Shown piece by piece: positions 1-44,477 of a stretch of 44,477 nucleotides of DNA. The notes under the pieces were generated by a model that made no database searches, was not told the origin of the DNA, and worked only from the letters and a program-made list of their open reading frames with translations. Numbering within the stretch: position 1 is the first letter of the stretch; each line of letters opens with the position of its first letter. Both the position numbers and the translations under genes were made by a program. The DNA is from a bacterium. Lineage in GTDB: Bacteria; Patescibacteriota; Patescibacteriia; JACQRZ01. The stretch lies in NCBI GenBank assembly GCA_030688365.1, contig JAUYIE010000012.1:1-44477 (forward strand). The letters are read 5' to 3'.

Positions 1-120
1 CAAGTATTCGGGCAGGTGGCGGGGCGACAATTCTATTCGCTCGGGTGTGGCGGAATTCCCCCCAAACCCCCCTTCCGCCACGCCCTCGCTTCGTTGCGGA
101 AAAAATTTTAAAGATTTCTT
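1..120. repeat. Left arm of a perfect 120-bp GC-rich inverted repeat (partner 2507..2626); cut by the window edge
   Basis: The reverse complement of 1..120 matches 2507..2626 base for base by manual alignment. The match stops at 121/2506. It may continue left of the window. Confidence 0.9.
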
Positions 121-1082
121 ATCTTATCATACTCGACCAAAAACTTTTCAATTTCTTTTGTACCACTCATATGTAATCTAACAAATCTGTTGCCAATTTC
201 AATTTTGTGCCCACCCATAATCAAAATATTTTTCTCTATCATTTTTTCTTCCAATAATTCAGAAGTTAAATTTTGCGGTAATTCAATGAGCGCAAAATTT
301 GAAAATGATTCAAAATACTTGCCTTTTTTTTCGTCATCAAAATATGCTTTTAGTAAATTGTGGCATGACATTAAAATTTTCTTTTTTGCCTCAATGATTT
401 TATCATCAGCAAATATTTTGAGACATTTTTTTACAGCGTTTATATTGTGGTTTAAATCTCGCTTATTGTATAAAAAATCCGCAATATCACTATTATTAGT
501 TACCAAATATCCCAAGCGTTCATCCGACAAGCTATGACTTTTTGAAAACGAGTGCAAAACAATAATTTTTTTGTCTTTGTATTTTTCTAAAATGGATTTT
601 GTGTTTATCTCTGGCAAAACATTGATACAGCTCCTGTCAATCAAAACAATGGCATCGTTTGGTAAACTTTCAATAATTAACTGCAAATCATTATCACTAA
701 ATGTTTTGCCAGTCGGATTGTTTGGAGTAGTTATCAAAACAATATCTGGCAGAGTGTTTTTTATTTCTAATACAAATTTATCAATTGAAAGTTCAAAATT
801 TAACTCGCGTTCTACCTTAACCGTTTCAATAAACCATTCGGATAATTGTTTTGTGCTAAAAAAATAATTAGGTAAATCTAAAAGTAGTTTTAACTTTCTA
901 CCCCTTTCGGCGAAACTTTTTAGAGAAAAGGCAGAAAAAATAAGAATTAAATTACTGTTAGAGCCGTAATTTAATAAAACATGATTTTCGGGAACGCCCA
1001 AATTTTGAGCTATTTTTTCCTCAATTTCATGTTTTAAATCAATTTCTTCTTTGTAATTTTCACCATAATTTAGGTCAATCAT
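108..1082 (-). CDS. Class I/II PLP-dependent aminotransferase (HisC-like)
   Basis: 324-aa ORF with TTPNNPTG and SFSKSHSLSDERLGY (SxSK lysine motif), both typical of this fold. Its start overlaps the stop of the upstream gene by 4 nt. Confidence 0.7.
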   Translation of the reverse strand: MIDLNYGENYKEEIDLKHEIEEKIAQNLGVPENHVLLNYGSNSNLILIFSAFSLKSFAERGRKLKLLLDLPNYFFSTKQLSEWFIETVKVERELNFELSIDKFVLEIKNTLPDIVLITTPNNPTGKTFSDNDLQLIIESLPNDAIVLIDRSCINVLPEINTKSILEKYKDKKIIVLHSFSKSHSLSDERLGYLVTNNSDIADFLYNKRDLNHNINAVKKCLKIFADDKIIEAKKKILMSCHNLLKAYFDDEKKGKYFESFSNFALIELPQNLTSELLEEKMIEKNILIMGGHKIEIGNRFVRLHMSGTKEIEKFLVEYDKIRNL

Positions 1083-2182
1083 ATTTTTTTCTCAGCCTGA
1101 ATCGTTTTTTGGTTATACCAAGAATTGCCTGCCGAAGTTGAAATTAACTCTCGCGATTCCATATCGTTGTAAATACCCAAAAAATAAGAGGCATAATTTA
1201 TAAAAAGGAGAGTGGAAAAGAATTTTTGGAAAAAATTCTTTTGATCCAGTTTTATTTCCACAAGTTCAATATTTTTATTTTGTTTTGCTTTTTTATCGGT
1301 AAAAACAGAAACTAGTCTATTTATTTTTTCGTTAGTATAATTATCTTCATCAATATCTCTAAAAATTACAATGGCCAACTTATTTTTTGGCTCTGTGAAA
1401 ACGGCCACTTCGCTATGTGTAAATTCGTGGAAAAAATTTCTGTGAGCTGGAGCCATAGACATTTCATTGAAGTGCATATCAACTAATTTCAACAAAGTAA
1501 AATACCATTTTGGCTCTGCCAAAAATACTATTTCTCTATCTCTTAACTTTTCCGCAAATAATTCCGCTTGCTTGATTTTTTGCTCAGAAAATTCTTGCTT
1601 GAGATATATAGCGGTTTCTTTTAGCTCATTCTGAAAATTTGACTCTATCATTTTCAATTCCGTAAAAATATCAAGTAAAATACTGAAATACTGCGGGACA
1701 TGAAATAGCGGATATTCACGATCAGGATTTCTCAATTCCCAGTGAATTATTGAAACATTGTCTTGCTTTGCAATTTCGGCTAGTTTGCCACCAGAAGTTA
1801 GAAAAATTATATTTTGCGTTAATTCTTTAATATTTTGATAAAAATTTATTGGTTCCTGTGAATATCCACTGTAAGAGCTAATAATCGTTAAGGTTTTTTC
1901 ATCTTTTAAAACTTCTTTATCAACAAGTAAATCAACATCAAAATCATTTATGACATCAACATAAATGGGGATTTTTCTGCTCGCGAAAAATCCTTTTATG
2001 ACATCTGAAACAATTGCCGAACAACCCATGCCAGTAAATATAATTTTTCTAAACTGACCAGCTTCAATTTTGCTTCTTAAATCTTTGCCTAACCCGTCAA
2101 GCGAATAATCTTTATTCCAAAGCAAACTAGCAGTAAATTCAGTGTCTATAAATTGTTTATATCGTTGTAATCTTGGTTGCAT
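1079..2182 (-). CDS. SIS-domain sugar isomerase, bifunctional phosphoglucose/phosphomannose isomerase-like
   Basis: 367-aa ORF with a SIS-type motif (IIFTGMGCSAIVSDV) and an N-terminal layout like PGI/PMI proteins. Confidence 0.6.
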   Translation of the reverse strand: MQPRLQRYKQFIDTEFTASLLWNKDYSLDGLGKDLRSKIEAGQFRKIIFTGMGCSAIVSDVIKGFFASRKIPIYVDVINDFDVDLLVDKEVLKDEKTLTIISSYSGYSQEPINFYQNIKELTQNIIFLTSGGKLAEIAKQDNVSIIHWELRNPDREYPLFHVPQYFSILLDIFTELKMIESNFQNELKETAIYLKQEFSEQKIKQAELFAEKLRDREIVFLAEPKWYFTLLKLVDMHFNEMSMAPAHRNFFHEFTHSEVAVFTEPKNKLAIVIFRDIDEDNYTNEKINRLVSVFTDKKAKQNKNIELVEIKLDQKNFFQKFFSTLLFINYASYFLGIYNDMESRELISTSAGNSWYNQKTIQAEKKI

Positions 2183-2202
2183 ATTTTTAAAAGTTATTAC
2201 TA

Positions 2203-2412
2203 CTATTTTAACAAATCTTCAATAGAAATGTCCAATGTTTTCGCGAGTTTTGCCATTAAAATAACAGATGGTTTTTTTATAACTCCGCTTTCAATTTTGG
2301 TAAGCGTTGTATATTTAACATCCGCTTTTTGGGCAAATTCTTCTTGCGATAAACCAGTTTTCATTCTGTATCTTTTGAAGTTTTCGCTAATTTTATTATT
2401 GGTTATTGCCAT
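2203..2412 (-). CDS. XRE-family helix-turn-helix transcriptional regulator
   Basis: 69-aa ORF. GLSQEEFAQKADVKYTTLTKIESG is a classic Cro/C1-type HTH. Confidence 0.8.
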   Translation of the reverse strand: MAITNNKISENFKRYRMKTGLSQEEFAQKADVKYTTLTKIESGVIKKPSVILMAKLAKTLDISIEDLLK

Positions 2413-2421
2413 AATATCAGT

Positions 2422-2475
2422 AATTTGATAGTATTAAAGTGTTATGCTATCCTTTCAATATAATACTATCAAATT
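2422..2475. promoter_or_regulatory. Candidate operator: perfect 15-bp inverted repeat just upstream of the XRE gene
   Basis: AATTTGATAGTATTA (2422..2436) and TAATACTATCAAATT (2461..2475) are exact reverse complements separated by 24 nt. Confidence 0.5.
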
Positions 2476-2506
2476 TTCAAAAATTATTCAACCTTTTATT
2501 GTTATG

Positions 2507-2626
2507 AAGAAATCTTTAAAATTTTTTCCGCAACGAAGCGAGGGCGTGGCGGAAGGGGGGTTTGGGGGGAATTCCGCCACACCCGAGCGAATAGAATTGT
2601 CGCCCCGCCACCTGCCCGAATACTTG
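2507..2626. repeat. Right arm of the perfect 120-bp inverted repeat
   Basis: Exact reverse complement of 1..120. Confidence 0.9.
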
Positions 2627-2778
2627 GAGGGCAGAGCACCAAAGAAAAATGTCCTTTCCTTTTTAGAAGAAATTGGTCGCGCGCAAATCCGAAAAGCAAG
2701 GAACATTTTTCTTTGGTGTCCGCCGAGGCTCTGCGAGGCGGTGGCGGGGCGTCCTCATTCTTGGAGGTTCTCCGCAAA
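2531..2778 (+). promoter_or_regulatory. GC-rich, highly structured leader / candidate cis-regulatory or non-coding RNA upstream of the ATP-grasp gene
   Basis: Four nested helices were found by hand. Hairpin GTGGCGGAA (2546..2554) pairs with TTCCGCCAC (2572..2580). Hairpin CTGCCC pairs with GGGCAG (about 2612..2634). A 16-bp perfect stem pairs 2637..2652 with 2703..2718. A 12-bp GC helix pairs CGCCCCGCCACC (2601..2612) with GGTGGCGGGGCG (2740..2751) and encloses the previous two helices. CCTC at about 2753 can pair with the GGAGG Shine-Dalgarno at 2763..2767. GC content is far above the surrounding sequence. Confidence 0.45.
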
Positions 2779-4032
2779 ATGGGTTCTGACTTTTTCAAAC
2801 AAACACCACCAATCAAGATTGGCAGCACATATATACATAAAAAAAATAACAACTATTGCGACGATTGCGGGGTGTCATCTGCTTACCACATACAGACGTG
2901 GCTTGAAGAACTCTCCGAATATTGGCTCTCGCATATACGTATACCGCGACGACTTGAACATGTTGCTACTGTTATTCTTGAAACCCTCTTTACATCACTA
3001 GGACTCATGTCATTTCGCGACGGCTTCACAAGTAAAGATATACAACCACGGAGCATGTGTTTCATTGAGGAACTTAAAAAACGTGGTGGTCTGGTACAAG
3101 TACTTCGTGGACCAGCCGGATACACCAGCCATTTCCGTGCATCCATCAATGAAAAAATTATCCGTTTTGAGGGGCTACCAATCGCACAATTTGCGAGTAA
3201 ATATCATTCGTCTTTAGCAGATAACAAAGAAAAAACAAAACACCACCTAAAAAAAGGAAATTTTCCCGTTGCCAGTGGATCATCCTTTGGGTTTTGGCAA
3301 AAGAAAAAAGCAATGGATTATGGAACCAACATTATTGGATTTCCATTAGTAATCAAACCACGCGGTGGCTCCGTCAGTAGACATGTCACTACGAACATTC
3401 AAAACACAGAACAGTTGAATAAAGCGATTGATGTTGCAACCGCATATTCACCGTTTTATATTCTTGAACAATTTATTCCCGATGCGTTTGTTTTTCGCGC
3501 GACTGTGATTGACTTTGATTTCGTCGCCTGTGTCAAACAAGTTGCTGCAAACGTTATTGGCGACGGCACATCAACAATACGCGCACTTATTAATAAAAAA
3601 AATGCCGACCCAAAGCGAAGCGCGTCGCATGAAAATTCCTCTATTTTGCATACGATCGTCGAAGATGAAAAAACCACAAAACTACTCTCTGTAAAAGGAT
3701 ATACTGTAGATAGTATCCCCAAACAAGACGAGATTGTTTTTTTGCAAATAGACCCGTTTTTGAAACTTGGAGGTGACTTGATGGAACTCACACCCTATAT
3801 ACACCCTGATAATCTTCGGCTTTTCCGTAATTTAGCACGATTTTTTGACATGAGGGTTGTCGGAATTGATTTTTTGGCGCACGATATTACATATCCATAC
3901 ACACAACAGCCGTGTGCAGTCCTTGAACTCAACAGTGCGCCCTGTATTGAACTGCATCACTACCCCTCCTCGGGTGATCCGCAAAACGTCGCGCACGCAC
4001 TTGTAAATTTATTTTTTAAATATTATCTATGA
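2779..4032 (+). CDS. ATP-grasp ligase resembling the N and G domains of cyanophycin synthetase CphA
   Basis: The ORF is open from 2713. ATG 2779 is preferred because GGAGG lies 11 nt upstream. Recalled CphA-like blocks: YCDDCG...LEHVATVILE (N domain), VIGDGTSTIRALINKKNADPKR, GGDLMELTPYIHPDN, VVGIDFLAHDI and VLELNSAPCIELHHYP. Confidence 0.7.
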   Translation: MGSDFFKQTPPIKIGSTYIHKKNNNYCDDCGVSSAYHIQTWLEELSEYWLSHIRIPRRLEHVATVILETLFTSLGLMSFRDGFTSKDIQPRSMCFIEELKKRGGLVQVLRGPAGYTSHFRASINEKIIRFEGLPIAQFASKYHSSLADNKEKTKHHLKKGNFPVASGSSFGFWQKKKAMDYGTNIIGFPLVIKPRGGSVSRHVTTNIQNTEQLNKAIDVATAYSPFYILEQFIPDAFVFRATVIDFDFVACVKQVAANVIGDGTSTIRALINKKNADPKRSASHENSSILHTIVEDEKTTKLLSVKGYTVDSIPKQDEIVFLQIDPFLKLGGDLMELTPYIHPDNLRLFRNLARFFDMRVVGIDFLAHDITYPYTQQPCAVLELNSAPCIELHHYPSSGDPQNVAHALVNLFFKYYL

Positions 4033-4598
4033 CCATGGTGTTGTGGGGCATACTCGTCCTACTACTCATACCCTTGACATTTTTCATGATATTTCTTTGT
4101 GTCTTAGTCCTTGATGCAATTATTAACGGCCATGCATTACCGACAAGCGGACGAGCGCGAGGACATCTGGTCCGCGCGATACAGCAATATACACCAAATG
4201 CAAAAACATTTTACGATCTTGGGTGCGCTCATGGATCCTTGTCGTTGAAAATAAAAAAAATAATGCCCGCATTAGATGTACACGCGATTGACAATAGCGC
4301 GTTACGTATTTTTGTTGCAATGCTTAAAACAAAATTTTTAAGACGTGGAGTACATTTTCATAAACAAGATCTTTTTCACTTTGATCTTAGGAACGCTGAT
4401 GTGGTGTATTCATATTTATGGTATGACCACATGCTTCCACTGGAAAAAAAATTGCTTGCAGAATTAAAACCAGGGGCAATGCTGGTTACCAACACATCTC
4501 GCCTGCCATATTGGCAACCTGATTACAAGATCATCACCTTTTCCGGCACCACAATAACACCTGATTTTGAAACACTGTTCGTTTACCTAAAAAAATAA
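4029..4598 (+). CDS. Class I SAM-dependent methyltransferase-like protein with an N-terminal transmembrane helix
   Basis: 189 aa with a hydrophobic N-terminus (VLWGILVLLLIPLTFFMIFLCVLVL) and a motif I-like FYDLGCAHGSL. ATGA overlap with the upstream stop. Confidence 0.5.
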   Translation: MTMVLWGILVLLLIPLTFFMIFLCVLVLDAIINGHALPTSGRARGHLVRAIQQYTPNAKTFYDLGCAHGSLSLKIKKIMPALDVHAIDNSALRIFVAMLKTKFLRRGVHFHKQDLFHFDLRNADVVYSYLWYDHMLPLEKKLLAELKPGAMLVTNTSRLPYWQPDYKIITFSGTTITPDFETLFVYLKK

Positions 4599-4608
4599 AA
4601 TAATCCTG

Positions 4609-5358
4609 ATGAAAATCATTGTTAAAAATCTTGCGACAGAATATAGCGACGAGGGTACAGGTCATGTACTCCTTTTTCTTCATGGCTGGCAAGACACACT
4701 ACACACCTTTGATGCTTTGTGTGTATCATTAGTCAAAACACATCGCGTTGTCCGACTTGATTTGCCTGGATTTGGACACACTGACACACCAAAACAAGTA
4801 TGGACACTTGATGAATATATTGCATTCGTTGATGAATTTATAAAAAAACTCCAGCTGGACGTTGATACTATAGTTGGACACTCATTTGGTGGTCGTATTA
4901 TTATCAAAGGTGCTAGCACCAAAAAAATTCATACCAAAAAAATTATTTTAATCGCTTCTGCCGGTATCGCACAACGACAAACACTCCGCACAGCCACATT
5001 AAAAATTATAGCTAAAATCGGCGGTATCCTACTATGTGTCCCCCCGCTCTTTTTTTGGCGCGACACATTGCGTAGACAATTTTATTCAGCTATTGGTAGT
5101 GACTATCTCAGCGCCGGCGCATTACAAAAAACGTTTTTAAATATTATTGCCCACGATCTAAGTCAATACGCGCGGATGCTTTCTCTTCCGACATTACTTA
5201 TTTGGGGAGATCACGATATACAAACACCTCTTTCCGATGGCAAACGCCTTACAAAAATGATCCCAGGTAGCCACCTTGACATAATCTCTGATACAGGACA
5301 TTTTGTACACAAAGAAAGACCTTTAGAAGTCTTACGGACTATACAAAAATTTTTATGA
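4609..5358 (+). CDS. Alpha/beta-fold hydrolase
   Basis: 249 aa with an HG oxyanion motif (FLHGW), nucleophile elbow GHSFGG, and a C-terminal D...H (GDHD, TGHFVH). Confidence 0.75.
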   Translation: MKIIVKNLATEYSDEGTGHVLLFLHGWQDTLHTFDALCVSLVKTHRVVRLDLPGFGHTDTPKQVWTLDEYIAFVDEFIKKLQLDVDTIVGHSFGGRIIIKGASTKKIHTKKIILIASAGIAQRQTLRTATLKIIAKIGGILLCVPPLFFWRDTLRRQFYSAIGSDYLSAGALQKTFLNIIAHDLSQYARMLSLPTLLIWGDHDIQTPLSDGKRLTKMIPGSHLDIISDTGHFVHKERPLEVLRTIQKFL

Positions 5359-6788
5359 CCAAAGACTGGCTGACACGATACGATCTACAATACCCCCGCT
5401 CGCTTATATACATGCTTCAAGCAAGTGAGTATAATATTCGTGATTATTTACGGTGGCTTGCACGCACCAAAGATTTTGCCCATGTAGAGAAACGAAAACA
5501 ATTGGTAAAAAATAAAAAAACTATATTACTATTGGTAATCGCGTGGATTATTTCACTTACGTTATACATCCTGGCTATATATATATTGTTCACTGGCACC
5601 ATACCATTAAAATATATAGAATTTTTTGCAATTATTCTTGTGGCACCCTACATAGTCGCGTATGGCATTATACTACCACTGACGTCCATCAAGTTTTTAA
5701 TACAAAAACCGATTGAATATTTCATAATCAAAAAAGCGAAACAAATACTTGTGTCGCATAAAGGATTCAAAATTGCGATTGCGGGAAGTTACGGCAAGAC
5801 AACAATGCGAGAAATATTAAAAACAGTGTTATCAGAAGATAAAAAAGTTGCGACCCCGCCAGGCAACCATAATACACCTCTAGGAATCAGTACATTTATA
5901 AAATCCCTAGCCGGCGACGAAGATATTCTTATTTTTGAGCTTGGTGAATATTATCCCGGTGATGTGAAAAAACTCTGTACGCTAGTACGACCTGATTTAG
6001 GAATTATAACCGGCGTCAATGAAGCACATCTTGAAAAATTTAAAACAATAGACAAAACTGCTCGTACGATTTTTGAGCTTGCTGATTATCTGGGTGATAA
6101 GCCGTTATATGTAAATAAAGAAAACACAACAGCATCACAGTACGCGTCTCCATCGCATATTTTGTATAGTAGAGAAAAAGTTGGTAAATGGTTTGTGTCT
6201 GATCCAACCACTGATTTGACTGGCACCTCGTTTATTTTAAAAAATAACTCCGAGACTTTGGCAGTACACTCACGACTGTTGGGATCGCACCAGATCGGTC
6301 CGTTGGCAGTAGCGATAGACATCGCCATATGCACAGGAATGGCGCACGAATCAACACTACGAGGAATCGCTCATACTAAACCATGTGATCATAGACTAGA
6401 ACCAAAAATAGATTCCAGTGGTGTCATCACCCTTGATGATAGTTATAACGGCAATCCGGATGGAGTAAGTGCGGTAATTGAGTTTTTATCTTCCCTCAAA
6501 GACTATCACCGGCTCTATGTCACACCAGGTCTTGTTGAAATGGGCGCACAAACCGAGTCAATACATAAAAAGATAGGTCATCAGCTTGCAAGCGCAGATA
6601 TAGAAAAAGTTGTGCTTATAAAAAACTCTGTTACACCCTTTATAGAACAGGGCTTGAAAGAATCAAAGTATCATGGTGAGATAATATGGTTCAAAGATGC
6701 GTTGACCGCATTTGCCTCACTATCCCAGCTCACTGTTCCTGGTGACGTAGTCTTACTACAAAACGATTGGCCTGATCAATATAACTAG
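5355..6788 (+). CDS. MurF-like Mur ligase in which the N-terminal domain is replaced by predicted transmembrane helices
   Basis: P-loop AGSYGKTTMREIL. MurF-type blocks GNHNTPLG, ITGVNEAHLEKF and DDSYNGNPDG. Residues about 55-115 are strongly hydrophobic (ILLLVIAWIISLTLYILAIYILF; FFAIILVAPYIVAYGIILPL). ATGA overlap with the upstream gene. Confidence 0.7.
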   Translation: MTKDWLTRYDLQYPRSLIYMLQASEYNIRDYLRWLARTKDFAHVEKRKQLVKNKKTILLLVIAWIISLTLYILAIYILFTGTIPLKYIEFFAIILVAPYIVAYGIILPLTSIKFLIQKPIEYFIIKKAKQILVSHKGFKIAIAGSYGKTTMREILKTVLSEDKKVATPPGNHNTPLGISTFIKSLAGDEDILIFELGEYYPGDVKKLCTLVRPDLGIITGVNEAHLEKFKTIDKTARTIFELADYLGDKPLYVNKENTTASQYASPSHILYSREKVGKWFVSDPTTDLTGTSFILKNNSETLAVHSRLLGSHQIGPLAVAIDIAICTGMAHESTLRGIAHTKPCDHRLEPKIDSSGVITLDDSYNGNPDGVSAVIEFLSSLKDYHRLYVTPGLVEMGAQTESIHKKIGHQLASADIEKVVLIKNSVTPFIEQGLKESKYHGEIIWFKDALTAFASLSQLTVPGDVVLLQNDWPDQYN

Positions 6789-6796
6789 TATTTTAT

Positions 6797-7957
6797 ATGA
6801 AAAAAAATATTGCTGTCATTTTTGGAAGCAGAAGTGCCGAGCATGATGTTTCTATCCTTACCGCTCACACACCAATTATTTCTTCTCTTTTGGCGATGTC
6901 CGATTATGATGTATGGCCTGTATATATTTCAAAAAAAGGTGTTTGGTATTGTGACAAAGTCATGAATGAGTTGTCTTTTTTTAAAAATGATAATTTTGAA
7001 AACGAATTAAAAAAATTGAAGCCGATTAAAATGGCGCTCAATCACGGATTAGAAATAATCTGGCCGGGTGTGTTTTCCAAAAAAGTAAATATTGATATTG
7101 CCTTTCCAGCAACACATGGAACATATGGAGAAGATGGAAGCTTAATGGGACTTTTGCGTATGGCAAATATTCCGTTTGTTGGCTGTGATTTATTTGCCTC
7201 GGCTGTTGCTATGGACAAGGTGCTCACAAAACAAATAATGTCTGCTGAAAATATTCCAATAGCCCCCTACGTTTGGTTTACCAAACACGAATGGAAAAAA
7301 AATCAAGAGGCGTTAAGGAAAAAAATATCAGAATTGAAGTATCCGTTGTTTATAAAACCCGTGCATCTTGGATCCAGTATTGGAATAACGAAAGCTAAAA
7401 CTTCTCAAGAGCTTGAAAATGGCATTGAGGTGGCGCTTCACTATGATGACAAAATACTTGTGGAGGAGGGTGTAGAAAATCTTATTGAGGTTACATTACC
7501 TATTATGGGGAATGAGACGCCCACATGCGCCCTCATAGAACGCCCACTCAACAAAACGGAAATGTTTGATTTCAATGATAAATATTTATCGGGTGGAAAA
7601 AACACGGAAGGCGCGAATGCACAGTATAGTGAATTACCGGCCAATATTGAGCCGGCGCTTTCGCAACAAGTCATTGAGTTGGGCAGACGAGCGTATCACA
7701 CCATTGGGTGTGAAGGTGTCGCGCGCATTGATTTTCTTATTGATAATCAAACGAAGAATGTCTACGTCAATGAAATAAACACATTACCCGGTAGTTTGTA
7801 TATACACAACTGGCGAAAGGTCGGAGTGAGTGGAGTAGACTTGGTTACAAAATTGATTTTACTAGCAAATGAGCGTTTTGATTCACAAAAAAATATCACC
7901 CATGCGTTTAAATCTGATATTTTAAAAATGGGTGGGGGAAATAAGACGCAAGAATAA
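6797..7957 (+). CDS. ddl: D-alanine--D-alanine ligase
   Basis: 386 aa with the typical Ddl N-terminus (IAVIFGSRSAEHDVS), GEDGSLMGLLRMANIPFVG and NEINTLPG. Confidence 0.9.
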   Translation: MKKNIAVIFGSRSAEHDVSILTAHTPIISSLLAMSDYDVWPVYISKKGVWYCDKVMNELSFFKNDNFENELKKLKPIKMALNHGLEIIWPGVFSKKVNIDIAFPATHGTYGEDGSLMGLLRMANIPFVGCDLFASAVAMDKVLTKQIMSAENIPIAPYVWFTKHEWKKNQEALRKKISELKYPLFIKPVHLGSSIGITKAKTSQELENGIEVALHYDDKILVEEGVENLIEVTLPIMGNETPTCALIERPLNKTEMFDFNDKYLSGGKNTEGANAQYSELPANIEPALSQQVIELGRRAYHTIGCEGVARIDFLIDNQTKNVYVNEINTLPGSLYIHNWRKVGVSGVDLVTKLILLANERFDSQKNITHAFKSDILKMGGGNKTQE

Positions 7958-7958
7958 T

Positions 7959-8174
7959 ATGGCGCATATTTATGACTACGCATATTTTGATGACTCAATT
8001 ATTTCATTTAAAGACGCATCACTTAGTATTGCTAGTTCCGCTGTACTTTGCGGATTGAGTGTCTATACTGGCAATAAAAAAATGGGGCCACTCACGACAG
8101 AAATTCAAAAGAAACATTCGGACATTTTGAACGGAAACGACCCAGCATACCAACATTTTTTGACGGTGATTTAA
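7959..8174 (+). pseudogene. Remnant of a class IV (BCAT / D-amino-acid) aminotransferase with most of the protein deleted
   Basis: The 71-aa reading frame joins an N-terminal-like block (FDDSIISFKDASLSIASSAVLCGLSVYTG) directly to a C-terminal-like block (GPLTTEIQKKHSDILNGNDPAYQHFLT). These blocks lie about 250 aa apart in IlvE/Dat proteins. Confidence 0.5.
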
Positions 8175-8178
8175 AAAA

Positions 8179-9429
8179 CTACCCATCAAAATATTTCTTG
8201 TCTTTCAGTTCATCAGGTAAGCACTGCATATCGGCAACTTTGCTTTCTTCGTCGTGGATATATTTATATCCCTTTCCGTACCCAAGTCCTTTCATCAACG
8301 AAGTCGGCGAATTTCGTAAATGCAGTGGCACACCTAAATTACCATATTCTTTTGCATCCACTAGCGCTGCTTCCATAGCTAAATATGCTTTGTTGTTTTT
8401 TGGTGCCTGGCAAAGATACGCAACGGCGTGTGCTATGTTTATTCGCGCTTCAGGAAAACCGATTGAATGGACAGCAGAAAAAACATCATTTGCAATCATC
8501 AGTGCTTTCACATCCGCAAGACCAATATCTTCAGACGCAAAAACAATCATCCGTCGCGCTATAAACAACGGATCCTCTCCTGCCCAAATCATACGCGCGC
8601 ACCAATACATGGCCGCATCCACATCTGAATTTCTCATGCTTTTTATAAACGCCGAAATGATATTGTAGTGCTCTTCTCCGTTTTTGTCGTATTGCAATGC
8701 TTTGTGTTGTAGGGCATTCTCAAGATCGCTTTTTGTAATGTTCCGCCCCCCATCAATAACAGGCACCAAAGATGCGATGAGTTCCAGCCCATTGAGAAGC
8801 GCTCGCGCGTCTCCATTGGAGTACTGCAACAATACATCGCGTGCGTCATTTTCTATTATAAGATTTTGATCACCCAACCCGCGTTCTTTGTTTGTAAGTG
8901 CTTTGTCTAAAATTGTATTCAAAGATTCCGCTGTGTGTGCTTTGAGTGTAAACAGGCGAGCACGGGACAAGAGTGCAGAGTTCACCTCAAAAGAGGGGTT
9001 TTCTGTTGTCGCACCAATCAAAACGATCGTACCATCTTCAACTGATGGTAAAAAGGCATCTTGCTGTGATTTATTGAACCGATGAATCTCATCAACAAAC
9101 AAAATAGTCCGTTTATGGTGAAACTTAATAGCATCTTCCGCTTTTTTTATAATCTCCCTTGCTTCTTTAACTCCGGTCTGCACCGCACTCACTTGTACAA
9201 AATGTGCACCTGTCGTATGGGCGATAGCACGCGCAATCGTCGTCTTACCTACCCCCGGCGGACCCCACAAAATCATGGATGGTATTTTATCCGACTCAAT
9301 CATTTTTCGCAAAACACCTGTTTCATCAAGTAGATGCTCTTGTCCGACTATTTCATCAACTACAATAGGGCGCATACGTTGTGCCAATGGCGCCATCTCA
9401 CTTATATCTATTGTGTCAAAAAGATCCAT
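8179..9429 (-). CDS. rarA: Replication-associated recombination protein A (AAA+ ATPase, MgsA/RarA)
   Basis: 416 aa with Walker A GPPGVGKTT, Walker B ILFVDEIHRFNK, and a C-terminal MgsA block (YWCARMIWAGEDPLFIARRM). Confidence 0.9.
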   Translation of the reverse strand: MDLFDTIDISEMAPLAQRMRPIVVDEIVGQEHLLDETGVLRKMIESDKIPSMILWGPPGVGKTTIARAIAHTTGAHFVQVSAVQTGVKEAREIIKKAEDAIKFHHKRTILFVDEIHRFNKSQQDAFLPSVEDGTIVLIGATTENPSFEVNSALLSRARLFTLKAHTAESLNTILDKALTNKERGLGDQNLIIENDARDVLLQYSNGDARALLNGLELIASLVPVIDGGRNITKSDLENALQHKALQYDKNGEEHYNIISAFIKSMRNSDVDAAMYWCARMIWAGEDPLFIARRMIVFASEDIGLADVKALMIANDVFSAVHSIGFPEARINIAHAVAYLCQAPKNNKAYLAMEAALVDAKEYGNLGVPLHLRNSPTSLMKGLGYGKGYKYIHDEESKVADMQCLPDELKDKKYFDG

Positions 9430-9564
9430 ACATTTGGATGCTACTATATTTTCTCTTGTCGTTCAATAGATAGGACGTGAATTTTCAGAACTTGTGACGC
9501 AGGTTCCATCCCTGCCCAGAAGATTTAAAAAAAATACTTCAAAGTGATTTTTTATACTATACTA

Positions 9565-9608
9565 ACAAACAATGTGTACTGATAGTACATTAAAAATCTA
9601 TTGTTTGT
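9565..9608. promoter_or_regulatory. Nested palindromes in the 5' region of the lipoprotein gene (candidate operator or UTR hairpin)
   Basis: ACAAACAAT (9565..9573) pairs with ATTGTTTGT (9600..9608). These enclose the palindrome TGTACT-GAT-AGTACA (9575..9589). The site is 20-60 nt upstream of the AAGGAGG RBS. Confidence 0.35.
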
Positions 9609-9629
9609 CTCATAAGGAGGTTTGTTACA

Positions 9630-11666
9630 ATGACAAGAGTTTATTTTTTGGTTGTATCAATTAGTTTTTGTGCAGCGCTACTCGCGTGCGACGTACCGGA
9701 GCCGACGAATGTAATGCCAACAATTGCGTTCAAAACCATAGTGGGGCAGGAAAATTTCCCATCCCCGGTCGCAATACCAATCCCTGCCCCGACCACATCC
9801 CCAGTCGCAATACCAACAACAACACCAGCACAGGTCGCGCCAACGGGAATTTCTTTTTTCACGACATATCCAATAGACACTCGGGTTGATGCGCTTGTGT
9901 TCACAGCTTCTCCATCGCCACCTCCCTCTCCAGCACTATCGAGGATAGAGGATACTTTAGTACATTTGTGGGATTCAACAACGAGAGTGATTGAATCTAT
10001 GAAAGAGTTGACAGACCCAACATCCCCACAATGGGATCCTCCAGAAAATATGGTGTATGATTCAACTGATATCAGTAATGTACTGTCTTATTCTTTTAAA
10101 CGAACAACATCCAAATTTCAATTATACTCACTTGATGAAGACAAATTAATATCACCCCTCCGATACCCGGTGGGTCAACCAATTATTGTATTAATACATG
10201 GCAACAATCAAGAAAAACAGATTAAAACATTGTTTCGTTGGCACCGTCTAGTCCAGTATCTCCAGCAACACCCTGAAATGCATAAAAAAATACGTCATTT
10301 GCCTATGGTGTTATATCAATATGATTCTTCATACTCTGTTCAATTCATCGCCAGTATGCTACGAACACGATTGGATGAACACTATAGATACAGCCCTGTT
10401 TTCTTTGTTGGTCACAGTATGGGAGCACTTGTCGCAGATGCCGCCGCACATGAAAACTACTTGTACGATCCATATCATCACGTTGGCAATATAGCAATTG
10501 CCGGACCATTGCAGGGATCTCCGTTAGCCATTCCTCCTCTTATGCGAATCACGTTTAGTTATCAAATAGCTCGTGATTTCCTCACAGCATACTATTTGTT
10601 GACTATGGCAAACTGGGGTGCATATTCACGGTTGAGTGAGATGCCAATAAAAGAGTTACTTTTACATTTTGGGGATGTTTGGTTGAGCGACGGGATGAGA
10701 TCTTTATTTTATAATGGACGTAATGTGCCTATTCCATCAGGAAGTTATTATTTAAATGGAAAATTTTTTCCCGTCATATTAGATACAGCAACGCGGTGTG
10801 GTATACCTGGCGGAAATGTTCCATTTTTTATAGAGCCCATTCTCCATCACACAGAAGATGTATTTCGTAGGAAACAAAGTCGTTTTAATTATGCAGACAG
10901 TCTTACCATCTGGAAACGCGCCATGGGTGTTGTCCCAGACACCATAACCCATGCAGGATACCTCACTAAAGAAAAGCAAAACATGGATGAGTTAAAAACA
11001 TTGATTCAAGGCGGTGCATCATTATTAAATGATTACTTAGAAAAAAAGGATGATCCTCAGTACGAAAAACAGGCCCTTCAATTTCTTTGGACTCAATTTA
11101 TGTTTATTCCAACAGGACATAAAAATAATTTGGAAACAGATTATTGTGCAAATGATGGTATGGTAAGCGGTGATTCGGCGTTGAATCTGTCTCCTGGTCC
11201 AAATATTTGTGTTGTTAATAACGGAGAGATATCTATAGACATGGACGTGGTCAAAAGTCGTTGTAATGATTCTATTGAGTGCGTTGTTCATAAAAACATG
11301 AATCATGCTGATATGGTAGAAACACAGGATCCAGATTATTGGTCAAGTGTTGTAGAATCTCTAGCAACCCTTGTACGGCGATATTTCAAGTATTATATGC
11401 CACCAATAACCAATCCGAATGGTGGTTATGTAAAGACAGATTCACGGATAGAAAATATACTCTTAACAGATGAAAAAAATAAAATTAAAGATTTTTTTGT
11501 AAAAAAACTTTCAACAAAAGCAGACCGTTTAGTAATCATGCGTTACAATAATGGTTGGCAAATCAGGGTTGACCAATACCCACAACTCCCTTTGTTATAC
11601 TACCTAAAAAAAGAAAATGGAGTGTGGTATCCTTCAAATGCAAAAGAATTGGCTTTTATTCCATAA
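9630..11666 (+). CDS. Predicted secreted lipoprotein with an alpha/beta-hydrolase (lipase/esterase-like) domain
   Basis: Strong RBS AAGGAGG. Signal peptide with a lipobox-like LLAC, a Pro/Thr-rich linker, VLIHGNN and the GHSMGA nucleophile elbow. Confidence 0.6.
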   Translation: MTRVYFLVVSISFCAALLACDVPEPTNVMPTIAFKTIVGQENFPSPVAIPIPAPTTSPVAIPTTTPAQVAPTGISFFTTYPIDTRVDALVFTASPSPPPSPALSRIEDTLVHLWDSTTRVIESMKELTDPTSPQWDPPENMVYDSTDISNVLSYSFKRTTSKFQLYSLDEDKLISPLRYPVGQPIIVLIHGNNQEKQIKTLFRWHRLVQYLQQHPEMHKKIRHLPMVLYQYDSSYSVQFIASMLRTRLDEHYRYSPVFFVGHSMGALVADAAAHENYLYDPYHHVGNIAIAGPLQGSPLAIPPLMRITFSYQIARDFLTAYYLLTMANWGAYSRLSEMPIKELLLHFGDVWLSDGMRSLFYNGRNVPIPSGSYYLNGKFFPVILDTATRCGIPGGNVPFFIEPILHHTEDVFRRKQSRFNYADSLTIWKRAMGVVPDTITHAGYLTKEKQNMDELKTLIQGGASLLNDYLEKKDDPQYEKQALQFLWTQFMFIPTGHKNNLETDYCANDGMVSGDSALNLSPGPNICVVNNGEISIDMDVVKSRCNDSIECVVHKNMNHADMVETQDPDYWSSVVESLATLVRRYFKYYMPPITNPNGGYVKTDSRIENILLTDEKNKIKDFFVKKLSTKADRLVIMRYNNGWQIRVDQYPQLPLLYYLKKENGVWYPSNAKELAFIP

Positions 11667-11674
11667 ACACACAA

Positions 11675-11707
11675 CCCCAAGTGTCTAACAACTTGGGGTT
11701 AATTTTT
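11675..11707 (+). terminator. Rho-independent terminator
   Basis: CCCCAAGT (11675..11682) pairs with ACTTGGGG (11691..11698), followed by a T-rich tail. Confidence 0.7.
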
Positions 11708-12015
11708 ATAAAAATAGTGGACTACTATGGGGACAATATCTGTACAAAATGCGGATAACTAAACATTACACGAATGTTCTTTAGAAACATCCAACTTATT
11801 CTCATCTCATTAGACTTGTAATACCTTTTGTATACCCTATTTATCCTCCGGATTTTTCTAAGTACAGAAAGAAAAAAAATGGTTATCCCCCCAATTCACA
11901 CCCCTTATTATGATTATTATTATCCCTTTTATATATATTAGGGATTCTTATAACAATATGTAACATTGAATTAATTCACGATAAACCTATAATGAAGTAA
12001 TACAGTCACACAAGT

Positions 12016-14649
12016 ATGTATTTAGAAAAACTGGAGATTCAAGGATTTAAGTCATTTGCTCAAAAAACAGTACTTTCCTTCCTTGTTATCAATAAACACA
12101 CAAAAGGGGTAACTGCGGTAGTTGGCCCCAATGGTTCTGGTAAGTCCAATATTGCCGATGCTATACGCTGGGCACTTGGTGAGCAAAGTACAAAACAACT
12201 TCGCGGAAAGAAATCCGAGGATATTATTTTTTTTGGTTCACAAATAAAATCCAGACTTGGATATGCTGAAGTATCGTTATATTTTAACAATGAGGATAGT
12301 GTGTTTCCTTTTGATTATCCTGAAGTGGTGATTACTCGACGACTATATCGCGATGATCAGTCGCTATATTTATTAAACAACAACATAACAAAACTTTCTG
12401 ATATTATATTACTTCTCGCCCAAGCACACGTGGGACAAAAAAGTTATAGCGTTATTGGTCAAGGTATGATTGACACTATTATTAATGCGACACCAGCCGA
12501 TAGGAAAGATTTTTTTTATGAAGCAGCGGGGGTAAAAGTGTATCAAATAAAAAAAGACCAAAGTATTTCTAAGCTTCATCAAACAGAGACTAATGTTTCA
12601 CAAATAACACTTCAACTTGCCGAACTTGAGCCAAAACTTAAATATCTTAAGCGTCAAATGGGGCGACTTGCTCAACGGGAACAGTGGGAAAAAGAGTATG
12701 GGGACGTTGCAAAACAACTCTATAATCACCAATGGAACATACAACAAGATCGTATTGGTGTATTACACAAACAAGAAGAACAAATAAAAAAACAAATTAC
12801 AGACATTAAAGAAAAATTATCCGCGTTACAGCACACTTTTGATAGTTTTGAGAACTTAAATATTGACACACAACAACAATCAAATAAAGACAGTCTTACA
12901 AAAAAAATTAATGATCTCTATCGTCAACAAAGAGAACTTTTATCACATATTTCATTAATAAGTGGTCGCCTTGAATTAGATTTGGAGAAAAAAGGAAAAG
13001 CCCACCTTTCATGGATTACTCGTAGGATTGATGAAGTCACACTACTTCAACAAGATTTGTCTCACCAAAAAGAGGAAGTGCTCGCTAGTCAACAATATTT
13101 TAAAAAAAATATTGATACATTAACAAAAAATAAAGAGCGGTTACTTCAACAAAAAAAAGAAGAAGAAGGCATAAATCAACCCCCTTCACACACTCAAAGT
13201 GTTTTAATTCAGACAAAAAAAGCGATTCAAGAAATTTTATCTACAAAAGATGTTTTTTACAAAGAAACCGAAACACTTGAACGTCTTGTTGTGTTTACTA
13301 AAAACCTATATAGCAAAATTGATACTATTTTTGGGTGGTTTAGTGTATTACCAACCAATAACACCACACGAGAAACACAAGTAGATTTTAAAAGGGATGT
13401 TGATCGTGAATATGCTGTGGTACTTTCATCTTTAGAAAAAGAGAGCGTGCAATATCAAATGGTGGGGGCGCGTCTAGAAAATCTTGAATCTCAAGAAGAA
13501 ATAACACGCCGTGAGTTAGAAAAATTGCAAAGCGAGCTGATATATTATGGAAGTGATGACAAAAAAGAGCGAGACCACACACTCAATCTAGAAAAAGAAA
13601 AAGATCAAAATATGTTACTGTCAGTAAATAAGGAAATTCTTGAAATAGAACAAAAACTTGTTTCTATTCGCGAGATGGAACAAGTAGCGCGTAGTGAAGT
13701 ATTTACACTTCAAAAAGAAATTCAAGCCACACAAGAACAGTTACACGAAAAAGAACAACTATTTTCACAAAACCAAATTGAATGTGCTAAGTATTCTGCA
13801 CACAGGGATGATTTACTAGAAAAACTATGTGAAGATTTGTTTGTTGAAACTGGCGTGCGAATAGAATTACAAGCAAACACTGAAAGCGTTGTTTCTGTGT
13901 TGGGTTTTGATACCACCTTTTATTTGGATGATGAAGAAAGTGTTTCACGGAGTATGTATTTATTAAAAAATAAACTTGCACAACTGGGTATGATTGACAC
14001 TCAAGAGGTTGCAGACTATGAAGAAACAAAAAATACAGTTGAGTTTTTACAACATCAGCTTGAAGACCTGTCAAATGCACAAAAATCTTTGGAGATAGCG
14101 ATTTGGGAACTGGATGAAATGATAAAAAAACAATTTACAGAATCAATGAAACACATCAATAAGTCTTTCAATGAATATTTTCAAGAAGTTTTTCGTGGTG
14201 GGTCAGCAAAACTTATTCTTCACAAAGAACAGCCAGTTGAGAGTGTGGAGGATGACACAAATACCACAATAGAGACCTTTGATGGTATCCAGGGAGTTGA
14301 GATTGAGGCGACACCTCCGGGAAAAAAGATTAAAAGTATTAGTTTTTTATCTGGGGGTGAAAAGGCGCTTGCTTCTATTGCCTTAATTTGCGCGATTATG
14401 GCAAATAACCCATCACCATTTGTAGTGCTAGATGAAGTGGACGCGGCGCTAGATGAATCAAACGCCCATCGTTTTGCCTATATTTTGACCCAACTTTCAC
14501 ATAAAACTCAATTTGTTGTTATAACCCACAATCGCGTTACTATGCATATTGCCCAGCGTTTGTATGGCGTAACAATGGGCTCGGATGGTACATCCTCTGT
14601 CGTCAGTCTTGACATTGATGGTGTGAGTGATATATTGACCAAACAATAA
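12016..14649 (+). CDS. smc: SMC chromosome-partition ATPase, unusually short (877 aa)
   Basis: N-terminal head with GPNGSGKSNIADAIRWALGEQS. C-terminal head with LSGGEKALASIAL and FVVLDEVDAALD. Long heptad-rich middle. No canonical hinge recognised. Confidence 0.85.
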   Translation: MYLEKLEIQGFKSFAQKTVLSFLVINKHTKGVTAVVGPNGSGKSNIADAIRWALGEQSTKQLRGKKSEDIIFFGSQIKSRLGYAEVSLYFNNEDSVFPFDYPEVVITRRLYRDDQSLYLLNNNITKLSDIILLLAQAHVGQKSYSVIGQGMIDTIINATPADRKDFFYEAAGVKVYQIKKDQSISKLHQTETNVSQITLQLAELEPKLKYLKRQMGRLAQREQWEKEYGDVAKQLYNHQWNIQQDRIGVLHKQEEQIKKQITDIKEKLSALQHTFDSFENLNIDTQQQSNKDSLTKKINDLYRQQRELLSHISLISGRLELDLEKKGKAHLSWITRRIDEVTLLQQDLSHQKEEVLASQQYFKKNIDTLTKNKERLLQQKKEEEGINQPPSHTQSVLIQTKKAIQEILSTKDVFYKETETLERLVVFTKNLYSKIDTIFGWFSVLPTNNTTRETQVDFKRDVDREYAVVLSSLEKESVQYQMVGARLENLESQEEITRRELEKLQSELIYYGSDDKKERDHTLNLEKEKDQNMLLSVNKEILEIEQKLVSIREMEQVARSEVFTLQKEIQATQEQLHEKEQLFSQNQIECAKYSAHRDDLLEKLCEDLFVETGVRIELQANTESVVSVLGFDTTFYLDDEESVSRSMYLLKNKLAQLGMIDTQEVADYEETKNTVEFLQHQLEDLSNAQKSLEIAIWELDEMIKKQFTESMKHINKSFNEYFQEVFRGGSAKLILHKEQPVESVEDDTNTTIETFDGIQGVEIEATPPGKKIKSISFLSGGEKALASIALICAIMANNPSPFVVLDEVDAALDESNAHRFAYILTQLSHKTQFVVITHNRVTMHIAQRLYGVTMGSDGTSSVVSLDIDGVSDILTKQ

Positions 14650-14713
14650 ATATTTGCCGTTATACTGGAAATATTTGCCGTTATACCGGCGTTTTCTATT
14701 TAATGAAACAGTT

Positions 14714-15112
14714 ATGCTCATGATTCGTCTTGCTCGTGGAGGAAAGAAAAATAAGCCCTTTTTTAGGGTGGTTATCTCTGAAAAAAGTAAGGATCTTTAT
14801 GGAGATTCTCTTGAGATTCTTGGATACGTCAATCCTATTTCTCCGCGAGAGATAAAATTAAACGCAGAGAGGATACAATATTGGCTTTCAAAAGGCGCTC
14901 AGTGCTCTCCTCGTGTACACAACATATTGGTGGATGAAAAAATTATAGACGCACCTAAAATTAAGAAACTGTTTTCTGAAAAGAAAAAGGTTTCCGAAGA
15001 GAAAGTAGAACAAAAAGAATCAGCGCCAACAACAAATGAAATGGAAGCACATGTACCGGCACCAGAACAAGGAGAGCTAAAACCAGCTGACGTCACTGAA
15101 GTTACCACTTAA
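14714..15112 (+). CDS. rpsP: 30S ribosomal protein S16 with a Lys/Glu-rich C-terminal extension
   Basis: MLMIRLARGGKKNKPFFRVV... matches the S16 N-terminus. The longer upstream ORF start at 14654 was rejected. Confidence 0.9.
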   Translation: MLMIRLARGGKKNKPFFRVVISEKSKDLYGDSLEILGYVNPISPREIKLNAERIQYWLSKGAQCSPRVHNILVDEKIIDAPKIKKLFSEKKKVSEEKVEQKESAPTTNEMEAHVPAPEQGELKPADVTEVTT

Positions 15113-15139
15113 TTGTTTTATTAAAAAGAATATTTAAGT

Positions 15140-15168
15140 TTGACAAAATCATTTTTTTGTACTATCAT
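15140..15168 (+). promoter_or_regulatory. Sigma70-like promoter
   Basis: TTGACA (15140..15145), 17-nt spacer, TATCAT (15163..15168). Located upstream of the KH-domain gene. Confidence 0.55.
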
Positions 15169-15217
15169 TATAGGTATGATATAGTTTAATTACTAAGTCG
15201 TAAGCACAGACACGTGT

Positions 15218-15550
15218 ATGGCAATGACAGACCAACAGTTTGTTGAGACCGTAGTACAGGCGATCGTTTCACATCCGGAAGATGTGACAACCGAGCGCAA
15301 GGTGGATGAAATGGGAGTATTGATCACTCTCCATATCAATCCAGAAGATATGGGATATGTGATTGGTCGCGAAGGGCAGACTGCTCGCGCAATCCGCACA
15401 CTTCTCCGAATCGTCGGAGCGAAGAACAACGCTCGTGTGAATCTCAAGATTCACGAACCAGAAGGTTCACGTGGTCCACGTCGCACAGAGACGTCAAGCG
15501 CGCCGGCAACTCCAATTGACACTAGTATGGTAGATGATTTTCAACTATAA
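15218..15550 (+). CDS. KH-domain RNA-binding protein (YlqC/UPF0109 family) with a C-terminal extension
   Basis: VIGREGQTARAIRTLL is a GxxG KH motif. The position between rpsP and trmD is conserved. Confidence 0.85.
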   Translation: MAMTDQQFVETVVQAIVSHPEDVTTERKVDEMGVLITLHINPEDMGYVIGREGQTARAIRTLLRIVGAKNNARVNLKIHEPEGSRGPRRTETSSAPATPIDTSMVDDFQL

Positions 15551-15563
15551 TCATTGAACGTTT

Positions 15564-15598
15564 ACATCATAAGCCCGCCCTTGCGGGTTTTATGATGT
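15564..15598 (+). terminator. Long stem-loop (terminator/attenuator-like) between the KH gene and trmD
   Basis: ACATCATAAGCCCGC pairs with GCGGGTTTTATGATGT (15 bp allowing one G-U and one bulged T; exact blocks ACATCATAA/TTATGATGT and GCCCGC/GCGGGT). U-rich 3' side. Confidence 0.45.
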
Positions 15599-15606
15599 CA
15601 TTTTAT

Positions 15607-16254
15607 ATGCGTTTCGACATCATCACAATTTTTCCCCACCTTCTCGACTCATATACAAATGAAAGTCTTTTGAAACGCGCGCAAAAGAATAACCTTCTTT
15701 CTATAAACACCCATGATTTACGTGCGCATACAAATGATCCGCACAACAAAGTGGATGATACTCCTTATGGGGGAGGCCCAGGAATGGTGTACCAAGTAGA
15801 GCCGGTCGTACAAGCGTTGGAAGCACTTCCTCGTGATAAAAAGAGTACTGTGATCTTGACTTCCCCTCGCGGAACGCCGTTTTCTCAAAAGATGGCTAAA
15901 CAATTATCAAAATATGACCAGCTCATCTTTGTATGTCCTAGATATGAAGGTATTGATGAGCGAATCAAAAAATATATTGATAAAGAGATTTCTATCGGAC
16001 CGTATGTCCTTAATGGTGGAGAAATAGCGGCAATGGTTGTCATTGAGGCAGTTTCGCGCTATATTCCAGGGGTACTTGGCAAGGAAGAATCACTGGTGGA
16101 AGAGTCGTTTTCTCAAGAAGGTGTGCTTGAATATCCTCAATATACACGTCCAGAGACCTTCCGTGGAAGTTGGGTGCCAAAAATCCTTCTTTCCGGTAAC
16201 CATAAGAAAATTGCGGAATGGAGGGCAAAAAAGAGCCCCAAAGGGGCCACTTAG
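15607..16254 (+). CDS. trmD: tRNA (guanine37-N1)-methyltransferase
   Basis: MRFDIITIFP start, DDTPYGGGPGMV and CPRYEGIDERI. The ORF is open from 15592, but ATG 15607 matches the family N-terminus. Confidence 0.9.
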   Translation: MRFDIITIFPHLLDSYTNESLLKRAQKNNLLSINTHDLRAHTNDPHNKVDDTPYGGGPGMVYQVEPVVQALEALPRDKKSTVILTSPRGTPFSQKMAKQLSKYDQLIFVCPRYEGIDERIKKYIDKEISIGPYVLNGGEIAAMVVIEAVSRYIPGVLGKEESLVEESFSQEGVLEYPQYTRPETFRGSWVPKILLSGNHKKIAEWRAKKSPKGAT

Positions 16255-16302
16255 TGGCAAAAAGACATAAAACTGTGGATATCTTGTGTACACTATTGAT
16301 TC

Positions 16303-16331
16303 TTGACAGATTTTCGTTATAATTATAGTAT
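16303..16331 (+). promoter_or_regulatory. Candidate 16S rRNA promoter
   Basis: TTGACA (16303..16308), 17-nt spacer, TAGTAT (16326..16331). Confidence 0.4.
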
Positions 16332-16360
16332 CAAAGCGGTATTTGTTATTAACAATCACA

Positions 16361-16370
16361 TTCTTTAAAC
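16361..16370 (+). promoter_or_regulatory. boxA-like antitermination element in the 16S leader
   Basis: TTCTTTAAAC resembles the bacterial rrn boxA consensus (GCTCTTTAACAA / TGTTCTTTGAAAAC). Confidence 0.4.
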
Positions 16371-16480
16371 GACGTTTGGCAAACAAGAGTCTTTGAAGAT
16401 AGAAGAAAGGAGTTCTTCCTAAAAAGGACTTCCTTCTTTTTTCTTCGAAATACCCCAACTAGGGAGCTATCGAAGAGAAG

Positions 16481-16506
16481 ATCTTTTCATCCATTAAGTG
16501 ATAGAC
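16481..16506 (+). other. 5' strand of the putative 16S processing stem
   Basis: ATCTTTTCATCCATTAAGTGATAGAC pairs with 20949..20974. By hand: 23 Watson-Crick pairs, 2 G-U pairs and 1 mismatch. Confidence 0.6.
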
Positions 16507-16578
16507 AACTATTTTGAGGAAACTTGAAATAGTATCTCGCAATTTTTTGTTTTTTAGAGCAAGTTCTTACTCTTTATA

Positions 16579-16617
<39 letters not shown>

Positions 16618-17343
16618 TCTAAGGCATGCAAGTCGAACGAACCGATTTGAGTAGCAATACTTGATGAGGTGAGTGGCAGACGGGAGCGTAACACATTGGT
16701 AACCTACCCCGGAGTTTGGCATAACCCGCCGAAAGGCGAGCTAATTCCAAATACGTTTCGCGATCATATGGTTGTGAAAGAAAGGAGCAATCCACTCTTG
16801 GAGGGGCCTATGGCTCATCAGCTTGTTGGTAAGGTAAAAGCTTACCAAGGCTACGACGAGTAGCGGGTGTGGGAGCACGACCCGCCTCACAGGGACTGAG
16901 ACACTGCCCTGACTCCTACGGGAGGCTGCAGTCAAGAATATTCCCCAATGGGCGAAAGCCTGAGGGAGCGACGCCGCGTGCAGGACGAAGTCCTTCGGGA
17001 TGTAAACTGCTTTTGTGTAGGAATACTTACGAAGGTACTACACGAATAAGTGCCTGCTAAACTCGTGCCAGCAGCAGCGGTAATACGAGTGGCACAAGCG
17101 TTATCCGGTTTTACTGGGCGTAAAGGGTCCGCAGGTGGTTTTATAAGTTTGGTGTTAAATCCTGGTGCTCAACATCAGGGCCGCATCGAAAACTATAAGA
17201 CTAGAGGCTGGGAGAGGCATACGGAATTGCTGGTGTAGGGGTCAAATCCGTTAATATCAGCAAGAACACCAAAGGCGAAGGCAGTATGCTAGAACAGTCC
17301 TGACACTCAGGGACGAAAGCGTGGGGAGCGAATGGGATTAGAT

Positions 17344-18373
17344 AAATCCCAACCGTGGTTTGTGAAAACAAACGAGCGGTGAATGGTGTCCTTTTTGATG
17401 GCGACATCAAAATGAGCATTCAGCTATATCGGTGAAAACCCAAGAGATAAAGGTACTACTGCCTTTCTTGGAAAACCCCGAGGGAAGTTTTTCTTTTATG
17501 GAAAACCCCGTAGAGACTATGAAGATGGTCAACAGAGATAGAAGGTGCTAATCACTATGTTTATGAAACAAAATGATTTCGTGCCTTTGTCGGATCAAGT
17601 TCAGTCGATCATATTAGGATCGTTATTAGGAGATGGATCACTTACTTTCAATAAAGGGTATGCAAATGCGCGATTTACATTTCGCCATTCGCAAGTCCAA
17701 GAAGAATATTTTCAATGGAAAGCAATTCAATTGAAGGAAATTTCTTCGGATCGTGATGTTTTTTTGCAAAACCCTGATGGGTATTCAAAAAATAATAAGT
17801 TACGATATCAAAGTAAAGCGCTCCCCTCATTAACATTCCTTTATAAGGAAACTTATAAGCATAATCGACTTCGTATCAGAAGGAAATGGCTCAATACCAT
17901 GACTCCATTATCACTTGCGATTTGGTGGTGCGACGATGGGTCGCTCATATCAAATTCAAGAAAAGGAGTATTTTGTACTGACGGATTTGATAAAGAATCA
18001 GTACAACTTTTGTCGCAATATTTCAAAGTGGTGTGGAAAGTGGAGACACATTGTGCACCGATTGGAAGAAAACGCGATGGGAAGAAAGAAGAATACTGGA
18101 GGCTTTGGATTCGTTCTACTGACGAACTCAAAAAATTTCTTACTATTATTCTGCCTTATATACCTGTAGCATCAATGCTACAAAAAGCCCTTCTGCTCTA
18201 TAACGATCAACATCTTCAGCAACGCTGGATCTCTGAAGTAGTTACCCTTACTCATTTTTCAGAAGAAGTTGTACAACAACAACTAGAAGAAAAGCGAACT
18301 AAGTGGAAACGTTTCAGAGAATGATATAGTCCAATCTGTGTGGTAACATACAGTCCATAATATATGGAACATG
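17344..18373 (+). mobile_element. Group I intron 1 in 16S (near E. coli position 793/794), carrying a homing-endonuclease gene
   Basis: The 5' exon ends in U and the insertion ends in G. GNRA hairpin GTTTGT-GAAA-ACAAAC. Core-like motifs CTATATCGGTGAA, CCGAGGGAAGTTT, GGAAAACCCCGTAGAGACTA and GATATAGTCC are shared with intron 3 and partly with the tRNA-Phe intron. Confidence 0.7.
17557..18324 (+). CDS. Double-motif LAGLIDADG homing endonuclease (intron 1 ORF)
   Basis: Motifs ILGSLLGDGSL and IWWCDDGSLI. ATG 17557 is preceded by GAAGG. The ORF is open from GTG 17545. Confidence 0.85.
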   Translation: MFMKQNDFVPLSDQVQSIILGSLLGDGSLTFNKGYANARFTFRHSQVQEEYFQWKAIQLKEISSDRDVFLQNPDGYSKNNKLRYQSKALPSLTFLYKETYKHNRLRIRRKWLNTMTPLSLAIWWCDDGSLISNSRKGVFCTDGFDKESVQLLSQYFKVVWKVETHCAPIGRKRDGKKEEYWRLWIRSTDELKKFLTIILPYIPVASMLQKALLLYNDQHLQQRWISEVVTLTHFSEEVVQQQLEEKRTKWKRFRE

Positions 18374-18516
18374 ACCCCAGTAGTCCACGCCCTAAACGAT
18401 GGATGCTAGGCATTGGAGGTGTCGACCCCTTCAGTGCCGTATACCCAAGCTAACGCGTTAAGCATCCCGCCTGGGAAGTACGGCCGCAAGGCTAAAACTT
18501 AAAGGAATTGACGGGA

Positions 18517-18554
<38 letters not shown>

Positions 18555-18633
18555 ATAAGCGAGGAACCTTACCAGGGTTTGACATCCCGCGAATTTTTGA
18601 GAAATCAGAAAGTGCCCGCAAGGGAGCGTGGTG

Positions 18634-18677
<44 letters not shown>

Positions 18678-18973
18678 AGTTAAGTCTTTTAACGAGCGCA
18701 ACCCTCATCTCGTGTTACTTTTCACGAGAAACTGCCTCGGATAACGAGGAGGAAGGTGAGGATGACGTCAAATCAGCATGGCCCTTACGCCCTGGGCCAC
18801 ACACGTGCTACAATGGCCGATACAATGGGTCGCCAAGTCGCAAGACGGAGCTAATCCCACCAAAGTCGGCCTCAGTTCGGATTGGAGGCTGCAACTCGCC
18901 TCCATGAAGCTGGAATCGCTAGTAACCGCGCATCAGCCATGGTGCGGTGAATACGTTCTCGGGTTTTGTACAC

Positions 18974-19897
18974 GGAGCGCTTGGTAGCATGCGCATCCAG
19001 TATGTGAAAGTCATACCAGAGAGATAGAGACTCTCTGAAGCGAAATTACAGTAGTGTTCTGTGAAGGCCACTATGGAGAGTAAGAGTAGTAGTAACCAGC
19101 TTGAGTATTTGTTTGAAGCATTCTTTGGTGACGATCCCCTGTGTACAGGGAGAAGTTATCTCTAACCTTATATTGAAGAATGTATAGAATACCTAAGATG
19201 GATACAAACGGATAGTATGTGACCCAAGGAGATCTTGTTTACTCCTGTTTCTCGTGGTATATTACCACCGAGAAAAGGTATATGAATTGGTAACAATCAT
19301 AAAAGGTATGCAAGAAGTCAGCAGATCCCATAGTACTTCAACAGAGGTTGAAGGAAGGGGTGAACCTAGCAATAAAAAAGCACTCTCGCCGTGGTATGTA
19401 GTAGGTTTTACTGACGGGGAAGGAAGTTTTTCAGTGAGTATCACTCATCATCGTACACTCAAAACACGAGTCGAGATTAGTCCCGACTTTTCAATTGAGT
19501 TGCGAAAAGATGATGAAGAAATACTGACACGAATTCAATCCCTTCTCGGCGTAGGAAAAATCTATTATGTACGTTTTAGGAATGAAGCGTGGCAAGACCA
19601 TGCAAAACTAAAAGTGAGAAGTGTGAAAGAGCTGCACGAAGTAGTGATCCCGTTCTTTCGTACCTATCCCCTTCAAGCAAAGAAGGCAAAAGTGTTTGAA
19701 ATCTTTGCAACGATAGTGGAAATGATGGTGCGCAAAGAACATCTTACTTATGGTGGGATACAAAAGATCAAAAAACTTCGAGAGCAGATGCAGATATTTG
19801 GAAAAAAATATCGCAACTAGGAACCGCCAGGATACGGGAAAACCGTTCGTCCGGTGGTGTGGGAGATACACAGTGGAAACACGTCTATAATCCCGAT
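18974..19897 (+). mobile_element. Insertion 2 in 16S (near E. coli 1397/1398), class unresolved, carrying a homing-endonuclease gene
   Basis: Splits TTGTACAC / ACCGCCCGTCAC with no positional ambiguity. The flanking exon base is C and the last inserted base is T. The motifs shared by introns 1 and 3 are absent. Confidence 0.6.
19308..19820 (+). CDS. Single-motif LAGLIDADG homing endonuclease (insertion 2 ORF)
   Basis: WYVVGFTDGEGSFSVS motif and a size of about 170 aa, typical of homodimeric family members. ATG 19308 is preceded by AAAAGG. The ORF is open from 19254. Confidence 0.8.
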   Translation: MQEVSRSHSTSTEVEGRGEPSNKKALSPWYVVGFTDGEGSFSVSITHHRTLKTRVEISPDFSIELRKDDEEILTRIQSLLGVGKIYYVRFRNEAWQDHAKLKVRSVKELHEVVIPFFRTYPLQAKKAKVFEIFATIVEMMVRKEHLTYGGIQKIKKLREQMQIFGKKYRN

Positions 19898-19984
19898 ACC
19901 GCCCGTCACGCCAAGAGAGTCGGTAACACCTGAAGAGGCTCGTTCGAGTACCTAGGGTGGGATCGATGATAGGGGCGAAGTCGT

Positions 19985-20813
19985 GAGTGCACTCTGCACA
20001 TTGTTGCGACCTTTCGAAGTAATTCGAAATGAGAAATCTGACTATATCGGTGAATCCCCTTTAATGTTATAGTTAAAGGACAATACCGAGGGAAGTTTTC
20101 TAAAGAGAGGTATTATGGCAAATACCAAAGTATTTCATCAGATGAGAGTAGACATCATTCTGAATGCGACCCAACGAGAAATCGTTGTTGGTACGGTGCT
20201 AGGTGATGGATCTCTTATTGAGACGTTTTCTAAGAAGAATTTACGTCTTCAGATTGAGCAGTGCGATGCGCAAAAATCGTATGTGTTCTGGAAATATGAA
20301 ATGCTGGAATCTCTGATTTGTACTCCTCCACGATATCAAGAGAAAAAGAAATCGTGGCGAGTGCGAACTATTAGTCACCCAGATATTACTGAAATAGGTT
20401 TCCATTTTTACAATGGAAGAAAGAAAGTGATACCAAACGATTTTGAACTGTTCCTAACACCACTGGCACTCGCTGTATGGTTTATGGATGATGGTTCAAG
20501 AGATCAAGTACGCGGAACGTATATATTGAATACTCAATGCTTTACAAAAGCAGAAGTAGAAAGAATACGGATCGCGTTACAAATAAAGTTTGGTCTATCC
20601 CCTATCTCAATACACAAAGATAAATCTGGTTGGCGCTTGTATATTCAGAAACCGTCAAGTAAACGTTTTGAGACAATTGTTTCACCGTTTATACTGCCGG
20701 TGATGGAATACAAAATAGGAAAACCCCGTAGAGACTACACGTCGGCTCCTGCAAAGCCATTCGCAGGATGAAGATATAGTCCGTGCCTCGTGGTAACATG
20801 AGGGTAATACATG
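19985..20813 (+). mobile_element. Group I intron 3 in 16S (near E. coli 1498/1499), carrying a homing-endonuclease gene
   Basis: The 5' exon ends in U and the intron ends in G. P1 pairs exon GUCGU with intron GCGAC (20006..20010), with a U-G wobble at the splice site. P2-like hairpin TTTCGAA-GTAA-TTCGAAA. Core motifs GGAAAACCCCGTAGAGACTA and AAGATATAGTCC. Confidence 0.8.
20115..20771 (+). CDS. Double-motif LAGLIDADG homing endonuclease (intron 3 ORF), paralogous to the intron 1 ORF
   Basis: Motifs VVGTVLGDGSL and VWFMDDGSR. RBS GAGAGG. The 3' end reads through the GTAGAGACTA core motif. Confidence 0.85.
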   Translation: MANTKVFHQMRVDIILNATQREIVVGTVLGDGSLIETFSKKNLRLQIEQCDAQKSYVFWKYEMLESLICTPPRYQEKKKSWRVRTISHPDITEIGFHFYNGRKKVIPNDFELFLTPLALAVWFMDDGSRDQVRGTYILNTQCFTKAEVERIRIALQIKFGLSPISIHKDKSGWRLYIQKPSSKRFETIVSPFILPVMEYKIGKPRRDYTSAPAKPFAG

Positions 20814-20948
20814 AACAAGGCACCCGTAGCGGAAGCTGTGGGTGGATCACCTCCTTTCTAGGGAGATAAAAAAATGTTTCCTCTCACGAGGAAAACAATT
20901 CTAAGGTCGAGGTTTTATGAAAGCAATTTCAAAGACTGTGTTCGCGAG

Positions 20949-20974
20949 GTCTGTCACTTAATGAATGGAAAGAT
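20949..20974 (+). other. 3' strand of the putative 16S processing stem
   Basis: GTCTGTCACTTAATGAATGGAAAGAT is complementary to 16481..16506. Confidence 0.6.
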
Positions 20975-20983
20975 AAAAAAATT

Positions 20984-21007
20984 CTGCCCTTTTTGGGCAG
21001 TTTTTTT
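20984..21007 (+). terminator. Rho-independent terminator directly after the 16S gene
   Basis: CTGCCC-TTTTT-GGGCAG followed by TTTTTTT. Confidence 0.75.
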
Positions 21008-21022
21008 AAATTAATTTACTAC

Positions 21023-21460
21023 TTAAATAAAAATAAATTTAGTACTCTTTTCTTTAAATAGTTTTTCTACTACTTCTTCAAAATTTAAACCACTTCGGTT
21101 AGCCTTTGAAGCAATAAAAAGGGCAAAGATGAGATTATAATCATTTCCCGTTAATAGAGAATTTCCTATAATATATTCTTGAAGTTTTCTTTTGTCTTCA
21201 AAAGGTAATATTGGAAGAAGATCACTCATCCACTTTTCAGAAAATTCTTTCAATGATGTTGCTAGCATATCAATACACTTTTTACAGGCAGTGCTACCAT
21301 CTTCAAAACCAATGTGTGGCACACTGTGTATTGTACAATATGCTTTTGAAACACTGGCGCATACCCTACATAAATATGTATTGAGTTTTCCGTCCTTATG
21401 TTTGATTGGTACGTAAGTGAACCATTCTGATGTACCTAATCCACACTGTTCACAATTCAT
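21023..21460 (-). CDS. Hypothetical protein with a Cys-rich (zinc-ribbon-like) N-terminus
   Basis: Start MNCEQCG, preceded by the RBS AAGGGGG. CxxC...CxxC...C..H...CxxC pattern. The ORF is open from 21490. Confidence 0.55.
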   Translation of the reverse strand: MNCEQCGLGTSEWFTYVPIKHKDGKLNTYLCRVCASVSKAYCTIHSVPHIGFEDGSTACKKCIDMLATSLKEFSEKWMSDLLPILPFEDKRKLQEYIIGNSLLTGNDYNLIFALFIASKANRSGLNFEEVVEKLFKEKSTKFIFI

Positions 21461-21553
21461 CGTTGTGTCCCCCTTATATAAAATGAACAATAATATTTGA
21501 TCACTCTATGATATAGAGTGGTAAGAGTCAAGAGAGTGGATTTGTCTGTAAAT

Positions 21554-21580
21554 AAATAACCTCCATTTTTGGAGGTTTTT
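21554..21580. terminator. Bidirectional-looking terminator hairpin
   Basis: CCTCCA-TTTT-TGGAGG (loop shown strictly between the two arms) flanked by A-rich and T-rich runs. Located just downstream of the minus-strand gene 21579..21770. Confidence 0.55.
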
Positions 21581-21770
21581 ATAGTTTCCGCTTGCATGCA
21601 TCGCACTCAAAGTCCTTAATGGCTAACTTTAATACTTTGTATCGTAGACGATTAAATATATCAGTTAGTTCTATTATGACATCCACACCTTGTTTGCTTT
21701 GAGATATAAAAAAGCATTCATTTTTATATCTGCCACATACGGGACACTCACCTTCTTTGGTTTCGTTCAT
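21579..21770 (-). CDS. Small Cys-rich (CxxC...CxxC) hypothetical protein
   Basis: 63 aa with RBS AAGGAG. Motifs CPVCGRYKNEC and CDACKRK. Confidence 0.55.
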   Translation of the reverse strand: MNETKEGECPVCGRYKNECFFISQSKQGVDVIIELTDIFNRLRYKVLKLAIKDFECDACKRKL

Positions 21771-21887
21771 AATTTCATCTCCTTTTCAGAATGAACAATG
21801 ATATTATTTGTTACCCTATAGAAGTGGGGTGGAAAAGTCAATAAGTATACAACAAAAAAGCATGGCTTGCACCATACTTTTTTGAAA

Positions 21888-22211
21888 TGCCGAGGGAGAG
21901 AATCGGACTCTCGACACGAGGATTTTCCAAACTCGCGTTCTTGGATTACTCCAAGGATCGGACTATATCATCATCCGCTCCACCGCAAACGATGGAGTGA
22001 GGAGCTGGGCGCTATCTGTGAGGTTATTGTTGGGACTCACTCACTAGTCTCTACACCTTCTAGGAAACTTTCGCCAATGGCGATATACCCTTCCTAGCTT
22101 GGCTCGGGATTGCCCCTAAGGGTTTCCCCGAATTCACCCAGTTTGTCATTTCACATTACTGTGAAAGGGACCGAAAACCAGTCCTCTGCTCTACCACTGA
22201 GCTACCTCGGC
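21888..22211 (-). tRNA. tRNA-Phe(GAA) interrupted by a group I intron; exons 22180..22211 and 21888..21927; no encoded CCA
   Basis: The spliced sequence is GCCGAGGUAGCUCAGUGGUAGAGCAGAGGACU|GAAAAUCCUCGUGUCGAGAGUCCGAUUCUCUCCCUCGGCA. It folds as a cloverleaf and closely parallels E. coli tRNA-Phe as recalled. Confidence 0.85.
21928..22179 (-). mobile_element. 252-nt ORF-less group I intron (IC3-like) in the tRNA-Phe anticodon loop, between U33 and G34
   Basis: P1 pairs exon GGACU with intron GGUCC, with a U-G wobble at the splice site and a 7-nt loop. The intron ends in G. Internal CCCGAGCCAAGC and GAAGGUGUAGAGACUAG match recalled Azoarcus tRNA-Ile intron sequence. GAUAUAGUCC is also present. 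Confidence 0.85.
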
Positions 22212-22254
22212 ATGTGGTACCTTCAAATAAAATGCCCGCAAGGGGCGCCTTTGA

Positions 22255-22331
22255 TGGTGGGCGTACCAGGATTCGAACCTGAGACCTCGACATTATCAGT
22301 GTCGCGCTCTAACCAACTGAGCTATACGCCC
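22255..22331 (-). tRNA. tRNA-Ile(GAU), CCA encoded
   Basis: Reverse complement is GGGCGTATAGCTCAGTTGGTTAGAGCGCGACACTGATAATGTCGAGGTCTCAGGTTCGAATCCTGGTACGCCCACCA. Cloverleaf with anticodon loop CTGATAA. Confidence 0.9.
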
Positions 22332-22387
22332 CTATATACAAAGGATATAGTAAGGGAAAAATCGAATTGTTGCAAGCCTTGGGTGAA

Positions 22388-23233
22388 TCAAATCTTTGTA
22401 CTCACGATATACTCTTCCAACGCCTCTTTGATTGATCGCATGGATGGAAGTTTTGTGTTTATGAGAGCGGAAAACAGAGGACGCTTAGCGACAGGAGTCG
22501 TCTTGCCTTTGTAATACTCATCAGTGCTGACGGGGGTGATCGTGTTGGCCAGACCCAGCAAAGACACAATGATTTGTGCAAGCCCATACAAGCTCATACC
22601 TCCTTCGTTGGTAATATGATATATGCCGACGGGCAGGCTATGGTCTAAAATATACTTAGTCTGTAACGCGAGGTCATGTGCGTGGGTGTAACAGTGCACC
22701 TGATCATCAACCACGGTGAGATCCTTTCCAGACTGCGCCGAATTTATGATAGCTCTGACAAAATTAAAACTACTCCCCCTTCCAAAAATGTATGAAGTAC
22801 GGATGATGTATGATCCTGCACACAGTTGTTCCATCAATGCTTTTGATTGCGCATACACGCTGATAGGCGATGGTGCGACGTCCTCTGTGTATCCATTTTT
22901 ATGAGTGCCGTCAAATACGTAGTCCGTGGAATATTGCACAAACGGTACTGCATACTCTTTGCACCATTTTGAAATATATCCTGGCGTGATGGCGTTGATC
23001 AAAAACGGTTCGCTTGTATTTATTTCCGCGCCGTCTACATCATTGTACGCCGCGCAATTTATTACGAGTGTTGGTTGAAATGTCTCAAGATATTCCACGA
23101 CTTTTGGCGGGCATGACAAATCAAGATCTTCAATCGCAATACCGTGCGGAGCATATTGTGCAAACACCTTCATGATCTCCTGCCCCAGCTGTCCCTGCGC
23201 GCCGATGACAAGAATTTTTCTGTATATATCCAT
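22388..23233 (-). CDS. rmlD: dTDP-4-dehydrorhamnose reductase family (RmlD-like) NAD(P)-dependent reductase
   Basis: 281 aa with the Rossmann motif ILVIGAQGQLGQ. RmlD-like length and blocks (STDYVFDG, YAQSKAL). Confidence 0.8.
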   Translation of the reverse strand: MDIYRKILVIGAQGQLGQEIMKVFAQYAPHGIAIEDLDLSCPPKVVEYLETFQPTLVINCAAYNDVDGAEINTSEPFLINAITPGYISKWCKEYAVPFVQYSTDYVFDGTHKNGYTEDVAPSPISVYAQSKALMEQLCAGSYIIRTSYIFGRGSSFNFVRAIINSAQSGKDLTVVDDQVHCYTHAHDLALQTKYILDHSLPVGIYHITNEGGMSLYGLAQIIVSLLGLANTITPVSTDEYYKGKTTPVAKRPLFSALINTKLPSMRSIKEALEEYIVSTKI

Positions 23234-23236
23234 AAT

Positions 23237-23656
23237 TTACTGTTGTGCGAGATATTCAGCGCTTGCTTTTACAAACTCTTCATAGTCTTCAATATAATCA
23301 GATCGATCGGGACTGTAGTTGGTAGATGAAAGTGCGGTGACTAGTGAGTCCGGTGAAGCATTTTTGAAACCGTGCCAGATATAACTGGGGACATACAGCG
23401 CTTCTCCTGCTTTCAGGGGGAATTCTTCAACGCCATTTCCTTGATCAATGAACGCACTTGATGTGCCTTTCATCTGAATAAAAAACTCCTCTTCAATTTT
23501 ATGGCAATGCTGACCTGTTTCATCCTCTGGTTTCATGTCGTCAAAAAAGTAGATACGTTTGACTTCAAACGGCACCACCTCCGCCAGCTCAACAGGGGTC
23601 AGATTGAAACCACGGTTGGTAAATGTTTTTAACAAAACTTTTTGTATTTCTTTCAT
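23237..23656 (-). CDS. FdtA/WxcM-like cupin (dTDP-4-keto-6-deoxyhexose 3,4-ketoisomerase family)
   Basis: 139 aa. VKRIYFFDD...GQHCHKIEEEFFIQMKG...LYVPSYIWHGF...YSPDRSDYIEDYEEF aligns well with recalled FdtA. RmlC signature blocks were not seen. Confidence 0.65.
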   Translation of the reverse strand: MKEIQKVLLKTFTNRGFNLTPVELAEVVPFEVKRIYFFDDMKPEDETGQHCHKIEEEFFIQMKGTSSAFIDQGNGVEEFPLKAGEALYVPSYIWHGFKNASPDSLVTALSSTNYSPDRSDYIEDYEEFVKASAEYLAQQ

Positions 23657-23663
23657 AGATATA

Positions 23664-24719
23664 TTAAGTTACGGCTTTCATTGTTTCAGACGAGCGATCA
23701 AGTCCTCCTTGAAATGAATTCATTTCATTGCGCTTTTTCTCCCAGATTTTTTCTACCCACGGCGTGTTGTCTTGATACCATTGTACGGTTTCTTTCATGC
23801 CCCGTGCAAATTTGTCTCGGGTGTATTCCGGCTTCCATCCAAGGTTCATGATTTTTGTCGCATCAATCGCGTATCGGCGATCATGTCCCGGTCGGTCGGT
23901 GACGTATTCAATCATATCCTCCCCCTTCCCCAGCGCTGACAAAATCATTTTTGTGATTTCAAGATTATTTCGTTCATTGTCACATCCGATATTGTAGATT
24001 TCGCCTGGTGTTCCTTTGTGGAGTAAAAGATCTAATGCCCTTGCGTGATCGTTGACATGAATCCAGTCGCGGATATTGAGACCATCGCCGTACACAGGGA
24101 TTTTTTCTCCTTTAAGAAGTTTGAAGACAAAAAATGGAATGAGTTTTTCCGGAAATTGGTAGGGACCATAGTTGTTTGAACAATGAGTCACGACGACCGG
24201 TGTCTTGTGAGTGACCCAGTAGGCGTTGCACATGAGGTCGCCACCGGCCTTTGCAGCTGCGTAGGGCATGTTGGGGACGATAGGGGTGCTTTCAGTAAAC
24301 AAACGATCTTCATCAAGCTCTAGAGCACCATACACCTCATCGGTGGATACGTTCACAAACTTTGTGATGTTGTTGTTGCGTACCGCATCCAAAATCATCT
24401 GCACCCCCAGTGTGTTGGTGAGTACAAAATCCTTACATCCTCCGTGAATGGAACGATCCACATGCGTTTCCGCGGCAAAGTTGATGACATGATCAATACT
24501 GTGTTCTTTGATGACTGCTTCCAGCGCATCCAGATCAGTAATATCTCCTTGTACGAATGTGTAGCGCGGATCGCTGGCGACATCGGCAAGATTATCCAAA
24601 TTCCCTGCGTACGTAAGTTTGTCAAAGTTTACGATTTTGTAATCAGGATAGGTAGACAGCATGTGATGAATAAAATTGGAGCCGATAAACCCTGCGCCAC
24701 CACAGACAAGGAGTTTCAT
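23664..24719 (-). CDS. rmlB: dTDP-glucose 4,6-dehydratase
   Basis: 351 aa with GGAGFIGSNF, a YAAAK catalytic YxxxK, and GPYQFPEKLIP. Confidence 0.9.
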   Translation of the reverse strand: MKLLVCGGAGFIGSNFIHHMLSTYPDYKIVNFDKLTYAGNLDNLADVASDPRYTFVQGDITDLDALEAVIKEHSIDHVINFAAETHVDRSIHGGCKDFVLTNTLGVQMILDAVRNNNITKFVNVSTDEVYGALELDEDRLFTESTPIVPNMPYAAAKAGGDLMCNAYWVTHKTPVVVTHCSNNYGPYQFPEKLIPFFVFKLLKGEKIPVYGDGLNIRDWIHVNDHARALDLLLHKGTPGEIYNIGCDNERNNLEITKMILSALGKGEDMIEYVTDRPGHDRRYAIDATKIMNLGWKPEYTRDKFARGMKETVQWYQDNTPWVEKIWEKKRNEMNSFQGGLDRSSETMKAVT

Positions 24720-24738
24720 AGTATTTTTAAATAAAAAT

Positions 24739-25614
24739 TTATTTCTTCTTTAAAAGATTCAAAAGACGTTGCCCATATCCGCTCTTTAAAAGAGGTGTGG
24801 CGATATTCTCTAGTTGTTCATCATTGATAAAGCCATTTCTCCACGCTGATTCTTCCGGAGAACCAACCAAGAGGTTGTGGTCTGTCTCCATAGCTTCAAT
24901 ATAATTACTCGCTCGTTTCAACGAATCAAATGTTCCGCAGTCATACCACGCAGAACCTCGTGGAAGGACAACGACTTTTAGTTTCTTTTTATTTAAGTAT
25001 GCATTGTGCACGTCGGTTATCTCAAGCTCATTTCGGGCAGATGGCTTTATATTTTCTGCGATCTCTACCACCTCATTGTCGCAAAAGTATAGGCCGGGGA
25101 TGATATATGAAGATTTTGGCTGTGTGGGTTTTTCTTCAATACTGATCACATTCATGTTGTCATCAAACTCAACAACCCCCGACCTTTCGGGGTCTTGTAC
25201 TTGTCGGGCAAATATAATACCACCATCAGGATCAATACAAGATTTTAACATACCGGTAAATCCCGCACTGTGAAAAATGTTATCACCCAACACCATACAT
25301 ACTTTATCTGAGCCGATAAATTCTTTACCAAGTATAAATGATTGAGCGAGCCCATCGGGCGATGGCTGTTCTTTGTATTGGAAACTACACCCGAATTGAG
25401 AGCCATCACCGAGCAGACTTTGAAACTTAGGAAGGTCGTGCGGTGTTGAAATAATAAGAATGTCTTTTATTCCCGCGAACATGAGCACCGACAGTGGATA
25501 GTAGATCATCGGTTTGTCGTAAACAGGAATGAGTTGTTTACTCACTGCTAATGTAATAGGGTGCAGACGTGTTCCCGACCCCCCTGCTAAGATGATTCCC
25601 TTCATAGGCAACAA
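24739..25614 (-). CDS. rmlA: Glucose-1-phosphate thymidylyltransferase
   Basis: 291 aa with [17 protein letters not shown] and the typical RmlA C-terminal region. Confidence 0.9.
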
Positions 25615-25704
25615 GATGATGATTAGACCTTCTTAGTGTATAAAAAAGAGCGGAAACGTCAAGGGTTGCGCAAACTCAAAAAGTCGGGTACCATATTGCT
25701 ATTA

Positions 25705-25775
25705 CGGGGTGTCGTATACCGGTAGTACGCATGGTTTGGGACCATGTCGACTGGGTTCGATTCCCAGCACCCCGA
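25705..25775 (+). tRNA. tRNA-Pro(UGG), no encoded CCA
   Basis: CGGGGTG acceptor pairs with CACCCCG. Anticodon loop TTTGGGA. T-arm CTGGG-TTCGATT-CCCAG. Confidence 0.85.
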
Positions 25776-25802
25776 TTTTGAATATTTGTTTAGTGTGTGA
25801 AT

Positions 25803-26453
25803 ATGACTGCAATGAATTTTGAAATACCAAACAACCCAGAGACAGAACATTTTTTACAATGGGTCAAGGACGAAATCAAAGTTTATGAGGATAATTTTGA
25901 GCTATCTCATGGCGATTTAAACAATAAAAAGATTTTAGAAATTGGAGCAGGAGATCGGCGATTCGCCGCCACCTGTCTTCTGAATGGACTAACTTCTGAA
26001 GTGTATTCATTAGAGCCTGGACTGGGAAACGGAGAGTTTGACGAGGCAAAGCCGTATGCGACCAAAGAGTTTCTTGGTGGTGTTCTAGACAAGCTTCCGC
26101 AAGATATCCAAAATAAGATTGAAGAAAAGACGATTATCTCCGACGCGGAGAAGATATCTGATTCTGATGGTACTTACGATCTTGTTATTGGTCGATCAGT
26201 TCCTTTTGAATCGGAAGAACAACTTGAGAAACGTTTACACGAACTATTACGAGTATCAAAACATGTTCGACTATATCCCATTAATGAAAGCAATCGTGAT
26301 GCTTATACCAGGGCAATAGAGATACTCACCAAAGATAGACAAATATCTGTGGAATATAAAACTACAGTTGAGGATGATATTCCGACAGAAACAGGCATAA
26401 AACACATTACAGAAGATGTGGTGATATTGCGGAAAACGATTTTTGCAGACTAA
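25803..26453 (+). CDS. Hypothetical protein, possible class I SAM-dependent methyltransferase
   Basis: Motif I-like ILEIGAGDRRF. Otherwise unrecognised. Confidence 0.4.
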   Translation: MTAMNFEIPNNPETEHFLQWVKDEIKVYEDNFELSHGDLNNKKILEIGAGDRRFAATCLLNGLTSEVYSLEPGLGNGEFDEAKPYATKEFLGGVLDKLPQDIQNKIEEKTIISDAEKISDSDGTYDLVIGRSVPFESEEQLEKRLHELLRVSKHVRLYPINESNRDAYTRAIEILTKDRQISVEYKTTVEDDIPTETGIKHITEDVVILRKTIFAD

Positions 26454-26457
26454 TAAA

Positions 26458-26928
26458 TTATTTTTGAAATCCTTTCAAATCCCCCAACACTTCTTTGGTG
26501 TGCGTCACGGGATTGACGTTTGTATAGTGTTTGATGATCCCGCCGGTGGGATCAATGAGAAAAGATTCGCGCACCGCGCCCATATACTTTTTTCCAAACA
26601 TTGATTTTTCGCGCCAGACGTCATACTTGTCTACGACAACTTTATCTTCATCGGACAGTAAGGTAAATGTGAGTTTTTCTTTTCCTTCAAATTTTTTGTG
26701 ACTTGCACATGAGTCCACACTGACACCGAGCACTACCGCGTTGTATTTCGCGAACTCCTTGATATTTTTACTCATGACGCGCGCTTCTATCGTACATCCC
26801 GGCGTCATATCTTTTGGATAAAAATACAACAAGACATATTTACCTTTATAACTGGCGAGTGAATGTTTGTCGCCATTTTGGTCTGGCAACGAAAACGCGG
26901 GAGCTTTGGAACCGACGGTGATAGACAT
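26458..26928 (-). CDS. bcp: Thiol peroxidase / peroxiredoxin, Bcp type
   Basis: GSKAPAFSLPDQNG and FYPKDMTPGCTIEA (peroxidatic Cys). Start taken at MSITVGSKAP; the ORF is open from 26991. Confidence 0.85.
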   Translation of the reverse strand: MSITVGSKAPAFSLPDQNGDKHSLASYKGKYVLLYFYPKDMTPGCTIEARVMSKNIKEFAKYNAVVLGVSVDSCASHKKFEGKEKLTFTLLSDEDKVVVDKYDVWREKSMFGKKYMGAVRESFLIDPTGGIIKHYTNVNPVTHTKEVLGDLKGFQK

Positions 26929-26970
26929 ATATGATGTAGAGTTAAGAATTCTTGTTATACTATATGTATT

Positions 26971-28221
26971 ATGTGGAAAAGAATCAAACAATTCTTTAGA
27001 GAAAAAGGTCCGGGACTTGTAACGGGGGCAGCGGATGATGACCCATCAGGTATTGGGACATACACGTTTGCAGGTGCTCGCTTTGGTTTGGGTCAACTTT
27101 GGTCTGTACTTTTTACGTTACCGTTGATGATCGCGGTGCAAGAGCTATGTGCACGTATCGCTCTTGTTACAGGTAAGGGTTTGGCTGGTGTGTTGAAGAT
27201 ATATTATCCGCGATGGATTTTGTATATCTGCGTATGTTTGTTGTTGATTGCCAATACGATGAACATCGGCGCGAACATTGGCGCTATGGCGGCGGCAACT
27301 CGTCTTTTGATAGACATTCCTTTTGTGATTTTGGTTTTATTTTTTGTGATGACTACTCTTCTTTTGGAGGTTTTTGTTTCCTATAAAGTGTATGCTCGAT
27401 ACCTCAAATGGCTTGCATTGTCTTTGTTTGCGTATGTCATCACTGCATTTGTGGTACAACCCGATTGGTGGGAGGTGGTGAGACATCTTACTGTTCCCAC
27501 GATTCATTTTTCTAAAGAGTTTTTTATCATCCTTGTCGCAATATTTGGTACTACAATATCTCCTTACCTTTTTTTCTGGCAAGCTTCACAAGAGGTAGAA
27601 GATGAGATATCAAAAGGAAAGAAAACTATTGCCCAGCGCAAAGGTGCCACTGTTCATGAAATGCGTATTATGAGGTCGGATGTAAAGACGGGGATGATAT
27701 TTTCTAATGTGGTCGCTTTTTTTATCATGCTTACTGCCGCTTCTACCTTGTATCCCAAAGGTATTGTGGTAGAAACAGCACAAGATGCCGCACAAGTGCT
27801 TGCACCGATTGCCGGCCCTTTTGCTTCATTGCTTTTTACGGTAGGTATCATTGCTACAGGACTTTTGAGCATCCCCGTGTTGGCGGGATCGGCGTCGTAT
27901 GCTTTTTCTGAAACATTTGGATGGAAAGAAGGATTGTATCGCAAGTTTAGAGACGCCCATGGGTTTTATGGTGTTATCACTCTTGCCTTGTTGGTGGGGC
28001 TTATGCTAAATTTTATCGGTCTTGATCCTATAAAAATGCTGTTGTGGACTGCCGTGCTCAACGGTGTGATCGCGCCTATCTTGTTGACTTTTATCTTATT
28101 GGTTGGTAATAATACAAAGATCATGGGCAAGTGGCGAAGTGGGTTGTGGTCAAACATTGGCATGACCGCGACTATTCTGGTGATGACAGGGGCGATTGTT
28201 GTTAGTTTTATACTCTGGTAA
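26971..28221 (+). CDS. NRAMP-family divalent metal cation transporter
   Basis: 416 aa, polytopic, with an N-terminal GPGLVTGAADDDPSGIGTY block typical of the family. Confidence 0.75.
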   Translation: MWKRIKQFFREKGPGLVTGAADDDPSGIGTYTFAGARFGLGQLWSVLFTLPLMIAVQELCARIALVTGKGLAGVLKIYYPRWILYICVCLLLIANTMNIGANIGAMAAATRLLIDIPFVILVLFFVMTTLLLEVFVSYKVYARYLKWLALSLFAYVITAFVVQPDWWEVVRHLTVPTIHFSKEFFIILVAIFGTTISPYLFFWQASQEVEDEISKGKKTIAQRKGATVHEMRIMRSDVKTGMIFSNVVAFFIMLTAASTLYPKGIVVETAQDAAQVLAPIAGPFASLLFTVGIIATGLLSIPVLAGSASYAFSETFGWKEGLYRKFRDAHGFYGVITLALLVGLMLNFIGLDPIKMLLWTAVLNGVIAPILLTFILLVGNNTKIMGKWRSGLWSNIGMTATILVMTGAIVVSFILW

Positions 28222-28224
28222 CAC

Positions 28225-28300
28225 GCGGGTATCGTATAGTGGTTTTTTATATCACCCTTCCAAGGTGAGGAGGCGGGTTCGATTCCCGCTACCCGCTCCA
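28225..28300 (+). tRNA. tRNA-Gly(UCC), CCA encoded
   Basis: Acceptor GCGGGTA pairs with TACCCGC. Anticodon stem TCACC/GGTGA with loop CTTCCAA. T-arm GCGGG-TTCGATT-CCCGC. Confidence 0.85.
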
Positions 28301-28345
28301 AAGGATCTGCCAGAGATGGCGGATTTTTTGTATCTTTATATGGTA

Positions 28346-28374
28346 TTGACATTGTCATTACATTGTTATATACT
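28346..28374 (+). promoter_or_regulatory. Sigma70-like promoter with an overlapping palindrome (candidate antitoxin operator)
   Basis: TTGACA (28346..28351), 17-nt spacer, TATACT (28369..28374). The palindrome TGACA-T-TGTCA overlaps the -35 box. Confidence 0.6.
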
Positions 28375-28392
28375 TATTTTAGACATAAATAT

Positions 28393-28683
28393 ATGATGAC
28401 TCAAATTCAAATTAGAATTGACGAGCGAACAAAGCGAGATGCTCAAAAAGTCCTTGAAACAGTAGGTCTTGATTTAAGTTCTGCGATCAAGGTATATCTC
28501 AAACAGGTAATTATTCACAAAGGTATTCCATTAATGCTTGTAACTGAAAATGGACTTACCCCCTTTGAAGAACAAGCTATCCTCAAAGCCTCAGCTGAAG
28601 CACGGTCTGGGAAAAATACTAAGCAGACTGAAAGTTGGAAAGAAACAAAGGTCTACCTCGACTCTTTAAAATCTAAGAAATGA
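28393..28683 (+). CDS. RelB/DinJ-family antitoxin
   Basis: IQIRIDERTKRDAQKVLETVGLDLSSAIKVYLKQV is a ribbon-helix-helix DinJ-like N-terminus. ATGA overlap with the downstream toxin frame. Confidence 0.75.
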   Translation: MMTQIQIRIDERTKRDAQKVLETVGLDLSSAIKVYLKQVIIHKGIPLMLVTENGLTPFEEQAILKASAEARSGKNTKQTESWKETKVYLDSLKSKK

Positions 28684-28940
28684 TCTTGAAATTTCACAAA
28701 CGTTTTGAAAAACGATATTCAAAGCTAAGTCAGAAATTGCAGATTAAGATTGATGCAACCCTAGAAATCTTTCAGAATAATCCACATGATCCTTCTCTTA
28801 GGAATCATGCTTTGAAAGGTTCGCTGTCTGATAAGTGAGCTATTTGTGTCACAGGGGATGTCAGGATTATTTTTGAAGAGGTAGATAATTACATTGTCGT
28901 ATATCTACTTGATGTAGGAACGCATAGTCAAGTATATTAA
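28680..28940 (+). pseudogene. YafQ/RelE-family toxin gene interrupted by an in-frame TGA
   Basis: Manual translation gives MILKFHKRFEKRYSKLSQKLQIKIDATLEIFQNNPHDPSLRNHALKGSLSDK*AICVTGDVRIIFEEVDNYIVVYLLDVGTHSQVY*. The stop lies at 28836..28838. Both halves look RelE/YafQ-like. Confidence 0.65.
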
Positions 28941-28967
28941 TTAGTTTCTATAATAATTTACTCACTT

Positions 28968-30731
28968 ATGGAAAAAGTTCCACAGTTCATTCGTAAATTT
29001 TCTAAAGAAAAATTTCCAAAAGAACGACAAAAGATGGCCGGAGATATACGGGCCAAAAGAATGAAACACTTTGAAACACAGCGTGATATAATACAGCAAG
29101 AGAATAAGTCAGCACATGACCTCAACGCGCATGAACGGCAATTGATAGACCAGCTAAATAATGTCGAGGGATTAACAAAAGAAATTGCTGATCTTTCTCA
29201 ATCAAGACTTACCCAACTTCTTCATTATTTTGAGGTTAAAAAACTTCGTGCCGATCTTGTTGGTGGGCAGAAAACATACGACGAATTGATGATTCAAAAA
29301 GATACAATACTTGAAAAAGAGAAATTAATCCCTCAACAATCAACAATAGAAGAAACACAATCCTCGATGAAAGAAGCTCAGAATATGCTTGATGGATTTT
29401 ATATTGATCAAAAAGAAAAATGGGTGGAGAGTGATTATACAAAAAAAGATATCACTGAAAATTTTTCAGAAGAACACCTTGTTTCACTTTCGACAGAAGA
29501 CTACGCGTTACTCTTGAAACGTTTTCCTTGTGAAATGGTCGCACATGTAACCAGGCAAGGCATTCGAGATCATGTGGGTCACATGTTTCATATGGCAGGT
29601 CAAGGTGAGTACTCCGATGGCTTTATGAAAATAGTAGAAGATGGTCATTTGCGTTCCCCGCTTGGTGTATATCTTGTTGAGGAAGAAAAAGATCAAGCAA
29701 TAGAAAAATTTCTCGACCTAGATAGATTTCCGACCAAACTAGAGGCTACTGCATATCTTGATAAATTCACAAAAAAAGACCAAGGAGATGCTGGGAGCTA
29801 CAGCGACAGAATGGCTATCCATTTTGCAACAGAGGAGGTGGCGGATGCATATTATGGCTCAGAAAAAGGCAATGAAATATTTATTGCCTATCCTTCCGCC
29901 TATATTGCTTCTCAATATTATTTTAACGGCGATCTAAAATCTAGTGGAGGCGGATATTGGAATGATCAATGGGTATGGACAAATGAAGATCGTGGAATGG
30001 ATTTGGATGCCGGTCTAGTGTTTATCCCTGAATCAGCACGAGTCGATATAAATACTGGCTCACGATATGAGCTTGATCACGATAAAAATCCTATTCCCGA
30101 TAAACAGTTAACTGAATCGATACAAGAGATTATTGATTCTCCGGATTTTTTTGCGTTTGCCAAACAAGCATATGAAATACTTGGTAAGTTTAGTGATAGT
30201 GACACCTATGAATACATCTATTCACACAACACAGAAGCGAAAGAAATCTTAGAACCTTTTCGTTTACAGCTTATAGAGAAATTTGATATTACTGATCGAC
30301 GTGCCCACCGCGCGATTTTAAACTACAATTTTTTATTCGGTCTATGTGTAACAAAAAAACATGACGATAATGAAGAATATGCAAGAAAATCAAAATCGTT
30401 AATGAGAGAATCTTTAAAAACTCGCGGAATACTTTTTATTGAAGCAAAAAATCCTATTTCATCAAAAGAATTTTGGGAAAAATATTTTGCACAACATCCA
30501 GGACAAAAACCGTCAAAAATTGTATATTATAAAGGAGAAGATCCAACTGAGGCGTTAGATCAATGGAAAAAAGATCAAGGTATTAAAAAAAGAATCAATG
30601 ATGCAACTATTGGATTTCCAGAACGACGTATTTCGCGTGATGATACGCGGGCTACCGATGGTCTTGATCGTTTTAGGTCTATAGCTGAAGAAGTAATTGA
30701 TAAGCATTTTCAAGACAAAGAGAGAGTTTAA
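28968..30731 (+). CDS. Large orphan protein (587 aa), function unknown
   Basis: Long uninterrupted ORF with a charged, coiled-coil-like N-terminal 150 aa and a His/Tyr/Trp-rich central region. No motif recognised. Confidence 0.6.
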   Translation: MEKVPQFIRKFSKEKFPKERQKMAGDIRAKRMKHFETQRDIIQQENKSAHDLNAHERQLIDQLNNVEGLTKEIADLSQSRLTQLLHYFEVKKLRADLVGGQKTYDELMIQKDTILEKEKLIPQQSTIEETQSSMKEAQNMLDGFYIDQKEKWVESDYTKKDITENFSEEHLVSLSTEDYALLLKRFPCEMVAHVTRQGIRDHVGHMFHMAGQGEYSDGFMKIVEDGHLRSPLGVYLVEEEKDQAIEKFLDLDRFPTKLEATAYLDKFTKKDQGDAGSYSDRMAIHFATEEVADAYYGSEKGNEIFIAYPSAYIASQYYFNGDLKSSGGGYWNDQWVWTNEDRGMDLDAGLVFIPESARVDINTGSRYELDHDKNPIPDKQLTESIQEIIDSPDFFAFAKQAYEILGKFSDSDTYEYIYSHNTEAKEILEPFRLQLIEKFDITDRRAHRAILNYNFLFGLCVTKKHDDNEEYARKSKSLMRESLKTRGILFIEAKNPISSKEFWEKYFAQHPGQKPSKIVYYKGEDPTEALDQWKKDQGIKKRINDATIGFPERRISRDDTRATDGLDRFRSIAEEVIDKHFQDKERV

Positions 30732-30892
30732 TTTTTCCTCATAAATATCCCCTTTTTCGCGTTTTACCCTTGACTTTTTAGGGGTTTCGTGTAAGGTAGA
30801 GGAGCTATCGTCGTAGATAGCTTTTTTATTACATAACTATTGATTTCTAACTTTAGGATTTCGCCCCATGCTTACCAAAGTGGACGAACCCT

Positions 30893-31681
30893 ATGAATGT
30901 GAAATCTCGAACAATTGGTACGATTATTGCATTAACTACCGCGTTGTCTTTTCTTGTTCCGATGATTGCTACTGCTACTGATGTGTCGGCTGATTCTGAT
31001 GACCCTTCATTATCATTTTCTTTTTCATGGAAATCTCTTGCTATTAATCCAAACCCATTTCCCTTGCCGCTTATCAATGAGCGATTGTTTCCGTTGGTCA
31101 AAAATGTCAGCGTTACGATCGCCGACACAAAGGAAACAGTAAAAAAGACATTGTGCGAACAGGTACAACTTGCATCACAGTGTCCCCTTCCCAATACGTC
31201 AATGACGTTGATGGATCAGACACCACTTTCAATGGATTACATTAAAAAACAGGAAAAAATTGCGTTGGAAAATCAAAAGAAAGAAGAGAAGCAAAAAAAC
31301 GATGTTCGTGTTCAATATGAAATAGCGTCATTACCCCATGCGGATGTAGAAGTGGGGACTTCTTCTGATCCTGCATCAAAAGTGATGTACGTTCCGGCCA
31401 CTGCATATTCAAGTACGGTTGATCAAACAGATAGTTCTCCATGTACCACCGCAAACGGATATAACGTATGTCAAAACAATCAAGAAAATGTTCTCGCTGC
31501 AAATTTTTTACCGTTTGGTACGCGGGTGCGTATCCCGGACATGTACGGTGATCGAGTGTTTACTGTACAGGATCGTATGGCTCATCGTTTTTCCAATCGT
31601 ATTGATGTATGGATGAAATCGCGTGAGGCGGCGCTTCAATTTGGCTATCGCAAGGTCAAAATTGAGGTGTTGGAAAATTAA
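30893..31681 (+). CDS. Secreted 3D-domain (MltA/RlpA-like double-psi beta-barrel) cell-wall protein
   Basis: Signal peptide (IGTIIALTTALSFLVPMIATA). The C-terminus YVPATAYSS...DSSPCTTANG...LAANFLPFGTRVRIPD...VQDRMAHRFSNRIDVWM is typical of 3D domains. Confidence 0.7.
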   Translation: MNVKSRTIGTIIALTTALSFLVPMIATATDVSADSDDPSLSFSFSWKSLAINPNPFPLPLINERLFPLVKNVSVTIADTKETVKKTLCEQVQLASQCPLPNTSMTLMDQTPLSMDYIKKQEKIALENQKKEEKQKNDVRVQYEIASLPHADVEVGTSSDPASKVMYVPATAYSSTVDQTDSSPCTTANGYNVCQNNQENVLAANFLPFGTRVRIPDMYGDRVFTVQDRMAHRFSNRIDVWMKSREAALQFGYRKVKIEVLEN

Positions 31682-31731
31682 GTTGAAAGAATTTTTGTGG
31701 AATAATTACATGGCAGTGTATTACCACTTCC

Positions 31732-32015
31732 ATGGGCATACGATACAAAGTCAATGAAAAATTTTTTCTCCGATGAACGCCGTCTATGGCGTACGTGCTT
31801 GGTAATGCAGTATTGTAAAACGACTTAGCATTATTTTTACAAGTGGTAGTGGAGATTTCCTTGAGCAGTTAAGAGCTGGCCTTGAAAAATTTACGGGAAT
31901 ACAGCAAGATAAGATATATAAGAGTCAAAGGGCTTCACAGTTGCGTCTTTCCACACATGATGCGCTAAAGGTGTTGCCTTGGATGTATGGTTCAAGAGGT
32001 ATTTTTCCTTGGTAG
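31732..32015 (+). pseudogene. Degraded free-standing LAGLIDADG-type endonuclease gene
   Basis: Manual translation of the first frame gives MGIRYKVNEKFFLR*TPSMAYVLGNAVL*. After a frameshift near 31809 it reads SIVKRLSIIFTSGSGDFLEQLRAGLEKFTGIQQDKIYKSQRASQLRLSTHDALKVLPWMY...*. It resembles the first half of DOD-type endonucleases. The second half is missing. Confidence 0.45.
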
Positions 32016-32063
32016 AAAGAAACGTATATATTTGGATTATATCCAACAAAAAGAAAAACGTTT

Positions 32064-32139
32064 GGCCATGTAGACAAGTGGAAAGTCGGGAGTCTGCAAA
32101 ACTCCTATTGCGTCGGTTCGATTCCGACCATGGCCTCCA
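32064..32139 (+). tRNA. tRNA-Cys(GCA), CCA encoded
   Basis: Acceptor GGCCATG pairs with CATGGCC. Anticodon loop CTGCAAA. T-arm GTCGG-TTCGATT-CCGAC. Confidence 0.85.
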
Positions 32140-32216
32140 ATAAAGAAGATCGTTTATTGAAGCGGTCTTTTTTGTTGCGAGAAATATAAAAACGCGCTAG
32201 CGTTGATAGTAATAAT

Positions 32217-32771
32217 ATGCCCAATGAAATAGGTCAGTGGAAAAAAGTTAAGACAATATCAACCCATCACTTTGGGAATTTTTATCATGTAGACGTGGAT
32301 GAGGTGACTATGCCGGGTGGAGGGTCTGCACAATACTCGGTGGTACGGATAAAACCCTATGTCATGATACTTCCTATCACGGCAAATGGTCAGATTATTT
32401 TTGTGAGACAGCATCGATATACTACGAATCACATCATGATTGAATTGCCGTCCGGGGGTTCTGATGGACAAGATCCTCTGTTGGCGGCACAACGAGAGTT
32501 GGAAGAAGAGGCGGGTGTTGTGTCAACCTCATGGTCTTCACTTGGTCAAATAGAAGATTCAAACGGGATCGTTGATCAGATTGGATATATGTTCCTTGCT
32601 CGCGATGTTCAAAAAATTGAAAATCCCAAGCTCGATCCAGCGGACAAAGATATGTTTGAAGTTCTTACGTTCTCTATTGAAGAAGTAAAAGCCAAGATCG
32701 CGAATGGCGAAATCTTTAATGCGCCGACTATTTGTACGTTTGCAAAAGCGATGTTGATGGGGTTGTTGTAA
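32217..32771 (+). CDS. NUDIX hydrolase (ADP-ribose pyrophosphatase-like)
   Basis: Nudix box GGSDGQDPLLAAQRELEEEAGV. Confidence 0.8.
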   Translation: MPNEIGQWKKVKTISTHHFGNFYHVDVDEVTMPGGGSAQYSVVRIKPYVMILPITANGQIIFVRQHRYTTNHIMIELPSGGSDGQDPLLAAQRELEEEAGVVSTSWSSLGQIEDSNGIVDQIGYMFLARDVQKIENPKLDPADKDMFEVLTFSIEEVKAKIANGEIFNAPTICTFAKAMLMGLL

Positions 32772-33040
32772 CCCTCAAAATTTGGTGGCGTGCATTGTAA
32801 GAATATGGCGATAGAACAACGGCAATGTGGCTAATAATTATGTATAATAGCACCACTATACATCCAGACCGCATGTGCTTTTAATTATATAGAAGTTGCA
32901 CTTGGGGCACGAATGTGATAATTCCGCTTAAGGAACGAATTGGTGGATAGTGCCTTGACAAAATCAGTTAAATATGATAAACCAAAAGCATCGTTATTTT
33001 TACAATCCAGTATGTTTTTCTGGGAAAGGATGTGTTAGCT

Positions 33041-33748
33041 ATGGCTAATGAGTCCGTGTTTAGTGTCGGTTTAATGCATGAAGTTCAGATCGCAGGTGAA
33101 AAGGCTGGGTGTGAACCAAAAGATTTTTCGCATCTTTCGAAAGATGCAGTGCTTTTTCGTAAGGTTCTTCGTCTGATCCGTGATGAAGTCACCATTTCTG
33201 AAAAAGTTCGTTCATGGAAAGAACAGGATGGCGTCATCTATTTCTCGGTTACTTCAGATGGTACGACCGGGGAAGGATGGATTGCACGTCTGGAAAGCAA
33301 AGGCTATGAAATCAGTGATGGGGTAAGAGTCTTATTTTGCGAAAAGGATTTCAAACCAACCGCTAACGTGACAACGGAAGTTGCTGTCCTTAAGGGGGTG
33401 CAATTTAAAGACGAAGATCGCATCACTATGAAAATCCAAGCAGAAGCAAAAAGAAATTATAAAATTCCAAACGCCGAAATTGCATGTTTGATTCGTGAAA
33501 AGTTCACCGCCAAAGACATTGCAGAAATGGGCATTTGTGAGATTATAGTAATGCATAAACCATTTGTAATGCATAAACCATTTGCAGATTCTGAAGGTGA
33601 GCTGAATTTTCTTAGTGTGGAAAAAGGATATCATGGGGATTGTGTGTACAGGTGGCACGCTAGACCCGACTTCAACTACTATCCTAGTAATGGTTTTGCC
33701 TTCGCTGTATCGTCAACCACTGTATCGTCAACTTGTTCGAAAATTTGA
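33041..33748 (+). CDS. Orphan hypothetical protein containing two short in-frame tandem duplications
   Basis: RBS AAAGGA 9 nt upstream of ATG 33041. No recognisable domain. Perfect 18-bp tandem duplication at 33548..33583 and a 15-bp-period repeat at 33705..33732. Confidence 0.5.
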   Translation: MANESVFSVGLMHEVQIAGEKAGCEPKDFSHLSKDAVLFRKVLRLIRDEVTISEKVRSWKEQDGVIYFSVTSDGTTGEGWIARLESKGYEISDGVRVLFCEKDFKPTANVTTEVAVLKGVQFKDEDRITMKIQAEAKRNYKIPNAEIACLIREKFTAKDIAEMGICEIIVMHKPFVMHKPFADSEGELNFLSVEKGYHGDCVYRWHARPDFNYYPSNGFAFAVSSTTVSSTCSKI

Positions 33749-33848
33749 TTTTTATATCTGATGAAATGAATATTAAGTTTTGCATTAAAACTGCAGAACT
33801 TTTTTATTGCTCAAACCCTCAAAATTTGCTAGCGTTGATAGTACGAAT

Positions 33849-36590
33849 ATGGCAAAAAAAGAACACAATACGCTTTTAATCGTGGATGGGTATTCCTTGC
33901 TGTATCGCGCATGGCACGCACTTCCCCCACTCACGACTTCGTCTGGTGAGGTGGTCAATGCTGTCTATGGTTTTGCGACGATCTTGCTTAAAGCGATTAA
34001 AGATTTTAAAGCGACGCACGTGGCGGTTGCTTTTGATTTGGCCAAGCCAACCTTCCGTCATGAAGCCTACAAAGAATACAAAGCACAGCGAGAAAAACAG
34101 CCTGATGAGTTTTATGCTCAAATCGCCCATGTACGTGAATTTTTGCAAAGTCTTGGTATCCCCTCTTATGAAAAAGAAGGATTTGAGGCTGATGATGTGA
34201 TTGCGACCATTGCACGACTTTTTGAAAAACAACATCCTGGTCTTCAGACCCTTATTCTTACTGGTGATATGGATGCGATCGCTTTGGTGGATGAACAGAC
34301 TCATGTGTGTACCCCGAAAAAAGGTATCAGTGATATTGTGGTATACGATCTAGAAGCGGTGAAAGAAAAGTTCAACGGACTTGTGCCGTCAGACATGCCT
34401 CTTTACAAAACTCTTCGCGGTGATCCTTCCGACAATATTCCTGGAGTCAAAGGTATTGGTGAAAAAACTGCCATGACGCTTGCGGGAAAATATCATACTC
34501 TTGATAATCTTTTGGATGGAATAGAGCAAGGAGAAACATCGCTGAACGAAACACTCGCACAAGGCATGCTTTCTCAACGTGAGGATTTGTACAACACGCT
34601 CTCATTGGTAACCTTACGTGATGATGTACTGTTTGATTTTTCTATTGATGATATGAAGTTTGGTGAAGGAGTAGATGCACCTCGTCTGGTGAAACTTTTT
34701 CAAACACTAGAATTTAAAACCCTCCTCTCACGCTTGAAAGAATTTGGCATCGCGCAGCGTGCGCCGTCAGTGCATGAAGAAAATGGAAACTATGTATGCG
34801 TGAATACCACAAAAACATTTGATGAGTTTTATACGGCTCTACAAAAACAAAAAGAAATCGCGGTGGATACAGAAACAACAAATATTGACCCGTTTCAATG
34901 CAGTCTTGTTGGTATCAGTATGTCGTGGGAAGAAGGACGTGGGTATTATTTGCCATGGTCGGCGTTAAACGCGACGCAGAAAAAAAAGATCATCACCGTG
35001 TTGCAAGATGAAGATATAAAAAAGATCGGGCACAATATAAAATACGATATTGAGAGTTTGGCGCAAGGAGATATTGCGCTGAAAGGTATATATTTTGATA
35101 CGATGATTGCGGCATATCTACTTAACTCTGGTGTTCGCACATATGGACTTGATATATTGGCATTTTCCGAGTTTGGTCATCAAAAAATACCGACGACCGA
35201 TCTGATTGGTGAAAAAACAGCAACGCAAATCACTATGGATAAGGTACCACTGGAAAAGATCGCGCCATATGCATGTGAAGATGCGGATTTTACATGGCGT
35301 TTGTATAAACATTTTTCAAAGCAAATGGCGGATATTGCGCTCACTCCCCTTTTTGATGATATTGAGATGCCGTTGGTTAGTGTTTTGGCTGACATGGAAT
35401 CACATGGGATTTTGCTTGATGTGCCATTTCTAAAAACATTTTCAAAAAAGGTACACACCACGCGCAACACAATACAAAAAAAGATTTACAACACAGCGGG
35501 ACAAGAATTTAATATTGATTCACCGTCGCAACTGAAAAATATTTTATTTGAGGTGCTTGAGATTTCCAGTAGAAATATTCGTAAAGGAAAGACAGGTTTT
35601 TCTACCGCTGCTTCAGAATTGGAAAAAATGAGAGGTAGTCATCCGATCATTGAGCTTATCATGCAGTATCGTGAAGTTTCAAAATTGCTCAACACCTACA
35701 TTGATACTCTTCCCGACCTTATCAATCCAAAGACGAAATGTATCCATACTAGTTATAATCAGACAATCGCGAGTACAGGTAGACTCTCATCGTCAAATCC
35801 AAATTTGCAAAACATACCTATTCGGACAGAACTAGGGAGAGAAATACGCAAAGCGTTTGTCGCAGCAAAAGGCATGACACTTTTGGCGGCTGACTATTCA
35901 CAGATTGAGCTCCGCGTCGTAGCATCCCTTGCAAATGATCTCAAAATGATACAGGCTTTCAAAGAAGGGGTTGATATTCACATGGCGACTGCGGCGGAAG
36001 TGAATAATGTGTCCCTTGACGCTGTCACCAAAGCTATGCGCCGTGCAGCAAAAACAATTAACTTTGGCGTGCTGTATGGTATGGGTCCGCAAGGTCTAGC
36101 CGAGGGTGCAGGGATCACATATGATGAAGCGATGGATTTTATAGATCGGTATTATGTCGCCTACCCTGATGTGAGAAAGTACATGGATGAGATTTTGCAA
36201 CAAGCACGTTCGCTTGGATATGTAGAAACATTTTTTGGGCGTCGTCGTTATATACCTGAACTCAAGTCAAGTGTGATGCAAGTACGTCGTAGTGCCGAGC
36301 GTACAGCGATTAACATGCCCGTCCAAGGAACAGCAGCTGACATTATGAAAAAAGCCATGATCGCGGTGGCACAGCGCATAAAAAAAGAAAAAGCGCGCAA
36401 TGATGTTGCGATGGTTTTACAGGTGCATGATGAATTGGTGTTTGAGATATCAACGGCCAAAGTCAAAACAGTAGCGCAATGGATCCAAGAAGAGATGGAA
36501 CACGTGGTACAATTAAAAGTACCGTTGGAGGTTGAGATTTCTTCTGGAAAAAATTGGGGGACACTTTCTTCACTATCATTATGGTTATAG
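33849..36590 (+). CDS. polA: DNA polymerase I
   Basis: 5' nuclease LLIVDGYSLLYRAWHA, 3'-5' exo VDTETT, and polymerase motifs DYSQIELRV, RRAAKTINFGVLYG and QVHDELVFE. ATG 33849 was chosen over the upstream ORF start. Confidence 0.95.
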   Translation: MAKKEHNTLLIVDGYSLLYRAWHALPPLTTSSGEVVNAVYGFATILLKAIKDFKATHVAVAFDLAKPTFRHEAYKEYKAQREKQPDEFYAQIAHVREFLQSLGIPSYEKEGFEADDVIATIARLFEKQHPGLQTLILTGDMDAIALVDEQTHVCTPKKGISDIVVYDLEAVKEKFNGLVPSDMPLYKTLRGDPSDNIPGVKGIGEKTAMTLAGKYHTLDNLLDGIEQGETSLNETLAQGMLSQREDLYNTLSLVTLRDDVLFDFSIDDMKFGEGVDAPRLVKLFQTLEFKTLLSRLKEFGIAQRAPSVHEENGNYVCVNTTKTFDEFYTALQKQKEIAVDTETTNIDPFQCSLVGISMSWEEGRGYYLPWSALNATQKKKIITVLQDEDIKKIGHNIKYDIESLAQGDIALKGIYFDTMIAAYLLNSGVRTYGLDILAFSEFGHQKIPTTDLIGEKTATQITMDKVPLEKIAPYACEDADFTWRLYKHFSKQMADIALTPLFDDIEMPLVSVLADMESHGILLDVPFLKTFSKKVHTTRNTIQKKIYNTAGQEFNIDSPSQLKNILFEVLEISSRNIRKGKTGFSTAASELEKMRGSHPIIELIMQYREVSKLLNTYIDTLPDLINPKTKCIHTSYNQTIASTGRLSSSNPNLQNIPIRTELGREIRKAFVAAKGMTLLAADYSQIELRVVASLANDLKMIQAFKEGVDIHMATAAEVNNVSLDAVTKAMRRAAKTINFGVLYGMGPQGLAEGAGITYDEAMDFIDRYYVAYPDVRKYMDEILQQARSLGYVETFFGRRRYIPELKSSVMQVRRSAERTAINMPVQGTAADIMKKAMIAVAQRIKKEKARNDVAMVLQVHDELVFEISTAKVKTVAQWIQEEMEHVVQLKVPLEVEISSGKNWGTLSSLSLWL

Positions 36591-37435
36591 ACGGAACCGC
36601 ATTTGCACATATTATAAAAAACGACATACGCGAACAACTCGCGCGTCGTTCTGGTACAAAAATAACACCGGGATTAGGTATTGTACTGGTGGGTAGCGAT
36701 GACGCTTCTGTTGTGTATGTCGGGATCAAAGAAAAAGTCGCAAAAAGTCTTGGGTTTCATACACAAATACAACGACTCCCCGCGACCGCAAAGGAGATAG
36801 ACATTAAAAAAGTAATTGAAGAAATGAATAGAGATAAAAAGATTCATGGAATTCTTGTGCAGATTCCCTTACCCAAACATATTGACTACCAAGAGGTTCT
36901 TAATACTATTGCAATAGAAAAAGATATTGACTGTTTGAGTCACGCGTCGCTTGGCGCGTTACTTAAGGGCGAGACCTTTATTGCGCCACCAACCGCCGAG
37001 GCAGTACTGCTCTTGATTGAACATGCCGGTATGACTGTACCGTGCGCGGATATCGCAGTAGTGGGTGCTGGTTTTTTTGGTAGACAGATTGCGTTTCATC
37101 TTCTTAATCATGGTGCGAGTGTATCAGTTGTACAAGACATGACAAAAGATATTTCACAATACACAAAAAAAGCTGACGTGGTGGTGTCGGTAGTCGGCAA
37201 AGCGGGGCTGATTACTGGTGCAATAATTAAAAAAGATGCAGTGTTTATTGATGTTGGTGTATCGGTGATTGATGGAAAAGTTGTCGGTGATGCGGATGAA
37301 ATGAGTATTGCTCATAAAGCGAGTGCATACACCCCTGTTCCCGGCGGTGTGGGACCTGTCACTGTCGCATGCGTGATGAAAAATGTGATGGAGCGGGTAT
37401 GGAAAATAAAAAAGATCGCCTGGTGCGATCTATAA
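36581..37435 (+). CDS. folD: Bifunctional methylenetetrahydrofolate dehydrogenase/cyclohydrolase
   Basis: MVIDGTAFAHIIK start, VGSDDASVVYVGIK, IPLPKHID and TPVPGGVGPVT. Overlaps the polA end by 10 nt. Confidence 0.9.
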   Translation: MVIDGTAFAHIIKNDIREQLARRSGTKITPGLGIVLVGSDDASVVYVGIKEKVAKSLGFHTQIQRLPATAKEIDIKKVIEEMNRDKKIHGILVQIPLPKHIDYQEVLNTIAIEKDIDCLSHASLGALLKGETFIAPPTAEAVLLLIEHAGMTVPCADIAVVGAGFFGRQIAFHLLNHGASVSVVQDMTKDISQYTKKADVVVSVVGKAGLITGAIIKKDAVFIDVGVSVIDGKVVGDADEMSIAHKASAYTPVPGGVGPVTVACVMKNVMERVWKIKKIAWCDL

Positions 37436-37456
37436 TATATATTGAGATATTTTTTG

Positions 37457-37888
37457 TTACGAGGAATTATCCTTTTTTATTTTCTGGATATCCTTTATAA
37501 CTTTTGAAAAATTATGAATGACAGTAGCGGGTTTCTTTTTAATCCACTTTGATTGATAAAAAAGTACTGTTGCATATTGGACTGCATTCAAGTCTATATC
37601 CGTTGTCACCTGGCGTTTCATTTTATTTTCCAAGTTTTCTACAAGGTGTACATCTGTTAACGTTTTTAAAAAAGGTGCGAACTCTCTGAAGAGGTCGCGA
37701 ACTTCAGTAACGTGTTGCAATGTTTTATGATGTTTTGATTTGTTTCCTTTAATGAGCGCTTCAAGTACCAATTTTATCGGCACGGCGTATATTTGATCAG
37801 TTAACACACAAAACGGAATTAGTTTGGCTAGTATTGTACTTTGTTTCCAATTTTCTTCCGGTTTTCCTAAATTATTGTTTAGGTACAT
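37457..37888 (-). CDS. Hypothetical protein
   Basis: 143-aa ORF in an otherwise unoccupied interval, preceded by a purine-rich stretch. No motif recognised. Confidence 0.45.
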   Translation of the reverse strand: MYLNNNLGKPEENWKQSTILAKLIPFCVLTDQIYAVPIKLVLEALIKGNKSKHHKTLQHVTEVRDLFREFAPFLKTLTDVHLVENLENKMKRQVTTDIDLNAVQYATVLFYQSKWIKKKPATVIHNFSKVIKDIQKIKKDNSS

Positions 37889-38004
37889 TTTTTTCTCCTT
37901 TTCTCCTTAATTAATTTCTTCCGCATTATAATAGCATGTTAGTCAGTTTAGTCAATGAGCCCTTGCAAAAACCCTCTTCTCCCGCTAGGATGATTAGGTT
38001 ACAA

Positions 38005-38075
38005 GGGGGATTAGTTTAGTGGTAGAACGAAGGTCTCCAAAACCTTTGGTGTAGGTTCGATTCCTACATCCCCCG
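38005..38075 (+). tRNA. tRNA-Trp(CCA), no encoded 3' CCA
   Basis: Acceptor GGGGGAT pairs with ATCCCCC. Anticodon loop CTCCAAA. T-arm GTAGG-TTCGATT-CCTAC. Upstream lies TTGCAA, a 17-nt spacer and TAGGAT. Confidence 0.85.
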
Positions 38076-38101
38076 TATTCTATTTATAAATAACATACTG
38101 T

Positions 38102-38545
38102 ATGCGCTCTACTATATTCCGTGTTGTTGGGTCGTTGGTGTTAGTGACTATTGTCTCTGAAGGGTTGTGGGCTTTGTTTCGTATTGCTGGTATTACATTG
38201 TTTGCCGACTCTCGATATTGGTGCACATGGGGATCCATAGCTCAAGGATTGACTACCGGTGTTCCTTCCTCTGAATTTTTGTATTGGAGTCTTGGAATCA
38301 ATATCATCACTGCGCTTATTTTTATTTTGTTATACCGAAAGGTGCGAAAAGTTATAGGGGGTGGAATATTTTTGAAAGGACTCAAGTTTAGTTTGTTTGT
38401 CTTTCTTGCTGGTGCACTTCCCATATTAGCAATGGGTGCACTTATGGTATATCTTTCCCCTGCACTTTTGATACTCGGTATTGGTATGACATTGTTAGTG
38501 ACGTTGATTAATGGCATTATTGTCGCTGCGATTAATCGTCAGTAA
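38102..38545 (+). CDS. Small integral membrane protein (about 4 TM helices), function unknown
   Basis: 147 aa with four long hydrophobic segments. Confidence 0.5.
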   Translation: MRSTIFRVVGSLVLVTIVSEGLWALFRIAGITLFADSRYWCTWGSIAQGLTTGVPSSEFLYWSLGINIITALIFILLYRKVRKVIGGGIFLKGLKFSLFVFLAGALPILAMGALMVYLSPALLILGIGMTLLVTLINGIIVAAINRQ

Positions 38546-38570
38546 TTTTTTCAATTTTCATTTTTATCCT

Positions 38571-39911
38571 ATGACCAATCGCGAGATTGCCTGCGTGTTT
38601 CGCGGTATAGTTAAAGATCCTTCAATGAAGAATGAATCTTCTTGTGCATTGTTGGGAGACACACTCCCCTTCGCTCATCACTTGTGCCAGCGACTTGCTT
38701 CAGTGCCCGGTGTGAAAAAAATAGAAATTGCAGGATCACTGCGTCGTATGAAAGAAACAGTTGGTGATATTGATTTGGTCGCGGTATCGGCAAAGCCAGA
38801 AAGTTTGATGAAATATTTTGTTTCCATGTCGGAAGTGGTGCAGGTGCAAGAACATGGTACAACGCGTTCTATTGTCCATCTTTCAAATGGCCTTGATTGT
38901 GATTTGCGCGTAGTGTCAGCAGAAAGTTTTGGTTCTGCGTTGTTGTATTTTACCGGCAGTAAAGAGCACGGGATTGCATTGTGCAAAATCGCAAACGAAA
39001 AAGGAATGACACTCAATGAGTACGGACTTTACAAAGAAAATGATGGGAAGAAAGGCGCGATGGTTGCTAATAAAACAGAAAAAGAAATATATGACGCACT
39101 CGGTCTTGTGTATATAGAGCCGGAACTACGCGAGATGACCGGCGAGATCGAAAGTGCAAAACAAAATACACTCCAACGCTTGGTTTCGTACAAAAGTCTC
39201 CATGGTGATTTTCAGGTACAAAGCGATTGGAGTGATGGGGAAGACAGTATTGAGGAGTTGGCGATGTCAGCACAGCGTGCGGGACTTTCATATATTGCAA
39301 TAACCGACCATACAAAGTCATTGACCGTCGCTAACGGCCTTGATGAGAAACGTCTAGAGAAACAATCACGACTCATTGATCGGCTCAACAAGAAGTTTCA
39401 CGGTATCACCATTCTCAAAGGGTCTGAAGTAGATATTCTCAAAGATGGCAGTTTGGATATTTCTGATACTGCACTTTCTCGTCTTGATCTTGTTGGGATT
39501 TCCGTGCACTCTTACTTTAATCTTTCAAAAGACGAACAGACCAAACGTATTATCAAAGCAATGTCACACCCAAGTGTTAATATCTTATTTCATCCAACGA
39601 CACGGCGTATCAATAGACGCGAAGAATGCGATATGGATTTGGATGAGATTTATAAAGCAGCAAAAAAATACAATGTCGTGTTGGAAATCAATGCAAGCCC
39701 AAGCCGACTTGATTTGAAAGATGTGCATATTCATCGCGCACAAGAATACGGATGCATGTTTTCGATTGATAGCGATGCTCATAACGCAGAACATTTTTCA
39801 TTTTTACAATATGGTATAGGCCAAGCCCGACGTGGTTGGCTATCGGAAGAAAACATTTTGAATACAAGGACAGTGAAAGAGGTAAAGAAGGTTTTGAGTA
39901 AGAAGAGGTAG
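38571..39911 (+). CDS. Family X DNA polymerase with a PHP domain (PolX/YshC-like), lacking the N-terminal 8-kDa/HhH region
   Basis: AGSLRRMKETVGDIDLV, LLYFTGSKEHGI, and PHP blocks HGDFQVQSDWSDG, ITDH and SIDSDAH. GSLRR sits about 55 aa from the start, versus about 185 aa in B. subtilis PolX as recalled. Confidence 0.8.
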   Translation: MTNREIACVFRGIVKDPSMKNESSCALLGDTLPFAHHLCQRLASVPGVKKIEIAGSLRRMKETVGDIDLVAVSAKPESLMKYFVSMSEVVQVQEHGTTRSIVHLSNGLDCDLRVVSAESFGSALLYFTGSKEHGIALCKIANEKGMTLNEYGLYKENDGKKGAMVANKTEKEIYDALGLVYIEPELREMTGEIESAKQNTLQRLVSYKSLHGDFQVQSDWSDGEDSIEELAMSAQRAGLSYIAITDHTKSLTVANGLDEKRLEKQSRLIDRLNKKFHGITILKGSEVDILKDGSLDISDTALSRLDLVGISVHSYFNLSKDEQTKRIIKAMSHPSVNILFHPTTRRINRREECDMDLDEIYKAAKKYNVVLEINASPSRLDLKDVHIHRAQEYGCMFSIDSDAHNAEHFSFLQYGIGQARRGWLSEENILNTRTVKEVKKVLSKKR

Positions 39912-39960
39912 TGCTGTATCGTTGACAAAATATCGATTTGTGATAAATAAAAGATTTTGA

Positions 39961-40016
39961 TAATAATAAAGAGCCCTGAACAAGAAATGAATTTTTCTCA
40001 TGGCTCTTTATTATTA
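39961..40016. terminator. 15-bp perfect inverted repeat between convergent genes (bidirectional terminator candidate)
   Basis: TAATAATAAAGAGCC (39961..39975) pairs with GGCTCTTTATTATTA (40002..40016), with a 26-nt loop. Confidence 0.5.
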
Positions 40017-40454
40017 TGTGTGCGCAGAAAGCAATTTCTCTGCATTAATTTTTATATCAAGTGGCAGCTCGCTGATGACATTATAAATATCTTTTTCATT
40101 GCTCTGTGTGGAAATACGAAAGGTATACCTGCCCGTCTTGGTGATAGGCATTCCTTGTATTTTTGTAATACTGCGGTAGCGCATTGCGCCCTTATTGATA
40201 TCAAACGTACTGCTCAAATCATTGATTATATTTTTATCAGGGTCTATCAAATCAATTTTTAGGTTTAGTATAGAGTCGTCTTTTTCAGTAGTCCAAAAGT
40301 TGATTATCTGGAACTCAATAGGAATTACTATCTTGTCACCTGTTGCATTTTTGATTGTAAAATTAATTTCCTCCACGCAATCAATAATACTAAGTAGGTT
40401 GCTATTTCCATCAATGATTGTTTTTTGACACAGTACTGACCAAATGTGTTTCAT
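40014..40454 (-). CDS. Hypothetical protein (146 aa), third gene of the degraded HigB-like/XRE module
   Basis: ORF 5 nt downstream of the XRE gene on the same strand, with predicted beta-rich composition. No motif confidently recognised. Confidence 0.5.
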   Translation of the reverse strand: MKHIWSVLCQKTIIDGNSNLLSIIDCVEEINFTIKNATGDKIVIPIEFQIINFWTTEKDDSILNLKIDLIDPDKNIINDLSSTFDINKGAMRYRSITKIQGMPITKTGRYTFRISTQSNEKDIYNVISELPLDIKINAEKLLSAHT

Positions 40455-40459
40455 ATAAT

Positions 40460-40885
40460 TTATGTCTTTGGGTAAGAATTAGTAGCTACACTTTCTAGCG
40501 AATAATTTTGTGTAATATTGCTGACAGTACTCTTCTTAATACTATTTTCAGTGGTTGCTGTTGTCGTAGTAAAAGTGAAATCAATTTTACTACCAAAAAT
40601 AGTTGACAGTTGGTCGGCTGTGAAATTGAGATTTCTCGCTAAGCGATTCAATAAATCAAGACCTACATTTATATCACCATTTTCAATGTTTGATATGACT
40701 CTCTGTGTAGAGTGTATATTTTTTGCTAACGTTTGTTGGCTTATGTGCTGTGCCTCTCGTGCATTATACACTTCGACCGCCAACCGTATCCTTGCATTTG
40801 CGTCTTGTGCGTAACGATGAAAGTTTTTATCCTTTCTCGCTTCTGCGATAGGATCAATGCTAGTTTTTTTATTTATACTCTTCAT
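40460..40885 (-). CDS. XRE-family HTH protein (HigA-like antitoxin candidate)
   Basis: ISQQTLAKNIHSTQRVISNIENGDINVGLDLLNRLARNL is a Cro/C1 HTH. Located directly downstream of the toxin-like ORF. Confidence 0.75.
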   Translation of the reverse strand: MKSINKKTSIDPIAEARKDKNFHRYAQDANARIRLAVEVYNAREAQHISQQTLAKNIHSTQRVISNIENGDINVGLDLLNRLARNLNFTADQLSTIFGSKIDFTFTTTTATTENSIKKSTVSNITQNYSLESVATNSYPKT

Positions 40886-40896
40886 ATGATGTAGGA

Positions 40897-41109
40897 TTAT
40901 TTTTGAATTCTTTTTGATAATGTTTTGTAATCTCTAATTCTTTGCAATGGTTTTGAAATGGGTGGTGTTGGTAGACCGTTTGATTGAATTATGTGGTTTA
41001 TTTTTTGGTCAATCTCGGCTAAGAGTTTTGCTTTAATTTTATACTGTGACAGATATTGTTTTACGGGACAGATTTTTAGAGTCTGATCATAGTAGTAAAC
41101 TGTTTTCAT
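40897..41109 (-). pseudogene. Gp49/HigB-like (RelE-fold) toxin gene with an in-frame internal deletion
   Basis: The 70-aa product has a family-like N-terminus (CPVKQYLSQY...KLLAEIDQKINHIIQSNGLPTPPISKPLQ). This is joined directly to a C-terminal-tail-like RIRDYKTLSKRIQK. The central ELRI...LLHGF.KK core is absent. Confidence 0.5.
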
Positions 41110-41270
41110 AGTTAGTTAATTATCAGTAAAGGACGGTAATACAATCATACCCGATAGGGTATAATAGCGTCAAGGGTAGTTATATACTGGAAAGATGGAT
41201 CTTGTTTTGACATTACTGAGTCAGTAGTTTATTATCAAACCATTATAAATCGTTCCTTAGGAGGTCAAAA

Positions 41271-41504
41271 ATGACGAATAGCTCTCGTGTTGGTACAAAT
41301 AAAGAAATTACCTTATATCATACTAAATCTGCATTGTCGGCAGAGATACAGAAATTTTTTGACGACAATAAGATTGTGTATAAACTACACTATGTAGGAA
41401 ATTGGTATGAGCCGCATATTGGTGTGGGTGGCGGTGTTGAATACTATAAAGGAGAAGTCGGTTTCAAGATTTTTCAAAAAAAATTCTTAGAATCACAAAA
41501 ATAG
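41271..41504 (+). CDS. Small hypothetical protein (77 aa)
   Basis: Strong RBS AGGAGG 7 nt upstream, and a terminator downstream. Confidence 0.55.
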   Translation: MTNSSRVGTNKEITLYHTKSALSAEIQKFFDDNKIVYKLHYVGNWYEPHIGVGGGVEYYKGEVGFKIFQKKFLESQK

Positions 41505-41555
41505 GTTTTAGAATCCAGTTATTATACTGTATTCTTTCATTTTTGAGCATATAAA

Positions 41556-41588
41556 AAACACGCCTTCATAGCGTGTTTCCATTTTTTT
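41556..41588 (+). terminator. Rho-independent terminator
   Basis: AAACACGC-CTTCATA-GCGTGTTT followed by CCATTTTTTT. Confidence 0.7.
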
Positions 41589-42069
41589 AGATACTTTATT
41601 CAAAATAAAGGGGCTAGAAGTGCCAAATATTCCACCATATTACCTTTCGAATTAGTAATATGATGAAAAAGCATGGGATTAGCACTTCTGGTCCTCTTGT
41701 TTTGAGAAATATCCGACTATCAAAAAAGCGTTATCGCAAGGGAAAACGCTTTTTTATGTACTATATAGTCGATAAAAATGATATATCGGCGTCTATGTAT
41801 TGAAAAATGAGGCTGTATACGCCTGTTTTTGTTTTTCCCTTGTCGTTACTTTTTTGTTTTTGTTTTAAGGTACATTTTTGAGGAGATTGTAAAAATTTCT
41901 CCCAAAGAACATTCCATTTCTCTACCCTTAAATAATAGCATATTTATAAGGATATTTCAAGGTCGGCGTGCGGTGAGCGACCACAAGAGACGCCTATTTT
42001 TCACCGTTTTGTTATCTAAAAGAACGATTGAATTATTTGCCTTGCCATGATAGGCTTTTTAGGTCGTAT

Positions 42070-42154
42070 GCAGGCGTGGCGGAATTGGTATACGCGCATG
42101 CCTTAGGAGCATGTCTCGCAAGGGATGTGGGTTCGAGTCCCACCGCCTGCACCA
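42070..42154 (+). tRNA. tRNA-Leu(UAG), class II long variable arm, CCA encoded
   Basis: Acceptor GCAGGCG pairs with CGCCTGC. Anticodon stem CATGC/GCATG with loop CTTAGGA. Long variable arm. T-arm GTGGG-TTCGAGT-CCCAC. Confidence 0.85.
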
Positions 42155-42226
42155 TCGATGTCCCTATGGGGCCATTTGTTTATAACCATAAGGAAAGCAA
42201 GCTGTGTACGTGTTACGCCCAAGTCC

Positions 42227-42254
42227 TTGACATGGTCTGCGGAATACGTATAAT
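42227..42254 (+). promoter_or_regulatory. Consensus sigma70 promoter upstream of the 23S gene
   Basis: TTGACA (42227..42232), 16-nt spacer, TATAAT (42249..42254). Confidence 0.65.
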
Positions 42255-42381
42255 AGGTAGCAGATTAAAAAGTTCTCCACAGGCTGTTGATATGCTCGAC
42301 ACTTGTACAAAATATGTTTAGCGGGTATAATGATCGTTACATGCAACTTTTTCCCACAGTTAAAAGAAAAATAGGCATTTT

Positions 42382-42410
42382 TTGACGGAGTATTCTTCCT
42401 TCTCTATCAA
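42382..42410 (+). promoter_or_regulatory. Second candidate promoter upstream of the 23S gene
   Basis: TTGACG, 17-nt spacer, TATCAA. Confidence 0.4.
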
Positions 42411-42531
42411 GAGTAGTTGAAACCGTCCCGTAGCGGTTTTTTGTTTTTAAAAACGAAATGTTGGGGAAAGATAGCGGTACGTCTGTGAAAAACGACGCGC
42501 ATCGCCATCTCTTCCTAAATGGGAAGAGTGA

Positions 42532-42542
42532 TTCTTTGAAAA
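42532..42542 (+). promoter_or_regulatory. boxA-like element in the 23S leader
   Basis: TTCTTTGAAAA closely matches the Bacillus-type rrn boxA TGTTCTTTGAAAAC as recalled. Confidence 0.5.
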
Positions 42543-42581
42543 TTGAATCTTGGGTAATTGAGAGACCAATTTATTGATTTT

Positions 42582-44477
<1,896 letters not shown>

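Follow-up and report, generated by a model that had tools for sequence, protein, structure and literature searches.

The question raised by this locus is whether two tRNA half-sequences, which lie 252 nt apart on the minus strand of the stretch of DNA that was analyzed (44,477 nt, hereafter the window), constitute one functional gene. We consider it very likely, from the sequence comparisons described below, that they do, and that the locus is a functional tRNA-Phe(GAA) gene with a 252-nt ORF-less group I ribozyme of the Phe.2Ug class between U33 and G34. An earlier note on this DNA had proposed that the two halves join into a tRNA-Phe cloverleaf, and ARAGORN and the sequence agreed with it to the base. 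The gene, intron included, occupies positions 22211-21888 of the minus strand. Its 5′ exon (tRNA positions 1-33; 22211-22180, minus strand), as defined by the sequence and by ARAGORN on both the spliced and the unspliced form, is GCCGAGGUAGCUCAGUGGUAGAGCAGAGGACU, the last letters of which are GAGGACU with U33 as the final nucleotide. The 3′ exon (tRNA positions 34-73; 21927-21888, minus strand), likewise defined by the sequence and ARAGORN, is GAAAAUCCUCGUGUCGAGAGUCCGAUUCUCUCCCUCGGCA; it opens with GAAAAUCCUC, so that the anticodon GAA comes first, and terminates at the discriminator A73, with no encoded CCA. Between U33 and G34 lies the 252-nt intron (22179-21928, minus strand), which begins with GGUUUUCGGUCC and ends with GAGUUUG, the omega-G being at 21928. 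The joined exons form a 72-nt cloverleaf that ARAGORN called tRNA-Phe(GAA), and on the unspliced DNA ARAGORN with intron search returned tRNA-Phe(gaa) i(34,252). The split gene went undetected by default ARAGORN and by the Rfam tRNA model, the intron option of ARAGORN being required. As the earlier note had also stated, it is the sole tRNA-Phe of the window: neither ARAGORN nor Rfam found a second one, split or intact, within the 44,477 nt.

The predicted spliced product has the features of a bacterial tRNA-Phe, namely the cloverleaf, the anticodon GAA and identity nucleotides of the E. coli type. It carries G10, U20, A26, G34, A35, A36, G44, U45, U59, U60 and A73, which are known as the identity elements of E. 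coli tRNA-Phe. The T-loop, which reads UCCGAUU, departs from the canonical U54-U55-C56 in having C55 in place of the near-universal U (pseudouridine). Directly 3′ of the tRNA we found a terminator-like hairpin followed by a U-run (21884-21850, minus strand; fold energy -18.3 kcal/mol, z = -4.9), and 0 shuffles folded equally well. A promoter and terminator scan near the tRNA-Phe yielded nothing useful and overlooked this hairpin, which was later found by direct folding. A tRNA-Ile(GAU) gene, called by ARAGORN and Rfam, lies 43 nt upstream (22331-22255, minus strand), and the two tRNAs are probably co-transcribed.

A search with the Rfam Intron_gpI model (RF00028) bore out the group I assignment, with a match at 22191-21939 (minus strand) that scored 69.3 bits against a gathering score of 50 (E = 1e-15) and covered model positions 1-253 of 253. 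No ORF was found inside the intron; an ORF on the plus strand (22110-22514), antisense to the tRNA-Ile and the intron, is presumably spurious. The 5′ end of the intron, GG-UUUUC-GGUCC, holds the internal guide sequence, composed of UUUUC (the P10 part, 22177-22173, minus strand) and GGUCC (the P1 part, 22172-22168, minus strand). Apart from the wobble, where G faces U33, this 10-nt guide is complementary to the junction of the ligated exons, GGACU|GAAAA. In P1, the final five nucleotides of the 5′ exon (GGACU, 22184-22180, forming the 5′ strand) form 5/5 pairs with GGUCC, which lies 7 nt further downstream, and the U33·G pair falls at the 5′ splice site. In P10, GAAAA, with which the 3′ exon opens (21927-21923, the exon strand), pairs at 5/5 positions with UUUUC, and the intron ends in the omega-G at 21928. 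The GGACU/GGUCC pairing, the wobble at the splice site and the terminal G described earlier were thus all present.

The remainder of the intron folds into a P3-P8 core with a P3/P7 pseudoknot and a bulged P7, and each helix could be compared with an alignment of 26 related sequences that is introduced below (all coordinates on the minus strand). P2 is a 7-bp hairpin with a GUAA tetraloop, L2 (22166-22149; 7/7 pairs compensatory, 93% of cells paired). P3 (22141-22135/22011-22005; 100% paired, two covarying pairs) encloses, within the span 22141-22005, P4 (22131-22126/22109-22104; 100% paired, two covarying pairs), the 3-bp P5 hairpin (22122-22113; variable or lineage-specific), P6 (22103-22101/22057-22055), P6a (22097-22091/22066-22060; 5/5 pairs covary) and, inside P6a, a window-specific P6b hairpin (22082-22072; variable or lineage-specific). 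The 5′ strand of P7, G-A(bulge)-GACUA (22051-22045), pairs with UAGUCC (21965-21960), and 6/6 of these pairs are invariant in the 26 sequences. A guanosine-binding site in P7 is established group I architecture, and by analogy this helix is presumably the guanosine-binding one. It is followed by the 27-nt P7.1 hairpin (22044-22018), which consists of a stem GUGAG/CUCAC, with 5/5 pairs covarying, and a 17-nt loop UGAGUCCCAACAAUAAC (22039-22023); in the Phe family alignment the stem is 100% paired and the loop nearly invariant. In the sequence, P8 (22003-21974) comprises a base of 3 bp and, beyond an internal loop, the 8-bp P8a, capped by the loop UUUG; the base helix is 83% paired, and P8a is not comparable across the family, in which its length varies and the alignment is poor. 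P9 is a 6-bp hairpin with a GUAA tetraloop, L9 (21955-21940). Only 12 family members possess it, and among these 6/6 pairs covary and 98.6% of cells are paired. After P9 there is a 12-nt tail, the last nucleotide of which is the omega-G. Probable receptors of the two GUAA tetraloops, L2 and L9, are CC:GG helices in P8 and P5.

The assignment of the intron to a subgroup proved to be less simple than the description 'Azoarcus-like' that it had been given. The core signature of subgroup IC3 (J3/4-P4, P6, J6/7-P7 and J8/7-P7) was found, in strings shared with the Azoarcus intron (Aol6.Ile2.5Ug) and other published IC3 seeds. The two core strings CCCGAGCCAAGC and GAAGGUGUAGAGACUAG, which had been quoted as close to Azoarcus, are present in the window intron and match the Azoarcus sequence of the published alignment (...CGCCGAGCCAAGC... 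and GAAGGUGUAGAGACUAGA). The periphery is also compact in the manner of IC3, with P2 present, no P2.1, no P5abc and GUAA loops on P2 and P9. However, the P7.1 hairpin lies between P7 and P3′, where IC3 has no helix; P7.1/P7.2 elements at this place are a trait of subgroup IA and outside the IC3 plan. We therefore did not file the intron as plain IC3, and on its sequence it is an IC3-like core with an IA-like P7.1 addition. The likeness to Azoarcus holds for the catalytic core and not for the P7.1 hairpin, which is foreign to Azoarcus, or for P5, which is cut to 3 bp.

Several known introns help to place that of the window. The Azoarcus intron, in pre-tRNA-Ile(CAU), belongs to subgroup IC3, and both crystal and cryo-EM structures of it exist. 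It shares with the window the near-identical strings AAUUCGGNGAAACC, CCGAGCCAAGC, GAAGGUGUAGAGACUAG and AUAGUCC, a site in a tRNA anticodon loop, small size, the lack of an ORF and GNRA loops on P2 and P9. It differs in being inserted after position 36 of tRNA-Ile rather than after position 33 of tRNA-Phe, in having no P7.1 and hence no L6a-L7.1 contact of the kind discussed below, in having a long P5 with a tetraloop receptor, and in having a P1 of 3 bp plus an extension, whereas P1 and P10 of the window intron are 5 bp each. The cyanobacterial tRNA-fMet intron (fMet.2Ug), which was reportedly treated by Biniszkiewicz et al. in 1994 and which in some cases carries a homing endonuclease, likewise lies between U33 and the first anticodon nucleotide and has an IC3-type core, but its host tRNA is a different one and the published seed is without the P7.1 hairpin. 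The tRNA-Leu(UAA) intron, by far the commonest host type among the matches listed from the genome scan (at least 120; see below), has an IC3 core and an anticodon-loop site, but it lies between positions 34 and 35, one nucleotide further 3′ than in the window, and has no P7.1. Finally, phage introns on IMG/VR contigs (L280-L397) have the same core layout as the window intron and an identical L7.1 loop, UGAGYCCCAACAAUAA, paired with UGGG in L6a. ARAGORN finds no surrounding tRNA for them, several have the UCAGAGACUA variant of J6/7-P7, and their identity to the window is only 75-90%, across short core stretches.

The closest relative had already been catalogued. In a screen of 80,413 bacterial assemblies, Williams 2020 (bioRxiv 10.1101/2020.01.27.920355) extended the tRNA-intron settings from four to 21, the four classical ones, all IC3, being Leu.3Ug, Arg.5Ug, fMet.2Ug and Ile2.5Ug. 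In one of the seeds of that study, Mba55.Phe.2Ug, a tRNA-Phe is interrupted behind U33, the second nucleotide of its anticodon loop, and both U-1 and omega-G are present. Among nine seeds, the window intron was most similar to Mba55.Phe.2Ug (76% identity) and had 69% identity to Azoarcus, both over aligned positions; host, position, U-1, omega-G and relatedness to the seed all agree with the Phe.2Ug class, to which the window intron belongs. The class has thus been catalogued before, computationally, and, as it is known from this preprint only, the splicing of its members is a prediction. The view that tRNA-Phe(GAA) is an undescribed host was consequently mistaken, given both the Phe.2Ug entry of Williams 2020 (10.1101/2020.01.27.920355) and the 27 further genes that we found, and the site between positions 33 and 34 is no novelty either, since the classical fMet.2Ug and Mba55.Phe.2Ug are both inserted after U33. 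Mba55.Phe.2Ug resembles the window in its tRNA-Phe(GAA) host, its position, U-1, omega-G and its IC3-like core, as well as in its P7.1 loop (UGAGUCCCAACAAUAA), which sits on a different but compensated stem. On the other hand, its exons are GCCCU|GAAGA (G37) compared to GGACU|GAAAA (A37) in the window, the guides differing accordingly; it lacks the P9 hairpin with a GUAA loop and the P6b insert that the window has, and its P5 is far longer. The metagenome locus L235 is essentially the Mba55.Phe.2Ug seed sequence.

We searched for further relatives by regular expression, with AACAATAA as one string of these motif searches. When one genome of each bacterial species was scanned for GAGCCAAG-N15-45-AAGGTGTAGAGACTA, a motif of the core, at least 120 loci matched. 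The hosts called by ARAGORN among the matches listed (at least 120) were mostly tRNA-Leu(UAA), and also Met/Ile(CAU), Arg, Ser, Thr, Asn, Asp and Phe. Some of these calls were rejected: L017 and L085, called as Phe, are both tRNA-Leu(UAA), and L042, called as Ile(GAU), is a tRNA-Phe, while the intron calls 'Phe(aaa)', 'Ser(aga)' and 'Pro(agg)' are suspect. Because the ARAGORN intron calls were partly wrong, splice sites were re-derived by rule (U-1, omega-G and anticodon-stem pairing). Among the matches listed, U33-split tRNA-Phe(GAA) genes occurred in metagenome-assembled genomes (MAGs) labelled Moraniibacteriota, Taylorbacteria, Ryanbacteria, Saccharibacteria and 'Patescibacteria group', as well as in one MAG labelled Bdellovibrionales and one unclassified MAG. 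A metagenome scan for the P7.1 loop yielded 57 introns with a catalytic core, at least 25 of them in tRNA-Phe. In total we extracted 28 distinct U33-split tRNA-Phe genes, that of the window and 27 others.

In this set the guide sequence follows the exons. U-1 and omega-G are present in 28/28 genes; the exon class GGACU|GAAAA carries the guide UUUUC|GGUCC, and the class GCCCU|GAAGA carries UCUUY|GGGGC. Taken sequence by sequence, mean pairing over the 28 genes is 4.75/5 in P1 and 4.93/5 in P10, and P10 covaries, with A37 or G37 in the exon accompanied by U or C in the guide. An alignment of 26 sequences was made with MAFFT; it is unreliable in P1/P10, P5, P8 and P9, so that P1/P10 were re-checked per sequence as above and no conclusion on P5 or P8a was drawn from it. 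In this alignment the proposed structure pairs 91% of cells, compared to 32-50% when the partners are slid by one to three columns, and the observed covariation was reached in 0/500 shuffles; P2, P6a, P7.1 and P9 covary at each pair and P7 is invariant. Since the guide follows both exons and the helices covary, this is the pattern expected if splicing is required in each lineage. The periphery is less uniform. At least two designs occur at the same tRNA-Phe site, the single P7.1 hairpin of the window type and a two-hairpin insert (UYCC-N4-GGRAGUA plus a second hairpin) that L055, a Taylorbacteria locus, shares with several hosts of the Thr, Asn and Asp types, and approximately half of the family is entirely without P9.

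The P7.1 hairpin drew attention to a possible partner in the P6 domain. We propose that the sequence GGG on the 5′ side of L6a (22090-22088, minus strand) pairs with CCC of the P7.1 loop, a proposal that is supported by covariation across 23 loop classes. Within the Phe family the loop is nearly invariant, so that the covariation has to come from other introns, and in the window intron itself the GGG:CCC contact is predicted from only three invariant pairs. In other introns the P7.1 loop complements its own L6a with different letters, as in the seeds Dba165.Lys.2Ug (AUGGC against GCCAU) and Pam37.Asn.4Ug (GCCU against AGGC). A scan of viral contigs for AGAGACTA-N4-10-GAG-N3-16-AACCAATAA gave 38 loci. 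A group I core is present in 34 of these, and the loops are of more than 20 kinds. At each viral locus with a core, the nucleotides immediately 5′ of AAC(C)AAUAA complement the L6a nucleotides that follow the 5′ GAA, for example UGAACAA/UUGUUCA, UGUAAUA/UAUUACA and UAAGGAU/AUCCUUA. Over the 23 L7.1 loop classes, phage introns included, cognate loops formed a mean of 4.8 Watson-Crick pairs compared to 1.8 for non-cognate ones (0/20000 permutations); cognate and non-cognate loops were given equal register freedom, and the loops were read by hand, so that bias may have entered. Less strictly curated forms of this test yielded p values of ~2e-7 and 5e-6. In addition, 26 more viral contigs with the window-type loop (CCC) have UGGG in L6a in 26/26 cases. 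The pairing sequence thus varies freely while complementarity is kept; it is GGG:CCC in the window and reaches 7 bp in other introns.

We tentatively suggest, as a possibility rather than a likelihood, that P7.1 and L6a form a tertiary module of the periphery by which the P4-P6 and P3-P9 domains would be clamped together, as a modular stand-in for the long P5/L9 contact of Azoarcus. Such a module would be common to tRNA introns of the Candidate Phyla Radiation (CPR), in hosts such as Phe, Lys and Asn, and to many phage introns, and would link the two. The L6a-P7.1 loop-loop pairing is possibly a new element: a named L6a-L7.1 contact was not found in the searchable literature, which excludes the classical comparative group I papers, so that a prior description is possible. 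The contact shared with phage introns, with covariation in its support, may add to knowledge, and, if undescribed, it would be a directly testable structural element.

These features suggest how the gene would be expressed. The tRNA-Ile and the split tRNA-Phe would be transcribed together, with transcription stopping at the hairpin at 21884-21850, and the intron would fold into its P3-P9 core. P1 would arise from the pairing of GGUCC with GGACU (exon nucleotides 29-33), which would put U33·G at the point of cleavage, and its formation would transiently open three anticodon-stem pairs. A free guanosine in its P7 site would then attack after U33, while the adjoining UUUUC would hold 3′ exon nucleotides 34-38 (GAAAA) as P10. 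The omega-G (21928) would take the place of the free guanosine, and the attack of U33 would ligate the exons. The product would be a normal tRNA-Phe with the anticodon loop CUGAAAA, to which CCA would be added enzymatically. Docking of the L2 and L9 tetraloops and the GGG/CCC pairing of L6a with P7.1 would probably lend extra peripheral stability. That the window intron actually splices is what we infer from these elements; counted against a functional gene is that P1 must compete with the anticodon stem.

The alternative that survives best is that the intron is real and yet not an autonomous ribozyme in the cell, needing a host protein or RNA chaperone for folding and splicing. With a P5 hairpin of only 3 bp the usual receptor for L9 is minimal, and a protein or chaperone might be needed; many family members are without P9, peripheral stabilization is thin, and protein-assisted group I splicing is established elsewhere, by CYT-18 and CYT-19 (PMC3984707). 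Nonetheless we regard this dependence as unlikely. The ~205-nt Azoarcus intron and similar small IC3 tRNA introns self-splice efficiently without protein (PMC13168695), the P7.1/L6a contact and the two GNRA loops offer an alternative stabilization, and no candidate maturase is encoded in or beside the intron.

Considerably less probable still is a tRNA pseudogene, decaying or silent, whose intron has lost the ability to splice and whose task would fall to an intact tRNA-Phe elsewhere in the genome. The observation that would favor this is C55, which is unusual in a T-loop and could signal a defective tRNA. However, C55 recurs in 6/28 related genes (the window, L035, L139, L196, L201 and L228), and because of this recurrence it looks like a lineage trait rather than damage or decay. 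The core helices, the U·G pair, the omega-G and both guide pairings are all intact, all tRNA-Phe identity nucleotides are retained, and the terminator directly follows the gene. Moreover, across 28 distinct genes of different lineages the architecture has been kept by means of compensatory changes, which points to purifying selection on splicing, and the covariation together with the tracking of the exons by the guide argues strongly against a decayed intron. A chance resemblance, or an assembly chimera of two tRNA halves and intron-like sequence, is next to inconceivable and was rejected on the model score (E = 1e-15), on the exact match of the guide to both exons and on the 28-gene family, the same arrangement being present in independent genome, metagenome and published assemblies. 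As judged from comparative sequence evidence, both the window intron, as a self-splicing one, and its tRNA-Phe gene are therefore very probably functional.

The arrangement is not new in kind. The class is widespread in CPR-type genomes and in metagenomes, and Lui et al. 2021 (PMC8172020) noted that group I introns are frequent in CPR tRNAs, complete CPR genomes reportedly having a full tRNA set only if the tRNAs with group I introns are counted. Standard tRNA finders miss the present gene, so that the genome would appear to be without tRNA-Phe, a known pitfall for CPR genomes. If the gene is the sole tRNA-Phe of the whole genome, splicing would be essential and all translation in the organism would depend on a ribozyme. 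The 28-gene family also offers a clean example of a guide sequence that co-evolves with the anticodon arm of its host tRNA.

Other traits of the window are CPR/Patescibacteria-like as well, namely rRNA introns, unlinked rRNA genes, the relatives of the intron and tRNAs without encoded CCA. An exact search with window proteins matched only a 3.4-kb Logan contig (SRR13727534), and tblastn of the proteins against the retrieved intron loci reached no more than 52% identity. Three intron-like insertions with LAGLIDADG ORFs interrupt the 16S gene; group II intron domains flank one of them, and weak matches to the group I core were obtained for two. The true 3′ end of the 16S gene (GGAUCACCUCCUU) is at 20844-20856, while the Rfam alignment stops at 18987, and the 16S and 23S genes are unlinked, ~21.7 kb apart.

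In the tRNA-Phe(GAA) intron of the window, nucleotides 22090-22088 in the loop of P6a (L6a) are complementary to part of the loop (L7.1, 22039-22023, both on the minus strand) of P7.1, the extra hairpin between P7 and P3′. The same complementarity, at homologous positions, was present in every P7.1-bearing intron examined, spanning 23 loop classes and including the viral loci L242-L279 and L280-L397. Across these classes, cognate L6a/L7.1 combinations formed 4.8 Watson-Crick pairs versus 1.8 for non-cognate combinations, and none of 20000 permutations (0/20000) was as good as the observed cognate pairing. The ends of both loops follow a pattern: L6a tends to start with GAA and finish with AGUA, while L7.1 starts with GAG(G)A and finishes with AAC(C)AAUAA. 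No description of the L6a/L7.1 complementarity was found in the literature searched.

The P7.1/L6a module was also found in group I introns of about 60 IMG/VR viral contigs (L280-L397 and L242-L279), 26 of which carry the exact P7.1 loop of the window intron. ARAGORN detected no tRNA around the P7.1/L6a introns of these contigs. The presence of such introns on about 60 viral contigs suggests that phages and CPR-type bacteria have the module, or whole introns, in common. In four loci (L147 and the viral L298, L307 and L357), the P7.1 loop motif occurs twice on the same strand, 260-2570 nt apart, and these loci may therefore contain two P7.1-type introns close together.

The single P7.1 is not the only peripheral design at this place in the intron. 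A second one replaces it with two hairpins, UYCC-N4-GGRAGUA and a variable hairpin, followed by GAAGCGCC. It was seen at L055:2639-2871 (Taylorbacteria), in a tRNA-Phe gene split at the same U33/G34 site, so that a single insertion site hosts both structural subtypes; the two-hairpin design is also present in L026, L031, L050, L057, L058 and L114. The family further varies in P9, the hairpin near the intron 3′ end, which corresponds to columns 301-361 of our 26-sequence alignment. There, a P9 of 6 bp capped by a GNRA loop is seen in the window intron and in about 11 more; many members (for example L136, L155, L042, L123, L146 and L177) lack P9, and only 7-15 nt separate the P7 3′ strand from the terminal guanosine.

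Some of the tRNA-Phe hosts themselves depart from the usual sequence at position 37 or 55. Bacterial tRNA-Phe usually carries A37; roughly half of the interrupted tRNA-Phe genes carry G37 instead (anticodon loop CUGAAGA), including L123, L130, L136, L146, L155, L177, L184, L189, L206, L235, L041, L098 and others. The P10 guide, by which the intron pairs with the 3′ exon, matches position 37, changing from UUUUC to UCUUY in the G37 genes. U55 (pseudouridine) is near-universal in tRNA T-loops; the T-loop of the window tRNA-Phe reads UCCGAUU (21906-21900, minus strand), with C55 for U55, as do 5 further genes (L035, L139, L196, L201 and L228), so that 6 of the 28 split tRNA-Phe genes share the variant. 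In tRNA-Ile and tRNA-Trp, the remaining window tRNAs for which the T-loop was read, it is the normal UUCGA.

Beyond this family, the IC3 core motif was found at at least 120 loci in species-representative genomes (L001-L120). The matches listed include Proteobacteria, Acidobacteriota, Bacteroidota, Chloroflexota, Planctomycetota, Omnitrophota, Cyanobacteria and CPR, with Ser, Thr, Asn, Asp, Arg(UCU), Leu(CAA) and others as apparent tRNA hosts; also among them is a Staphylococcus canis contig (L119). ARAGORN isotype and splice-site calls on split genes were often wrong, and those for L017, L085 and L042 were rejected, the first two being Leu(UAA) and the third Phe.

The 16S rRNA gene of the window is about 4.3 kb long (16572-20859, plus strand). 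A length of 2.4 kb, from the Rfam end at 18987, was rejected because the exact 3′ terminus GGATCACCTCCTT lies at 20844-20856. The gene contains three intron-like insertions. The first carries a LAGLIDADG_2 ORF (17545-18324) and a weak group I match (18103-18353). The second starts after ...GTACAC at about 18972 and has a LAGLIDADG_1 ORF (19254-19820) between group II pieces, namely D1-D4 (19279-19360, 50.8 bits) and a domain V/VI match that is below threshold (19822-19897, 29.3 bits). In the third, a LAGLIDADG_2 ORF (20115-20771) is accompanied by a weak match to the group I core (20679-20803). The 23S rRNA gene (42587-44477, plus strand) lies downstream, its start about 21.7 kb from the 16S 3′ end; since protein genes and five tRNAs lie in this interval, the two rRNA genes are unlinked. 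Aligned to its model, the 23S sequence contains an insertion of about 64 nt close to model position 290. None of the tRNA-Phe, tRNA-Ile and tRNA-Trp genes, the window tRNAs for which the 3′ end was read, encodes CCA. A 134-codon ORF with a TTG start (22110-22514, plus strand) runs antisense to tRNA-Ile and to the 5′ portion of the tRNA-Phe intron; it is presumably spurious, and a possible source of gene mis-annotation.
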